Origin: a bacterium
GTDB lineage: Bacteria > Patescibacteriota > Patescibacteriia > UBA1558 > UBA10009
Assembly: GCA_018672055.1 (NCBI GenBank)
Contig: JABHGM010000001.1
Span: forward strand, 432,679-496,678
Length of the DNA stretch: 64,000 nucleotides
Direction: 5' to 3'
Shown here in pieces: positions 1-64,000 of the stretch. The translations under genes were made by a program, and so were the position numbers. How positions within the stretch are numbered: the stretch's first letter is position 1; the number at the start of each line of letters is the position of its first letter. Below the pieces are notes generated by a model that was given only the letters and a program-made list of their open reading frames with translations, had not been told where the DNA came from and did not search any database.

Positions 1-786
1 TGGCTTGGTGAACTTATGTCAGAAAAGAAAATTGGTAATGGTATTTCTTTATTAATTTTTGCTGGTATTATTGCTTCATTACCAAGTGCAGTTCAAAGAC
101 TAATTGCTACTTTTGATGCAACACAAGCTTTTAATCTATTAATCTTCTTAGGTATTGCTATAGTTACTATTGTAGTTGTAGTTATTATTACTGAAGGTCA
201 AAGAAATATTCCAGTTAATTATGCTAGACGTGTTAGGGGTAATAGAATGTATGGTGGTGTAAATACTCATTTACCACTTAGAGTAAATATGGCTGGTGTT
301 ATTCCAATTATTTTTGCAATTTCAATTATATTAATACCTCCAATGATTGCTCAATTTTTTGTTAGCGCAACAACTCCTTGGGTAGCAGGTGGCGCTAGAT
401 TTGTAGTTAATTTATTTCAAAATCAAGTTTTTTACGGCTTATTCTATTTTATAATGGTTTTTGCCTTTACTTATTTCTATACTTTTGTAGTATTCCATCC
501 TCATCAAATTGCTGAGAATTTACAAAAACAAGGCGGTTTTATACCAGGTATTAGACCAGGTAGACATACTGCTGATTATTTACAAAAAACAGCTAACAAG
601 ATATTACTTGCTGGCGCATTATTCTTAGGTTTAATTGCTGTATTACCGATTATTATTCAACCAATTACTGGCATATCCAGTTTAGCTATTGGTGGTACTA
701 GTTTATTAATTGTAGTTGCTGTAGTTATTGAACTTGTTAAACAGATAGACTCTCAACTTACTATGAGAGATTATGATGGATTATAA
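1..786 (+). CDS. secY: Preprotein translocase SecY (5'-truncated by window edge)
   Basis: GIGNGISL-like motif, PLRVNMAGVIPIIFA, GGFIPGIRPG, GGTSLLIVV; frame is open from base 1. Confidence 0.98.
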   Translation, partial: WLGELMSEKKIGNGISLLIFAGIIASLPSAVQRLIATFDATQAFNLLIFLGIAIVTIVVVVIITEGQRNIPVNYARRVRGNRMYGGVNTHLPLRVNMAGVIPIIFAISIILIPPMIAQFFVSATTPWVAGGARFVVNLFQNQVFYGLFYFIMVFAFTYFYTFVVFHPHQIAENLQKQGGFIPGIRPGRHTADYLQKTANKILLAGALFLGLIAVLPIIIQPITGISSLAIGGTSLLIVVAVVIELVKQIDSQLTMRDYDGL

Positions 787-810
787 TAAATAGATAATTT
801 ATATATATAA

Positions 811-836
811 AAAAGCCTCACTCATGTGGGGCTTTT
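811..836. terminator. Bidirectional intrinsic terminator between secY and the convergent lipoprotein gene
   Basis: AAAAGCCTCAC-TCAT-GTGGGGCTTTT hairpin with A/T tracts on both sides. Confidence 0.75.
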
Positions 837-840
837 AAGT

Positions 841-1206
841 TTATCCAGTGAATTCACTCAATAATATATAATATTTCTTATCAATTATTATTGGAGGAAT
901 ATTTTTAACAGGAAATAAATGTTTATTTTGATAATCTAATATAACATCTACTAGCATTTTTCCTGGTCCTTCTTGATAGATAAATAATTTATTATTTTCT
1001 TTCCATTCTACTCTAAGAATATTATTATGAATATTACTGATATTATCATAGTCAGCTTTATTATTTAGAGCAGGGTGGTGTTGAGACAGAATCTTGATTG
1101 CCCAACTTGGTCTTTTATCATCAATAGATAGTTCTGGAGCAACCGACTTATTAAAGAAACATCCTGAAAATATTAATATAATGAACAAAAGTCTTAACTG
1201 CTTCAT
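841..1206 (-). CDS. Hypothetical lipoprotein
   Basis: Signal peptide with lipobox (IFSG-C); AGGAGG SD upstream; own candidate promoter. Confidence 0.75.
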   Translation of the reverse strand: MKQLRLLFIILIFSGCFFNKSVAPELSIDDKRPSWAIKILSQHHPALNNKADYDNISNIHNNILRVEWKENNKLFIYQEGPGKMLVDVILDYQNKHLFPVKNIPPIIIDKKYYILLSEFTG

Positions 1207-1234
1207 GTTGTCCTCCTATTATTTATTTAATTTT

Positions 1235-1262
1235 ACTTTAGCACTACAGCTTTATTTGTCAA
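1235..1262 (-). promoter_or_regulatory. Sigma70-type promoter for the 1206 gene
   Basis: TTGACA-16 nt-TAAAGT with extended TG. Confidence 0.5.
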
Positions 1263-1292
1263 ATAAAAAAACCATCTTTTGATGGAGGTTGG

Positions 1293-1333
1293 GTAAGGTG
1301 AAATATCATGTTATTCATAATATTTCACCTTAC
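1293..1333. repeat. 14-bp perfect inverted repeat downstream of the 1670 gene
   Basis: GTAAGGTGAAATAT-13 nt-ATATTTCACCTTAC; on the minus strand it is followed by a CCATC/GATGG-T7 terminator-like hairpin. Confidence 0.75.
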
Positions 1334-1343
1334 AGTTGTTTTC

Positions 1344-1670
1344 TTACCAGTTTATGGTAAAGGTATATTTTCCGTCATTCCTTCTATGTATAGAAGTTAG
1401 CGGGCCATATCCTTCAGATTCAATCTTGAGAAGATTGAAGTATAGTCTCATATTATACGTATCTATACCTAGGAAGCGAACTTCCTCAAATCCGGTATAA
1501 TCATCACCAACATTAATTAGGACAGTGTCGCTCCATTCTATTCCATTTGAAATGGCTTTGTATAACATCTCTGGCCCTTCGCTTTTGTGCCAAATCCTCT
1601 CTGTTGTTATATGAGTGTCAGCTTGACTGAAACCTAGACTGAGAAACATTATTATTGCTATAACTTTCAT
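1344..1670 (-). CDS. Hypothetical secreted protein
   Basis: 108-aa ORF with signal peptide ending SQA; AGGA upstream. Confidence 0.65.
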   Translation of the reverse strand: MKVIAIIMFLSLGFSQADTHITTERIWHKSEGPEMLYKAISNGIEWSDTVLINVGDDYTGFEEVRFLGIDTYNMRLYFNLLKIESEGYGPLTSIHRRNDGKYTFTINW

Positions 1671-1711
1671 TTCATTTCCTTTTTTTTATTTTTATTTACT
1701 TTAATTTTTTT

Positions 1712-1757
1712 AAAAAGAATAGGTGGGGGAAATTAATTGAATTAATTCACCCCACCC
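1712..1757 (-). terminator. Intrinsic terminator closing the structured RNA
   Basis: Minus strand GGTGGGG...CCCCACC stem followed by TATTCTTTTT. Confidence 0.6.
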
Positions 1758-2427
1758 TTTTAAAATCACCAGCTCAGCATTTGCTTTAAGGATTTAATGT
1801 CCTTCTTTTGATATATACTCTCAAGAGATGAAAGTACAGTTCTGGTGTTTTATTAAATCAACGCTTGTGTACTATATTTTTTCAGCTGAATTTCCATATG
1901 GGAAATATATATAGCATACGAGTCTCTTACGTTGATAAATGGTGTCCTTTGACCGATAGATTAACAAGTAAACTATCGATTAGATTGAACATTGTAAGGT
2001 ATAAGCTTGTTACACGTTACAATGTTTAATCTAAAGTATTTATGTTTATCAACTTTTAGTTATGGAGCGGAAGCAAATTATGTGATCTGCCCCGCTCCAA
2101 AGTGTTGTGACATTTTACTACCACAATTCTGCCTGAGGAATTAATCTTGAACTAAATGGGCATTTAAATGAATATTTCCCAAGTTCATGATTTTAGTAAA
2201 AAGTAATCGCTATTAAGGGAGAAACTCCCAAAATATTGATCTTACTCTCTCCTTCACTTGTTTGTGGAGAGCGAACTCTCCCCAAGCAGGATTGTGATAA
2301 TAATTAGCGTTTTATCGTAAAAAGGCTAACTTTAGATAAATACGTCCCTTAGAGAGTGAATTTAGCTAAAATTAGCCTTATTAGGTATATTCTCTCTCCG
2401 TTATATATTTGGTTTTCAATGTTTAAT
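1712..2427 (-). ncRNA. Putative large (~710 nt) structured non-coding RNA or long structured leader, family not recognised
   Basis: No ORF >=60 aa. Near-continuous stems at 2322-2379, 2115-2303, 2063-2099, 1931-2053, 1857-1936 and 1761-1852. G-U pairs and a UUCG loop favour the minus strand. Bounded by a promoter and a terminator. Confidence 0.65.
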
Positions 2428-2432
2428 ATAGT

Positions 2433-2461
2433 AGTATATCATATATACTAAAACTTGTCAA
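2433..2461 (-). promoter_or_regulatory. Near-consensus sigma70 promoter driving the structured RNA
   Basis: TTGACA(2461-2456)-17 nt-TATACT(2438-2433), with TG extension. Confidence 0.75.
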
Positions 2462-2520
2462 GACCTCTTATTTTTATCTAATTAGTGCTATAATAATTAA
2501 AGTTTAAACTTAAAAAAATT

Positions 2521-3144
2521 ATGAACTATATTATTTTAGGAGCTCCTGCCTCTGGCAAGGGAACTCAAGCAGAACTATTATCAAAAAAATTAAATATTCC
2601 ACATATTGCATCAGGGATTATATTACGTGAAAATATTAATAATAAAACAGAACTTGGTTTAAAAGTAGAAGCAATATTAAATAGAGGTGATTTAGTGTCT
2701 GACGATATTGTGATTGATTTAATTAAAAATAGGTTAGAGCAAGGTGATTGTAAGGATGGATATATATTAGATGGTTTTCCTAGAACAATAGCTCAAGCTG
2801 AAGCTTTAGATGGAATAACAAAAATTGATAAAGTAATTGATATAGTAGTTAATGATGATGTAGCTGTTTCACGTATTACTAATAGAAGAATGTGTAAATC
2901 TTGTGGTAATCCATATCATTTAGAATTTAATCCTTCTAAATTAGAAGGTGTTTGTGATAAATGTAATGGTGAACTTTATTTAAGAGAAGATGATAAAGAA
3001 GAAGTAGTTAAAGATAGATTAAAAGTTTATCATGATCAAACTGAGCCATTGAAGGAGTATTATAAAGAAAAAATAATTACTATTGATGGTATACCTAGTA
3101 TAAAGCAAGTAACTGAAAGTATTTTTAAAAATTTACAAATTTAA
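2521..3144 (+). CDS. adk: Adenylate kinase (Zn-lid type)
   Basis: GAPASGKGTQA P-loop, LDGFPRT, CxxC...CxxC lid. Confidence 0.97.
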   Translation: MNYIILGAPASGKGTQAELLSKKLNIPHIASGIILRENINNKTELGLKVEAILNRGDLVSDDIVIDLIKNRLEQGDCKDGYILDGFPRTIAQAEALDGITKIDKVIDIVVNDDVAVSRITNRRMCKSCGNPYHLEFNPSKLEGVCDKCNGELYLREDDKEEVVKDRLKVYHDQTEPLKEYYKEKIITIDGIPSIKQVTESIFKNLQI

Positions 3145-3145
3145 T

Positions 3146-3904
3146 ATGTCAGGTGACGTTACAATAAAAACTGAAGAAGAAATAATTAAACTCAAAGAAG
3201 GTGGTAATATATTAGCTACTATTTTGAGTGAGCTTGGTAAAGCTGTTAAGGTTGGTATTACAACTAAAGAATTAGATCAACTTGCTAGAGATTTAATGAA
3301 AGAATACAAAGTAGAGCCTTCTTTTTTAAATTATAGTGATCCACCTTATCCAGCAGTATTATGTACTTCAGTTAACCAGCAGCTTGTTCATTGTATTCCA
3401 TCAGATTATGCTTTAAAGGAAGGTGATATTATTTCTCTAGATTGTGGTATTTGGCATAAAGGTTTATGTACGGATATGGCTAGAACATTTAGTGTTGGTA
3501 AAATAAGTGAAGAAACTAAGAAGTTATTGAAAGTAACGCGTAAAGCTTTAGAGATTGCCATTGAAACTGCTAAACCTGGAAATACTATTGGTGATTTAGG
3601 CTATAATGTACAGACATATGTTGAACAACAAGGTTTTTCCGTAGTTCGTAAATTAGTTGGTCATGGTGTTGGTTATGAAGTTCATGAGCCACCAGCAGTA
3701 CCTAACTTTGGTAAAAAAGGTGAAGGCATAGCATTTAAAGAAGGCATGGTACTTGCTTTTGAACCTATGGTAAATATTGGTCATCATGATATTGTTACTG
3801 GTTTAAATGATTGGGATATTTCTTCAAAAGATGATAGTTTAACAGCTCATTTTGAAGATACTATAGTTATAACTTCAAAAGGAGCAGAAATAATTACTAA
3901 ATAA
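3146..3904 (+). CDS. map: Methionine aminopeptidase type I
   Basis: GDIISLDCG, GHGVG..VHE.P, EPM, HFEDT motifs; follows adk. Confidence 0.97.
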   Translation: MSGDVTIKTEEEIIKLKEGGNILATILSELGKAVKVGITTKELDQLARDLMKEYKVEPSFLNYSDPPYPAVLCTSVNQQLVHCIPSDYALKEGDIISLDCGIWHKGLCTDMARTFSVGKISEETKKLLKVTRKALEIAIETAKPGNTIGDLGYNVQTYVEQQGFSVVRKLVGHGVGYEVHEPPAVPNFGKKGEGIAFKEGMVLAFEPMVNIGHHDIVTGLNDWDISSKDDSLTAHFEDTIVITSKGAEIITK

Positions 3905-3913
3905 AATAAGCCA

Positions 3914-4060
3914 CTAACGTTTAGTGAAAGTGGCTTTCAGCATTGGTGCAAATATTAACCAAAGTAAGATGTTTACTATTTGATAGAATATAGTGAAAAT
4001 AGCAAAACATGGAATTAATATGATTAATATCATACAGTGATACCATTTAGCTGGATGCAT
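3914..4060 (-). CDS. Small 48-aa membrane protein not in the ORF track (MHPAKWYHCMILIILIPCFAIFTIFYQIVNILLWLIFAPMLKATFTKR)
   Basis: Manual translation; AGGAGG SD; TTGATT-17-TAATAT promoter at 4114-4086. Confidence 0.6.
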   Translation of the reverse strand: MHPAKWYHCMILIILIPCFAIFTIFYQIVNILLWLIFAPMLKATFTKR

Positions 4061-4115
4061 AGCTTCCTCCTATTATTTTAAATAAATATTAATACATATA
4101 ACATAATAAATCAAG

Positions 4116-4487
4116 ATGTCTAAAATATTAGGTATAGATTACGGAGAAAGTAAAGTTGGTTTGGCTATTTCTGATAGTGATACTAAATTAGCTGTGCCTT
4201 TGGAAATTATTAAAAATGAAGAATTAGAAGATAAAATAAAGTATTTTATAGATAAAGAATTAGTTGAAAAGATAGTAATTGGTTTACCAATTAGTTTAGA
4301 TGGTACAGATACTGAGCAAACTAAAGTAGTTAGAGAATATATTAGTTATTTAAAAGAAAACTTTAAAGTTGAAATTATACCTCAAGATGAAAGATTAAGT
4401 ACAAAAGAAGCTAGTAGAACTGGTCATGATGATGATGTAGCTGCAATGTATATATTACAAACTTATCTTGATTCTAAATATGGATAG
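4116..4487 (+). CDS. yqgF: YqgF/RuvX family pre-16S rRNA nuclease
   Basis: ILGIDYG..KVGLAISD, IVIGLP, DERLST, D.VAAMYILQ. Confidence 0.93.
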   Translation: MSKILGIDYGESKVGLAISDSDTKLAVPLEIIKNEELEDKIKYFIDKELVEKIVIGLPISLDGTDTEQTKVVREYISYLKENFKVEIIPQDERLSTKEASRTGHDDDVAAMYILQTYLDSKYG

Positions 4488-5541
4488 TACTATCTTAATA
4501 CATTATATCTTACCTTTTATTGGAGCTCTTGGTATTTCAATTATTTTAACTATTTTAATTAGAGCTATAGCTATTAAGTTAAATATAATTGATAAACCAG
4601 ATAACGGACGTAAGATTCATAAATTACCTATACCTTTACTTGGAGGGTTTGCTATTTATTTAACAACCCTTATTTTTTTAGTTATCTATCAAGATATAAT
4701 ATTAGATGGCAGAATAAAAGCCTCATATTTAATAGCCATTGCCTTAGGTGGCTTGTTTTTAATGATTGGTGGGTATTTAGATGATAAGTACGCTCTAAAG
4801 CCTATTTATCAAATAATATGGCCTCTCTTGGCAGTTATATCTGTATTACTAAGTGGTATGGAGATAAGTTATATTACTAATCCATTAGGTGGTGTAATTA
4901 ACATATCATCGCCTATTATATCACTCATTATTATTTTCTTTTGGTTGCTTGGCATGATCTATACAACTAAGTTTTTAGATGGTTTGGATGGCTTAGTTTC
5001 TGGAGTTACGGTTATTGGTTCTATTATATTATTTTGTGTTAGCTTATTTTGGGACGTAGATCAGTCAGGAACTTCTGTTTTGTGTTTAATATTAGCTGGT
5101 AGTACTTTAGGTTTTTTATTATTTAATTTTTATCCAGCTCGTATTTTTTTAGGTGAAGGTGGTAGTACTTTCTTAGGTTTTATGCTTGGAGTACTTGCTA
5201 TAATAAGTGGTGCTAAAATTGCTACGGCTTTATTAATTATGGGTATTCCTATACTTGATGTTGTTTGGGTAATTATTAGGAGATTATTTAATGAAAGACA
5301 TTCTGCTTTTTTAGGAGATAAAAAACATTTACATTTTAGATTATTAGATATTGGTTTAAATCAAAGACAAGTAGTATTACTACTTTACTTACTTACTTTA
5401 ATATTCGGTTCGATTGCTTTATTTCAAGACACTATTGGTAAAATAGTAGCATTTATAGTTCTAATAATTGTTATGTTAGCTTTAGCTAGTTTTGTGGTTA
5501 TAAGATATAAAAAAATATATGAAAAAGTATCTAATAATTAG
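4480..5541 (+). CDS. MraY/WecA/TagO-family polyprenyl-phosphate GlcNAc-1-phosphate transferase
   Basis: RKIH..PIPLLGG, GYLDD, DGLDGL, FNFYPARIFLG, HLHFRL; start placed at the second Met. Confidence 0.9.
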   Translation: MDSTILIHYILPFIGALGISIILTILIRAIAIKLNIIDKPDNGRKIHKLPIPLLGGFAIYLTTLIFLVIYQDIILDGRIKASYLIAIALGGLFLMIGGYLDDKYALKPIYQIIWPLLAVISVLLSGMEISYITNPLGGVINISSPIISLIIIFFWLLGMIYTTKFLDGLDGLVSGVTVIGSIILFCVSLFWDVDQSGTSVLCLILAGSTLGFLLFNFYPARIFLGEGGSTFLGFMLGVLAIISGAKIATALLIMGIPILDVVWVIIRRLFNERHSAFLGDKKHLHFRLLDIGLNQRQVVLLLYLLTLIFGSIALFQDTIGKIVAFIVLIIVMLALASFVVIRYKKIYEKVSNN

Positions 5542-5944
5542 TCTTTTACTTACTTCACTTATGGTAAGTGGTTGTACTAGTCTTTTTTTAAAGAAAATAA
5601 CTATTAATGATAGTGTATTAAAAATTAAAGTTGTTACTTCTAAGATTGATATGTTAAAGGGTTTATCTGGTAAAAAGGATTTACCTCAAGATCAGGGCAT
5701 GCTTTTTATTTATGATGATTATGAAATACGAAACTTTCATATGAATAATATGAATTTTCCTCTTGATATTATATGGCTTAAAGATAATGAAATAGTAGGT
5801 ATTGAACATGAAGTACCTTTATTAATAAATAATGAAGTAACTAGAGTTAATTCTAAGAGTAAAATTAACATGGTTTTAGAGGTAAATAGTAAATGGGCCC
5901 AGAATAATGATATAAATATAGGGGATATAATAGGTCTTGACTAA
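5519..5944 (+). CDS. DUF192-family lipoprotein
   Basis: Lipobox VSG-C; GL....L....GMLF, FHM.NM.FPLDIIW, VLEV. Confidence 0.85.
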   Translation: MKKYLIISLLLTSLMVSGCTSLFLKKITINDSVLKIKVVTSKIDMLKGLSGKKDLPQDQGMLFIYDDYEIRNFHMNNMNFPLDIIWLKDNEIVGIEHEVPLLINNEVTRVNSKSKINMVLEVNSKWAQNNDINIGDIIGLD

Positions 5945-5996
5945 TTAATATATTCTGATATAATACGGCTAATGTTTAAAAATGATAATAAATTAT

Positions 5997-6305
5997 ATGA
6001 AATTTGCAGTAATAAGAACTGGTGGTAAACAATATATAGTATCACCTAAAGATAAAGTAAAAATCGAAAAACTTAATGCAGAAGAAGGTCAAACAGTGGA
6101 ATTTGATGATGTTTTGTTAGTAAGTGATAAGGATAAAATAGATTTAGGAACACCTAAACTCAAAACTAAAGTTACAGCTAAAGTTTTAAAACAAGGTAAA
6201 AGAGATAAAGTAACAGTTGCTAAATATAAGCCAAAGGTAAGATATCATAAAGTTTATGGTCATAAGCAACCTTATACAGAAGTAGAAATTCAAAAAATAT
6301 CATAA
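5997..6305 (+). CDS. rplU: 50S ribosomal protein L21
   Basis: MKFAVIRTGGKQY...GHKQPYTEVEI. Confidence 0.97.
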   Translation: MKFAVIRTGGKQYIVSPKDKVKIEKLNAEEGQTVEFDDVLLVSDKDKIDLGTPKLKTKVTAKVLKQGKRDKVTVAKYKPKVRYHKVYGHKQPYTEVEIQKIS

Positions 6306-6309
6306 ATAA

Positions 6310-6348
6310 AAAAAGCCTTTAATTATATAATTTGTTTAAAGGCTTTTT
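6310..6348. terminator. Bidirectional terminator between rplU and recR
   Basis: AAAAAGCCTTTAA...TTAAAGGCTTTTT. Confidence 0.8.
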
Positions 6349-6940
6349 ATAATTCTTTTCTATTCTTTAGCGCACTTGATAATGTAATTTCATCTGCGTA
6401 TTCAATATCAGAACCAGACGGTAAACCTCTTGCTAGTCTGGTTATTTTAATATTTAAAGGTTGTAATAATTTTTGTAAATAAATAGCAGTTGATTCGCCT
6501 TCCATATCTGGATTTAAACCTAATATTATTTCTTTTACATTATTATCTTTAATCCTTTTTTCTAATATATCAATAGTTAGGTGTTCTGAACCAATACCTT
6601 CTAAATGATTGATTACACCACCTAAAACATGATATAAGCCTGTGTATTCTTTTAGACGTTCAAAAGTATTTAAATCATGACTCTCAGCAACTACACAGAT
6701 AATAGTTTGATCTCTTCCTGTGTCAGTACAAATAGGACAGGGATTACTTTCTGTAATCGATTGACACTTTGTACAAACTATTAGATCTTTTTTAGCTTCT
6801 TTTAAGCTAGTAGCGAATTCTTCTAAATCCTCTTGGGGCCTTTTAAGTAACCAAAAAGTAAGTCTCTGGGCTGTTTTAGGACCAATGCCTGGTAATTTAT
6901 CTAATTGGTCAATTAATCTTTGGATTGAAGAAGGTAGCAT
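6347..6940 (-). CDS. recR: Recombination mediator RecR
   Basis: LPGIGPKTAQRL HhH, C4 zinc finger, TOPRIM, ARGLPSGSDIEYAD. Confidence 0.97.
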   Translation of the reverse strand: MLPSSIQRLIDQLDKLPGIGPKTAQRLTFWLLKRPQEDLEEFATSLKEAKKDLIVCTKCQSITESNPCPICTDTGRDQTIICVVAESHDLNTFERLKEYTGLYHVLGGVINHLEGIGSEHLTIDILEKRIKDNNVKEIILGLNPDMEGESTAIYLQKLLQPLNIKITRLARGLPSGSDIEYADEITLSSALKNRKEL

Positions 6941-6943
6941 AGT

Positions 6944-7240
6944 TTACATGCCCGGTAAATTGAAGCCTCCTTGAGCTCTCATTTTTTCTGCCATAACACG
7001 TTGAACTTTTTTAATAGCATCAGAGTGAAGGTTTTTAAGTAGTTCTTCTAATTTTTCTTTTTTTTCAGTATTTAAATATTCAGGATTTATATCTAACTTA
7101 GTCATTTTTTGATTACCATCCATAATTATAGTGGTACCATGTTTTTCAACAGTAATTGATTCTTCAGCTAATTGACCTTGTAAATCTTTTGCCTGGGATT
7201 TTAAATCTTTAATTTGATTTAATTTATTGAATAGACTCAT
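6944..7240 (-). CDS. ybaB: YbaB/EbfC nucleoid-associated protein
   Basis: 98 aa, immediately upstream of recR, typical DGNQ....DI pattern. Confidence 0.8.
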   Translation of the reverse strand: MSLFNKLNQIKDLKSQAKDLQGQLAEESITVEKHGTTIIMDGNQKMTKLDINPEYLNTEKKEKLEELLKNLHSDAIKKVQRVMAEKMRAQGGFNLPGM

Positions 7241-7256
7241 ATTTTTATATTAATTA

Positions 7257-8639
7257 TTAAAATGTATTTTCTGGTTGTCCTTCATCCTCTAAATTCTTAA
7301 AAGATGCTTGGTTTTCTTCAAAGTATAGTTTTACTAAGCCAGTAGGACCGTTTCTATGTTTAGCAATATGTACTTCAGCTATATTTCTTTCTTCTTCTGG
7401 AATATCTTCTATCTTATAACTTCTGTCTGATGTTTTACGATAAATAAACATAACTACATCAGCATCCTGCTCAATAGCTCCTGAATCTCTTAGATGAGCC
7501 AGTTTTGGAATAGCTGGTTTTGTATTTTCAACTGCTCTAGATAACTGAGAAAGAGCTAGAACTGGAATTTGTAATTCACGAGCTACAGCTTTAAGTGATC
7601 TAGTAATTTCCGCTACTTCTAAGACTCTATTATCAGAATTACCAGTTCTGCCTTCCATAAGCTGGATATAGTCAACTATTAAAAGATCTAAACCATGTTC
7701 TAACTTTAAACGTCTTGCTTTAGTTCTAATTTCCATAACATTGGAAGTTGCTGAGTCATCAATATATATAGGAGCTTCAGATAAAATACCCATAGCTTGA
7801 CCTATTCTAGGGAAGTCACCATCTTCATCACGATCAGATAAATTACCTGTTCTCATCTTCCATAAATCAACACCAGCTTCAGCACAAAGCAATCTATCAA
7901 CTAATTGTTCTTTACTCATTTCTAAACTAAATAGACCAACAGCTGCTTTATTATTTACTGCTGCTTGTCTAGCAATATCTAAAGCTAGTGATGTTTTACC
8001 AACAGAAGGCCTAGCTGCTAGAATAATAAGATCAGTTTTCTGAAGTCCTGCTAGTTTATTATCTAGTCCAGTAAAGCCAGTTCTCAAACCTCTTAATTTA
8101 CCCTTATCCTTATGTAACTCATCTATTCTGTCAAAAGCTCCAGTTAAAACATTTTTAATTGAAACAAAGTTTTGTTTAAGATATTTTTGAGATATTTTAA
8201 ATAGTTTTTGTTCAGCTTTATCTAATACGCTATCAACATCTTCTGTTTCTTTGTATGATAATTCATTAATTTCACTTGAAGCCTTAAGTAGCCTTCTTAA
8301 GGTAGCTTTTTTTTGAACAATTTTAGCATATGATATTACGTGCGCTGCTGTAGGTACACTGTTAGTTAAAGTAGCTAAATATGCTTGACCACCAACTGCT
8401 TCTAATTGCTTTTTTTCTTCTAATCTATTTGCTAAAGATAATAGATCAATAGGCTCACGTTTTTCATAAAGCTCATACATTGATTCTAGAATCATTAAAT
8501 GAGAATCTTTATAGAAATCTTCAGGACGTAATATATCAGCTACTTTAGTAATAGCTTCTTTATCAATTAAAAGACAGCCTAAAACTGACTGTTCTGCCTC
8601 ATTATTTTGAGGCGGTATTTTATTTAACCCTTGTGACAT
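7257..8639 (-). CDS. dnaB: Replicative DNA helicase
   Basis: AARPSVGKT, FSLEMS, VDYIQLM, LSQLSR, LRDSGAIEQDAD, KHRNGPTG; ATG start at 8639 preferred. Confidence 0.98.
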   Translation of the reverse strand: MSQGLNKIPPQNNEAEQSVLGCLLIDKEAITKVADILRPEDFYKDSHLMILESMYELYEKREPIDLLSLANRLEEKKQLEAVGGQAYLATLTNSVPTAAHVISYAKIVQKKATLRRLLKASSEINELSYKETEDVDSVLDKAEQKLFKISQKYLKQNFVSIKNVLTGAFDRIDELHKDKGKLRGLRTGFTGLDNKLAGLQKTDLIILAARPSVGKTSLALDIARQAAVNNKAAVGLFSLEMSKEQLVDRLLCAEAGVDLWKMRTGNLSDRDEDGDFPRIGQAMGILSEAPIYIDDSATSNVMEIRTKARRLKLEHGLDLLIVDYIQLMEGRTGNSDNRVLEVAEITRSLKAVARELQIPVLALSQLSRAVENTKPAIPKLAHLRDSGAIEQDADVVMFIYRKTSDRSYKIEDIPEEERNIAEVHIAKHRNGPTGLVKLYFEENQASFKNLEDEGQPENTF

Positions 8640-8745
8640 AAGTGGATCTATCTTATCAGAAATATTATTACTCGTAAACACGTATTTTTAAACAGATTTT
8701 CCACTTTATTTATCAACAAAAAAAACAGCTAAAAACTGTTTAAAA

Positions 8746-8822
8746 TGGTCCGCGCGGAGGGATTCGAACCCCCGACCATCTGCTTAAAAGGCAGTTGCTC
8801 TACCAGGCTGAGCTACGCGCGG
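8746..8822 (-). tRNA. tRNA-Lys(UUU)
   Basis: Cloverleaf CCGCGCG...CGCGCGG-ACCA, anticodon loop CTTTTAA, GGTTCGAATCC T-arm; TTGCCA-17-TATGAT promoter at 8872-8844. Confidence 0.93.
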
Positions 8823-8929
8823 AAAAATAATATAACGCTGGCTATCATAACATATATATAACTGTTTGGCAAGAGTTAGTAAAAAAAATCGTAAAATACG
8901 TGTTTTTTTGCTATAATATGTTTATTATT

Positions 8930-11596
8930 ATGAAAGAAATCCTTTGGCATAATTTAACAAGTGAAGAAGCCTTAAATAAGTTAAAAGGTAATGTTTTAGG
9001 TTTAACCAGTGAAGATGCTAAAAGATTAAAAGTAAGGTATGGATTAAATTCATTACCTAGTAAACATAAGCTTACTAAAATTGAAATAGTTATAAACCAG
9101 TTTAAGAGCGTTTTAGCTTACGTTTTAATTATTGCTGGTTTTTTAAGTTTCATGCTTGGTGAGATAATTGATGCTTCTGTCATATTTACTGCAGTTTTAA
9201 TTAATGTAATTGTTGGTTTTATTCAAGAGAATAAGGCTCAGAATGCTTTAGAAAAACTTAGAAAATTAGTTAATCCAGAAGTTAAAGTTTTGCGTGATAA
9301 TACAGCTCAGATTATATTAGCTAAAGATTTAGTTCCTGGCGATGTTATACTATTAGAAGCAGGTGATAAGGTATCAGCTGATGCTAGGTTACTTGAAGTA
9401 CAAGATATTACAACAATGGAGGCAGCCTTAACTGGTGAACCTGAAACAATTACTAAAAGTATTGATGTATTAGATAAAGGTAAGGTATTAGCCGAGAGAA
9501 GTAATATGGTATTTCAAGGTACTACTATTACTGAAGGACGAGGGCAAGCTTTAGTTGTAGCTACTGGAATAAATACAGAGCTTGGCAAGATAGCTAAGTT
9601 AGTTAAAGATACTAAAGAAGAAGATACTCCGTTACAAAAAAAGTTAAATGTATTTAGTCGTCATTTAAGTCTTACTATACTTGGTTTAAGTATAGTTCTT
9701 TTTGGTTTTGGTATTTTAAGAGGTAATAGTATATTAATCATGTTTAATACCGCAGTGGCTGTAGCAGTCGCTGCTATTCCTGAAGGCTTAGTTGTAGCTG
9801 TTACTGTTATTTTAGCCATTGGTATGCAAAAGATATTAAGGAAAAGAGCTTTAGTTAGAAAATTAGTAGCTGCTGAGACATTAGGTTCAACTACTGTAAT
9901 TTGTACTGATAAGACAGGTACTTTAACTGTTGGTGAAATGAGAGTTGCTAGAATAGTAACTAACTCATATGATTGTAATTTATCTACAGATTTACCTAAG
10001 TTAACAAAAGCTGGTAAAAGTGAAATATATAATTTAGTTAAGATTGGCGTGCTATGTAATGATGCTGTAGTCCAGGAAGAAGGTCAGGAACTAAGAGATT
10101 ATAAGGTTCTAGGTTCAGGCACTGAAAAAGCTTTACTTTTAGCAGGTGTTCAACTTGGTTTAAAGAAGAATGAGCTTGAAAAGAAATACTTAAGAATTGA
10201 TGAAATATTATTTGATTCTTCTAAAAAGTATATGGCTACATTAAATAATGAAGAAGCAGGTAAGAAGAATATATACTTTAAAGGAGCTCCAGAATTACTT
10301 TTAGCAGCAGCTAGCCATGTTCAAGTAAATGACAGGAATGAAAAGTTAACTCAGGGTATGAGGAGAGAGTTAGAAAAAAAATATGAAAATTTAAGTAAAT
10401 CAGGATTAAGAGTATTAGGTTTTGGATACAGAGAAGTTAGAAAAGATACTACTACAATTAAATTATATGAAAAAGCTTTAGAAAAGATAGTTTTAGTTGG
10501 TTTTGTAGGCATTAATGATCCATTAAGACCTGATGTTAAAGCAGCTTTAGAAGCTACAAAAAAAGCTGGGCTTAAAACGGTTATTATAACAGGTGATAAT
10601 AAATTAACTGCCAAAGCTATTGCTCAAGAATTAGATATAAATGTTGATGATGAAAGTATTTTAGAAGGTAGTCAGCTGGCTAAGATGGATGATCAACAAT
10701 TACTTGAAAAAGTAAGGAGTATTAAAATATATGCCAGAGTAACACCTGAAGATAAGTTAAGAATTGTTAATGCTTGGCAAGCTAGTGGTGAAGTTGTAGC
10801 AATGACAGGTGATGGTATAAATGATGCTCCTGCCTTAAAAAAAGCAGATATTGGTATAGCCCTTGGTTCTGGTACTGATGTTGCTAAAGGTGCTGCTAGT
10901 TTAATATTATTAGATAATAATTTTCAAGTAATTAATAATGCTATAGAACAAGGTAGAGTTATCTATGATAATATTAAAAAAGTAATCTTATATTTACTTT
11001 CTGATAGTTTTTCTGAAATTGTTATAATCTTTGGTAGTTTGTTTATGGGTTTGCCTATACCTCTGGTACCAGCTCAAATCTTATGGATTAACTTAGTAAC
11101 TGATGGTTTTCCAGATATGGCTTTAACAATAGAACCTGGAGAGAAAGAAGTAATGAAAGAAATGCCTCAAGAAAGAAATAAACCAATATTGGATGCGGAA
11201 AGAAAGTTACTTATATTGGTAATAAGTATAGTTACTGGAGTTACTTCACTGGCCTTATTCTATTATTATGTAAAGGTTGTAGGTGATATTGAATTAGGAC
11301 GTACTGTTGTTTTCGCAACTTTAGGTATTGATTCTTTACTATATGTGTTTAGTTGTAGAACGCTTAGACATTCAATATTTCATTCACATTTTTTTAAGAA
11401 TCCATATCTTTTAATAGCGGTAGGCTTTGGTGCTATATTACAAGTAGCCGCTATCTATGTACCATTTTTGCAAAAAGTTTTAAAGACTGTATCACTTGGC
11501 CTTTATGAGTGGGGTATTGTTTTATCTGTTTCCTTTACAGTTATTATAATAATTGAGATAATAAAGTGGATTTATATTGTAAGACATAAAAATTAA
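8930..11596 (+). CDS. Cation-transporting P-type ATPase (P2A/Ca2+-like)
   Basis: LTGEP, PEGL, DKTGTLT, KGAPE, TGDGINDAPALKKAD, QILWINLVTD. Confidence 0.95.
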   Translation: MKEILWHNLTSEEALNKLKGNVLGLTSEDAKRLKVRYGLNSLPSKHKLTKIEIVINQFKSVLAYVLIIAGFLSFMLGEIIDASVIFTAVLINVIVGFIQENKAQNALEKLRKLVNPEVKVLRDNTAQIILAKDLVPGDVILLEAGDKVSADARLLEVQDITTMEAALTGEPETITKSIDVLDKGKVLAERSNMVFQGTTITEGRGQALVVATGINTELGKIAKLVKDTKEEDTPLQKKLNVFSRHLSLTILGLSIVLFGFGILRGNSILIMFNTAVAVAVAAIPEGLVVAVTVILAIGMQKILRKRALVRKLVAAETLGSTTVICTDKTGTLTVGEMRVARIVTNSYDCNLSTDLPKLTKAGKSEIYNLVKIGVLCNDAVVQEEGQELRDYKVLGSGTEKALLLAGVQLGLKKNELEKKYLRIDEILFDSSKKYMATLNNEEAGKKNIYFKGAPELLLAAASHVQVNDRNEKLTQGMRRELEKKYENLSKSGLRVLGFGYREVRKDTTTIKLYEKALEKIVLVGFVGINDPLRPDVKAALEATKKAGLKTVIITGDNKLTAKAIAQELDINVDDESILEGSQLAKMDDQQLLEKVRSIKIYARVTPEDKLRIVNAWQASGEVVAMTGDGINDAPALKKADIGIALGSGTDVAKGAASLILLDNNFQVINNAIEQGRVIYDNIKKVILYLLSDSFSEIVIIFGSLFMGLPIPLVPAQILWINLVTDGFPDMALTIEPGEKEVMKEMPQERNKPILDAERKLLILVISIVTGVTSLALFYYYVKVVGDIELGRTVVFATLGIDSLLYVFSCRTLRHSIFHSHFFKNPYLLIAVGFGAILQVAAIYVPFLQKVLKTVSLGLYEWGIVLSVSFTVIIIIEIIKWIYIVRHKN

Positions 11597-11616
11597 TTAT
11601 TAATTAATAAATATAT

Positions 11617-14001
11617 ATGAAATCTAAATCAAAAAAGTACATTCTCTGGTTTAATGAACTTGGTATAAAAGACATACCTTATGTTGGGGGAAAAAATGCA
11701 TCACTTGGTGAAATGTATTCAAAACTTGTTAAAAAAGGTGTTTTAGTACCAAATGGTTTTGCAGTAACTGCTTTTGCTTATCGTACCTTTATGAAAAAAA
11801 CAGGCACTGATAAAAAGATTAAAGAGCTATTAAAAGGTTTAGATACTCATAATATTCGTGATTTAATGACACGTGGTTCTAAAGTAAGACAAGCTATTTT
11901 AAAACAAGAGCTACCTAAAGACTTAGAAGAAGAAATAGTTATAGCATATAATAAGTTATCTAAGAGTTTTAAGAAAGTCAATGTAGATGTAGCTGTTAGA
12001 TCTTCAGCCACTGCTGAAGATTTGCCTGATGCTTCATTTGCTGGTCAACAAGAAACATATTTAAATATAACTGGACCTGATGATTTACTTAAGGCTGTTA
12101 AAGAGTGTATAGCTTCATTATTTACTAACAGAGCAATTAGTTATAGGGAAGATAAAGGATTTGATCATTTTGAAATTGCTTTATCTGTTTCAATTCAAAA
12201 AATGGTTAGATCAGATTTATCTTCATCTGGTGTTATGTTTTCTATTCATACTGAATCTGGTTTTCCTGATGTAGTACTTATTAATTCAAGTTATGGTTTA
12301 GGTGAATATATTGTAAAAGGCGTAGTAACGCCTGATGAAATATTAGTATTTAAACCAACCATGGCTATTATTAGTAAAGCTATTGGTCCTAAAAAATCAA
12401 AATTAATATATGGTAAGGGCGGTGAAGACACTAAAGATGCTAAAGTTAGTTTAAAAGATAGAAATAAGTTTTCTATTTCTGATAAAGAAATATTAAAATT
12501 AGCTAAATGGGCTATGATTGTGGCTGATCATTACAAAAAACCTATGGATATGGAATGGGCTAAAGATGGACGAGATAATAAGCTATATTTAGTCCAAGCT
12601 AGACCAGAGACCGTAGAATCACAAAAAGATAAAAATGTTATTGAAGAATATAAGCTAAAAGGTAAAGGCAAAGTATTAGTAGAAGGTGCTGCTGTTGGTA
12701 AAAAGATAGGTGCCGGTAAAGTTAATGTTATAAAAAGTATTTCTCAAATTGATAAATTTAAAGATGGTCAAGTTCTAGTTACAGAAATGACAGATCCTGA
12801 TTGGGAACCTATCATGAAAAAGGCAGCGGCTATTGTAACTGATGCAGGTGGTAGGACTTGTCATGCAGCTATTGTTTCACGTGAACTTGGTATTCCTTGT
12901 ATTGTAGGTACTAGTAATGCAACTGAGAAGCTAAAAAATAATATGTCTGTTACTATTGATGATACTAAAGGTGAAGTAGGTTTTGTTTATCAAGGTTTAA
13001 TTCCTTTTAAAATAGATATTACTAATATTAAGAATTTTAAAAAGCCTAAAACTCCAGTTATGATGAACGTGGGTAATCCAGAAACAGCTTTTAATGCCAG
13101 CTTTATACCTAATGAAGGAATAGGCTTGGCACGTGAAGAATTTATCATTGCTACATATATTAAAATACATCCTCTGGCTTTAATAAATTACAATAAATTA
13201 AAAGATAAGAAGGTTAAAAATCAAATTGATAGGTTAACTGTTGGTTATCCAAATAAAACTCAATTCTATATCGATAAGCTAGCAGAAGGTATAGCTCGTA
13301 TAGTAGCCTCTACTTATCCTAAAGATGCTATTGTAAGATTATCTGACTTTAAATCTAATGAATATGCTAATTTAATAGGTGGTAAAGAGTTTGAACCAAT
13401 TGAAGATAATCCTATGATTGGTTGGCGTGGAGCATCTAGATATTATAGTAAAGAATATATTGAAGCTTTTAAACTTGAATGTAAGGCTTTAGTAAAGGTA
13501 AGAGAAAAGTTTGGTTTAACTAATATGAAAATAATGGTACCGTTTTGTAGAACCGTTGAAGAAGGTAAGAAAGTTCTTAAAATACTAGCTGATAATGGAT
13601 TAAAGAGAGGCGTCAAAGGTTTAGAAATATATGTTATGTGCGAAATACCTTCTAATGTAATATTAGCTGATGAATTTTGTAAAATATTTGATGGCTTTTC
13701 AATAGGTACTAATGATTTAACGCAATTAGCTTTAGGTGTTGATCGTGACTCAGAACTTGTAGCTCATGTATATGATGAAAGAAATATGGCTGTTAAAACA
13801 TTAGTTGAGCAGGTTATTAAAATAGCTCACGCTCATAAGCCTAGAAGAAAAGTAGGTATTTGTGGTCAGGCTCCTTCTGATTTCCCTGAATTTGCTCAGT
13901 TTTTAGTAAGAGCTGGTATTGATACAATATCTTTGATTCCAGATACAGTTATTCCAACAAGTATCAAAATATTGCAAGAAGAAAAGAAAAAAAGAAAATA
14001 A
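11617..14001 (+). CDS. ppsA: Phosphoenolpyruvate synthase (pyruvate, water dikinase)
   Basis: VGGKNASLGEM, AVRSSATAEDLPDASFAGQQET, GGRTCHAAIVSRE, GFSIGTNDLTQ. Confidence 0.98.
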   Translation: MKSKSKKYILWFNELGIKDIPYVGGKNASLGEMYSKLVKKGVLVPNGFAVTAFAYRTFMKKTGTDKKIKELLKGLDTHNIRDLMTRGSKVRQAILKQELPKDLEEEIVIAYNKLSKSFKKVNVDVAVRSSATAEDLPDASFAGQQETYLNITGPDDLLKAVKECIASLFTNRAISYREDKGFDHFEIALSVSIQKMVRSDLSSSGVMFSIHTESGFPDVVLINSSYGLGEYIVKGVVTPDEILVFKPTMAIISKAIGPKKSKLIYGKGGEDTKDAKVSLKDRNKFSISDKEILKLAKWAMIVADHYKKPMDMEWAKDGRDNKLYLVQARPETVESQKDKNVIEEYKLKGKGKVLVEGAAVGKKIGAGKVNVIKSISQIDKFKDGQVLVTEMTDPDWEPIMKKAAAIVTDAGGRTCHAAIVSRELGIPCIVGTSNATEKLKNNMSVTIDDTKGEVGFVYQGLIPFKIDITNIKNFKKPKTPVMMNVGNPETAFNASFIPNEGIGLAREEFIIATYIKIHPLALINYNKLKDKKVKNQIDRLTVGYPNKTQFYIDKLAEGIARIVASTYPKDAIVRLSDFKSNEYANLIGGKEFEPIEDNPMIGWRGASRYYSKEYIEAFKLECKALVKVREKFGLTNMKIMVPFCRTVEEGKKVLKILADNGLKRGVKGLEIYVMCEIPSNVILADEFCKIFDGFSIGTNDLTQLALGVDRDSELVAHVYDERNMAVKTLVEQVIKIAHAHKPRRKVGICGQAPSDFPEFAQFLVRAGIDTISLIPDTVIPTSIKILQEEKKKRK

Positions 14002-14010
14002 TAGTATAAT

Positions 14011-14049
14011 TACAAAAAGCTTGACATTTTAGTCAGGCTTTTGTAGTAT
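14011..14049 (+). terminator. ppsA terminator hairpin that also contains the promoter of the next gene
   Basis: ACAAAAAGCTTGAC-ATTTTA-GTCAGGCTTTTGT; TTGACA(14021)-17-TAGTAT. Confidence 0.6.
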
Positions 14050-14094
14050 ATATAATTATGTTCTAGTTATTAAATCAAAATAGGAGAAGGTTAG

Positions 14095-14436
14095 ATGATA
14101 CCAGTAAATGGATTTGATATTATAATGATTGATGATCCTGATATATTGATTAAGGTGTTAGAGGATAGAATCATTAGCCAGGAATTTAAAGTGATTGTAC
14201 CAGATCTGCTGTTACAAAATATTAATGAAGAAATTAGCAGGGGAAAGACTAATGTTATAGAGATAAAGAAATTATCTGTAATTATTGATCCACTTATTAT
14301 TTTGGACAGAAAGATTAAAATGGGTATTTGTGAAGATAAACCTGGTTCAGTTCCTCCACATAGCACAACAAGAGCTAGTAGTATAATTAATGGCTCTAAA
14401 ACACAAATCTTTCAATGTAGAAATCGAAAGATGTAA
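14095..14436 (+). CDS. Hypothetical protein (orphan cassette)
   Basis: 113-aa ORF with AGGAG SD, own promoter and downstream terminator. Confidence 0.55.
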   Translation: MIPVNGFDIIMIDDPDILIKVLEDRIISQEFKVIVPDLLLQNINEEISRGKTNVIEIKKLSVIIDPLIILDRKIKMGICEDKPGSVPPHSTTRASSIINGSKTQIFQCRNRKM

Positions 14437-14464
14437 AATTTAGTTAAAATATTTATTAAATTTT

Positions 14465-14492
14465 AAAGGCTCTTAAACTAAGAGCCTTTTTT
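14465..14492. terminator. Bidirectional terminator
   Basis: AAAGGCTCTTA-AAC-TAAGAGCCTTTTTT. Confidence 0.8.
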
Positions 14493-15318
14493 AAATAAAT
14501 AAATAGAGGAAGTAAAATGCAATTATATAGAAGCAGAAGTAAATAATTTTAAAAAATATTGAAGCCAATTTTTCATTAGGCTTAATTAGTATTATTAAAT
14601 AAAGAGTTATACAAAGTAATAAGTAATAATTTATTAATTGTGTATTAAAATTAGCAAATATATATACAAGTATAGTTATTATTAAGCTAACTAAAGCAGC
14701 TATTCGTTTACCATATAATACACTAAAAGTTTTATCACCTGCTTTTTTATCAGGTGTATAATCCATAATTGTGCTAAAGATAAAAAAAGCAGCTAAGCAA
14801 AGAGCAGCTACATATATTTTGTAATCAAAATCAAATATTGAAGATCCGAAACTATATCCTAGAAAAGCGGGAGGTATTATATATATAAATATATTTGCTA
14901 AAGAATCAAGTGGTGGTCTTTCTTTGAATCTGATTGGTGGTGCTGAATAAAAATAGATAAAGAATAATAAGACAATCATGGATATAATATTCTCTATATT
15001 TAAAGTAATTATTGAACTTATAATTAAAATAGCTATTAAAATATATGATACTGTTTTTATTCTTTTATGATTTTCTTGTTTTAAGACAATACCATTAACT
15101 AATCTTTTTCTTGGATTAATTTGATCTGATTCAAAATCGTAAATATCATTAATTCCATATATTATGAGGCTAAGAGGGAATGATAATAATATTAGTTGTA
15201 TTATAGAAATATAATTTAAATCAGCTCCTGAATAAAATAAGCAAACCGTGAAAATTAGTGGTTGAATCAACCAGTAAATAGGTCTGCTTGTTTTTATAAG
15301 TAGGATTAAGTTATACAT
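14491..15318 (-). CDS. UbiA-family prenyltransferase
   Basis: SRP, NDIYDFESD..NPRK, YSAPPIRFK, D...D...G motifs; multiple TM helices. Confidence 0.88.
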   Translation of the reverse strand: MYNLILLIKTSRPIYWLIQPLIFTVCLFYSGADLNYISIIQLILLSFPLSLIIYGINDIYDFESDQINPRKRLVNGIVLKQENHKRIKTVSYILIAILIISSIITLNIENIISMIVLLFFIYFYSAPPIRFKERPPLDSLANIFIYIIPPAFLGYSFGSSIFDFDYKIYVAALCLAAFFIFSTIMDYTPDKKAGDKTFSVLYGKRIAALVSLIITILVYIFANFNTQLINYYLLLCITLYLIILIKPNEKLASIFFKIIYFCFYIIAFYFLYLFI

Positions 15319-15759
15319 TTAGATAATATAATAAATACCAAAAAGAACAACTGTAAAGGCAAGTTCAATATATGAGAAATAACCAAAAGGTCCTTTGATA
15401 TTTATTTTTTTACTTGGATATAATATATATAAATCTTCATCATCTAGACAATCTAGTACTAAATGAAAGAAGTAACTTATTGCTACCACCGTACCAATTA
15501 CTGGATTTATTAAATATGAAATAATGCTAATACCTAAAAAAACAAATACATTATGAAGATAGGTTCTAGCCGAACCTTGAGGATTATTTGATGATAAGAC
15601 AACATGTTTGAATGTTTTCCATTTAGTAAATATACCTTGCTTATATAACGGCACAAAGTGATCTATGTCTATAATTAATGAGGCAATTATAGCTGTAGTA
15701 TAATCACCAGTTATTTTCCCAATTATTAAACCTGAGGCTAAATGAGCTGTACTGAACAT
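15319..15759 (-). CDS. YdjM-like membrane metal-dependent hydrolase
   Basis: H near N-terminus, IDIDH, R.YLHN, HLVLD motifs. Confidence 0.75.
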   Translation of the reverse strand: MFSTAHLASGLIIGKITGDYTTAIIASLIIDIDHFVPLYKQGIFTKWKTFKHVVLSSNNPQGSARTYLHNVFVFLGISIISYLINPVIGTVVAISYFFHLVLDCLDDEDLYILYPSKKINIKGPFGYFSYIELAFTVVLFGIYYII

Positions 15760-15858
15760 ATATTACATATTATTAATTATTATGCCATAATATTAACAGA
15801 TTATCATATATTTGACCATAAGGAGTATTTTAGCTATTATTATTACGCTACTACTTGC

Positions 15859-15950
15859 GGAGGGGTCGCATAGTGGCCTAGTGCGCCTGCTTGGAAAGCA
15901 GGTAGACCCGTTAAAAGGTCTCGAGGGTTCGAATCCCTCCCTCTCCGCCA
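15859..15950 (+). tRNA. tRNA-Ser(GGA)
   Basis: GGAGGGG/CCTCTCC-GCCA acceptor, CCTGC-TTGGAAA-GCAGG anticodon arm, long variable arm; TTGACC-17-TATTAT promoter at 15812-15840. Confidence 0.95.
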
Positions 15951-15965
15951 TATATTTTAATACTT

Positions 15966-17732
15966 ATGAGTTCAATTGAAGAAATAAAGCAAAAATTAGA
16001 TATTGTTGATTTAATTCAAGAATATATTAAGACTCAGCCAGCTGGTATGAATTTTAGAGCGCTTTGTCCATTTCATAATGAAAAGACGCCTTCTTTTGTT
16101 ATTTCTCCAGATAAGCAGATTTGGCATTGTTTTGGCTGCTCAGCAGGTGGTGATGTATTCGAATTTGTTAAACGTATTGAAGGTGTTGAATTTCCTGAGG
16201 CTCTAAGAATTTTAGCTAAAAGAGCTAATGTAAAATTAGAGTATAAGAATCCAGAATTACATAATCAAAAAACTCGATTACTTGATTTACTTAAAGAATT
16301 AACAAATTATTATCATCAAACATTATTAAATGATGATGATGCTAAATTTGTTAGAGAATATTTAAAAAAGAGAGATTTATCAGATGAAACAATTAATACA
16401 TATCAATTAGGTTATGCTAAAGATAGTTGGCAAGATGCTATTAATCATCTTTTAAGCAAAAAGTATTCTCTTCGTGAAATAGAACAAGCTGGAGTAAGTA
16501 AAACGGGGGATAAGAATAAAGCATATGATAGATTAAGAAATAGATTAATATTTCCAATTCGTGATATTCATGGTAACGTCGCAGGTTTTACTGGAAGAAT
16601 AATGGCTACTGAATTTGATGGAGGTAAATATATTAATTCACCAACTTCACCGATATATAATAAGAGTGATATATTATATAATCTAGATTTAGCTAAACAA
16701 GAAATACGTAAAAAAGATTATGCAATTTTAGTAGAAGGTAATGTTGATGCTATTTCTTCATATCAAGCTGGTACTACTAATGTTATAGCTGTTTCTGGAA
16801 CTTCGCTTACTGACAATCAAATTAAATTACTTAAACGTTTTACTCAGAATGTTATGATTGCCTTTGATGCTGATGTAGCAGGAACACAAGCTAATCTTCG
16901 TGGTATTGATTTAATGTGGCAAGCTGGTTTAAATGTTAAAGTAGTTCATTTACCAGAAGATTTAGATCCTGATGATTTAATAAGGAGTGATCTTAGTAAA
17001 TGGAAAGAGTTACTTAGAACAGCTGAGAACTTTATGGATTACATTTTTAAAGTAACTTTAGATGAATTAGATATATCAAGAATAGATCATAAGAAAAAAG
17101 CAGCAGCTAAATTACTTAAAGTAATTTCAAAGCTTGGTGATCCAGTAGAACAGTCACACTATTTAAAGAAATTATCTGGTATATTAAATGTTTCAGAAGA
17201 TGCTTTAACCAAAAAGATTGAGCAACTAAAATCAAAGATAAAGCCTAAAAAAGAAGAAGTATCTGCTGAAGAACCAAAAGTACCCATTTCTCAAGAGCAG
17301 TCTGTAGCTGAAAGTTTACTAGCTTTACTTATTAAATACCCTGAAAATATTAAAGAAATAGAAAGTAAGTTAAAAGCAGAAGAAATACCTTATTTACCAG
17401 TTCAGAAGCTTTACAAAGACCTCATAATCTATTATAATAACAAGCATAATTTTGAATTTAAAGAATTTAGGACCAGTTTAGAAGAAAAAGAAAAAGATTA
17501 TTTAAATCAACTATCATTATTAGCTGATGAAGAAGTCTTGGAAGAAACAAGTCATGAGATAGATCGTGAAATAGTTCAGCTTACTAAACGTCTTAAAGAA
17601 TCATATATAAAAAATAGATTAAGACAACTAGAAATTGAGATAAAAAAAGCTCAGGATAAGAATGATAAGGATGAAGTAAATAAGTTATCTCAAGATTTTA
17701 ATAATTTTACAGATCAGTTAAAAGATTTTTAA
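15966..17732 (+). CDS. dnaG: DNA primase
   Basis: CPFHNEKTPSF...HCFGC zinc finger, RLIFPI, KYINSP, VEG, AFDAD.AG. Confidence 0.98.
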   Translation: MSSIEEIKQKLDIVDLIQEYIKTQPAGMNFRALCPFHNEKTPSFVISPDKQIWHCFGCSAGGDVFEFVKRIEGVEFPEALRILAKRANVKLEYKNPELHNQKTRLLDLLKELTNYYHQTLLNDDDAKFVREYLKKRDLSDETINTYQLGYAKDSWQDAINHLLSKKYSLREIEQAGVSKTGDKNKAYDRLRNRLIFPIRDIHGNVAGFTGRIMATEFDGGKYINSPTSPIYNKSDILYNLDLAKQEIRKKDYAILVEGNVDAISSYQAGTTNVIAVSGTSLTDNQIKLLKRFTQNVMIAFDADVAGTQANLRGIDLMWQAGLNVKVVHLPEDLDPDDLIRSDLSKWKELLRTAENFMDYIFKVTLDELDISRIDHKKKAAAKLLKVISKLGDPVEQSHYLKKLSGILNVSEDALTKKIEQLKSKIKPKKEEVSAEEPKVPISQEQSVAESLLALLIKYPENIKEIESKLKAEEIPYLPVQKLYKDLIIYYNNKHNFEFKEFRTSLEEKEKDYLNQLSLLADEEVLEETSHEIDREIVQLTKRLKESYIKNRLRQLEIEIKKAQDKNDKDEVNKLSQDFNNFTDQLKDF

Positions 17733-17735
17733 AAT

Positions 17736-19085
17736 ATGTCAGTAAAAAAGAAAATTACAAAAAAAGCTAAGCCTAAGAAAAAACCTGTAAAGAAAGCTAA
17801 ACCTAAAAAGAAAGTAACTAAGAAAAAACCAGCTAAGAAAAAGGCACCTGCTAAAAAAGCTAAGCCTAAGAAAAAACCAGCTAAGAAAAAGGCACCTGCT
17901 AAAAAAGCTAAGCCTAAGAAAAAACCAGCTAAGAAAAAGGCACCTGCTAAAAAAGCTGTTCGTAAACCTAGAGCTAAAAAGGAAAAGCCTTACGTAATTA
18001 CAATCCCTACAGAAGAAGAGATAGATAATTTAGTTCAAAAAGGTAGATTAAGAAGCTTTATTACAGAAGAAGAGGTTCTTTTTACTTTTGCTGATGTTGA
18101 AGAATATATTGAGATATTTGAAGATTTTTTAGAAGAAGTAGATCATAATGGAGTCGAAGTGGTAACTCAGGATACAGGATATTTAGGAGATTTTAGTTTA
18201 GAGGAAGATGCAGAAAAAGATAGAATTGCTGATGAACTTAAGAAAATAGATATTGCTGAGATTTCATCTGATTCAATTCAAATGTATTTGAAAGAGATTG
18301 GTAAAGTACCACTACTTAAGAGTGATCAAGAAGTATCTCTTGCCAAGCGTAATGAAAAAGGTGAAGTAGAAGCTCGTAGATTATTAATTGTATCTAATTT
18401 AAGATTAGTAGTTTCCATTGCTAAGAAATTTACTGGACGTTCATTATCTTTACTTGATCTAATTCAAGAAGGTAATATTGGATTATTTAGAGCTGTTGAG
18501 AAATTTGATTATAGGAAGGGCTATAAGTTTTCTACTTATGCTACTTGGTGGATTAGACAAGCTATAACTAGAGCTTTAGCTGATCAATCTAGAACTATTA
18601 GGGTACCAGTTCATATGGTAGAAACTATTAATAGATTTAAACAAGTTGAAAGAAGATTAATTCAAGATTTAGGCAGAGAACCATTACCTGAAGAAATAGC
18701 TGCAGAAATGAATGAAGAGCTTGACAAAGTTAGAAATATCATTAAAATATCACAAGAAACAGTATCTTTGGAAACTTCAGTAGGTGAAGATAGTGAAGAC
18801 TCTACTTTAGGTGATTTTATTGAAGATGATAAGACAATTACTCCAGATAGAGTAGCTGCACTTAGACTTCTTAAAGATCATGTAAAAGATATTATTTCAG
18901 AGCTAACGCCAAGAGAACAAAAGATACTTGAAATGAGATTTGGCTTGTCAGATGGTGTTGCCCATACTTTAGAAGAAGTAGGACAAGAATTTGGAGTAAC
19001 GCGTGAACGTATTAGACAAATAGAAGCTAAATCTTTAGAAAAAATGGCAGATCATAGCGATATGAAGAAATTAAAAGATTATTAA
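17736..19085 (+). CDS. rpoD: Primary sigma factor with a Lys/Ala/Pro-rich N-terminal extension
   Basis: [49 protein letters not shown]. Confidence 0.98.
17818..17957 (+). repeat. 48-bp perfect tandem repeat x2.9 ([16 protein letters not shown]) in rpoD
   Basis: Unit ctaagaaaaaaccagctaagaaaaaggcacctgctaaaaaagctaagc at 17818, 17866 and (partial) 17914. Confidence 0.92.
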
Positions 19086-19160
19086 TCCGGGGTAGCTCAG
19101 TGGTAGAGCAATTGACTGTTAATCAATGGGTCGCAGGTTCGAATCCTGTCCCCGGAGCCA
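19086..19160 (+). tRNA. tRNA-Asn(GUU)
   Basis: TCCGGGG/CCCCGGA-GCCA acceptor, ATTGA-CTGTTAA-TCAAT anticodon arm. Confidence 0.96.
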
Positions 19161-19209
19161 ACTTAAAATCAGCTATTAAATTAGGTGGTTTTTTGATATA
19201 CTGATTTAT

Positions 19210-20208
19210 ATGAATATTTTATCTCTTAAAAAAATATTATCGTCTGAACCAAAGTTTAGATTTAAGCAGGTTATGCAAGCTATCTACGTAGATTTTGTTT
19301 ATGATTGGGATGAAGTTACAACTCTATCTAAAGAGTTACGTAGTAAATTAAATATAGAGGCTCCACTAGTCATAAATAGTGGCTTATCCGAAAGTAAGGA
19401 TAAAAATACAAATAAAGTTTTAATTACCCTTGAGGATGGATTGCAAATTGAAACTGTGTTAATGAAGCATATTAATGGTAGAAGAACTGTATGTGTCTCG
19501 TCTCAGGTCGGTTGTCCTTTAGCTTGTACATTTTGTGATACCGGGAAAATGGGATTTAAGAGAAATTTAACTAGTTATGAGATTATTGAACAAGTAATAT
19601 TTTGGGGCAGAATATTAAAGAAAAATAATGAAAGAGTTTCTAACGTTGTATTTATGGGAATGGGAGAACCGTTTTTAAATTATGATAATGTTATGAAGGC
19701 TATAAGGGTGTTAAACGATAAGGATGGTTTCGATATTGGTGCTCGTAAAATATCTATTTCAACAGCTGGACTAGTTACAGAAATAAGAAAATTGGCTAAA
19801 GAAGATATACAAGTTAATTTAGCAATTTCACTTCATGCACCAAATGATGTATTAAGAAGTAAATTAATGCCAGTAAATAAACAAGTATCTTTAAAAAAAT
19901 TATTTGAAGCTATAGATTATTATATTGATTTAACGAATAGGAAAGTTATGTTTGAATATCTCATGATAGATAAAATTAATGATAGTGAAATAGATGCAAA
20001 ACAATTAGCAGAATTAATGAGTAGGCCATTATATATGGTAAATTTAATTCCATATAATCCAACCAATAAATATCAACCATCATCCCAAAAAGCTATTGAT
20101 GTGTTTAAAAATATATTAAGGAAAAGAGGAGTTAATGTAAATCAGAGATTTGGTTTTGGTCAAGATATTAAAGCAGCCTGTGGCCAACTTGCGGGCAAGA
20201 AAAAATAA
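19210..20208 (+). CDS. rlmN: 23S rRNA/tRNA C2-methyltransferase RlmN (radical SAM)
   Basis: CVSSQVGCPLACTFC, FMGMGEPF, ISLHAP, AACGQL. Confidence 0.95.
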   Translation: MNILSLKKILSSEPKFRFKQVMQAIYVDFVYDWDEVTTLSKELRSKLNIEAPLVINSGLSESKDKNTNKVLITLEDGLQIETVLMKHINGRRTVCVSSQVGCPLACTFCDTGKMGFKRNLTSYEIIEQVIFWGRILKKNNERVSNVVFMGMGEPFLNYDNVMKAIRVLNDKDGFDIGARKISISTAGLVTEIRKLAKEDIQVNLAISLHAPNDVLRSKLMPVNKQVSLKKLFEAIDYYIDLTNRKVMFEYLMIDKINDSEIDAKQLAELMSRPLYMVNLIPYNPTNKYQPSSQKAIDVFKNILRKRGVNVNQRFGFGQDIKAACGQLAGKKK

Positions 20209-20268
20209 TATTATTTGATACCATTTGATTAGATTTGAACTTATAATAAGATTAATTATTTATTAAAT

Positions 20269-20700
20269 ATGGCTAAGCCAAAACACAGTAAGAATAAAGA
20301 TGGTAAATTAATGCATTATACAGCAGGAGCACTGATTAAGAGAGGTGATAAGTATCTTTTAATTGATCGAGTGAAGCCACCATTAGGCTTTGCTGGCGTA
20401 GCTGGACATATTGATGAAGGAGAAGATGAAACACAAGCTTTGAAACGTGAGGTTGAAGAAGAAAGTGGATTAAAGGTAGATGATTATAAAATTCTTTTTG
20501 AAGAAGAATTAAATTGGAATTGGTGTAGCAAGGGAGCTGATAGCCATTATTGGTATTTATTTGAATGTGATGTATCTGGTGAAATTAAGCAGAATTATAA
20601 TGAAACTAAGTCTATTGGTTGGTACACTGTAGATGAAATTAAAAAATTAAAATTAGAACCAGTTTGGGAATACTGGTTTAAGAAATTAAAGATAATTTAA
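20269..20700 (+). CDS. NUDIX hydrolase
   Basis: Nudix box GHIDEGEDETQALKREVEEESGL. Confidence 0.9.
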   Translation: MAKPKHSKNKDGKLMHYTAGALIKRGDKYLLIDRVKPPLGFAGVAGHIDEGEDETQALKREVEEESGLKVDDYKILFEEELNWNWCSKGADSHYWYLFECDVSGEIKQNYNETKSIGWYTVDEIKKLKLEPVWEYWFKKLKII

Positions 20701-20769
20701 TATGAAACCATCTATCAAAATAGGTGGTTTTTTGATAGAATATATTTATTAATAATTAACATATTATTT

Positions 20770-21660
20770 ATGTCAGTAAAAACGCAATTTTTAAAATTAA
20801 AAGAGAATTGGCTTTTAATTCTAGTTATTTTAATTATTCTAGTTGGTTTAACCTATAATGGTAATGGTCCATCTACTTTTTTAAGTAAAGCTACTAATAT
20901 GGCTGTCAATCAATTGGCAGAAACTGCATCATTTGGTGCTGATATGGCTCTATCATCATATAGACCAAGCTATGACGAAGATTTTGCTCCTGGGATAGAA
21001 GATAGGCAAATAACTAAAACAGCTAATTTATCAAGTGAAGTTGAAAGAGGGGATTTTAATACTGCAGAGAGTCAGTTAAAAAATATTATTAATTCTAGTG
21101 ATTCTTTTTTACTTGATGAAAATGTTAGTAAAAATGGAATCGGTGTTAAAGAATATTTGACTGGTAGGTATAGAATGAAAGTAGATGTTACTAAATATGA
21201 TTCAGTAATTTCTCAATTAAAAGAGATTGGTGATGTACAAAGTTTTAGCGAAAACTCAGATGATATTACTGGTCAATATAATAATCTAGGAATAGAGTTA
21301 GATATTGAAAGAGAACGTTTAAATAGGTATTGGCAATTATTTAATCAGTCTACTAAAATTGAAGACAAGATTACTCTAAATGATAGGATATTTAATCAGG
21401 AACGAACTATTAAATATTATGAAGATAGATTAAATAAGTTAGATAATAAAATTGAGTATTCTACAGTTAATTTAACCATTTCAGAAGAAAGGTCTAATTT
21501 CTTTGAAGCTAGTTTTGTTAAGTTATCGGTTTTAGCTAAATCATTTGTGGGTAGTATAAATAGCTTATTAATAATAATAATAACTATTATTCCATACTTA
21601 ATAGTTTTTGGATTAATATATTATATTATCAAGTGGTTTAGAGCTAAGAAGATATATTAG
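20770..21660 (+). CDS. DUF4349-domain membrane protein
   Basis: N-terminal TM, R.ITKTANL, DITGQY coiled coil, YSTVNLTISE, C-terminal TM. Confidence 0.8.
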   Translation: MSVKTQFLKLKENWLLILVILIILVGLTYNGNGPSTFLSKATNMAVNQLAETASFGADMALSSYRPSYDEDFAPGIEDRQITKTANLSSEVERGDFNTAESQLKNIINSSDSFLLDENVSKNGIGVKEYLTGRYRMKVDVTKYDSVISQLKEIGDVQSFSENSDDITGQYNNLGIELDIERERLNRYWQLFNQSTKIEDKITLNDRIFNQERTIKYYEDRLNKLDNKIEYSTVNLTISEERSNFFEASFVKLSVLAKSFVGSINSLLIIIITIIPYLIVFGLIYYIIKWFRAKKIY

Positions 21661-21679
21661 TTAAATAAAATATATAGTA

Positions 21680-21709
21680 AGAAGCTATCTGGATTAGGTA
21701 GCTTCTTTT
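21680..21709 (+). terminator. Intrinsic terminator
   Basis: AGAAGCTATCT-GGATT-AGGTAGCTTCT followed by a T-run. Confidence 0.7.
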
Positions 21710-21777
21710 ATTAGTTTAAAACATAAAAAAATGGTATAATATTGTTAGATTAATCACTAAATCTAATTTTTAAAATT

Positions 21778-22134
21778 ATGTCCACAAAGAAAAAAATACT
21801 TATCGGAGAAGATGAAAGGCCAATGGCAAAAGCTTTAGAGCTTAAATTAAATAGCGTTGGTTTTGAAGCTAAGGCTGTTTTTAATGGAAATGAAGTAATT
21901 GAGGAATTAACTACTAATAAGTATGATTTGTTGTTACTTGATTTAATTATGCCTAAGCTAGGAGGTTTAGAAGTTATTAGAGAAGCTGGTAAAGAACAAA
22001 ATATTATTGTTGTTTCTGCTGTAGGACAGGATAAAGTAGTTAAAGAGGCTAAAGATTTAGGCGCTAAAGGCTATATAGTAAAACCCTTTGACAATAAACA
22101 AGTGATTGAGGAAATAAATAAAGTTTTAGGTTAA
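21778..22134 (+). CDS. cheY: Single-domain response regulator, CheY-like
   Basis: ED, LLDLIMP, VSAVGQ, KPF; first gene of the che cluster. Confidence 0.75.
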   Translation: MSTKKKILIGEDERPMAKALELKLNSVGFEAKAVFNGNEVIEELTTNKYDLLLLDLIMPKLGGLEVIREAGKEQNIIVVSAVGQDKVVKEAKDLGAKGYIVKPFDNKQVIEEINKVLG

Positions 22135-22155
22135 TATTTAAGTGAATATTAATTC

Positions 22156-23199
22156 ATGGTTAAGAAGAAAAAAATAAAAGTTCTTATTGTTGATGATTCT
22201 TTTTTTATGAAAAAGCTCTTACGAGAGCTTCTTTCGTCAGATTCTAGTATTGAAGTAGTAGGTGAAGCTAAAACTGGTTCAGAAGCAATAGGTGAAACAT
22301 TAAGGTTAAAACCTGATGTTATTACTATGGACTATAATATGCCTGGTATGACAGGCGCTGAAGCTATTAGAACGATTATTAATAATGATAAGCTAGAAAG
22401 ACCAGCCATTATAATGCTTTCTGCTTACGCTAAAGAAGGCGCTGATGAAACTATTGAATGTTTAAGAGCTGGTGCTGTAGATTTTATTGCTAAACCTTCT
22501 GGAGAGTTATCACTTGATATTGAAAAAATAAGAGAGGATATATTAAAAAAAATACATACCGCTAAACTTGCTAGAATTCGTAGATTTCCAGGCACTAAAA
22601 AGAGAAGTGGTAAAGTGTCATTTAAAAATATAAAAGGAAGTAAGATTATAGTAATTGGTGCTTCAACTGGAGGTCCGCCTGTAGTTGAAGATATATTACT
22701 TGCCTTACCAAAGAATATTCCGGCTACAATATTTGTAGCTCAACATATGCCAGATTTTTTTATAAGTCGTTTTGCAGAAAGACTTGATAAATTAATGGAT
22801 TTAAAAGTTAAAGTGTTATCAGATAATTCACTTATTGCTCCTAAACAAGTAATTATAGTAAATGATAATTTTAAAATAATTGGTGATAAGATTAAAAGAA
22901 TAAAAATTTGTAAAGTAGATGAAGAATGTGGTGCTAGACCATCTATTGATAGTACAATGATTTCATTATCAAAAGCTTATGGTAAAAAAGTAATAGGTAT
23001 TATGCTATCAGGTATGGGTGAAGATGGATTTGAAGGTTTTAAAGAGATTAGAAGAAATAAAGGATTTACTATAGCTCAGGATTTAAAAACTGCAGTAATA
23101 ACTTCTATGCCTGAAACAGTAATAGAAGCAGGTTTAACGGATTCTGTACTATCACCTAATAAAATAGCTAAAAAGATTATTGAATTATGTAGTGAATAA
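22156..23199 (+). CDS. cheB: Chemotaxis protein-glutamate methylesterase
   Basis: REC domain (IVDDS, MDYNMP) plus GASTGG, QHMP, GMGEDG catalytic motifs. Confidence 0.95.
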   Translation: MVKKKKIKVLIVDDSFFMKKLLRELLSSDSSIEVVGEAKTGSEAIGETLRLKPDVITMDYNMPGMTGAEAIRTIINNDKLERPAIIMLSAYAKEGADETIECLRAGAVDFIAKPSGELSLDIEKIREDILKKIHTAKLARIRRFPGTKKRSGKVSFKNIKGSKIIVIGASTGGPPVVEDILLALPKNIPATIFVAQHMPDFFISRFAERLDKLMDLKVKVLSDNSLIAPKQVIIVNDNFKIIGDKIKRIKICKVDEECGARPSIDSTMISLSKAYGKKVIGIMLSGMGEDGFEGFKEIRRNKGFTIAQDLKTAVITSMPETVIEAGLTDSVLSPNKIAKKIIELCSE

Positions 23200-23201
23200 A
23201 T

Positions 23202-24974
23202 ATGATTGATCTATCAAAATTTAAAGATATATACGTTAGTGAAACTGAAGACCATTTACAAAAATTAAATGATAATCTTTTAGCATTAGAGAAAGACTTG
23301 TCAAATAAATCATTACTTAATGAATTAATGAGATCAGCTCATACTTTAAAGAGCTCATCAGCTACAATGGGATTTAATGATATGGCATTTCTAACTCATG
23401 TATTAGAAGATGTATTTGATTATGCTAGGAATGATCTATTTAATATTACTTCAGAAACAGTTACTAAATTATTTGAAGCTATAGATAGTTTAGATAATTC
23501 ATTAAAAAGTGTTAAAGAGAAAAATAAGGAATCAGATTTAAAAAAAGTAATTGAGAATATTAAAAAGATTACTGGCGTTAAAACAGAAGGTATTGGAAAA
23601 TCTGTTAGACATGAAGATGGTAAACCACTTGTTGAAAAAAAAGAAGTAAAAAGTGGTGATAATAAGTTAGATGAATTAAAAGAAGCAGATAAAATAACAT
23701 CTATTAAAGTACCGGTTGAGAGATTAGATAAATTAATGGATTTAACTGAAGAGTTATTAATAGATAGAATGAGAATTGAAACCATATCAGGGTATGATTT
23801 AGATAGTAGTTTAACAGATGAAAAGTTAACTTTAGAAAGCCTATTATTTAAGTTAACACCTGCTGTTGAGCATTTAAGTGGCTTAATCTCTAATTTACAA
23901 TATTTAGTCATGCAAGCACGTTTAGTGCCTCTTGGGCAAATATTTGCTCGTTTTCCACGCATGATTAGAGATTTAGCTACTGAAAAGAAGAAAAAAATTA
24001 ATTTAGAAATAAGTGGTGAAGATTTAGAAGTTGATAGAACCATAGTTGATAAATTAGGTGAACCTATTGTACATTTACTTAGAAATGCTTTAGATCATGG
24101 TATTGATACTGAAGGTACTATTAAATTAAAAGCAATACGTGAAAAAGATTTTGTATCAGTTATTGTTGAAGATAATGGCTTAGGAATTGATTTTAAAGAA
24201 GTCGTAGAAGCAGCTGTAAGAAAGAATATAATTGGTAATGATGAAGGAAATAATTATTTAAGTAAGATAGAAAAGAATAAGATATTTGATTACGGTGCTG
24301 ACAAGAAATATGTTGCTGATAGAAAACAAATTGAAGATATATTATTTAATCCAAGACTTAGTACTAATAAGCAAGTTACTAAAACTTCAGGAAGAGGAGT
24401 GGGCTTAAGTGTTGTTAAAAAGTTTAGTGAAGAAATAAATGGTAACATCATATTAGAATCACCATTATCTAAAAAAGGTGGTACTAGATTTACTTTAGAG
24501 TTACCACTTACACTAGCAATAATAAATGCATTACTTGTTAAAATAGATAATTCTATGTTTGCTATACCGTTTTCTAGTATTGCCAGAGCAGTTTCAGTAA
24601 AACCTGAAGATATTAAGAGTATGGCAGATCAAGATGTGGCTGTTGTTGATAATATGAGAGTGCCACTTGTAGATTTAGAAAGAGTATTTCATTTAGTAAA
24701 GCCATTACAAGGTAAAAAAACTATACAACAGCTTGAAAAAGAGAGTAAGCAAATTAATAAGACGGTTGTTTTAGTAAAACGTGGTAAAGAATTAGCTGGT
24801 ATAATAGTAGATAGGTTATTAAATGAGCAAGAAATTATTGTTAAACCATTACCTTCTGTTTTAAAAGGTGTAAAAGGATTTTCTGGCTCTACTATACTTG
24901 GTGATGGTGAAACTATACTTATTCTAGATGTTATTACTTTATTACAAGATTCAAGTAAATTAATTAGAGTTTAA
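23202..24974 (+). CDS. cheA: Chemotaxis histidine kinase lacking a P2 domain
   Basis: Hpt AHTLKS, dimerisation RLDKLMDL, HLLRNALDHGI, DNGLGID, SGRGVGL, C-terminal CheW-like P5. Confidence 0.96.
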   Translation: MIDLSKFKDIYVSETEDHLQKLNDNLLALEKDLSNKSLLNELMRSAHTLKSSSATMGFNDMAFLTHVLEDVFDYARNDLFNITSETVTKLFEAIDSLDNSLKSVKEKNKESDLKKVIENIKKITGVKTEGIGKSVRHEDGKPLVEKKEVKSGDNKLDELKEADKITSIKVPVERLDKLMDLTEELLIDRMRIETISGYDLDSSLTDEKLTLESLLFKLTPAVEHLSGLISNLQYLVMQARLVPLGQIFARFPRMIRDLATEKKKKINLEISGEDLEVDRTIVDKLGEPIVHLLRNALDHGIDTEGTIKLKAIREKDFVSVIVEDNGLGIDFKEVVEAAVRKNIIGNDEGNNYLSKIEKNKIFDYGADKKYVADRKQIEDILFNPRLSTNKQVTKTSGRGVGLSVVKKFSEEINGNIILESPLSKKGGTRFTLELPLTLAIINALLVKIDNSMFAIPFSSIARAVSVKPEDIKSMADQDVAVVDNMRVPLVDLERVFHLVKPLQGKKTIQQLEKESKQINKTVVLVKRGKELAGIIVDRLLNEQEIIVKPLPSVLKGVKGFSGSTILGDGETILILDVITLLQDSSKLIRV

Positions 24975-24984
24975 AATATATTTT

Positions 24985-25599
24985 ATGGCTAAAAAAATAA
25001 CAAGTTTTGAAATTGATCAATTGAAGGAGATTACAAATATAGGGGCAGGTAATGCAAGTACTGCTTTATCACATATGCTTGGTAAAAAAGTACAAATGAC
25101 TGTACCAGAATCATATGTAGGTAAGATAGAAGAAGTTCAGAGAAATTTTGGAGAAGCTTCTGATAAAGTATTAGCTTTATTTCTTAAGATGCACGGAGAT
25201 TTAGAAGGAGCTATGGCTATGATATTTAAGCCAGAAGATGCCTTATCCTTTATGGAAATACTTACTAAGAAGAAAAAGAAAAGCCTTGATGAAATGGATG
25301 AATTAGATGAGTCATCCATTTTAGAAGTAGGTAATATATTACTTGGAGCTTCTATTACTGCTCTAGCTAAATTTTTAGATTTAAATATTACTCATACAAT
25401 TCCTGATATGACAGTTAATATGCTTGGTGCTATTATGGATACTGTTTTATTAGAAATAGGTAGTGATAGTGAAGAAATATTAGCATTTAAAGTTAACTTA
25501 CACTTTTCTGACGATAACATTGGTGGAGATATTTATTATATCTTTGATCCTGCAGCCAGTGGTATTATTTTAAAAGCTACTAAGGAGAAAGTTAAATAA
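24985..25599 (+). CDS. cheC: CheY-P phosphatase CheC
   Basis: Two E-x2-N motifs: EITNIGAGNASTAL and EVGNILLG. Confidence 0.92.
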   Translation: MAKKITSFEIDQLKEITNIGAGNASTALSHMLGKKVQMTVPESYVGKIEEVQRNFGEASDKVLALFLKMHGDLEGAMAMIFKPEDALSFMEILTKKKKKSLDEMDELDESSILEVGNILLGASITALAKFLDLNITHTIPDMTVNMLGAIMDTVLLEIGSDSEEILAFKVNLHFSDDNIGGDIYYIFDPAASGIILKATKEKVK

Positions 25600-26076
25600 A
25601 TGAGTGAAGAAATACATATTAAAACTGCAGAGCTTGTAGTAAGTCATAATGATAATATATTAAAGTCAGGAAGTATTGGCTCTTGTATTGTTATTACATT
25701 ATATGATACTAAAAAAAGAATAGGTGGTATGGCTCATGCTATGCTTCCACATAGAAAAAATAAAATGAAAAACTATGAGGTAAAACCTACTGAAGCAAAG
25801 TATGTTGATGAAGCTGTTGATAATTTAATGAAGGGAATTAAGGATATGGGTGGTGATATTACTGCTTTGGAAGCAAAAATAATAGGTGGGGCTACTATGT
25901 TTAAGAAATTATCAGGTGATAAATTTGGTATAGGTTATAGAAATATAGAGAAGGCTAAAAAAGTCTTACAAAGCCATAAAATAAAGATAGAAAAAGAAGA
26001 TACTGGCGGTAGTAATGGTAAAATGGTAGAATTTAATTTAGCTAATGGAGTAATCCATATATCTACTAATATATAA
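25600..26076 (+). CDS. cheD: Chemoreceptor glutamine deamidase CheD
   Basis: IGSCI, GGMAHAMLP, AKIIGGA, IGYRN, EDTGG. Confidence 0.93.
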   Translation: MSEEIHIKTAELVVSHNDNILKSGSIGSCIVITLYDTKKRIGGMAHAMLPHRKNKMKNYEVKPTEAKYVDEAVDNLMKGIKDMGGDITALEAKIIGGATMFKKLSGDKFGIGYRNIEKAKKVLQSHKIKIEKEDTGGSNGKMVEFNLANGVIHISTNI

Positions 26077-26080
26077 AAAT

Positions 26081-26455
26081 ATGACTAAAAAAAAGATTTT
26101 AATCGTAGATGATGAAGCACCATTGTCAAAAGTATTAAAAGATAAATTCGAATCAACTGGTTTTGAAGTATTAACAGCTAAAAATGGAGAAGAGGGTTTA
26201 ATGAAAGCTGTTACTCAAAAACCAGACTTAATCTTGCTTGATATAGTTATGCCTAGATTAGATGGTATGACTATGCTTAAAAAGTTAAGAGAAGATGAGT
26301 GGGGCAAGGGTGTAGAGGTTATACTCTTAACAAATTTGAGTGATAATGATAAGGTAAGGCAAGCTTTAAAGAATAATGTATATGATTATTTAATTAAATC
26401 TAATTGGAAACTTGAAGATTTAGTAATAAAAGTAAAAGAAAAATTAGAAGTTTAA
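26081..26455 (+). CDS. Single-domain response regulator
   Basis: IVDDE, LLDIVMP, LTN, KSNW. Confidence 0.92.
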   Translation: MTKKKILIVDDEAPLSKVLKDKFESTGFEVLTAKNGEEGLMKAVTQKPDLILLDIVMPRLDGMTMLKKLREDEWGKGVEVILLTNLSDNDKVRQALKNNVYDYLIKSNWKLEDLVIKVKEKLEV

Positions 26456-26459
26456 ACAT

Positions 26460-26846
26460 ATGAATGATAATAAAACAGTATTAATATTAATAGTTGAAGA
26501 TGAAAAGCCATTAAGAGAAGCTCTTAAAACTAAATTAAGAAGTGAAGGTTTTGATGTTATGGAAGCAGCTAATGGAGAAGAAGGCTTAGAGATTATAAAT
26601 AGCAAGAAACCAGATTTAGTATTACTTGATTTAATGATGCCTGGTATCCCAGGAGAACAAGTATTAAAAGAAATGAATGATTCAGGTTTAATTAAAGAAA
26701 TACCTGTTATTGTGTTATCTGTTAAGGGTAATGATACTACGATAAGGAATTGCATTGATCAATTAGGAGCTGTTGATTATATGAGTAAGTCAGATTATTC
26801 ATTAAAGGAAATAGTTGAAAAAATTAACAAATTATTAAAAATATAA
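26460..26846 (+). CDS. Single-domain response regulator
   Basis: IVEDE, LLDLMMP, LSV, KSDY. Confidence 0.92.
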   Translation: MNDNKTVLILIVEDEKPLREALKTKLRSEGFDVMEAANGEEGLEIINSKKPDLVLLDLMMPGIPGEQVLKEMNDSGLIKEIPVIVLSVKGNDTTIRNCIDQLGAVDYMSKSDYSLKEIVEKINKLLKI

Positions 26847-26848
26847 TT

Positions 26849-27214
26849 ATGAAAAAAGTTTTAGTTGTGGAGGATGAAAGAACATTAAGAGATGCTTTAG
26901 TTAAAAAGTTATCTAAAGAAGAATTTACAGTACTTTCTGCAAAAGATGGTAAAGAAGGATTAGATACTGCTCTAGCTGAACATCCTGATTTAATCTTACT
27001 TGATATTTTAATGCCTAAAATGAATGGCATTGAAGTGTTACAAAAGTTAAGAGAAGATGAATGGGGAGCTAAAGCAAAAGTAATTGTTTTAACTGTTTTA
27101 AATGATCAAAAGAAAATTTTAGAAGCTTTAGAAAAAGGAGCTTATGAATACCTTGTAAAGAGTGATTGGAAATTAGAAGACATTGTTGAAAGAGTCAAAG
27201 AAAAATTACAGTAG
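26849..27214 (+). CDS. Single-domain response regulator (paralog of 26081)
   Basis: VVEDE, LLDILMP, LTV, KSDW; shares KLREDEWG with 26081. Confidence 0.92.
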   Translation: MKKVLVVEDERTLRDALVKKLSKEEFTVLSAKDGKEGLDTALAEHPDLILLDILMPKMNGIEVLQKLREDEWGAKAKVIVLTVLNDQKKILEALEKGAYEYLVKSDWKLEDIVERVKEKLQ

Positions 27215-27304
27215 AAGCAATACATTTATTGTTATTTACTTTACCCATATAGTATGGGTTTAATTGCTATATTTGTAGTTTTAGTTCTCCTTATCAGTTA
27301 GCTT

Positions 27305-27856
27305 ATGACAATAGATAGAGAATATTTAGATAAAAGAATAAGAAAAGTACCTAACTTTCCAAAAGAAGGTATTCTTTTTTATGACATAACTACATTATTT
27401 GAAGATGCTGAAGCATTGATATTGATGATAGATGAATTATATGAAAGATATAAAGATAAGAATATAGATAAAGTAGTTGGTATTGATGCACGTGGTTTTT
27501 TAATAGCTTCAGCTCTGGCCTACAAATTAAATTGTGGTATTTCCGTAGTAAGGAAAAAAGGTAAGCTACCATTTAAAACAAGATCCGTAAGTTATGAAAA
27601 AGAGTATGGTTTAGATACTATTGAAATGCATGAAGATACTTTAAAAGAAAGTGAAAAAGTAGTTATTGTTGATGACTTATTGGCTACTGGTGGTACCATG
27701 CTTGCTACAGTTGAATTAGTAGAACAATTAAAAGCTAATATAGTTGGCATTGAACTTATTGTAAACCTTTCTTTTTTACCTGGTTTAGAAAAGTTAAAGA
27801 AGTTAAATTATGAGGTAAACTATTTAATTGATTATAATAACGAAGAAGTAAAATAA
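27305..27856 (+). CDS. apt: Adenine phosphoribosyltransferase
   Basis: FPKEGILFYDIT, ARGF, RKKGKLP, IVDDLLATGGT. Confidence 0.97.
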   Translation: MTIDREYLDKRIRKVPNFPKEGILFYDITTLFEDAEALILMIDELYERYKDKNIDKVVGIDARGFLIASALAYKLNCGISVVRKKGKLPFKTRSVSYEKEYGLDTIEMHEDTLKESEKVVIVDDLLATGGTMLATVELVEQLKANIVGIELIVNLSFLPGLEKLKKLNYEVNYLIDYNNEEVK

Positions 27857-27857
27857 T

Positions 27858-28634
27858 ATGTCAGAAAAGATTAAAATAGGTATAATTGGCGGTTCAGGGC
27901 TTGAAGATCCTAAATTTTTAAAAGATTTTAAGGATATTGAATTAGAAACTCCATATGGTAAAACTTCTTCTAAGATTACAACGGGGAGCATCAAAAATAT
28001 CGATGTAGCCATTATTTCTAGGTTCGGTAGAGATCACTCCATAAATCCGTCCAAAGTGCCTTATAGAGCCAATATTTGGGCTTTAAATGAGTTAAAATGC
28101 ACACATATCATAGCTACATCAGCTACAGGTTCATTAAAAGAAGAAATTAAGCCTGGTGACTTAGTTATGGTAGATCAGTTTATTGATTTTACTAGACTTC
28201 GGGAGCTAACATTTTTTGATGATAAGGTAGTTCATACTCCTATGGCTGAACCATTTTGTAATAAATTGAGAGACTTACTTAATAGGTCAGCTCAAGATTT
28301 AGATTTAAGTTTTCATGAAAAAGGTACTATAATAACTATAGAGGGTCCAAGATTTTCTACTAAAGCAGAATCACATATGTTTAAGGCTTGGGGAGCTGAT
28401 ATAATAAATATGTCTACTATTCCAGAAGCAAGTCTAGCTCGTGAACTTGGTATCTGCTATCAATTAATTGCTCTTATAACAGATTATGATTGTTGGAAAG
28501 AAAATGAAGAGGAAGTAACTTGGGAGATGATTTTAAAACAATTAGAATTAAATGCTTCAAAAGCTAAAGAGTTAATATTAAGTACAATTCCTAAAATAGA
28601 TTTTAAGGAATGTAAATTATGTAAAAAGGAATAA
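27858..28634 (+). CDS. mtnP: S-methyl-5'-thioadenosine phosphorylase
   Basis: IGIIGGSG, YRANIWAL, EGPRFSTKAES, TDYDCW. Confidence 0.92.
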   Translation: MSEKIKIGIIGGSGLEDPKFLKDFKDIELETPYGKTSSKITTGSIKNIDVAIISRFGRDHSINPSKVPYRANIWALNELKCTHIIATSATGSLKEEIKPGDLVMVDQFIDFTRLRELTFFDDKVVHTPMAEPFCNKLRDLLNRSAQDLDLSFHEKGTIITIEGPRFSTKAESHMFKAWGADIINMSTIPEASLARELGICYQLIALITDYDCWKENEEEVTWEMILKQLELNASKAKELILSTIPKIDFKECKLCKKE

Positions 28635-28639
28635 TATAT

Positions 28640-29386
28640 ATGATACAAATTTGGTTATATTCAATAATAAGTGTAGTAATAGTAAGTTTAATATCTTTAA
28701 TAGGTATATTAACTTTATCTATTAAGATTGATAAATTAAAAAAGATTTTAATCTTTTTTGTAAGTTTTTCAGCTGGTAGTTTACTGGGTGGAGCTTTTTT
28801 TCATTTATTACCAGAAACAGTAGCTAAGATTGGTTTTGGTTCAAAGCTCGCTTTTCTTTTAATAGCAGGTATATTTATATTTTTTATATTAGAAAAATAT
28901 ATTCATTGGCGTCATTGTCATGAACCAACATGCGAAGATCATCCTCATCATCTTGGGAAGATGAATTTAGTAGGGGACGGATTACATAATTTTATAGACG
29001 GATTAATTATTGCAGCATCATATTTAATTTCTGTGCCTCTTGGTGTAGCTACTACTATTGCTATTGTAGTCCATGAAATTCCTCAAGAAATAGGTGACTT
29101 TGGAGTTTTAATACACAGTGGCTTGTCAAAGTCTAAGGCTATATTATATAATTTAATCTCAGCTTCTCTAGCTATACTTGGTGTTTTAATTGGTTTATTA
29201 CTAGGATCCTATATTGATTCAGTAGTGGTATATATTTTACCTATTGCTGCTGCTGGCTTTATTTATATAGCTACAGCTGATTTAATACCTGAACTTCATA
29301 AAGAAACTAAGATGTCTAGGTCATTTATTCAAATAGTAAGTTTTTTACTAGGAGCATTTATAATGTATTTATTAACATTAATTTAA
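28640..29386 (+). CDS. ZIP family metal transporter
   Basis: HLLPE, HWRHCH, DGLHNFIDG, HEIPQEIGDFGVL. Confidence 0.93.
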   Translation: MIQIWLYSIISVVIVSLISLIGILTLSIKIDKLKKILIFFVSFSAGSLLGGAFFHLLPETVAKIGFGSKLAFLLIAGIFIFFILEKYIHWRHCHEPTCEDHPHHLGKMNLVGDGLHNFIDGLIIAASYLISVPLGVATTIAIVVHEIPQEIGDFGVLIHSGLSKSKAILYNLISASLAILGVLIGLLLGSYIDSVVVYILPIAAAGFIYIATADLIPELHKETKMSRSFIQIVSFLLGAFIMYLLTLI

Positions 29387-29393
29387 AAATATT

Positions 29394-30152
29394 ATGGTTA
29401 AAAAAGTTAAGAAGATAGCAGCTCGTTTTAAGCCTCGTGTTAAGACAGTTATTTCAGAAGACGAAACTACAGCTTCATCATGGAGAATATTTAAAATATT
29501 AGGAGAGTTTGTAGGTGGCTTTGAATTTTTAAGACGTTATGATGCTGCAGTAACATTTTTTGGATCAGCTCGTTGCGGTCCTCAACAGAAAATGTATAAA
29601 GAAGCAACTAAGCTAGCTAAGATAGTTTCTAAAATGGGCTTTGCTGTTATAACAGGTGGTGGACCGGGTATCATGGAAGCGGCTAATAAAGGAGCTACAG
29701 AAGCAAAAGGGGTAAGTGTTGGTTTAAATATTCAGTTACCTGACGAACAACGTATTAATAAGTATGTTAAAGAGTCTCATGCCTTCCATTATTTTTTTAC
29801 TCGTAAAGTTATGCTTTCCTATGCTTCAGAAATATATGTAGTCTTCCCTGGTGGTTTTGGTACTATTGATGAACTCTTTGAATTACTAACTTTAGTCCAA
29901 ACTAGAAAAATATGCCCAGTACCTTTAATCTTAGTAGGTAAAGAATATTGGCAACCTCTACTTGATTGGTTGGAAAATACTATGTATGAGGGATATAAGC
30001 ATATTGATAAAGCAGATCTTAAAATATTCAAGCTAGTAGACAGTGCAGAAGAGGCTACAAAGCATATTGAACAGCTAATTAAAGACAAAAAAATAACTAC
30101 AGCTAACGAACAACCCGTTGAATATACCAGTGAAGTTAAAATTCAGAAATAA
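29394..30152 (+). CDS. LOG family (TIGR00730) nucleotide phosphoribohydrolase
   Basis: FFGSAR, TGGGPGIMEAANKGA, FFTRKVM, PGGFGTIDE. Confidence 0.92.
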   Translation: MVKKVKKIAARFKPRVKTVISEDETTASSWRIFKILGEFVGGFEFLRRYDAAVTFFGSARCGPQQKMYKEATKLAKIVSKMGFAVITGGGPGIMEAANKGATEAKGVSVGLNIQLPDEQRINKYVKESHAFHYFFTRKVMLSYASEIYVVFPGGFGTIDELFELLTLVQTRKICPVPLILVGKEYWQPLLDWLENTMYEGYKHIDKADLKIFKLVDSAEEATKHIEQLIKDKKITTANEQPVEYTSEVKIQK

Positions 30153-30247
30153 GAGGTTTCTGGTGTTTTTTTAAGAATTTGCTATAATATAAAGGATTTT
30201 TGAGTTATCCACAATAAAATCAAATTAATAATTAATAATATAAAAGT

Positions 30248-30529
30248 ATGGGAAAATTAACTAAATCACAACTCATGGACAAATTAGCAGAAGTTAATGA
30301 TATGAGTAAAAAAGAAGTAGTAGCTTTTATGGAAAATTTCGTTAGCTTAGCTTACGAAGAAGTTAAGGGTAATGGCGAATTCATAATTCCAGGTATTGGT
30401 AAGATGGTAAAAGCACATAGAAAAGCCAGAATGGGAAGAAATCCAGCAACTGGTGAAAGTATCCAGATTCAAGCTAAAACTGTTGTTAAATTCAGATTAG
30501 CTAAAGCTGCTAAGGACGCCGTACTATAG
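30248..30529 (+). CDS. hup: HU family DNA-binding protein
   Basis: RKARMGRNPATGESIQI..KTVVKF. Confidence 0.95.
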   Translation: MGKLTKSQLMDKLAEVNDMSKKEVVAFMENFVSLAYEEVKGNGEFIIPGIGKMVKAHRKARMGRNPATGESIQIQAKTVVKFRLAKAAKDAVL

Positions 30530-30549
30530 ATTATATTAATATTCAAGAT

Positions 30550-30583
30550 AAACCCAGTTTTTATTTATAAAAACTGGGTTTTT
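30550..30583 (+). terminator. hup terminator
   Basis: AAACCCAGTTTTTAT...ATAAAAACTGGGTTT long inverted repeat followed by Ts. Confidence 0.85.
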
Positions 30584-30620
30584 GTGCTATACTCCTATAT
30601 ATTATTCACTAATATTAAAT

Positions 30621-31358
30621 ATGAATCAAGAAAATAAGAAATTACTATTACTAGGTTTGTTTGTTATGTCTCTTATACTTGCTAACGTATTAGGAGCTAA
30701 AATAACTGATTTTGATATACCTAGTTGGTTAGCTATGCCATTTAATGTTATCTTTGCGCCTATTGTTTGGTTATTTAACCAATTACTTAATTTAACAGGT
30801 AATAACCTTTTAAGTTATAAATTCTTCAATACAGTGCATGTTTCAGTAGGTATTTTAACAGTACCACTTATGTTTTTAATAACTGACATAGTTGCTGAAG
30901 TATGGGGTAAACAAGTAACTAAGCAGTTTATTAAAATAGGTATTATTTCTATGTTGGTTATGATTGTAATAACTACTATATCAGTATTATTACCACCTGC
31001 TGAAAGATTTGTTAGTATGAATGAATCATATAAATCTATATTTACTGTTTCAATTAGAATGGCCATAGCTTCTATTTTAGCTTTTACTTTATCTCAGATG
31101 CATGATGTATGGGCTTTTCATTTTTGGAAAGCTAAGACTCAATCAAAATATTTATGGCTTAGAAATAACCTATCTACAATTGTGAGTCAATTAATAGATT
31201 CTACAGTATTTATGTTTGTGGCTTTCTATAATCCAGCTACTTTTCCAGCTACATTTGTTATTAAATTAATATTACCTTATTATATCTTCAAAATATTATT
31301 TGCTTTACTGGATACACCACTAGCTTATCTAGGTGTTTGGTGGGCTAAAAAGAAATAA
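30621..31358 (+). CDS. yhhQ: Queuosine precursor transporter (YhhQ/Vut_1 family)
   Basis: FLITDIVAEVWG, ASILAF..SQ..D, LWLRNNLST..SQLIDS..F. Confidence 0.9.
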   Translation: MNQENKKLLLLGLFVMSLILANVLGAKITDFDIPSWLAMPFNVIFAPIVWLFNQLLNLTGNNLLSYKFFNTVHVSVGILTVPLMFLITDIVAEVWGKQVTKQFIKIGIISMLVMIVITTISVLLPPAERFVSMNESYKSIFTVSIRMAIASILAFTLSQMHDVWAFHFWKAKTQSKYLWLRNNLSTIVSQLIDSTVFMFVAFYNPATFPATFVIKLILPYYIFKILFALLDTPLAYLGVWWAKKK

Positions 31359-31488
31359 TATATTAAAAAAAATCATTAATAATTAATTTATTAGTGATTT
31401 TTTTAATAACTGTTGATAAGTATCTGTAAAATTAGGTAAATTTATGGTATAATAAGCTCAAGTTCCAAGAGATATTTTTTGGATATTT

Positions 31489-32049
31489 ATGAGTTATCAT
31501 AATAAAACAAAGACCTCAAAACAAAAAATATTAACTACCTCACCTAAACGTGGTATCTCTTACTATCTATACATTTTTTCTAAGAGATTATTAAAACCTA
31601 TTAATATATTAAAGATCAAAGATAAATTAAAATCTTTGATTTTATTGTTGTTTAATAAAGTATTTCCTCCTGTACCTAAGAGATTATTAAAGTTAGAGAA
31701 GGTAAATAAAGTAAAGAAAAGTACCTCAAAAGAAATAGTCTTACCTCTTTACTTTGGCTGGGAATTAGTAATTAGAAGAATAGAGAATTGGCAACAACAT
31801 ATAATAGGTCCTTTTAAGAAGTATTGGCAGTATATGAGTGTTGTTATGGTATTTATTGTAATAATTGGTACATTTTTCTTAGTTAGAGATTCTGAACCAA
31901 TTAAAGCGGGTACTTACAGTTTTACTCAAACTGGCTGGACAGCCTCATCTACTAACACAGGGGCTCATACAACAGATCAATCTGGTTGGACTGATTATTG
32001 GAGTGAGTATAATGTAGCTACTTCATCAGGAATAACTATATCTAGATAA
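31489..32049 (+). CDS. Membrane-anchored hypothetical protein resembling the N-terminus of a surface protein
   Basis: Basic N-region, TM ending IKA, short T/S/W-rich tail; TAATG overlap with the next gene. Confidence 0.65.
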   Translation: MSYHNKTKTSKQKILTTSPKRGISYYLYIFSKRLLKPINILKIKDKLKSLILLLFNKVFPPVPKRLLKLEKVNKVKKSTSKEIVLPLYFGWELVIRRIENWQQHIIGPFKKYWQYMSVVMVFIVIIGTFFLVRDSEPIKAGTYSFTQTGWTASSTNTGAHTTDQSGWTDYWSEYNVATSSGITISR

Positions 32050-35000
32050 TGAAATATTTAAAAAACAATTCAAAATTATTACTTTCTATATTATTTATAG
32101 TCGGTTTTACTTTTTTTAATATTCAAAGCATAAAAGCAGCTACAATTACCTGGGATGGTAGTGAATCAGTTACTTGGGCAACAGATGATAATTGGGTGGG
32201 TGGTACAGCTCCTGTATCAGGAGATGATGTTGTTATTAATGGAAGTTACGCTAGTGCTCCAACCCTAGATTTAACAGGTGGTTCTGCTACTTTTAACTCA
32301 GTAACTGTTGGTTCTTCTGCTGATTCTATACTTACTATATCTAACTCAACAACTACTAAGAAATTAATAACTACTGCTAATTTTACAATTGGTGCTAATG
32401 GTACTACTACTCATACAGCTAATGGTGGTGTTCAAACTCATAGTTTAGTAATTGATGTTGGTGGTGATGCTCTTATTACTGGATATATGGATGTTAATGG
32501 TAAAGGGCATAGTAGTGGTCAAGGGCCTGGAACTGGAGGAACTCAGGGTCAGTATTCAACGGACGGTGGTGCAAGTTATGGTGGCTTGGGTACAGCCGGG
32601 TATAGTGCTGTTGTAGCAGGATCAGTTTATGGTAGCTTGTCATCACCAGCTGAATTAGGTTCAGGTGGTGGAGGAAGTGGTAGTGGTTCAGGTGGTGGTG
32701 CTATAAAACTTAGTGTCACAGGAACATTGACAGTTAATGGATGGATCTTGTCTAGAGGCGGTGATGCAAGTCTTGCTACGGGTGATGCTGGGGGTTCAGG
32801 TGGTAGTATTTGGCTTGTCGCAGGAACTATTACCGGCTCTGGAACTATAGCTGCTAATGGTGGTGATGGTGGTATGGAAGGATATAATAGCAGAGATGGT
32901 GGAAGTGGTGGTGGTGGTCGTATTGCAATTTATTACACTACTAATACTCATAGTGGTACGGTTTCTGTTTATGGATCTTCTATGAATGCTGCACATATAT
33001 CAACCTCAGGTACGGTTTATGATAAAGATACAGATGATTCATATGGAAGTTTAACAATAAATAATAATGGTAATAATTCCATTTTAAGTACTCCATTAAT
33101 TGATGGAACATATAACTTTAAAGGATTTACAGCGTCAGGTTTAGCTGAAGTATTATTATCTGCTAGTGATATTATAAATACTGAGACAATAACTTTGTCA
33201 GCTTCTTCTACATTACTTAATACAGATGCAGCAATTACTGTAACTTCATCGTTTACTATATCTAATGGAGCTCAATATGAGCAAAGTGAAACCGCTTCTT
33301 TAACTGCAACAGCGGCTAGTTTTACAGCAGCGGCTGGTGCAGGACCTACTTTTTGGGATATTCATAAGGATGGGTCTACACCAACGTTTACTAGTGCAAC
33401 TATTGCATCTGGAGCGACTCTTACTCATTCGGCGCAGGCCACAGCACATACATATTCTTTGAAACTTGCTGTTTCTGGTAATATGACAGTTACAGGTGAT
33501 ATAAATGTTAATGATAGAGGGTATAGATATGGTCAAGGTCCTGGAACTGGAGGAACTAAGGGTCAGTATTCAACGGACGGGGGCGCAAGTTATGGCGGAT
33601 TGGGTACACTCGGGTATGGTATTGCAGCAGGAGTAGTTTATGGCTATCAATATGCGCCAATTGATATTGGTTCAGGTGGCGGTGGTAGTACTGGTAGTGG
33701 TTCAGGTGGCGGCGCTATTAAACTTATAGCTGGTGGAATATTTACAGTTAATGGATCTATTCTCTCTAGCGGTGGTGATGCAGGTTCAAGCACTGGTGAT
33801 GCCGGAGGTTCAGGTGGTAGTATTTGGATTGAGGGTGAAACTATTACCGGCTCTGGAACTATAGCTGCTAATGGCGGTGATGGTGGTGTAGAGGGATATT
33901 CTAGTAGAGATGGCGGTGGTGGCGGTGGTGGTCGTATGATTATCTATCATACATTAACTGAAAGTTTAGATGGAACGATTACAGTAACTGGTGGTAATGG
34001 GAATAATAATGGTATGGCTTCTGATGGCACTCTTAATAGATATGCTACTTACGGAGAACTTGTTTCTTCACCATATAACACAGAAGATTCAGCTGTTATC
34101 CTTGAAGGTATAGTTTGGATAGAAGATGCAACACTTCCTGCAACAACTACAGTAACTTTATATTTAAGAACAGGTTCAAATCAGGCTAATTTGCTTGCTG
34201 CTTCTTGGTCAGAGATAGCCTCATCTACTTCTAGTGGTCTTTTAACAACAGGTGCTACTAAGGATACAGGTACTGTAACTGTAGCTTCTACTACTCTTCC
34301 GGCTGCCATGAAAGATGGATCTGATGATCAATGGATACAATACAAGGTAGCCATAACTTCAACTACAGCTTCAACTCCTACAATTACTAGTATTCAAGTC
34401 TCATATATTTCTAATTCAGCTCCATCTGTTCAAGGAGTAACTGCTTCTCAAGACTCAGATGGTAATATTGATATAGTCTATGCAGTTCTAGACTCAGATA
34501 CTGATGAAGGTTCAGTTCAATCAGGGTATATAACTCCATCTTTTGAATATTCTTTAGATAATGGTTCAACGTGGACTACAATAACAACAGGTTTAAATTC
34601 AACAGCTACCAATAATGTAGTGGTAACTCAAGGTAGTTACGCGACGTACACGGCGACGTGGTTGCCGAGACAGCAGATAGACGGAAACTATGCAGCGCAA
34701 GGTATGATTAGAGCTATTGCTTCTGATGGAGAAGCTGCTAATGCTATTGGTTCATCAACATCTATTGCCTTTGCTTTAGATGCTAAGTCTCCTGCTGCCG
34801 GATCTCCAGCAATTGTAATTGTTGCAACTACTACTCCTGCAAGTTTAACAATATCTGCAACAGATGATACTTCAATGACTATGAAGATATCTCTAGATAG
34901 TGATTTTTCTAGCGGATCATTTGTATCATATAACTCAACTTCAACCGTATCTTTAGTTGATGATCCAGATACTGTATATATTCAATTTAAAGATGCTAAT

Positions 35001-35345
35001 TCAAATAGTACAACAGCTAGTATTTTAACTCCTAATACTCCAGCTAATGTTATGATTCAAGACACAACTAATGTAACAGCTGACCCTGATGAAAGTAGGT
35101 TGTTTATCGCTTGGTCTGTTGTTGATGATCCAGCTATTGGTTTTTCTAGATATGAAGTATATAGATCAACAGATCAATCAACATATACTTTAGTTGGTTC
35201 TAGTACAACCCGTACTCTAAACTATTATGGAGATAATTCAGTAGCAGCTTCTACTACTTACTATTACAAAGTAGCTACTCTAGATACTAATGGTAATACC
35301 TCATATATGTCATCTGCTGTATATGGTTTGGCTAATGGTATTTAA
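32049..35345 (+). CDS. Large secreted Gly/Ser/Thr-rich surface protein, N-terminal part (ends at an in-frame TAA)
   Basis: Signal peptide, two Gly-rich repeats, FN3-like domain; the frame continues past TAA 35343-35345. Confidence 0.8.
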   Translation: MKYLKNNSKLLLSILFIVGFTFFNIQSIKAATITWDGSESVTWATDDNWVGGTAPVSGDDVVINGSYASAPTLDLTGGSATFNSVTVGSSADSILTISNSTTTKKLITTANFTIGANGTTTHTANGGVQTHSLVIDVGGDALITGYMDVNGKGHSSGQGPGTGGTQGQYSTDGGASYGGLGTAGYSAVVAGSVYGSLSSPAELGSGGGGSGSGSGGGAIKLSVTGTLTVNGWILSRGGDASLATGDAGGSGGSIWLVAGTITGSGTIAANGGDGGMEGYNSRDGGSGGGGRIAIYYTTNTHSGTVSVYGSSMNAAHISTSGTVYDKDTDDSYGSLTINNNGNNSILSTPLIDGTYNFKGFTASGLAEVLLSASDIINTETITLSASSTLLNTDAAITVTSSFTISNGAQYEQSETASLTATAASFTAAAGAGPTFWDIHKDGSTPTFTSATIASGATLTHSAQATAHTYSLKLAVSGNMTVTGDINVNDRGYRYGQGPGTGGTKGQYSTDGGASYGGLGTLGYGIAAGVVYGYQYAPIDIGSGGGGSTGSGSGGGAIKLIAGGIFTVNGSILSSGGDAGSSTGDAGGSGGSIWIEGETITGSGTIAANGGDGGVEGYSSRDGGGGGGGRMIIYHTLTESLDGTITVTGGNGNNNGMASDGTLNRYATYGELVSSPYNTEDSAVILEGIVWIEDATLPATTTVTLYLRTGSNQANLLAASWSEIASSTSSGLLTTGATKDTGTVTVASTTLPAAMKDGSDDQWIQYKVAITSTTASTPTITSIQVSYISNSAPSVQGVTASQDSDGNIDIVYAVLDSDTDEGSVQSGYITPSFEYSLDNGSTWTTITTGLNSTATNNVVVTQGSYATYTATWLPRQQIDGNYAAQGMIRAIASDGEAANAIGSSTSIAFALDAKSPAAGSPAIVIVATTTPASLTISATDDTSMTMKISLDSDFSSGSFVSYNSTSTVSLVDDPDTVYIQFKDANSNSTTASILTPNTPANVMIQDTTNVTADPDESRLFIAWSVVDDPAIGFSRYEVYRSTDQSTYTLVGSSTTRTLNYYGDNSVAASTTYYYKVATLDTNGNTSYMSSAVYGLANGI
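32490..33950 (+). repeat. Internal ~450-bp duplication (offset 1014 bp) encoding Gly-rich GQGPGTGG...GGSGGSIW...GGGGR modules
   Basis: Near-identical DNA at 32517/33531 and 32826/33840. Confidence 0.9.
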
Positions 35346-37856
35346 GATTCAGGTGAAGGTGGAGGCGGATCTGATGTAACAGCTCCAACTATTTCAAACA
35401 TTGCAACATCAACAGTATCAACAGCACAAGCTACTATTACATGGGATACTAATGAATTGTCTAACTCAACAATTGGTTATTCAACAGCTACTAGTACCTT
35501 TACTACAGAAACAGGTGTTGCTACATATTTAAATAACTCTTCTGGTGTTGGTCAACACAGCGTTACCCTGACTGGTTTGTCAGCTAATACAAGATACTAC
35601 TTTAAAGTAATATCAACAGACGTATCATCTAATACAGCTTCTTCTACAAATAGCATAGTAGGCTATACTTTTGTTACACAATCAGGTCCAATTATTTCTT
35701 CTGTTTCTGCTTCATCTATTTTAAATACACAAGCAACTGTTACCTGGAACAGCGATACATCGTCTGATTCTACGGTATATTATTCAACTAATTCAGATTT
35801 ATCCAGTCCATCATCTGTAACTAGCGCTTCATCTGTTACGGCTCATTCCATAGCTTTAACAGGTTTAACATCTGGAACTAGATATTATTTTTACGTAACA
35901 TCAGGTGTTGGTACTGATAATAGCTCAGGGAGCTATTACAGCTTTGTTACAACGTCAGATTCTACTGGACCTGTTATTTCATCAATATCTGAGAGTTTAA
36001 CTACAGACGATGATGTCATAGTAGCCTGGACTACTGACGAAGGAGCAACCTCACAAGTACGATATGGTATTACTTCTGGTGTTTATCCAACAACAACTAC
36101 TGTAACTACTGATTACAATACAGCACATAGTGTTAATATTTCTAGCCTATCTAATGATACTACTTACTACTATACTGTTATGTCTGTTGATGCTTCTGGC
36201 AATGGTTCTACTTCTACAGAAGAATCATTTGCCACACTTGAATTACTATATCAACAAACAGCAGTTACTACCCTAGAGGATGCTGCTCAGGCTCTTGGAC
36301 AATCTCAGGGTAATACAGTTTATGTTTATTCAGGTGGCGGCGGTGGTAGTACTATTATTGTTAACAAAGAAGATTCAACTGCACCTACTATTTCTAATGT
36401 TATTGTTGATATTGGATCTCAAGATATGGAGATTACATTTACTGTTGATGAAGATGCAATTTCATTTGTTCAGTTTGGCTTAGATAATAATTATTCTCGT
36501 ACTATTGGTAATCCAACTTTTAGTCAGTCACATGATTTAAAACTTGATTATTTAAGTCCTAAAACTGAATATCATTATCAAACTATCATAATTGATGATT
36601 TTGGTAATATTACTTCGACTACAGATAGTATCTTCACAACCCTAGCTTTAGGTGAAGATAATGTAGTAGATTTACCAGATGAAGATGAAGATCAGGATTC
36701 AGATACAAATATTGAAATAACAGATGAAGGAGATGATTCTTTTGTTGAAACAATTAAAAAAGCAGCAAATAATATTAAAGAATATTTTAATAATAAATTC
36801 TCAGAAGTATCAATCAGTGCTTTTGAAGAAGGTTTAATAGAACAATATGATTCTTTGAAAGAACTAGCAGAGTTTGTACCACCCCCAATAATTAGTGGTG
36901 AGCCAGTTATTGTAACCGGTTCTACTGATATTACTATTTCTTGGGAAACAGATAAGGATTCTAATTCTTTAATTGCTTTTGCACCAGAAGATTATTTCTT
37001 TAATCAAAATGAATACTTCCAAACAGTAGGTGATCCAGAAGAGTATGTTACAGATCATATAGTAACAGCAGCAGGCTTAGAACCAGATACTATATATCAT
37101 TATCAAGTAAGAAGTAAACAAGAAATAGGTACTCAGGCTCAATCAAAAGATTTTATTTTTAGAACTAGACCACAATCTGCAGAGATTGAGAATTATACTA
37201 CAGAATTAATATCTTCTTCTGAAGCTAGATTTAGATGGGTAACCTCAGTAGAAACTGATTCAGAAGTATCATATACCCCATATATTGATGGAGTACTAGC
37301 CATAGATCAAGAAAGAACTGCAAGTGATGATAGTTTTACTACTATTCATGAAATTAGTATTGAAGCATTTGAATCAGGTATTGATTATCAAATAGAGTTA
37401 TCAGGTGAAGATTTAGGCGGTAATAGGATAAGTAGAGTAATATCTAGATTCTCAACTTCAGATGATGATCTAGCTCCTGAGATTCAACAAGTTAAAACTG
37501 ATGCAGCGTTGTCACTTGGTAAAGAGACTAAAGTACAAGCTATTATTTCATGGACTACTAATGAACTTTCAACCTCACGTGTATACTATCAACAAGGAGT
37601 AGTTAAATCAGGTGACGAGCTAACAGAAGCGACACCTATTGAAAAGAATCTAACCAGACAACATGTTATGGTAATTACTGACTTTAAACTAGGTGCTATC
37701 TACAGATTCCAAGTTGAGAGTACTGATTCTGGTGGTAATACAATTAGATCTAGAACATATACTTTATTAACACCAAGAAAGTCTAAATCAGTCTTCCAGG
37801 TTATTATGAGAAACATAGAAGGTACCTTTGGTTGGCTAGGTTTATTTGAAGAATAA
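35346..37856 (+). CDS. C-terminal part of the same surface protein: tandem FN3/purple-acid-phosphatase-N-like domains
   Basis: In frame with the upstream ORF (37 sense codons precede the track's TTG at 35457); repeated W.T...S.S.V.Y...H...L..L...T.Y.Y motifs. Confidence 0.8.
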   Translation, partial: DSGEGGGGSDVTAPTISNIATSTVSTAQATITWDTNELSNSTIGYSTATSTFTTETGVATYLNNSSGVGQHSVTLTGLSANTRYYFKVISTDVSSNTASSTNSIVGYTFVTQSGPIISSVSASSILNTQATVTWNSDTSSDSTVYYSTNSDLSSPSSVTSASSVTAHSIALTGLTSGTRYYFYVTSGVGTDNSSGSYYSFVTTSDSTGPVISSISESLTTDDDVIVAWTTDEGATSQVRYGITSGVYPTTTTVTTDYNTAHSVNISSLSNDTTYYYTVMSVDASGNGSTSTEESFATLELLYQQTAVTTLEDAAQALGQSQGNTVYVYSGGGGGSTIIVNKEDSTAPTISNVIVDIGSQDMEITFTVDEDAISFVQFGLDNNYSRTIGNPTFSQSHDLKLDYLSPKTEYHYQTIIIDDFGNITSTTDSIFTTLALGEDNVVDLPDEDEDQDSDTNIEITDEGDDSFVETIKKAANNIKEYFNNKFSEVSISAFEEGLIEQYDSLKELAEFVPPPIISGEPVIVTGSTDITISWETDKDSNSLIAFAPEDYFFNQNEYFQTVGDPEEYVTDHIVTAAGLEPDTIYHYQVRSKQEIGTQAQSKDFIFRTRPQSAEIENYTTELISSSEARFRWVTSVETDSEVSYTPYIDGVLAIDQERTASDDSFTTIHEISIEAFESGIDYQIELSGEDLGGNRISRVISRFSTSDDDLAPEIQQVKTDAALSLGKETKVQAIISWTTNELSTSRVYYQQGVVKSGDELTEATPIEKNLTRQHVMVITDFKLGAIYRFQVESTDSGGNTIRSRTYTLLTPRKSKSVFQVIMRNIEGTFGWLGLFEE

Positions 37857-39186
37857 TATGAAACCAATAATAGAAACAAAAAAATTAAATGTAACTTATT
37901 TTAAGGGTCAAGAGAATGAAATTAGGGCTCTTAAAAATATTGATATACAAATATATCCAGGTGAATTTGTAATATTTTATGGTCCTTCAGGTTGCGGTAA
38001 ATCTACAATTCTTTATTCTATTGCTGGTTTAGAAAGGCATATGGAAGGTGAGATTACAATTAATGGTGTTAATTATATGGATTTTAGTGAAAAAGATTTT
38101 GAAAAATTACATCAAGAAGAAATGGGTATGATATTTCAAGCCTATTATTTAATACCTTCAATGTCTGTGATTGATAATGTACTTTTACCTCAAGTTGCTA
38201 TGGATATGGAAAAGAAAAAAAGACAAAAACGTGGTTCAGAAGTTTTAAAGTATTTTAATATCGAAGCACAAGCAAATAAAATGCCTCAAGAACTATCAGG
38301 TGGTCAGCAACAAAGGGTAGCCATTAGTAGAGCTATTATTAATGACCCGAATATAATTTTAGCTGACGAACCTGTTGGTAATTTAGATTCTAAATCAGCT
38401 TCTGATGTAATGGAATTATTTAAACAATTAAATATTCATCAGAAAAAAACAATCATCATGGTAACTCATGACCCATCTCGTTTAGATATAGCAGATAGGG
38501 TTTTTTATATTAAAGATGGTTATTTAACAGATACTAAGGTTAATAAAGCTAAATATTATAGACCTACAATTACTGATGAAATATCTAAAGATTTTAAACA
38601 ATTATCTAAAACTCATAAGGCTATAACTTCTATTGAAAATGATTTAGATTTAGAAGACTATAAGTCAAAGAATTTAGCTTTAGAAGTATTAACAGGTTTG
38701 TCATATGGCGAATTTGAAGTAATTCAAAATCATGTTGATAAGTTGCTTAATATGGAAGGTGCTGTTAATTACAATGAAATGTATAATTTTTTTGATAAGA
38801 ATAGCAGAGAGGGCGGTCTTGATATGGATGTTAGAAAAGCTAAGAAATTAATGTTTCAACTTAAAGACATGGTTGAAGTTATAAAACAACTTAAAAATGG
38901 CAAACTTGATATTAACGAAGAAGTAAGTTTAATTAGAAAGTATATTTTTGGTGTGTTTAATATTAATATTGAAGATGAAAAAGTTTTAAAAATAGTTAAT
39001 AAAGTAATATTTGAAAGATTACAAAATAAGATTGATATGATAGCAGTTCAAGTAATTTTTGATTTACCCTTTTCAGAAGGTGGTGTTGGTTTAGATATTC
39101 GTGTAGCTCACAAAGTTTCTAAAAGACTTGAATTATTAATTTTAGGAAAATATAAGATAGTTAAACCATCATTTAATAAGATTTAA
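37846..39186 (+). CDS. MacB/LolD-type ABC transporter ATP-binding protein with C-terminal extension
   Basis: GPSGCGKST, LSGGQQQRVAISRA, LADEPVGNLD, MVTHD. Confidence 0.93.
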   Translation: MKNNMKPIIETKKLNVTYFKGQENEIRALKNIDIQIYPGEFVIFYGPSGCGKSTILYSIAGLERHMEGEITINGVNYMDFSEKDFEKLHQEEMGMIFQAYYLIPSMSVIDNVLLPQVAMDMEKKKRQKRGSEVLKYFNIEAQANKMPQELSGGQQQRVAISRAIINDPNIILADEPVGNLDSKSASDVMELFKQLNIHQKKTIIMVTHDPSRLDIADRVFYIKDGYLTDTKVNKAKYYRPTITDEISKDFKQLSKTHKAITSIENDLDLEDYKSKNLALEVLTGLSYGEFEVIQNHVDKLLNMEGAVNYNEMYNFFDKNSREGGLDMDVRKAKKLMFQLKDMVEVIKQLKNGKLDINEEVSLIRKYIFGVFNINIEDEKVLKIVNKVIFERLQNKIDMIAVQVIFDLPFSEGGVGLDIRVAHKVSKRLELLILGKYKIVKPSFNKI

Positions 39187-39187
39187 A

Positions 39188-40390
39188 ATGAAAATAGCTG
39201 ATATTATATATTTATCTGTAAGATCGTTTAAAACAAAGCGTTTAAGAACTGCTTTGACTATTTTAGGTGTTGGTGTTGGTATTAGCGCTGTCTTATTCTT
39301 AGTATCGCTTGGATATGGTTTGCAGAATCTCATTTTAACTCAAATTACTTCAGAAGATTCTTTATTAAGTTTAGATGTTAGTGCAGGTAGTTCTGGTTTA
39401 ATTAGTTTAGATCAAACAAGTTTAGATAAATTTGCTTCAGTTGAAAATGTTAATGAGGTAAGTGCAATGTCTAATCTATCTGGACAGCTTACTTTAGATG
39501 AAATAACAGGTGATGCTGTTGTTTATGTTATTGATGAGTCATTTCTACGCTTAAGTGGCGTTAAACCTCAATACGGAGAAAGTTTTTCTGATTCTAATGA
39601 ACCTGAAATAATAATATCATCAATTGGTGCTCAGTTATTTGATTTTGAAGATCCGGGTGATATTATTGGTAAAGAAATAGAAATAACCTTATTTATTTCA
39701 ACAATTACTGAAGAAGAAGTTGAAGAAGTTGAAGTTATCACTTTAGAACAAAAATTTAAAGTAACTGGTGTAATTAGTGATGAAAATTCAAATTATTTTT
39801 TCTTACCTAAAACATTAATAGGGGATGTAGTTATTGAAGAATTTGATCAAATTAAAGTTAAAGTTTCAGATGGTGACTATTTAGAAGAAGTTAGAAATGA
39901 AATAATTGAAGCTGGTTTTTTGGTTACTTCATTAACTGATACTATTGATCAAGCTAAAAAAATATTTAAAATAATTCAAATTATTTTAGGTTTATTTGGT
40001 TTAGTAGCTTTAGCTGTATCTGCTATTGGAATGTTTAATACTATGACTATTACTTTACTGGAGAGAACTAATGAAATTGGTATTATGAGAGCTATTGGTG
40101 TAACTAAGAAAGATATTATTATGTTATTTTTATTTGAATCGATGGTGATTGGGTTTTTAGGTGGGCTTTCTGGTATTATTTTAGGTATATTGTCAGGTGA
40201 AATATTTAATTTAGTACTAAATGTATTTGCTAAGAATTTAGGTTCTCAAGCTTTAGATCTATTTTACTATCCATTCTGGTTCATATTATTCATTATTATC
40301 TTCTCAACTATTATTGGTTTCTTAACAGGTATTTATCCTTCAAAAAGAGCTGGTAATTTAAATCCTTTAGATGCTCTCCGATATAAATAG
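39188..40390 (+). CDS. MacB/FtsX-family ABC transporter permease
   Basis: RTALTILGVGVG, LERTNEIGIMRAIG, YPSKRA..LNPLDALRY. Confidence 0.93.
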   Translation: MKIADIIYLSVRSFKTKRLRTALTILGVGVGISAVLFLVSLGYGLQNLILTQITSEDSLLSLDVSAGSSGLISLDQTSLDKFASVENVNEVSAMSNLSGQLTLDEITGDAVVYVIDESFLRLSGVKPQYGESFSDSNEPEIIISSIGAQLFDFEDPGDIIGKEIEITLFISTITEEEVEEVEVITLEQKFKVTGVISDENSNYFFLPKTLIGDVVIEEFDQIKVKVSDGDYLEEVRNEIIEAGFLVTSLTDTIDQAKKIFKIIQIILGLFGLVALAVSAIGMFNTMTITLLERTNEIGIMRAIGVTKKDIIMLFLFESMVIGFLGGLSGIILGILSGEIFNLVLNVFAKNLGSQALDLFYYPFWFILFIIIFSTIIGFLTGIYPSKRAGNLNPLDALRYK

Positions 40391-40435
40391 AGTATTTAAA
40401 AACTCATCTTTTTTAAGATAAGTTTTTTATTTTAT

Positions 40436-41320
40436 TTATTTTGTAATAATCAGTAATTTCTTTGGTATAAGTTCAATATTTATTTCATCTACCTCTATTC
40501 TTTCTCCATCAATTTGTATTGCTTTATCTTTAAATGATTCATTAGATAAAGTTATTTTTTTACCTTTTAACTTAGTTAAGTAGGGGAATCTACTTTTACC
40601 AAAGAAGAAAGAGAAAGCAACATTAAAGAATCCAAAGATGCTTTTGTTTTGACTTATTAATACTTCTAGTTCAGCGTCAAATAAATCAATGGGTGTTTTA
40701 GGTTGTAGGTTAAATAAGCTAAGGGCATTAGCTACAATTAAAGTATTACCTTCTATCTGATGATTATTATTATCTAATTTAAAATTAAAATTAGTTCTTT
40801 TTACTTTCCATTGTTTTACGAAGGTCATAATATATGCCCAAAAACCTAAGTTTATCTTTAAACCTCTTGATGTTTCATTAATAATATTTGACCAATAGCC
40901 AATAGATAAGCAGATTAAAAAAAAGTGCTCATTATTTAATAAACACACGTCCATTTTCTTAGGAGTTCCAAGACATGCAGTTTTAATAGCTAGTTTAGGT
41001 AAATTATTAATACTTAAACTAGAAGCTAACACATTTGCACTGCCTACTGGTATTATGGCTAGGGGAATACTTAAGTTATTTTTTAATATATGATCAGCTA
41101 CTTCTTTAACTGTGCCATCACCACCAATTACAATAATTCTTGAATAAATAGTTAATTCAATTTTTTTTAATTGATTTTCTAAATTAGGTTCAGTTATTAT
41201 TAAATCATGCGAGGTATTTGGTAAGTACTTTTTAAAATACTTTAAAAAGCTTTTTTTGTACCATCTTTGATTAAAACTTGAACCTGAAGTTTGATTATGA
41301 ATAACTAAAATCTTAGTCAT
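40436..41320 (-). CDS. Diacylglycerol kinase family (YegS/DagK) lipid kinase
   Basis: N..SG, GGDGT, IPVGSANVLA, QIDGE. Confidence 0.9.
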   Translation of the reverse strand: MTKILVIHNQTSGSSFNQRWYKKSFLKYFKKYLPNTSHDLIITEPNLENQLKKIELTIYSRIIVIGGDGTVKEVADHILKNNLSIPLAIIPVGSANVLASSLSINNLPKLAIKTACLGTPKKMDVCLLNNEHFFLICLSIGYWSNIINETSRGLKINLGFWAYIMTFVKQWKVKRTNFNFKLDNNNHQIEGNTLIVANALSLFNLQPKTPIDLFDAELEVLISQNKSIFGFFNVAFSFFFGKSRFPYLTKLKGKKITLSNESFKDKAIQIDGERIEVDEINIELIPKKLLIITK

Positions 41321-42791
41321 TAGATTGATAGTTTGGAGATTCTTTAATTATAGCTATATCATGAGGATGATTCTCTTTAAGAGAAGCATTAGTAATTTGT
41401 AAGAATTTAGATTTTTCTTGAAGTTCTTTAATTGTTTTAGCACCTTGATAACCCATACCGGACTTTAAACCACCTATTAATTGATGAACATGATTTGATA
41501 ATTTACCTTTAAGTAATGTTTGTCCAACAATACCTTCTGGAACTAGCTTATCAGCTTCATCTGTCTTATCTGCACCATATCTATCTCTTGAGCCTTGAGT
41601 CATAGCTTCTAATGAACCCATGCCTCTGTATACTTTATACATTCTGCCGTTATAATAAGTGATTTCACCTGGTGATTCATCCGTAGCTGCAAATAATTGA
41701 CCTATCATTATACTATCTGCTCCTGCTGCTAATGCTTTTACAATATCACCTGAATATCTTATACCACCGTCAGCAATAATAGGTATTCTTGATTTACCTC
41801 TGCCTTTAATAGCATTTAAGATAGCCGTTACTTGAGGTACACCAACTCCAGCAATAATTCTAGTTGTACAGATAGAACCTGGGCCAATACCTACTTTAAT
41901 AGCATCGGCTCCATATTTAATAAGTTCACGTGTTGCCTCAACTGTAGCTACATTACCAACAATAATATCAATATTTTTAAAATCTTTATTACTTTTTATA
42001 GTAGTTAAAGTATCTATTACTTTTTGACTATGTCCGTGAGCAGTATCAATAACTAGTACATCAACTCCTGTTTCTGCCATAAGGTGAGCTCTTTTTAAGG
42101 CTTCTTTACCAACACCAATAGCTCCACCTACTCTTAATCTATCTTGTTTATCTTTTGAAGCATTTGGATAATGTAAACTTTTTTCTAAATCAGATCTGGT
42201 AACTAAACTCTTAATTTTACCTTGTTTGTTTACTAGTATAATAACTGGTACTTTCTTATCTTTTATTATCTTCCTAGCTTTTTCTAAAGTAGTATTTTCA
42301 GGTACAGTAACTAAGTCTTTTACCTTTTTCATCATTTTCTTAATTGGTAACTTTTCATCTTCAGGCCAGAAGTAATCATATTTAGTAATTAAACCTAATA
42401 ATTTACCTGATTTACCTACAATAGGTATATTTTTATAACCTTTTTCTTGTCTTATCTTTACTACGTCTTTTATCTTTTGGTCAGGTCCTAGAGTAACTGG
42501 ATTTTCAATAAAGCTATTTCTATATCTTTTTACTTTAGCTACTTCTTGTGCTTGGTCTTTAGGAGATAAATTTCTATGAATAATACCAATACCACCTTCT
42601 AAAGAAAGAGCTATGGCTAGTTTACTTTCAGTAACTGTATCCATAGGTGAACTAACAAGCGGAATATTTAAAGTAATATTTCTTGTTAATTTAGTAGAAG
42701 TTTTTACTTCTCTAGGTGAGATATTTGTTTTTTGCGGTTCAAGTAATACATCATCAAATGTAAGTCCTTGAGTTAATTCTTGTCTATTCAT
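41313..42791 (-). CDS. guaB: IMP dehydrogenase
   Basis: [20 protein letters not shown] pair, [17 protein letters not shown]. Confidence 0.98.
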
Positions 42792-42846
42792 ATAGTTTAG
42801 ATTATAATAGGGATATTATATATAATAATTAAGAAAATTTCAAGTT

Positions 42847-44667
42847 ATGAAACAAAAGTATCAAGAAATAGCTATACTAGATTTTGGCTCACAATATACT
42901 CATTTAATTGCTAGACGTTTTAGAAATATGGGGATTCTGGCTAAACTATACCCAGCTGATACTGATTTAAGTAAAATTAGTAATATAGTGGGTATTGTTT
43001 TATCTGGTTCGCCAGCTTCCATAAGTGATAATAAGTATCAAGTGAATGAGAATCTTTTTGATTTAAGTATTCCCATACTTGGACTTTGTTATGGCCATCA
43101 GTTTATAGCTGATCATTTTGGAGGTGTAGTTGAAGCACATAAAGAACAAAGTGAATTTGGTAGAGCTAAGTTAGAATTAGTAGATAGTCCTTTATTTAAA
43201 AATATAGAGAATAATGAAGAAGTTTGGATGAGTCATGGTGATAGTGTAATTAAAGTACCAGCTGGTTTTAAAGTAATTGGTAAGACTAAGAGTTGTGATA
43301 TAGCTGCTATGTCATCTGAAGAAAAAAATATTTATTCTCTTCAATTTCATCCAGAAGTAACACATACTAAAAAAGGTATGGAGATTTTAGAAAATTTTGC
43401 TTTTGAAATATGTCAGGCTAAGAAAGATTGGAATATTGAAGATTGGCAAGTAGAAATGGTTAAAGAAATACAAGATACAGTTAAAGATAAAAAAGTATTT
43501 CTTTTAGTTAGTGGTGGTGTTGATTCTACGGTTTCATTTGCTCTTTTAGAAAAAGCTTTAGGTAAGGATAGAGTATTTGGTTTGCATATTGATAATGGTT
43601 TAATGAGAAAGAATGAGGTAAATGAAGTTCAAAGTTCTTTACGAGATGCTGGATTTCAAAATTTAGAAATATATGATGCTTCTAATGAATTTTTAAATGC
43701 TTTAGAAGGTATTTATGAACCTGAAGCTAAAAGAAAAATTATTGGTAACCTATTTTTAGATATTCAAGATAAAGTAGCTACCAAACTAAAATTAAATCCA
43801 GATGAATGGATTTTAGGGCAGGGTACTATATATCCGGATACCATAGAAACAGGAGGTACTAAGAATGCTGAAACTATTAAAACGCATCATAACAGAGTAC
43901 CTAGAGTTCAAGAATTAATAGAGGAGGGTAAAATAATTGAACCCATTAAAGACTTATATAAAGATGAAGTAAGAAGTTTAGGAGAATATTTAGGCTTGCC
44001 TAGTAAACTTGTTTGGCGTCATCCTTTTCCAGGTCCAGGATTAGCTATCAGAGCTCTTTGTTTAGATAAAGTTAATGAAGATGACTTAAGTAATTTAACT
44101 AATAATATTAAAAAAAGTTTTCCTAACTTAAATTTAAATGTTTTACCTTTAAAAAGCGTTGGAGTACAAGGGGATTCTAGAACTTACGCACATCCTGCAG
44201 TAATTAGTAAAGATATGTTAGAATTTAACTTTAAACAATTTATTGATTGTATTAAAGAAGCTCCTAAGTTAACTAATAAGTTTAAAGAAATAAATAGAGT
44301 TATTTTAAGAGTTGATAGTAATGAGTATTTATTAAATGATGCTAAATTAATTAAATCAGATATTAATAAAAAAAGATTAGATTTACTTAGAGAAGTTGAT
44401 TGCATAGTTCAGACATTTATCTTAGAACATGGCCTAGAGCACGATATTTGGCAGTTTCCAGTTGTTTTAGTCCCTTATGGGGTAAATGATATGGAAAGCA
44501 TTATATTAAGGCCTGTTACTTCCTTAGAGGCTATGACTGCTAAATCATACCCACTACCTATTAATATATTGGAAGAATTAACTAAGAAGATATCTAAAAT
44601 ATCTAATATTTCCTTTATATTTTATGATTTAACTAATAAGCCGCCTGGTACTATAGAATGGGAGTAA
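42847..44667 (+). CDS. guaA: GMP synthase (glutamine-hydrolysing), long form
   Basis: LDFGSQYT, GLCYGHQ, QFHPEV, SGGVDS, IKTHHN, KPPGTIEWE. Confidence 0.98.
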   Translation: MKQKYQEIAILDFGSQYTHLIARRFRNMGILAKLYPADTDLSKISNIVGIVLSGSPASISDNKYQVNENLFDLSIPILGLCYGHQFIADHFGGVVEAHKEQSEFGRAKLELVDSPLFKNIENNEEVWMSHGDSVIKVPAGFKVIGKTKSCDIAAMSSEEKNIYSLQFHPEVTHTKKGMEILENFAFEICQAKKDWNIEDWQVEMVKEIQDTVKDKKVFLLVSGGVDSTVSFALLEKALGKDRVFGLHIDNGLMRKNEVNEVQSSLRDAGFQNLEIYDASNEFLNALEGIYEPEAKRKIIGNLFLDIQDKVATKLKLNPDEWILGQGTIYPDTIETGGTKNAETIKTHHNRVPRVQELIEEGKIIEPIKDLYKDEVRSLGEYLGLPSKLVWRHPFPGPGLAIRALCLDKVNEDDLSNLTNNIKKSFPNLNLNVLPLKSVGVQGDSRTYAHPAVISKDMLEFNFKQFIDCIKEAPKLTNKFKEINRVILRVDSNEYLLNDAKLIKSDINKKRLDLLREVDCIVQTFILEHGLEHDIWQFPVVLVPYGVNDMESIILRPVTSLEAMTAKSYPLPINILEELTKKISKISNISFIFYDLTNKPPGTIEWE

Positions 44668-44726
44668 TCTTTACAGAATAGGTATATTTTGATAATGTGT
44701 TATATTCATTAAGTTCTTTAACAAAA

Positions 44727-44777
44727 GTAATCATAGCCAAAAGTTACTTAATTTAGGTGGTTTTTGGCTATGATTAC
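44727..44777 (+). other. 24-bp hairpin in the leader of the 44872 gene
   Basis: GTAATCATAGCCAAAA/TTTTGGCTATGATTAC perfect 16 bp, plus 8 bp containing four G-U pairs on the plus strand. Confidence 0.75.
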
Positions 44778-44871
44778 ATGGTGTAATTAGTTAGCAATCC
44801 AAAGTAGGTAGGCTCTATGTTTGATTTTAAGTAATTAAATAGGGAGTAAGCCAAAAATAAAGGAGCCAAAA

Positions 44872-46065
44872 ATGGCACCAAGAAAAAATGAATGGGTCAA
44901 GGCCTTAGGAACAATGTTTGAAATTTTTAAAGCTTTGATTAATGAAGTTATATCTCAAGGTGGTAATGAAAATTATTTTCGAGTAATATTGAAATACCCG
45001 GAAGCTAAAAGTTTAATTGCTAAAAAAGTAATTGAAGTTTGGCAGAAATTTGAACTTCTTAAGTTTATCGGTAAAGTAAAAATTAAGTCTACCGAGGGAT
45101 TTACTGCAAAGTATTGTTTTGTAGCGGATATTACTGATAGTGCTATTGTCAAGATATCTAATATAAAGACATTTATTAGACAGTTTTCGTCCAAGGTTGA
45201 ACCAGCGGTTAAGGAAGTTGAATTAAGTTATTATGAATTAACTGATAATGCTACAGATGAACAAATTATTAAGAATTTAGGTGGCAAAGCTAAGGCTAAG
45301 ATAACTCTTTATCAGCTCTGGGAGCTCTTATTACTCCAGCCTAATGGAGAGGAAGGAGCTTTGTTAGTCGATCGTTACAATTTACTTTTTATCGAAGATG
45401 CTAATAATGTAATTTACCTTATTCGATTATACTGGGATAGTTATGGCTGGGATTTGGACGCTATTTCAATGAATTCAAATAGTTATAACAAGTATCCCAT
45501 TATTTCTGGCAGTCCTTATGAAAATTCTAATTACCTTAATACGTATCGCATTTTTTCTGCAAATCCTTGTCACTTAGATGATGGAAATAGACTAGGTCAA
45601 TTACCACGGTATTTAGGAGCATCTCAGAAAGGTAAAGATAAGATTATAATTAACGTTAATCGATCATTTGTTCATAAAAGTATTGATGGGAGATTAGCTT
45701 ATCCTGAGTTTAATGAATCTGGTCCCAGTGAATATGATCTTCATAGTTTAACTGCGTGTCGCTTGGGCGAATTGGATGATGAGAATATGCCTCCATTGAA
45801 ATTTTTAAGATTGTTACACTTGAATGGATACCTAGAAAGATCTCTAAATATTTCTGATGCCGAAGCTATAATTGAAAATGAAATTGATTTTTTTGAACAA
45901 GATGTAGTTTTATGGAGATCAGCTAGAGATAAACCTGGACAGTGTGATGTGCCAGTTTTGATTTCTCATGAAGGCAAGTTAAAAATAAAATGGTTTCCTA
46001 TTACTCGAGAAATATTCAATAATACACTATTTTTATTTCCTAAAGAAGCAATGACTTCTAATTAA
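44872..46065 (+). CDS. Hypothetical protein, probably two fused CPR-type domains
   Basis: 397-aa ORF with AAGGAG SD; QPNGEEGALL...W.SYGW and GPSEYDL...LWRS...VP segments. Confidence 0.75.
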   Translation: MAPRKNEWVKALGTMFEIFKALINEVISQGGNENYFRVILKYPEAKSLIAKKVIEVWQKFELLKFIGKVKIKSTEGFTAKYCFVADITDSAIVKISNIKTFIRQFSSKVEPAVKEVELSYYELTDNATDEQIIKNLGGKAKAKITLYQLWELLLLQPNGEEGALLVDRYNLLFIEDANNVIYLIRLYWDSYGWDLDAISMNSNSYNKYPIISGSPYENSNYLNTYRIFSANPCHLDDGNRLGQLPRYLGASQKGKDKIIINVNRSFVHKSIDGRLAYPEFNESGPSEYDLHSLTACRLGELDDENMPPLKFLRLLHLNGYLERSLNISDAEAIIENEIDFFEQDVVLWRSARDKPGQCDVPVLISHEGKLKIKWFPITREIFNNTLFLFPKEAMTSN

Positions 46066-46089
46066 CATTTTGTTGTAAAAACTCAATGT

Positions 46090-46123
46090 AAGCCGCATTT
46101 CAGATATGATTTGCGGTTTTTTT
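46090..46123 (+). terminator. Intrinsic terminator
   Basis: AAGCCGCA...TGCGGTTT plus T-run. Confidence 0.75.
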
Positions 46124-46232
46124 ATCCACAAAATACGATATTTATCAGTTAATTGCTTTCTCATATATATTGTGGTAAAATATACCTGTTTTCAGGTGGG
46201 AAAAGATTATATAATTAATGAAATATAATAGC

Positions 46233-47090
46233 ATGGCCATAATTGTTGACGGTAAAAAAATTGCCTCTACTATACTTAATGATTTAAAAACAAGGGTGGA
46301 TGCCATCAAATCAAAAGGGGGTAATGCCTCTCTAGCTGTTGTCTTGGTAGGTGATGATAAACCTTCTCAAACATATGTTAGAAAAAAAGAAGAAGCTGCA
46401 AAAGCCATAGGTGTGCAGTTTTTTAAATTGAAATTATCCGGGAGTATTAGTAAGGATGAATTAATAAGTGAGATTAAAAAAATACAAAGCAAAGAAGATT
46501 TAACTGGTTTGATCGTTCAATTACCATTACCTAAGCATTTAAGAGATGATACTCGAGAAATAGTTAATCATATTGAATCTAATATTGATGTTGATTGTTT
46601 AAATTATTTATCCTTAGGTAAGGTGCTAATGGGAACTAATCTGCTATTACCTCCAACTCCTTCTGCTATTATGGAAATACTTAAATATCACGATGTCGAT
46701 TTAGTTGGTAAGAATGTAGTTTTAATAGGTAGAGGTAATTTAATAGGTAAACCTTTATCTGCTATGTTAATGCATTATCCAGTAACTGTAACTGTTTGTG
46801 GTAGTGAATGTCATGATTTAAATTACTTTACAACTAAAGCAGATATCATTGTAACAGGTGTTGGTAAGTATAATATATTAAGTGGAGACATGGTTAAAGA
46901 TGGCGTAGCTGTGGTTGATGCCGGAGTATGCTTTGAGAATCAAAAAATGTGTGGTGATGTAGATTTTGATTCAGTTAAAGAGAAAGCCTCAGTTATTACT
47001 CCAGTACCTGGTGGAGTTGGTCCAATTACTGTATCTAAGCTTTTAGAAAATACTGTCATTCAGGCAGAAAATATATTAAATAATAAATAA
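46233..47090 (+). CDS. folD: Methylenetetrahydrofolate dehydrogenase/cyclohydrolase
   Basis: DGKKIA, YVRKK, VQLPLP, DVD, GDVDF, TPVPGGVGPITV. Confidence 0.96.
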   Translation: MAIIVDGKKIASTILNDLKTRVDAIKSKGGNASLAVVLVGDDKPSQTYVRKKEEAAKAIGVQFFKLKLSGSISKDELISEIKKIQSKEDLTGLIVQLPLPKHLRDDTREIVNHIESNIDVDCLNYLSLGKVLMGTNLLLPPTPSAIMEILKYHDVDLVGKNVVLIGRGNLIGKPLSAMLMHYPVTVTVCGSECHDLNYFTTKADIIVTGVGKYNILSGDMVKDGVAVVDAGVCFENQKMCGDVDFDSVKEKASVITPVPGGVGPITVSKLLENTVIQAENILNNK

Positions 47091-47097
47091 TATTTAA

Positions 47098-48387
<1,290 letters not shown>

Positions 48388-48437
48388 AATACGCCGATAG
48401 GTTTTACTAAAGGCGTTAAGAGGGTTTTGATATTAAT

Positions 48438-48671
48438 TTAGGCTAGAGTAATATCTGAAGTTAGGTTATGGAATTGTTTGGTAATTGGGCTATCTTTTCT
48501 AATTTTAGAACTGAATTTAACTTTCTTATTATAGTTATGCTTCAGTATTTCTAGACTATCTGGTTTATCATTTAATTGACTTTTATGAATATAAATTAAT
48601 TTCTTATTTTCAATTGATTCAAAGAAATAATAATCATCATCAGATAATCCAAGATAAGTATATTTTTTCAT
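48438..48671 (-). CDS. Hypothetical protein (antisense orphan cassette)
   Basis: 77-aa ORF, AAGGGA SD, TTGACA-17-TAATAT promoter at 48741-48713. Confidence 0.55.
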   Translation of the reverse strand: MKKYTYLGLSDDDYYFFESIENKKLIYIHKSQLNDKPDSLEILKHNYNKKVKFSSKIRKDSPITKQFHNLTSDITLA

Positions 48672-48745
48672 TTTTATTCCCTTTTTAATTTATTTGTACA
48701 AAATAATAATAAATATTAACACATTAAATAATAATTGTCAATGTA

Positions 48746-51097
48746 ATGCCTGAAATAATATTAGAACTAGAAAATTTAAATGATGAAGAAGTTAAAGAAC
48801 TTTTAGCTAAGCATAATATTGGTTTAACTCCTTCTGAAGCACGTCAGATTGAGAATGATATGTTAGGTCGTCCTATGACTTTAACTGAGGCTACTGCTTG
48901 GAGTATTCAAGGATCTGAACATTGTTCATATAAGTCATCACGTGATCATTTAAAAAAATTGCCAACTGAAGCGCCTAATGTAATACAAGGTCCTCAAGAA
49001 GATGCTGGAATAATTGAACTAGTACGTCATAATGGTGAAAGATGGGGTATTGTTATGGGTCATGAAAGTCATAATCATCCATCTCAGCTTGTACCTTACG
49101 AAGGTGCAGCTACTGGTATTGGTGGTATAGTCCGTGATGTTTGTTGTATGGGTGCAAAAGTAATTGCTGTTGCAGATCCATTACGTTTTGGTGAAATTTC
49201 TTCAAATAAATCTAAATGGGTAGCTAGTGGTGTAGTAGATGGAATTGGTGGCTATGGTAATCCAATTGGTGTACCAAATATTGCTGGGGACCTGTATTGG
49301 TCTAAATCATTTAATGATAATTGTTTAGTAAATGTTGCTGCTTTTGGTTTAGTTAAAGAATCTGAAATAATTCACTCTTATGCTCCAAAAGAAGCAGGTG
49401 AATTAAATTATGATATTGTTTTAATTGGTAAACCTACTGATAATTCTGGGTTTGGTGGTGCTTCTTTTGCTTCGTTTGAATTAGATGAATCTGAAAAAGA
49501 AAAGAATAAAGGAGCTGTACAAGAACCTAATGCATTTTTAAAAAGACATATTTTTGAATCAACTTACGATTTATTTAGAATAATTAAAGAGAAACATTTA
49601 CTTGATAAGGTAGGTTTTAAAGATATGGGTGGAGGTGGAATATTATGTGGTTCTATTGAACTAGCAGATGCTGCAGGTTTTGGTGCTGAAGTTGATATTT
49701 CTAAAATACATGTTTCTATGGATAATTTACCTCCTCAAGTAATACTAGCTGCTGAAACTCAAGAACGTTTTATTTGGATATCACATCCAGATGTTACACC
49801 TCTTATTTTAGAGCATTATAATAAAACATGGGCTTTACCTGATGTTTCAAAAGGAGCCAAAGCTTCAGTTATTGGTAAAATAACTAGTGGTGGACAATAT
49901 GTAGTTAAAAATCAAGAAGGTGAGAAAGTTATTAATGCTAGAGCTTGTGATATTACTAAAGGTTTAAAATATGATAGAGAGTATAAGAAACCAGATCGTG
50001 AATTTAGTGAACCTGTATTACCTAAAATAGATGATTATAATGAACTATTACTAAAAGTCTTAGCTCATGAAAATATAGCTTCACGTCAAGTAATTTATGA
50101 AAAGTATGATAAGACAGTTCAAGGTATTACAGTTATAGAATCAGGTCAAGCTGATGCTGGGGTAATGCAACCTTTAATTGATGAAGATTTACCAGATGAT
50201 TTAAAAAAAGTAGGTATGGCTGTATCTGTTGATTCTAATCCTTTTTATTCTAGAATAGATCCATATTTAGGTGCAGCGCAAGCTGTTGCTGAATCAATGC
50301 GTAATGTAGCCTGTGTTGGTGCTATGCCTTGGGCTTTAACAGATTGTTTATGCTATGGTAATCCAGAAAAAGAAGATCAGATGTGGCAATTTACTGAAGG
50401 TGTTAAAGGTGTAGCTGATGCTTGTAACAATATTCATTTAAAAGGCTATGATTATAGCCCAACGCCTATTATTTCTGGTAATGTTAGTTTCTATAATGAA
50501 TCTAAAAATGGAGCTGTAGATCCTTCAGCTATTATTGCATGTTTAGGTAAAGTACCTAACGTAGATAATAGTATTACTATGGAATTTAAAGAAGTAGATT
50601 CAGATATTATATTAATAGGTGAACGTATGGATGAATTAGGTGGTAGTGTTTTGTATCAACTATATAATGAATTAGGAGCTAATGTACCTAAAGTAGATTT
50701 TAAAAATGTTGAAAATGAAATATATGCAGTAACAGATATGATAGATGATAAGTTACTTCTTTCTTGTCATGATATATCTGATGGTGGTATAGCTGTTACC
50801 CTAGCCGAAATGTCTTTTGGTGGTGATGGTAAGAATAGTATTGGCGCTGAGATTGATTTAGAAAAATTAGGTAAGTTAGATGATATTAAAAAGCTATTTT
50901 CTGAAACAGGTGGCTTTGTATTTGAAACAAAGAATACTGACAAAGTAAAAGATATTTGTAAAAAGTATAATCTTAAACCAATAGTTATTGGTAAAACTAT
51001 TAAAGATAAATTAGTAATTAGTAATTTAATTGATTTAGAGGTAAGTAATATGAGTAATAGTTGGTTAAATGGTTTAAGAGATAAGTTAAATAGTTAG
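48746..51097 (+). CDS. purL: FGAM synthase subunit PurL (small type)
   Basis: SEHCSYKSS, ESHNHPS, GAATGIGGIVRD, ISGNVSFYN, HDISDGG. Confidence 0.97.
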   Translation: MPEIILELENLNDEEVKELLAKHNIGLTPSEARQIENDMLGRPMTLTEATAWSIQGSEHCSYKSSRDHLKKLPTEAPNVIQGPQEDAGIIELVRHNGERWGIVMGHESHNHPSQLVPYEGAATGIGGIVRDVCCMGAKVIAVADPLRFGEISSNKSKWVASGVVDGIGGYGNPIGVPNIAGDLYWSKSFNDNCLVNVAAFGLVKESEIIHSYAPKEAGELNYDIVLIGKPTDNSGFGGASFASFELDESEKEKNKGAVQEPNAFLKRHIFESTYDLFRIIKEKHLLDKVGFKDMGGGGILCGSIELADAAGFGAEVDISKIHVSMDNLPPQVILAAETQERFIWISHPDVTPLILEHYNKTWALPDVSKGAKASVIGKITSGGQYVVKNQEGEKVINARACDITKGLKYDREYKKPDREFSEPVLPKIDDYNELLLKVLAHENIASRQVIYEKYDKTVQGITVIESGQADAGVMQPLIDEDLPDDLKKVGMAVSVDSNPFYSRIDPYLGAAQAVAESMRNVACVGAMPWALTDCLCYGNPEKEDQMWQFTEGVKGVADACNNIHLKGYDYSPTPIISGNVSFYNESKNGAVDPSAIIACLGKVPNVDNSITMEFKEVDSDIILIGERMDELGGSVLYQLYNELGANVPKVDFKNVENEIYAVTDMIDDKLLLSCHDISDGGIAVTLAEMSFGGDGKNSIGAEIDLEKLGKLDDIKKLFSETGGFVFETKNTDKVKDICKKYNLKPIVIGKTIKDKLVISNLIDLEVSNMSNSWLNGLRDKLNS

Positions 51098-51107
51098 TTC
51101 TTTGAAT

Positions 51108-51138
51108 AAAAAAAAGGACAGAATGTATTCTGCCCTTT
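51108..51138 (-). terminator. Terminator of the antisense lipoprotein gene
   Basis: Minus strand AAAGGGCAGAAT-AC-ATTCTGTCCTTT followed by a T-run. Confidence 0.7.
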
Positions 51139-51155
51139 CCGAGGTTTAGTTGATT

Positions 51156-51713
51156 CTATTCAGGTGGCATAAACGATGAATATACTTCATCTTTTTCTCC
51201 TATAAGAATATTATCCGCATAAAAAGAAGTAAATTCAGTTAATGATTCGTTCGTTTTTATCTTAACGGTCATACCTGGCTTAAATATAAATGATAGAAGT
51301 GACATGGTTTCTTGTAAAGAATGCTTTTTAAAGTATTCAGAGATTTTTGGAACTTTATCATTATCAAGTATTTTAATGTATTTTACCTCTTCTTGATCTT
51401 CTACGATCAAGACTGTTCCATATTCTATATTTTCCACTAGGAAAATACATTCAGGAGTATTATCAAAAATTGTTTCACATTCGTGTTTGATGCTTTGTCC
51501 ATTATAGATAGTATTTCCCATTATTATCAGGCCATCATCGTCATTTTGATCAGTATAGCAAAGAATTTTTCCTACAATATCATCACTAAATATGATAATA
51601 TTGAAATCCGGGTCATTGTGGTAGAAACCCAAAAATTGGGTTTCTGCAAAGTTATCTTTGGAACATCCAACCATTAAAAACATGGCAATAATCAGAAGTA
51701 TCATCTTCCTCAT
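51156..51713 (-). CDS. Hypothetical lipoprotein (antisense orphan cassette)
   Basis: Lipobox MVG-C; AAGGAG SD; TTGACA-17-TATATT promoter at 51805-51777. Confidence 0.75.
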   Translation of the reverse strand: MRKMILLIIAMFLMVGCSKDNFAETQFLGFYHNDPDFNIIIFSDDIVGKILCYTDQNDDDGLIIMGNTIYNGQSIKHECETIFDNTPECIFLVENIEYGTVLIVEDQEEVKYIKILDNDKVPKISEYFKKHSLQETMSLLSFIFKPGMTVKIKTNESLTEFTSFYADNILIGEKDEVYSSFMPPE

Positions 51714-51808
51714 TTTATTCTCCTTTTGTTAGTTTATTACTTTTAATTAATTTTGTAAGAACGAAATTAATAATAGAATATACCATATAATATATATAAT
51801 GTCAATAT

Positions 51809-52969
51809 ATGCCAAGCTACGAAGATAGAGGTGTTTCACCTCATAAACCAGATGTAAAAAAAGCTATTTTAGCTATTGATCAGGGATTATATCCTAAAGC
51901 TTTTTGTAAAGCTATTCCTGATATTATTAGTAATCAAGAAGATTACTGTTTTTTACTACATGCTGATGGTGCTGGTACTAAGTCTTCTCTGGCTTATTTA
52001 CAGTATAAAGAAAATAATGATCCATCTGTATTTCGAGGTATTGCTCAAGATTCCTTAGTAATGAATTTAGATGATTTACTATGTGTTGGGGCTTTAGGTC
52101 CTTTCATATTATCAAATACTATAGGACGTAATTATAAATTAATAGATGGTGAAATAATTAAACAAATAATTGAAGGATATCAAGATCAAGCTAATTTAAT
52201 GAAAGAACATGGTATAGATGTAGTTAATTGTGGTGGTGAAACTGCTGATCTTGGTGATTTAGTTAGAACTGTAATAATTGATTCAACAATTGCTGTACGT
52301 ATGAAGCGTTCTCACTTTATTGATGCTTCACTTGTAAAACCTGATCAAGTAATCGTGGGCTTATCATCTAGTGGTCAAGCTACATATGAAACTAAATATA
52401 ATTCAGGGATTGGTACAAATGGTTTTACTTCAGCACGTCATGAAGTTTTAAATAATGAATATAGAGATAAATATCCAGAATCTTTTGCTCCTGAAATATA
52501 TGACTTAGCCTATACCGGTAAGTTTAAATTAAGTGATAAATTAAAAGATACTCCTTTAACTGTTGGTGAGGCCTTACTTAGCCCTACTCGTACTTATGCT
52601 CCTATTCTAAAATTAGTTTTAGATGAATATCGAGATAATATTTCCGCTATTTTCCATAATAGTGGTGGTGGGCAGACAAAATGTATTAATTTTGGTGAAA
52701 ATATTAGGTATGTAAAAGATAATCTATTTAATACTCCACCCATATTTAATTTAATACGTGAAAGTAATAATTTAAGTAATCATGAAATGTATCGAGTATA
52801 TAATATGGGAAGTCGTATGGAAATAGTTTGTGACAGCAAAGTAGCAGATAAAATAATAGATATTTCAAATAAATTTAAAGTAGATGCTCAAGTAATAGGT
52901 AGAACTGAAAAGAGTGATAAAACTGAAGTTTTAATTAAAACTAAAGATGAAGAAATAAAATATGAGTAA
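51809..52969 (+). CDS. purM: AIR synthase (Bacteroidetes-like long type)
   Basis: Y..RGVS..K.DV, HADGAGTKS, GGETAD.GDLVRT, LSPTRTY, YNMG.RME. Confidence 0.9.
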   Translation: MPSYEDRGVSPHKPDVKKAILAIDQGLYPKAFCKAIPDIISNQEDYCFLLHADGAGTKSSLAYLQYKENNDPSVFRGIAQDSLVMNLDDLLCVGALGPFILSNTIGRNYKLIDGEIIKQIIEGYQDQANLMKEHGIDVVNCGGETADLGDLVRTVIIDSTIAVRMKRSHFIDASLVKPDQVIVGLSSSGQATYETKYNSGIGTNGFTSARHEVLNNEYRDKYPESFAPEIYDLAYTGKFKLSDKLKDTPLTVGEALLSPTRTYAPILKLVLDEYRDNISAIFHNSGGGQTKCINFGENIRYVKDNLFNTPPIFNLIRESNNLSNHEMYRVYNMGSRMEIVCDSKVADKIIDISNKFKVDAQVIGRTEKSDKTEVLIKTKDEEIKYE

Positions 52970-54188
52970 GATAGCCATAATTCAATTCCCAGGTACTAAT
53001 TGTGAAGCTGAATCATTTCGTGCTATAAAAGACGTTGGTATGGAACCTGAGCTATTCAGATGGAATAGAGATAAAGAAGATTTACGTAAATTTGATGGGT
53101 ATTTTATACCAGGGGGTTTTTCCTATGAAGATAGAGTAAGGTCTGGAGCTATTGCAGGACGTGATCCATTAATGAAAGTAATTAAGCAAGAATCAGCTAA
53201 AGGTAAACCAGTTATTGGTATATGTAATGGAGCGCAAATACTTGTTGAGTCAGGTATGATTCCAGGTTTAGAAGCAAGTCATTTAGGAGCAAGCTTGTCA
53301 TGGAATGAAAAGGGTTATCTAAATATTTGGGTACGTATTAAAAATGATTCAGATAAAGTAACTGCTTTTAATAATTTTGATAAAGATTTTAATTTTAGCT
53401 TACCTATTGCTCATGGTGAAGGAAGATGGGTAATAGCTGATGATTTATTAAAAAAATTAACAGATAATGGACAAACAGTTTTTAAATATTGTGATACTAG
53501 TGGTGATTTAAAAGATGAGTATCCTGTTAATCCAAATGGTTCTGTAAATAATTTAGCAGGGGTAAGTAACAAAGAAGGTAATGTTTTAGCTTTAATGCCT
53601 CATCCAGAGAGAACTAAAGAGGGACTTAAAATATTTGAATCAATGAAAAAGTATATTGAAGAGAACAAGGAATATGAGGTTAGTGAAATAAAAGGTTTTG
53701 AACATAAGAATGGTGAACTTAATAAGTATAGTAAAGAAGAAAATAGCCTTGAATTCTTAGTTGATCTAATAATAACAGACAATGAAGCAGAAACTCTTCA
53801 AATTGCTTTATCTCAGCTTGATTTTAACACTGATTCTCTTAAAAGATATACTCATTGGGAAGTAAGCACTAGTGATACAAGTCAAGAATTAAAAGATAAA
53901 TTAATTAAATCAGGAGAACTTTTAAATACTAATAAGGAAATACCATATATTAATGATAAATCAAAGTTAAAGAATAAGACACATAAAGTATTAATAAGGT
54001 ATAAAGATGATTTTACAGGACATGATATTCTTGGTACTTTAAATAATAGGTTAGGTATAACGCAAGTAAGTAAAGTATTAAAAGGTGTCTTATGGGAAAT
54101 TGAATGCACAGATCAAGAATTTAAAAAAATAATTAATAGTCATATACTATTTAATCCATTAGCACAGATTGCTTTAATATATGAATGA
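52962..54188 (+). CDS. purQ: FGAM synthase glutaminase PurQ fused to two PurS-like domains
   Basis: FPGTNCE, PGGFSYED, GICNGAQ, AHGEG, MPHPER; ~170-aa C-terminal extension with two PurS-like repeats. Confidence 0.92.
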   Translation: MSKIAIIQFPGTNCEAESFRAIKDVGMEPELFRWNRDKEDLRKFDGYFIPGGFSYEDRVRSGAIAGRDPLMKVIKQESAKGKPVIGICNGAQILVESGMIPGLEASHLGASLSWNEKGYLNIWVRIKNDSDKVTAFNNFDKDFNFSLPIAHGEGRWVIADDLLKKLTDNGQTVFKYCDTSGDLKDEYPVNPNGSVNNLAGVSNKEGNVLALMPHPERTKEGLKIFESMKKYIEENKEYEVSEIKGFEHKNGELNKYSKEENSLEFLVDLIITDNEAETLQIALSQLDFNTDSLKRYTHWEVSTSDTSQELKDKLIKSGELLNTNKEIPYINDKSKLKNKTHKVLIRYKDDFTGHDILGTLNNRLGITQVSKVLKGVLWEIECTDQEFKKIINSHILFNPLAQIALIYE

Positions 54189-54726
54189 AGATAGAAAAAA
54201 AGAAATACTAAATATTGTTGATGAAAATGATAATATAATCGGTGAAGATACTAGATACAATATTCATAAGAAAGGATTGCTACATAGAGAAGTAAATGCT
54301 TGGTTTTATACTAGTAAAGGTGAGATAATTTTTCAAAAAAGAGGTTTAAATCAAGAAATTTATCCAGGACTTCTTGATTCAACGGCAGGGGGTCATGTAG
54401 ATCTGAATGAAGATTATGACAGCGCCATAATAAGAGAAATAAAAGAGGAGACTGGTATTAATCCTGAAAAAGATAAATTAGAATTAGTGCTAAAGAGAAT
54501 GATAAAGTATACTGAAAAATTATCAGGATTAATTAATAATAAGTGTTATCAAATTTATACATATAGGTTTGATGGCGATATTAATGAATTGATAGCCTCA
54601 GAAGGGCAAGGTTTTGTAGCTTGGCCAATTGATAGGTTGATAAATATATCTGAAAAAGATAAGAAGAACGTTATTCCAGAGATATATAATACTGATGAAA
54701 TAAAAATATTTAGTAATTTAAAATAA
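54181..54726 (+). CDS. NUDIX hydrolase (IDI/YfcD-like)
   Basis: IVDEND..IG, GLLHR, GGHV...E......REIKEETGI. Confidence 0.88.
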   Translation: MNEDRKKEILNIVDENDNIIGEDTRYNIHKKGLLHREVNAWFYTSKGEIIFQKRGLNQEIYPGLLDSTAGGHVDLNEDYDSAIIREIKEETGINPEKDKLELVLKRMIKYTEKLSGLINNKCYQIYTYRFDGDINELIASEGQGFVAWPIDRLINISEKDKKNVIPEIYNTDEIKIFSNLK

Positions 54727-55729
54727 TATATGGAGAAAAAAATAATAAATAAATAATATGATTGAAAGATTTAATTCATCAGTAGAAAGTAATAAGAATA
54801 ATGCATTTGAAATGCCAATTTTTGAAATTAAAGATGTCTTACAAGATCCGGAGATAGAAAATGTCATACAATCTATGAGACGAGACGTATTTAAATCATT
54901 AGGTATTGATGATGCAAAATCAGATATGGTAATGGATCAATGTCTTAAATTTGCAAAAAATTATGATGATATTAATGAATATGAACAAGCAGCTCATAAT
55001 ATTTTAGAAAGTGAGGGAGTTGTTGATGCTATTCCAGAAAAACTTATTGAACGTGCTGAAATAATACATGAGCAAATAAAAAAGTATCTAAAAGATGGTT
55101 TAGTTCTTGATTTTGGATGTGGCGATGCAAGGCTTGCGCAACTTATTGCAAAAGATGGAAATGAGGTGCAACTTGCAGATGTATATGAAAATCCGAATGT
55201 AGCCAAAACAGGACTTCCGTTTGAATTATTAGAACAAGGTAAAGATATACCATTTGAAGATAATAAGTTTGATAATACATTACTCCTTACAGTTTTCCAT
55301 CATAGTGATGATCCTATTCAATTAATGAAAGAGACTAAACGTGTGACAAAGCCAGGTGGTAGGGTAATTGTTATTGAATCAGTTTATGATGTAGATGGCA
55401 AAGAGCTTTCAGAAGATGAACGTAAAAAATCAGAAGAATATCTTGCCTTGTCTCCTGAACAACAACGTAGAGTTAATATATTTTTTGATCATTTCTACAA
55501 TCGTGTTATACATAATTCAGACGATCCATCAAAAAAAGTAAATGTGCCTTTTAACTTTAATACACCTGAAGAATGGAAGAAATTATTTGATGAGCAAGAT
55601 TTAAAACAAGAAGAAGTTGTTCATTTAGGACCAGATCAACCAACAGTTCCTGAATATCATACATTGCATGTACTTAATGTAGAAAAATAATTAATAAAAA
55701 TAAAATAATATATGGAGAAAAAAATAATA
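54719..55729 (+). repeat. 29-bp direct repeat (54719-54747 and 55701-55729) flanking the methyltransferase gene
   Basis: taaaataatatatggagaaaaaaataata is identical at both sites and includes the first 6 codons of purC. Confidence 0.9.
54758..55690 (+). CDS. Class I SAM-dependent methyltransferase
   Basis: VLDFGCGDA, IPFEDNKFD, VFHH, RVTKPGGRVIVIE. Confidence 0.9.
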   Translation: MIERFNSSVESNKNNAFEMPIFEIKDVLQDPEIENVIQSMRRDVFKSLGIDDAKSDMVMDQCLKFAKNYDDINEYEQAAHNILESEGVVDAIPEKLIERAEIIHEQIKKYLKDGLVLDFGCGDARLAQLIAKDGNEVQLADVYENPNVAKTGLPFELLEQGKDIPFEDNKFDNTLLLTVFHHSDDPIQLMKETKRVTKPGGRVIVIESVYDVDGKELSEDERKKSEEYLALSPEQQRRVNIFFDHFYNRVIHNSDDPSKKVNVPFNFNTPEEWKKLFDEQDLKQEEVVHLGPDQPTVPEYHTLHVLNVEK

Positions 55730-56677
55730 CAAAGTAATATTAAAAATGTTTTAACAGAAACTAATTTGGTAAATCTTGGTACTAAACAAATTGGTAAAGT
55801 AAGAGATGTTTATGTAAGTGATGATAAGATTTTTTTAATAGCTACAGATAGGCAAAGTGCTTTTGATAGGGTACTGGCTTCAATACCTTTTAAAGGGCAA
55901 GTTCTTACTCAAACTAGTAAATGGTGGTTTGAACAAACTAAGAGCTTTTGTCCTAATTCTGTAATAGATACACCAGATCCTAATGTATCAGTTCAAAAGA
56001 ATTTAGAAGTTATGCCTTTTGAAGTAGTTATTCGTGGATATATTACTGGTACTACAGATACTGCTGCTTGGACTAATTACCAAAAAGGCGTTAGAGATTT
56101 TTGTGGTAATAAATTACCTGAAAATATGGTAAAGAATCAAAAATTTGATGCACCCATTATTACACCAACTACTAAGTTTGAAAAACATGATCGTAATATA
56201 TCAAAAAATAATATACTTTCTGAGAAGATGTGTTCTGTAGAAGAATGGGAATATATTTCAGAGAAAGCTTTTCAGTTATTTGCTTTTGGTCAAAAAACTG
56301 CTTTAGCTCATGGTTTAATACTAGTTGATACTAAATATGAGTTTGGTAAGGATAAGCAAGGTAATATATTCTTAATTGATGAAATACATACCCCTGACTC
56401 TTCTAGGTATTGGTTGAAAGAAACATATCAAGAAAGAATATCAGAAGGTAATGAGCCAGATAATATTGATAAGGAATTTTTAAGATTATGGTTTAAAGAT
56501 AACTGTGATCCATATCATGATGAAGAATTACCTGAAGCACCTCGTGAATTAATTGTAGAATTATCAATGAGATATATTAAATTATTTGAAATGATAACTG
56601 GTGAAACATTTAGTGTTGATGATAAGTTAATATTATCTAGAATAGAGAAAAATTTAAAAACTAAAGGTTACATGTAA
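55712..56677 (+). CDS. purC: SAICAR synthetase
   Basis: GKVRDVY, TDRQSAFD, IPFKGQVL, LVDTKYEFG, DEIHTPDSSRYW. Confidence 0.97.
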   Translation: MEKKIIQSNIKNVLTETNLVNLGTKQIGKVRDVYVSDDKIFLIATDRQSAFDRVLASIPFKGQVLTQTSKWWFEQTKSFCPNSVIDTPDPNVSVQKNLEVMPFEVVIRGYITGTTDTAAWTNYQKGVRDFCGNKLPENMVKNQKFDAPIITPTTKFEKHDRNISKNNILSEKMCSVEEWEYISEKAFQLFAFGQKTALAHGLILVDTKYEFGKDKQGNIFLIDEIHTPDSSRYWLKETYQERISEGNEPDNIDKEFLRLWFKDNCDPYHDEELPEAPRELIVELSMRYIKLFEMITGETFSVDDKLILSRIEKNLKTKGYM

Positions 56678-56678
56678 T

Positions 56679-57125
56679 ATGAAAGTAATAATTATAATGG
56701 GTAGTTCTTCTGATAAAGAATGGGCTACTAAAATAGAAGATAATTTAAAAACTTGGGACTTAGAGTTTGAAGAACACATTTTGTCAGCTCATAAAGTACC
56801 TGAAATGGTATTTGATTTAGTAACTAAATTAAATCAGGAAAAAGATATAGTATATATTACTATTGCCGGACGTTCTAATGGTTTATCTGGTGTTACTGCT
56901 GCAAATAGCATTCATCCAGTAATTGCATGTCCACCTTTTTCTAGTAAAGAAGATATGATGGTAAATATTCATTCAACTTTGCAAATGCCTTCAGCTACAC
57001 CAGTACTTACTGTATTAGATCCTAAAAATGTAGCAGACGCTTGTGCTAGAATATTAGGGCTTAGTAATGATGATATGCAAAGTAAGGTTGTTGATAAAAT
57101 AAAAGATATTAAAAAATCATTTTAA
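56679..57125 (+). CDS. purE: AIR carboxylase PurE (class II signature)
   Basis: IMGSSSD, SAHK, AGRSNGL, PVIACPP. Confidence 0.92.
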   Translation: MKVIIIMGSSSDKEWATKIEDNLKTWDLEFEEHILSAHKVPEMVFDLVTKLNQEKDIVYITIAGRSNGLSGVTAANSIHPVIACPPFSSKEDMMVNIHSTLQMPSATPVLTVLDPKNVADACARILGLSNDDMQSKVVDKIKDIKKSF

Positions 57126-57129
57126 ATAT

Positions 57130-58479
57130 ATGGATACATTAAATGCAATATCTCCACTTGATGGTAGATATCAAGATAAAATAAAAGAGCTATCTAAGTA
57201 TTTTTCTGAAAGTGCTTTAATTAGATATCGTTTAAAAATAGAAATAGAATATTTTATTGCTTTATCACTTGAACCTAAAATAAAAGAAGTAAGAGAATTT
57301 AGTGATGAAGAAATTGTAAGTCTTAGAACACTTTATCTTAAATTTAATGAAAAAGATGCTTTGCAAGTTAAAAAGATAGAAAAAAAGACTAATCATGATG
57401 TTAAAGCAGTTGAGTATTTTTTAAAGAATAATTTACCAGATACTCTTAAAGAATTTTCTGAGTTTATACATTTTGCTTTAACTTCAGAGGATATAAATAA
57501 TTTAGCTTACTCTTTAATGCTAAAAGATGGCTATAATGAATATTTAAAGAGTTTAAAGAAGTTGCTTAAGAATTTAAAAGGTTTGAGCCTAGATTATAAA
57601 AGAATTCCATTGTTATCTCTAACTCATGGCCAAGCAGCCACACCTACTACTATAGGTAAGGAATTTGCTGTTTTCTATATGCGTCTTAAAGATCAGATAC
57701 AGCCATTTACTTTAAAAGGTAAGTTATCTGGCGCTGTAGGCAATTTTAATGCTCAGAAACAAGCATATTCTAATGTTGATTGGTTTAGTTTTAGTCAAAA
57801 TTTTGTTGAGTCTCTAGGTTTAGAATATAATGCCATAACTACACAAATAGAACCACATGATTCATTATCTTATGTGTATCATCAAATAAGTAGAATAAAT
57901 AATATTGTACGTGATCTAGATCAAGATTTATGGCTATATATAAGTAGAGATATATTTAAATTGAAAAAGAAGTCAGGTGAAGTCGGTTCTTCTACTATGC
58001 CTCATAAGGTAAATCCAATTGATTTTGAAAATAGTGAAGGTAATTTAGGTTTAGCTAATGCTTTACTTATTTATATGGCAAATAAATTACCTATTTCTCG
58101 TATGCAAAGAGATTTAACTGATTCTACTACACTTAGAAATCAAGGTATAGCTCTTGGTTATTCTTTGCTCGCTTTAAAGTCTACACTTAAAGGTTTAGGT
58201 AAATTAGAAGTAAATAGGACAAGATGTAGAGAAGAATTAGATGAAAACTGGCAAGTTTTAGCAGAACCTATTCAGGTAGTTTTGAGAAAAGTAAGTTTTC
58301 CTAAACCATATGAAACATTAAAAGAATTAACTCAGGGTAAAAAGATAGATCAGGAAAAGATAACTAAGTTTATTAAAAAGTTAAAAATATCTAAAGTAGA
58401 AAAAGATAAGTTATTAAAATTAACACCAAGTAAATATATAGGGGAGAGTATTAAATTAATAGATAAATATATTAAGTAA
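57130..58479 (+). CDS. purB: Adenylosuccinate lyase
   Basis: AISPLDGRY, TNHDVKAVEY, THGQ.ATPTT, GSSTMPHKVNPIDFENSEGN. Confidence 0.98.
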   Translation: MDTLNAISPLDGRYQDKIKELSKYFSESALIRYRLKIEIEYFIALSLEPKIKEVREFSDEEIVSLRTLYLKFNEKDALQVKKIEKKTNHDVKAVEYFLKNNLPDTLKEFSEFIHFALTSEDINNLAYSLMLKDGYNEYLKSLKKLLKNLKGLSLDYKRIPLLSLTHGQAATPTTIGKEFAVFYMRLKDQIQPFTLKGKLSGAVGNFNAQKQAYSNVDWFSFSQNFVESLGLEYNAITTQIEPHDSLSYVYHQISRINNIVRDLDQDLWLYISRDIFKLKKKSGEVGSSTMPHKVNPIDFENSEGNLGLANALLIYMANKLPISRMQRDLTDSTTLRNQGIALGYSLLALKSTLKGLGKLEVNRTRCREELDENWQVLAEPIQVVLRKVSFPKPYETLKELTQGKKIDQEKITKFIKKLKISKVEKDKLLKLTPSKYIGESIKLIDKYIK

Positions 58480-58480
58480 T

Positions 58481-59968
58481 ATGTGTGGTATCGTTGGTAT
58501 AATAGGAAATCAAGATGTAGGCATAGAAGTCTATGAGAGTTTGATTTGTCTGCAACATAGAGGGCAAGATAGTGCTGGTATTTCTACATATAATAAACAG
58601 TTTCATCTTAAAAAAGGTTTAGGTTTGGTGAGAGACGTTTTTGATCAAGAAGATATGGATAGACTTAAAGGTAATATTGGTATTGGTCAATTACGTTATC
58701 CAACAGTAGGTGGTAATGGCATTGAAGATTCACAACCCTTTATATTACATCAACCTTATGGTATTTCTATGGTGCATAATGGTAATGTATATAATTTTCA
58801 TGATTTAAAAAAAGAATTATTTGAAAAGAATCAAAGACATATTAATTCTAATTGTGATTTAGAAGTAATTTTACATGTTTTTGCTCATGAAATGAGCAAG
58901 TATTGTCATAAAGATTTTTTTGATTCAATTTGTAAAGCAGTTGAAGCAGTTCATAAAAGAGTAAAAGGTGGTTATTCAGTAATAGCTGTTATAGCTGGAA
59001 AAGGTATCGTTGCTTTTCGTGATCCTCATGGTATTAGACCTCTTATTTGGGGTAAGCGTGATTTAAGTTTTAAAGAAGAACATATTTTTGCTTCTGAAGG
59101 AACTATGCTTAAGATAATGAACTTTGAATTCCATAGAGATGTAGAACCAGGTGAAGTTGTTTTTGTAGATTTAAATGGTGAAGTTAAGTCTAAGCGAGTA
59201 ACTGAGAAAGAATTTAGACCTTGTATTTTTGAATATGTATATTTTGCTCGTCCTGATTCTGTTTTAAATAAAGTTAGTGTTTATAGAGCACGTCTTAGAA
59301 TGGGTCAAAACTTAGCTAAGAAAATAAAGAAACTTCATCCAGATTTAGATGTAGACATAGTAGTACCAGCTCCTGAATCAGCAGCTACAGCTGCCTTATC
59401 TTGTGCTCATGAATTACGTGTTAGATACACTCAAGCACTCGTTAAAAATCATTTCATTGGACGTACCTTTATTATGCCAGGTCAGAAAGTAAGAAGAAGA
59501 GCTAATCAATTTAAATTATCTCCTTTAATTCATGAAATAAAAGGTAAAAATATTTTAATTGTTGATGATAGTATTGTTCGTGGTAATGTGTCTAGACATA
59601 TAGTTAAGTTATTGAAAGATTCTGGAGCTAAGAAGGTATATTTTGCTTCAGCTTCACCACCACTTAGATATCCTGATTTATTTGGTATTGATTTACCAAC
59701 TTCTGATGAATATATTGCTTTTAATAAGACAGAAGAAGAAATACGTCAATCTATTGGTGCTGATATTTTAATATATCAAGATATTGAAGATTTAGTTGAA
59801 GCTGTAACTAGAAGAGGTGATTTAGATTTTACTAGACCTCATACAGCATATTTTAATGGTGATTATCCAGTTGAAGGAATAACTCCTGAGGTTTTAGCAG
59901 ATATTGAAAAGCAAAGAAAAGAAGAAAGAGCTAGTCATGGAAATATTAAGTCAAATAAATTATTATGA
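58481..59968 (+). CDS. purF: Amidophosphoribosyltransferase
   Basis: MCGIVG, QHRGQD, HNGN, RDPHGIRPL, VDDSIVRG. Confidence 0.98.
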   Translation: MCGIVGIIGNQDVGIEVYESLICLQHRGQDSAGISTYNKQFHLKKGLGLVRDVFDQEDMDRLKGNIGIGQLRYPTVGGNGIEDSQPFILHQPYGISMVHNGNVYNFHDLKKELFEKNQRHINSNCDLEVILHVFAHEMSKYCHKDFFDSICKAVEAVHKRVKGGYSVIAVIAGKGIVAFRDPHGIRPLIWGKRDLSFKEEHIFASEGTMLKIMNFEFHRDVEPGEVVFVDLNGEVKSKRVTEKEFRPCIFEYVYFARPDSVLNKVSVYRARLRMGQNLAKKIKKLHPDLDVDIVVPAPESAATAALSCAHELRVRYTQALVKNHFIGRTFIMPGQKVRRRANQFKLSPLIHEIKGKNILIVDDSIVRGNVSRHIVKLLKDSGAKKVYFASASPPLRYPDLFGIDLPTSDEYIAFNKTEEEIRQSIGADILIYQDIEDLVEAVTRRGDLDFTRPHTAYFNGDYPVEGITPEVLADIEKQRKEERASHGNIKSNKLL

Positions 59969-61275
59969 AAATACTTTTAGTCGGTAATGGAGCTAGAGAA
60001 CATATTATAGCTCAAAAATTAAAAGATTCACCTCAAAGTATTGAGCTTTTTTGTTTTGCCTCAAGTAATAATCCAGGGATAATTAATTTAGCACAGGGTT
60101 ACAAGGTGGGTGATTTTAGTAATGAGAATATAATAAGTTATGCTAAAGAAAATAATGTTGATTTTGTATTCGTGGGCCCTGAATCTCCTTTAGAAAAAGG
60201 TTTAGTAGATGATTTAGAGAAAGTTAATATTAAATCTGTAGGACCATATATGGAGCTGGCTCAACTTGAAACTTCTAAATCTTTTGCACGTCAATTATTC
60301 AAAGAATATAATATACCTGTTAATCCAGAATTTAAGATTTTTGAATCAATGGATGGTGTTGAAGAATGGTTACTTTACTTAGAAGAGAATTTTGTTATTA
60401 AACCTGATGGTTTAACAGGCGGTAAGGGAGTACAAGTATCAGGTGATCATTTTCAAACTATGAACGAAGGCATGGCTTTAATTAGTAAATTAATTGAAAA
60501 CGGAACTAGAGTAATAATTGAAGAAAAATTAATTGGTCAGGAATTTAGTTTAATGAGTTTCTCTGATGGTGAACATTTAGTACATATGCCATGTGCTCAA
60601 GATAATAAAAGAGCTTTAGCAGGGGATACTGGGCCTAATACTGGTGGTATGGGCTCATATTCATTTTCTGATGGCTCTATGCCTTTTATATCAGATAAAG
60701 AGTTAAAAGATGGACAAGAGATTAATTTAAAAGTAATGAAAGCTTTAAAAGAAAAGACTGGTAAACCATACAGAGGCATATTATATGGTAATTTTATAGC
60801 AACTAAAAAAGGTTTAAAAATAATTGAATATAATGCAAGACTTGGTGATCCTGAAGCTATGAATGTATTAAGTGTTTTTAAATCAGATTTTGTTGAAGTA
60901 TGTCTTGGTATTATAGAAGGTAATTTAAATGAAAAAAAAGTTGAATTTGAGAATAAAGCTACTGTATGTAAATATGCTGTACCACAAGGTTATCCAGAAG
61001 ATCCTATCAAAGATGAAACTATAAATGTAGATTCTATTGATACTAGCAAAGTTGATATATATTATGCAGCAGTTGATAAAAGAGAAGACGGAATTTATTT
61101 AACTGGTTCACGTGCTGTAGCTATAGTTGCTAAGCATGAAGATATATATGAAGCTGAAAGATTGGCAGAAGAAGAAATAAATAATATAATTGGTCCAGTT
61201 ATACATAGAGAAGATATAGGTAAGAAGAAGCTTATTGAAAAGCGTATAGAGATGATGAATAAATTAAAAGAATAG
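59965..61275 (+). CDS. purD: Phosphoribosylamine-glycine ligase
   Basis: VGNGAREH, VGPE.PL, GLTGGKGV, GPNTGGMG, EYNARLGDPE. Confidence 0.97.
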   Translation: MKILLVGNGAREHIIAQKLKDSPQSIELFCFASSNNPGIINLAQGYKVGDFSNENIISYAKENNVDFVFVGPESPLEKGLVDDLEKVNIKSVGPYMELAQLETSKSFARQLFKEYNIPVNPEFKIFESMDGVEEWLLYLEENFVIKPDGLTGGKGVQVSGDHFQTMNEGMALISKLIENGTRVIIEEKLIGQEFSLMSFSDGEHLVHMPCAQDNKRALAGDTGPNTGGMGSYSFSDGSMPFISDKELKDGQEINLKVMKALKEKTGKPYRGILYGNFIATKKGLKIIEYNARLGDPEAMNVLSVFKSDFVEVCLGIIEGNLNEKKVEFENKATVCKYAVPQGYPEDPIKDETINVDSIDTSKVDIYYAAVDKREDGIYLTGSRAVAIVAKHEDIYEAERLAEEEINNIIGPVIHREDIGKKKLIEKRIEMMNKLKE

Positions 61276-61278
61276 ATT

Positions 61279-61854
61279 ATGAATTTAGCTGTATTTGTTT
61301 CAACAAATGGTACTGATTTACAAGTAATAATAGATGCATTAAAGAACAATTCTTTAAAAGATGTTGATCTTAAATTTGTTTTATCTAATAAAGAAGATTG
61401 TTTTGGATTACAAAGAGCTAAAGAAGCTGGTTTTAAAACTATATATATAAATGGTAAAGATAAGACACGTGAAGAATATGATCTTGAATGTTTAAATGTA
61501 TGCCAGGAGCATAATATTGATCTTATTGTTTTAATAGGTTATATGAGAATAATGAGTAAAGTAATAGTTGATCCATATAAAGAAAGAATAATGAATATAC
61601 ATCCTTCATTATTACCTAAATATCCTGGTATGGATTTGGATGTTCACGCTGAAGTATTATCAAATAATGAAAAAAAATCAGGTTGTACATTACATTGGGT
61701 TACCCTTAATTTAGATGATGGTCCTATTATACTTCAAGAAGAAGTATTAATTGAACCTAATGAAACTATTGAAACGTTGAAAGAGAAGGTTCAATTAAAA
61801 GAGCAAGAAGTTATTTTAAAAGGTATTGAATTATTTAGAGATGGTAAATTGTAA
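61279..61854 (+). CDS. purN: Phosphoribosylglycinamide formyltransferase
   Basis: GTDLQ, GYMRI, NIHPSLLPKYPG, GCTLHWV...LDDGPII. Confidence 0.96.
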   Translation: MNLAVFVSTNGTDLQVIIDALKNNSLKDVDLKFVLSNKEDCFGLQRAKEAGFKTIYINGKDKTREEYDLECLNVCQEHNIDLIVLIGYMRIMSKVIVDPYKERIMNIHPSLLPKYPGMDLDVHAEVLSNNEKKSGCTLHWVTLNLDDGPIILQEEVLIEPNETIETLKEKVQLKEQEVILKGIELFRDGKL

Positions 61855-61855
61855 A

Positions 61856-61883
61856 TAAAAAAAGGACCTCGTTTGAGATCCTT
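61856..61883 (-). terminator. Terminator of the antisense small gene
   Basis: Minus strand AAGGATCTC-AAAC-GAGGTCCTT followed by a T-run. Confidence 0.7.
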
Positions 61884-62061
61884 ATAATTTTTTATTCCAA
61901 TCAATAAGTTCTAATTTATTGTAAGGAACAGGTTTCTTATGATTTGGATATCCGGGATGATCAATTATAACTGCACCATTATCTAGTTTAACTACAGTTA
62001 TACCAAGTTTACTACAAAGCGAATTACCACTTCCGAGAAATCCTCTTTTTATTATTTCCAT
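61882..62061 (-). CDS. Small 59-aa protein not in the ORF track (MEIIKRGFLGSGNSLCSKLGITVVKLDNGAVIIDHPGYPNHKKPVPYNKLELIDWNKKL)
   Basis: Manual translation; GGAGG SD; TTGACA-17-TAAGAT promoter at 62111-62083; terminator at the stop codon. Confidence 0.65.
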   Translation of the reverse strand: MEIIKRGFLGSGNSLCSKLGITVVKLDNGAVIIDHPGYPNHKKPVPYNKLELIDWNKKL

Positions 62062-62113
62062 AACTTTCCTCCATTTTTTTTAATCTTAAATTAATATATA
62101 AAATATGTCAAAT

Positions 62114-63628
62114 ATGAAGAGAGCTTTAATTAGCGTATATGATAAGACAGGAATAGTAGAGTTTAGTAAAGAGCTCGTACTTTCAGGTTGGGAAATTATC
62201 TCTACTGGTGGTACATATAAGTTACTTAAAGAGAATAATATATCTAATTTAAAAGAAGTTAGTGAAGTAACTAATTTTCCTGAAATAATGAATGGTCGTG
62301 TTAAAACCCTAGATCCACATATTTATGGAGGATTACTTGCTGTTCGAAATAATAATGATCATTTAAAACAAGCTAAAGAGAATAATATTAATATGATAGA
62401 TATGGTAGTAGTTAATTTGTATCCCTTTGAAGAAACACTTAAAAAGAAGAATGTAACTCATGAAGAAATAATTGAAAATATTGATATTGGAGGACCTACT
62501 ATGATTAGAGCTGCTGCCAAGAATTATGAGTCAGTTTATGTTGTAACTGATTTGAAAGATTATAATGAGGTAATACGTCAGTTAGGCGTAGATAATAGTG
62601 ATTTTAGAAAGAAATTAGCTGAAAAAGCATTTAAATTAACCTCAGAATATGACTTCAACATTAATAATTACTTTAGTAGTAATAAGCGCATTAACTGGCA
62701 GTTTGAAAAGCTAGATGATTTAAGGTATGGTGAAAATCCATATCAAAAAGCTACATTTTTTAAAGAAGTTGGTTTGTATCCAGAATTTCCATCTATTGTT
62801 AATACTGAAGTTTTGCATGGTAAACAGCTATCATATAATAATATAATGGATGCTGATGCTGCATTGGCTTTAATTCAAGAGTTTGATATGCCAGCAGCAG
62901 CTGTTTTAAAGCATGCTAACCCTTGTGGTGTGGCTCAAGACAAGGATATTACTAAAGCTTTTAAAAAAGCATATTTAGCTGATTCTAAATCTGCTTTTGG
63001 TGGAGTTATTATATTAAACAAAGAATGTAGTTCTAAAATAGCAGAAGAGATAAATAAAGTATTTGCTGAAATTGTTATGGCTCCTAGTTTTGAAAAAGAA
63101 GCTTTGAATATTTTAAAAAGTAAAAAGAATTTAAGAATTTTAAAGATAAAGAGTTTAGATAATTTAAAAGATAGTAAGCTTAAAGATTATCGTAAGGTTG
63201 TTGGCGGTTTACTTGTACAAGATTATAATAATTACAAGATAGATCAGAAAGATTTAAAAATAGTTACAGATGTTAAACCTGATAATTTAGATGATCTCAT
63301 ATTTGGCTATAGGGTTGTAAAACATATTAAATCTAATGCAATTTGTTTAGTAAAAGATGGAGTTACTTTAGGAATTGGTGCTGGACAGATGTCTAGAGTT
63401 GATGCTGTTGAAATAGCTATGTCTAAAGCTGGTTCTAAAGCAAAGGGTTCTGCTCTTGCTTCTGATGCTTTTTTCCCTTTCAGAGACAGTATAGACAAAC
63501 TAGCTGAATTTGGTGTAAAATCTATTATACAGCCTGGGGGTTCGATAAAAGATGATGAAATTATTGAGGCTGCTAATGAACATAAAATAAGTATGGTATT
63601 TACCCAAAATAGGGTATTTAAACACTAA
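62114..63628 (+). CDS. purH: Bifunctional AICAR transformylase/IMP cyclohydrolase
   Basis: MKRALISVYDK, GRVKTL.P, IDIGGPTM.RAAAKN, LRYGENP.Q, KHANPCG, ASDAFFPF. Confidence 0.98.
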   Translation: MKRALISVYDKTGIVEFSKELVLSGWEIISTGGTYKLLKENNISNLKEVSEVTNFPEIMNGRVKTLDPHIYGGLLAVRNNNDHLKQAKENNINMIDMVVVNLYPFEETLKKKNVTHEEIIENIDIGGPTMIRAAAKNYESVYVVTDLKDYNEVIRQLGVDNSDFRKKLAEKAFKLTSEYDFNINNYFSSNKRINWQFEKLDDLRYGENPYQKATFFKEVGLYPEFPSIVNTEVLHGKQLSYNNIMDADAALALIQEFDMPAAAVLKHANPCGVAQDKDITKAFKKAYLADSKSAFGGVIILNKECSSKIAEEINKVFAEIVMAPSFEKEALNILKSKKNLRILKIKSLDNLKDSKLKDYRKVVGGLLVQDYNNYKIDQKDLKIVTDVKPDNLDDLIFGYRVVKHIKSNAICLVKDGVTLGIGAGQMSRVDAVEIAMSKAGSKAKGSALASDAFFPFRDSIDKLAEFGVKSIIQPGGSIKDDEIIEAANEHKISMVFTQNRVFKH

Positions 63629-63629
63629 T

Positions 63630-64000
63630 ATGAAGAAATATTCATTAATATTACTAATCTTAGTAGTTCCGCTCATAATAAGCGGATGTTTTGGATTTGG
63701 GGATAACTCTAATAATGAGGAAGAAAAACCTGAATATATTATCTATCGTAATGGAACATTAGGTGAAGCTGATTTTATGGTTAAGTATAATAGTGAATGG
63801 AAATTAGAAGAAATAGTATCTACAAGACTTGCTAGTTCAACTGATGAAATAGTATTTAAAGTAGGTTTAAATCATAAAATAAGTTTAAATATATATAATG
63901 ATATAGATGCTGATACATTTTTAGAAAGCTATACATTCGAAGAAATAACTCAAACAGAAGTGAGTAGATTTATTGGTAAAAGAATTATAGGTTATATAGA
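63630..64000 (+). CDS. Hypothetical lipoprotein (3'-truncated by window edge)
   Basis: MKKYSLILLILVVPLIISG-C lipobox; frame open to the end of the window. Confidence 0.7.
   Translation, partial: MKKYSLILLILVVPLIISGCFGFGDNSNNEEEKPEYIIYRNGTLGEADFMVKYNSEWKLEEIVSTRLASSTDEIVFKVGLNHKISLNIYNDIDADTFLESYTFEEITQTEVSRFIGKRIIGYI

Follow-up and report, generated by a model that had tools for sequence, protein, structure and literature searches.

A structured RNA gene of a new family in Patescibacteria and a palindromic promoter element copied in its 5′ hairpin

The window analysed here is a 64,000-nt stretch of a Patescibacteria genome in which secY ends at position 786 and adk starts at 2521. A preliminary description of this DNA proposed that a large structured RNA lies antisense between the two genes, in an 850-bp stretch without an open reading frame (ORF) of ≥60 amino acids (aa). 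The ORF-free stretch is as described (1671–2520, longest ORF 54 aa); the insertion, however, amounts to ∼1.7 kb, because two orphan ORFs also lie between secY and adk (Table 1). The 108-aa ORF contains no Pfam domain and has no match at ≥0.9 in the Protein Atlas. The tRNA nearest to the RNA locus is 6 kb away. On the plus strand, positions 2480–2523 give a weak Rfam match to Clostridium-PBP (31 bits against a cut-off of 94) that extends over no more than the start region of adk and its extended −10 promoter. Elsewhere in the window (21778–27214, plus strand), CheC, CheD, a CheB-like start and four stand-alone receiver domains are clustered, in a genome that is tiny.

Table 1. Features of the secY–adk interval, in window coordinates
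Feature	Positions	Strand	Evidence or occurrence
Sigma70-type promoter, TTGACA-17-TG-extended TATACT; predicted start ∼2426	2433–2461	−	Promoter scan
boxA-like motif AACATTGAAAAC	2412–2423	−	Sequence; conservation loose
Purine tract GGAGAGAG on the 5′ side, complementary to P2 loop; partner in a predicted pseudoknot or kissing interaction	2392–2399	−	6–12 contiguous pairs in 6/6 module-bearing homologues
P2 hairpin; arms 2379–2360 and 2341–2322, loop CUCUCU 2356–2351	2322–2379	−	In 6/9 homologues
Core three-way-junction domain; closing helix P4 (2303–2278 with 2140–2115)	2115–2303	−	Covariation, 9 sequences
GGAGAG-UUCG-CUCUCC hairpin; lies in an insertion restricted to the window and G005	2266–2281	−	Alignment
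P5 arm, variable; shrunk to a mini-hairpin in G006	2201–2248	−	Consensus fold, alignment
P6 arm, GGG...GCCC motif, AU-rich tip	2145–2190	−	GGG/CCC 94% paired in 6 sequences; by eye recognisable in 8/9
P7 hairpin, GGGCGA/UCGCCC type	2063–2099	−	In 9/9 homologues
P8 domain	1931–2053	−	Probable homologue of CCCYUAGCUUG/CAAGYUARGGG domain of G006, G007, G008 and G010; lost in G005
Structured 3′ extension, window-specific, single copy	1761–1930	−	Fold; RNA contigs over part
GC stem and U-tract, candidate intrinsic terminator	1712–1757	−	Hairpin plus U-tract scan, −19.5 kcal/mol
Orphan ORF, 108 aa, hydrophobic N-terminus, downstream of RNA	1344–1670	−	Absent from homologous loci
Orphan ORF, 121 aa, hydrophobic N-terminus, convergent with secY	841–1206	−	ORF scan, Pfam scan

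The promoter proposed at 2461–2433 holds up, and carries a TG extension in addition. It has the top score (11/12) among 31 promoter-like sites in positions 1–4200, and its layout of TTGACA, 17-nt spacer and TG extension recurs in all nine homologues of the RNA described below. The letters of the boxA-like motif are likewise in place at 2423–2412. The homologues repeat only a loose TT(G/T)(G/A)A(A/C)AA form of it, which is also present in a related genome that lacks the RNA (G004) and at 7 of 34 strong promoters of the window genome. The GC stem and U-tract suggested as a terminator pass our hairpin plus U-tract scan but are unlisted by the terminator scanner. Among the seven homologues that have an ORF downstream, the window is the sole one with a terminator-like stem ahead of it, lying 40 nt before the ATG. 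Terminator-like elements with no same-strand gene after them occur in G005 (strong) and G003 (weak), and six homologues have no terminator ahead of the next gene.

RNA data came from six runs in three marine studies, each chosen for containing part of positions 1200–2900; four of these runs were analysed. RNA contigs identical to the window cover 1767–1947, 1779–1973 and 1805–1962 (one run per study), and two runs of one study have contigs over the downstream ORF (1402–1686). The contigs carry no strand, ends or level, and support transcription of the 3′ part of the RNA only. No contig in the four runs covers 1974–2520, the conserved core included, or the host’s secY, adk or map; as the runs were selected on 1200–2900 and provide contigs only, these holes in coverage prove nothing.

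With a folding energy of −218 kcal/mol, the minus strand (716 nt) folds far better than shuffled sequence (z −10.5, against z −8.4 for the plus strand; 20 shuffles each), a comparison set beforehand as a check on the RNA. Its halves folded separately give z values of −8.5 and −8.6. The central 300 nt reach z −6.9, which ranks third among the 59 non-coding gaps of ≥400 nt in the 947-kb genome by a rough estimate of eight shuffles each; folding of this strength is thus uncommon in the window genome but not unique. Other strongly folding long non-coding gaps lie at G000 C1:263176–263765, 232641–233642 and 321321–322215 (z −8.2, −7.5 and −6.3), and one of them holds a tRNA.

Several helices had been proposed from the sequence, and most are found as described. 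The P2 hairpin contains 18 Watson–Crick (WC) pairs, one G-U pair and one mismatch. The counts given for the 26-position helix P4 are exact (20 WC pairs, five G-U pairs and one mismatch on the minus strand). P7 and the long inner stem of the P8 domain are both in the predicted fold, and the closing stem of that domain (2053–2045 with 1939–1931) has nine WC pairs. The GGAGAG-UUCG-CUCUCC sequence, placed inside the multibranch domain, is present at 2281–2266 but overlaps the top of P4, so the two helices are mutually exclusive.

Single-copy homologues of the RNA occur in 9 of 11 genomes of the host family, the window genome included, and are spread over eight genera. BLAST identified those in G005 and G006, BLAST together with an HMM that in G009, a covariance model (R1) those in G001 and G003, and synteny with yraN together with an HMM those in G007, G008 and G010 (E 6e-14, 9e-13 and 1e-7). 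In the two remaining genomes, G004 keeps the promoter, which runs directly into an ORF, and G002 lacks the cassette. A second model (R2), whose matches to its nine training sequences are by construction, found no convincing homologue when applied to 75 further order genomes and to 150 genomes sampled from the class. Because the class search was strictly filtered and limited to 17 scored candidates per genome, it may have missed distant relatives. One weak R2 match outside the family lies in G063 (E 0.0095, among the 75 order genomes); three weak R1 matches outside the family (E 0.001–0.002) were rejected as palindromic promoter DNA in which the core is absent. In 21 genomes from other families, the region preceding yraN contained no promoter–RNA cassette. 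Searching genome and metagenome contigs by pattern returned two and five loci, with L112 the sole new close variant; viral contigs had no matches to two patterns, BLAST against plasmids found nothing, and BLAST against phages found only a 47-nt AT-rich match in the promoter region. One locus (L036) in a record labelled uncultured Gammaproteobacterium has the RNA beside a window-type secY, and this label looks doubtful.

The RNA occupies three genomic settings. Six homologues lie head to head with yraN, those of the window and G005 tail to tail with secY, and that of G003 elsewhere. It is in just these three relocated genomes that no yraN was found, and they have kept the RNA. Sequence comparison indicates that the RNA is under purifying selection. 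Between the window and G005 it is 85% identical over +1 to +370, compared with 69% at four-fold sites of secY (70/102) and 55% upstream of the promoter. Likewise, the RNAs of two close relatives (L110 and L112) are ∼98% identical, while the downstream proteins share 48%. These exported-looking proteins (L110:1818–2243 and L112:1432–1878) have undergone either very fast change or replacement.

Folding extends across the family, with z values of −4.9 to −11 for the first 300 nt of the nine homologues, and two helices show the covariation among homologues that had been named beforehand as a check. Over 18 pairs of P4 in nine sequences, 94.4% of 162 cells are paired, a level reached by none of 500 shuffles and far from the 29–56% of slid controls; 10 of the 18 pairs have changed on both sides. 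Deviations in P4 comprise 21 G-U against 3 A-C on the minus strand, which supports the minus strand as the RNA strand. In P7, six of nine pairs have changed on both sides among six sequences. The nine genomes are kin, so these and other counts overstate independence. MAFFT misaligns the three short homologues within the junction, and homology of P5 and P6 across subtypes was therefore judged by eye. Positions 2053–1931 of the window are probably homologous to the P8 domain of four relatives; hand-picked P8 arms gave p values of 0.002, 0.02, 0.18 and 0.58 (1000 shuffles). Positions 1930–1712 have no counterpart in the homologues.

The conserved unit consists of the promoter, the P4 three-way junction and P7 (2303–2063), probably with P8, and the 3′ tail varies freely. 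The core of the RNA is ∼240–370 nt long, or ∼500 nt with the probable P8, and the family is not one fixed 710-nt molecule. The proposal of a structured non-coding RNA on the minus strand is upheld by purifying selection and covarying helices; that of a uniform ∼710-nt unit in the class of ROOL, GOLLD and OLE is not, since the 5′ hairpin is optional (six of nine) and the last ∼220 nt occur in the window only. We are highly confident that the RNA family is real. It is a structured RNA gene of a new family that is, within the genomes searched, confined to one family of Patescibacteria.

Comparison with known RNAs identified no relative. None of the Rfam 15 covariance models, a further check set in advance, matched the window, and across the window and eight homologous loci nothing came near a gathering score; the matches were chance ones of the miRNA-hairpin type. 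Searches of full-text literature gave no description of the RNA or of the palindrome discussed below; a prior listing in a motif table is possible. Like ROOL, GOLLD, OLE and the raiA motif, the RNA is multi-domain and covarying, contains no ORF and has no assigned function. ROOL and GOLLD are reported to lie in phage or prophage genomes, in many cases close to tRNA islands, and GOLLD to combine a conserved 3′ part with a variable 5′ part (PMC12286853). The present RNA, which also has a conserved and a variable part, instead neighbours secY/adk or yraN rather than tRNA islands or prophages, and the viral contigs contained none. The predicted pairing of loop and tract in six of nine homologues, possibly intermolecular, would resemble the kissing loops of ROOL, GOLLD and OLE. 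In contrast to those RNAs and raiA, the RNA matches no Rfam 15 model, its conserved core is only ∼240–370 nt long, it is restricted to one family and it has far fewer invariant nucleotides.

Several other classes were considered and set aside. For SRP RNA there is no S-domain match; Ffh and SRP RNA were not found in the 96.6% complete, single-contig window genome, nor was yraN. The genome’s tmRNA and RNase P RNA lie elsewhere. A riboswitch or gene-specific leader does not fit with unrelated ORFs behind seven homologues and none behind two, and a riboswitch or attenuator was further rejected for want of a conserved expression platform and with a terminator before the ORF in one of seven homologues. 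A MITE or non-autonomous IS was rejected at one copy in each of nine genomes. CrsL, considered as a parallel for a CarD-binding RNA, was dropped, as CrsL is a protein.

The P2 hairpin connects the RNA to a palindromic element found at promoters throughout the genome. The palindrome, RGCTAA-NN-TTAGCY (in duplex form GGCTAATATTAGCC), has ∼30 intergenic sites genome-wide (e.g. G000 C1:84924, 124738, 184922, 421171, 700591, 800478 and 885737). The exact GCTAA-NN-TTAGC form occurs 14 times in the window genome, 11 of them outside the ORF mask; other spacers of 0–7 nt yield 0–1 non-coding copies each. A weight matrix gives 54 matches at a score of ≥11 in this genome, 31 of them non-coding. The 29 stronger sites lead to 13 promoters, at distances from site centre to −35 of 13, 23, 25, 26, 26, 28, 35, 36, 36, 38, 45, 47 and 68 bp, which cluster near 25–28, 35–38 and 45–47 bp, or about −61, −71 and −82. 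The 14-bp pattern is present in 75 of 86 genomes of the order (reversed control 11/86) and in 54 of 81 genomes of the class (control 26/81); family f7 has nearly lost it. Three genomes have it ahead of tuf; it also marks tRNA promoters and, in the window genome, stands before the promoters of two other orphan RNAs, one linked to pth and one to murJ.

The RNA’s own promoter has an upstream site in six of nine homologues, at 36, 36, 36, 36, 58 and 79 bp, so that whole helical turns are kept through two insertions. At L014:1695–1740 and L157:1930–1952, hairpin insertions of 43 and 22 bp separate the site from the −35, with TTGAC duplicated and helical phase kept. The RNA-less promoter of G004 has a site at 45 bp. 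No upstream site is present in the window, G003 or G005 (48 bp were available at L009). Class I activator sites of the CRP/Fis type lie at about −61, −71 and −82. The palindrome resembles them in its whole-turn distances upstream of strong promoters, including those of tuf and tRNA, and differs from them in sequence. It behaves like the binding site of a putative dimeric global activator.

The pth-linked RNA lies between dprA and pth (L069:12683–12900; G000 C1:372683–372900, plus strand), folds with z −7.6 and has no Rfam match; homologues occur in at least five other genomes of the family, and in the window genome the palindrome lies 25 bp before its −35. It was rejected as a paralogue of the secY/adk RNA, no relationship being detectable (9.5 bits, E 0.48). 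For the murJ-linked RNA (G000 C1:699740–700620, minus strand), the palindrome stands 35 bp upstream of the −35. Sequences close to the two ends of this RNA, AAGGAGAGA on the 5′ side and UCUCUCUCCUU on the 3′ side, echo the purine tract and loop of the secY/adk RNA.

Each arm of P2 is one copy of the palindrome or a close variant, with centres at +56 and +96, a link between hairpin and genome-wide element that the preliminary description had missed. The arms score 23.9 and 16.5 on the weight matrix in the window, where the RNA duplex thus reproduces the DNA site, and both exceed 11 in five of the six homologues that bear the module. They are matched to each other at 18, 18, 19, 20, 18 and 16 of 20 positions, compared with 14.5 ± 1.8 for random pairs of genomic sites, and one pair forms a U-A, U-G, C-G series across genomes. 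In the same six sequences, 9 of 20 pairs are invariant in P2 against 2 of 15 in P4; the sequence of P2 is therefore held more tightly than pairing needs. The C-U mismatch in the window’s P2 is a variant also seen in DNA sites. The purine tract and its complementary loop are found in all six genomes with P2 and in none of the three without. Those three (G007, G008 and G010) retain 13, 11 and 7 exact sites, and the absence of P2 from a third of the homologues despite such sites indicates that P2 is not the core function of the RNA. In G003 the arms have decayed as sites (scores 5.0 and 12.2; 16/20 paired), while the genome keeps nine sites.

A search for the protein that reads the palindrome covered 60 hand-picked proteins, out of 939 called ORFs, in a Pfam scan. 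None of the candidates examined was recognisable as CRP or Fis. A winged-helix protein (L088) was rejected because it occurs in five of five test genomes, site-less ones included, as were L073 (four of five, the wrong pattern) and TrmB (not found in two site-rich genomes). A small MerR protein, present in all five test genomes, stays a candidate. All 14 genomes of f7, a family poor in sites, lack an HTH_17 gene, which represents one shared loss; the gene was also not found in 10 other genomes with at least one site. A palindrome site lies within 450 bp upstream of the gene in 13 of 30 loci, and its promoter bears a different repeat, TAGAATATTCTA. The HTH_17 protein is thus unproven as the palindrome binder. 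Upstream of this conserved 99-aa gene (G000 C1:768467; L115–L144), TAGAATATTCTA or close variants form a second palindrome that is often repeated (8 of 30 loci by eye), and it is likely the gene’s own operator. In G001, a 110-nt palindrome-bearing element occurs both after the RNA (L100:1870–1975) and upstream of the HTH_17 gene (L123:1780–1900), and has the look of a small mobile repeat.

The copying of the promoter palindrome in the P2 arms suggests that the RNA may be a decoy, titrating the palindrome-reading protein through the P2 duplex. We offer this tentatively, as the likeliest of the readings considered, though it falls short of an even chance. In this decoy model, a putative activator bound ∼71 bp upstream would switch the RNA on; P2 in the folded transcript would offer the activator a double-stranded RNA version of its site, 20 bp long and kept in place by the pseudoknot and core, and would draw it away from DNA. 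The result would be negative feedback on a regulon that comprises housekeeping promoters and those of tRNAs and other RNAs. Orphan genes downstream of the RNA would be passengers using its promoter. Sequence, conservation, covariation, the census of sites and their spacing are observed here; activation, RNA binding and feedback are inferred. The complete scheme, in which the RNA folds two copies of a global activator site into double-stranded RNA, is switched on by that activator and closes feedback on an undescribed regulon that extends through much of a Patescibacteria class and has further orphan RNA genes among its members, is in our view unlikely. We count in favour of the decoy the covariation in P4 and P7, the conservation of the RNA in three genomic settings and the matching of P2 as RNA. 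Against it stand the three homologues without P2, the decayed arms of G003, the missing upstream sites in the window, G003 and G005, the far wider spread of the palindrome than of the RNA, an arm spacing like that of paired DNA operators and the six homologues without a terminator. A-form RNA is, moreover, normally a poor ligand for DNA-reading proteins.

The decoy has partial precedents in known RNAs. 6S RNA mimics DNA, binds the sigma70 holoenzyme and templates pRNA. Both 6S RNA and Ms1 bind RNA polymerase (PMC9130861). The parallel would be one of working principle, in which a transcription protein is captured by an RNA that resembles a DNA element. The present RNA differs from 6S in having no RF00013 match and a three-way junction instead of a rod with a symmetric central bubble; the element imitated would be an upstream palindromic activator site rather than an open promoter, and the distribution is too narrow for a housekeeping 6S RNA. 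The window genome itself has no Rfam 6S match. CsrB/RsmZ-type RNAs titrate a protein, offering many single-stranded GGA loops to an RNA-binding protein. Their titration logic, and that of the artificially selected anti-transcription-factor RNA aptamers reported elsewhere (PMC4753637), is analogous to the one proposed. Unlike CsrB, the RNA would offer one duplex to a DNA-binding protein.

The same palindromes might instead act within the gene as DNA operators, by roadblock or looping over about four turns, and tune its own or a divergent promoter; the hairpin would then be a tolerated by-product, and the P4–P7 core would have a structural role in RNP or RNA–RNA assembly, similar to that of orphan ornate RNAs. 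The arms are 40, 40, 42, 42, 43 and 66 bp apart, near four helical turns in five of six cases, sites lie downstream of predicted starts elsewhere (e.g. in the leaders of rplJ and gyrB), ordinary promoters in other families contain paired sites (L103, L104), and the core exists without P2 in three of nine homologues. Differences between the arms, however, comprise 10 G-U against 2 A-C with the near-identical G005 left out, and include a compensatory pair; purine tract and loop track the presence of P2; and the 66-bp spacing, that of G009, is off phase. We consider the DNA-operator explanation unlikely, if a serious competitor. Pairing with the ribosome-binding apparatus seems improbable. Here GGAGAG tracts would bind the 16S tail as a Shine-Dalgarno sequence, or the CUCUCC(UU) loop would bind ribosome-binding sites of mRNAs or small RNAs as an anti-Shine-Dalgarno sequence, with the pseudoknot as off-switch. 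It is consistent with a 16S 3′ end of GAUCACCUCCUUU, AGGAG before 54 of 852 ORFs, P2 loops of CUCUCCUU in G001, G003 and G009, and tracts like GGAGAG/CUCUCC or CUCCCUCCU in the RNAs linked to murJ and pth; yet the window and G005 have a loop of just CUCUCUAA and G006 one of CUCUAA, and both tracts are absent from the three short homologues.

A different question is whether the RNA serves the gene behind it. Seven of nine homologues have a same-strand ORF at +372 to +756 after the start, hydrophobic N-termini mark four of these seven compared with 116 of 476 genome ORFs of 90–300 aa, and one study’s RNA contigs span both 1767–1947 and the ORF (1402–1686). With no terminator before the downstream gene in six homologues, a general leader role is possible: promoter, boxA-like element and 5′ structure would form a giant cis leader or expression platform that drives, stabilises or antiterminates transcription into fast-exchanged, often exported, orphan genes. 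The core is intact in G005 and G003 with no gene downstream, though, no relationship links the downstream proteins from one genus to another (best E 0.18), G004 drives its ORF from the same promoter without the RNA, and the window has its terminator-like stem just before the ATG. We regard the cis role as rather unlikely, and the narrower suggestion of a leader specific for the gene at 1670 fails, as each of the seven homologues has a different gene behind it and two have none. That the core is retained where no gene follows speaks for a trans-acting RNA accompanied by passengers, and we lean towards action in trans. Finally, the three genomic positions within one family, the variable flanking cargo and the repeated 110-nt element directly after P7 in G001 might suggest a non-autonomous mobile element or a decayed intron or IS remnant that folds without a cellular role. 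The G001 repeat does imply that some 3′ tails are accreted mobile DNA. For the core, a mobile remnant is largely refuted, and we consider it highly improbable, given a single copy per genome, a conserved promoter of its own, purifying selection and covariation, and the searches of Rfam, plasmids, viral contigs and phages described above.

Patescibacteria have tiny genomes and few recognised regulators. The locus provides a new covarying RNA family whose natural deletion variants, with or without the 5′ module and with or without P8, define what to fold. Should the hairpin not bind the protein that reads the palindrome, the RNA remains a narrow orphan RNA. If it does, DNA mimicry by RNA would be extended from RNA polymerase to a sequence-specific factor. 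The palindrome itself is a candidate global promoter element, with activator-like spacing, across the order and much of the class, and makes transcription regulation in Patescibacteria a testable question.
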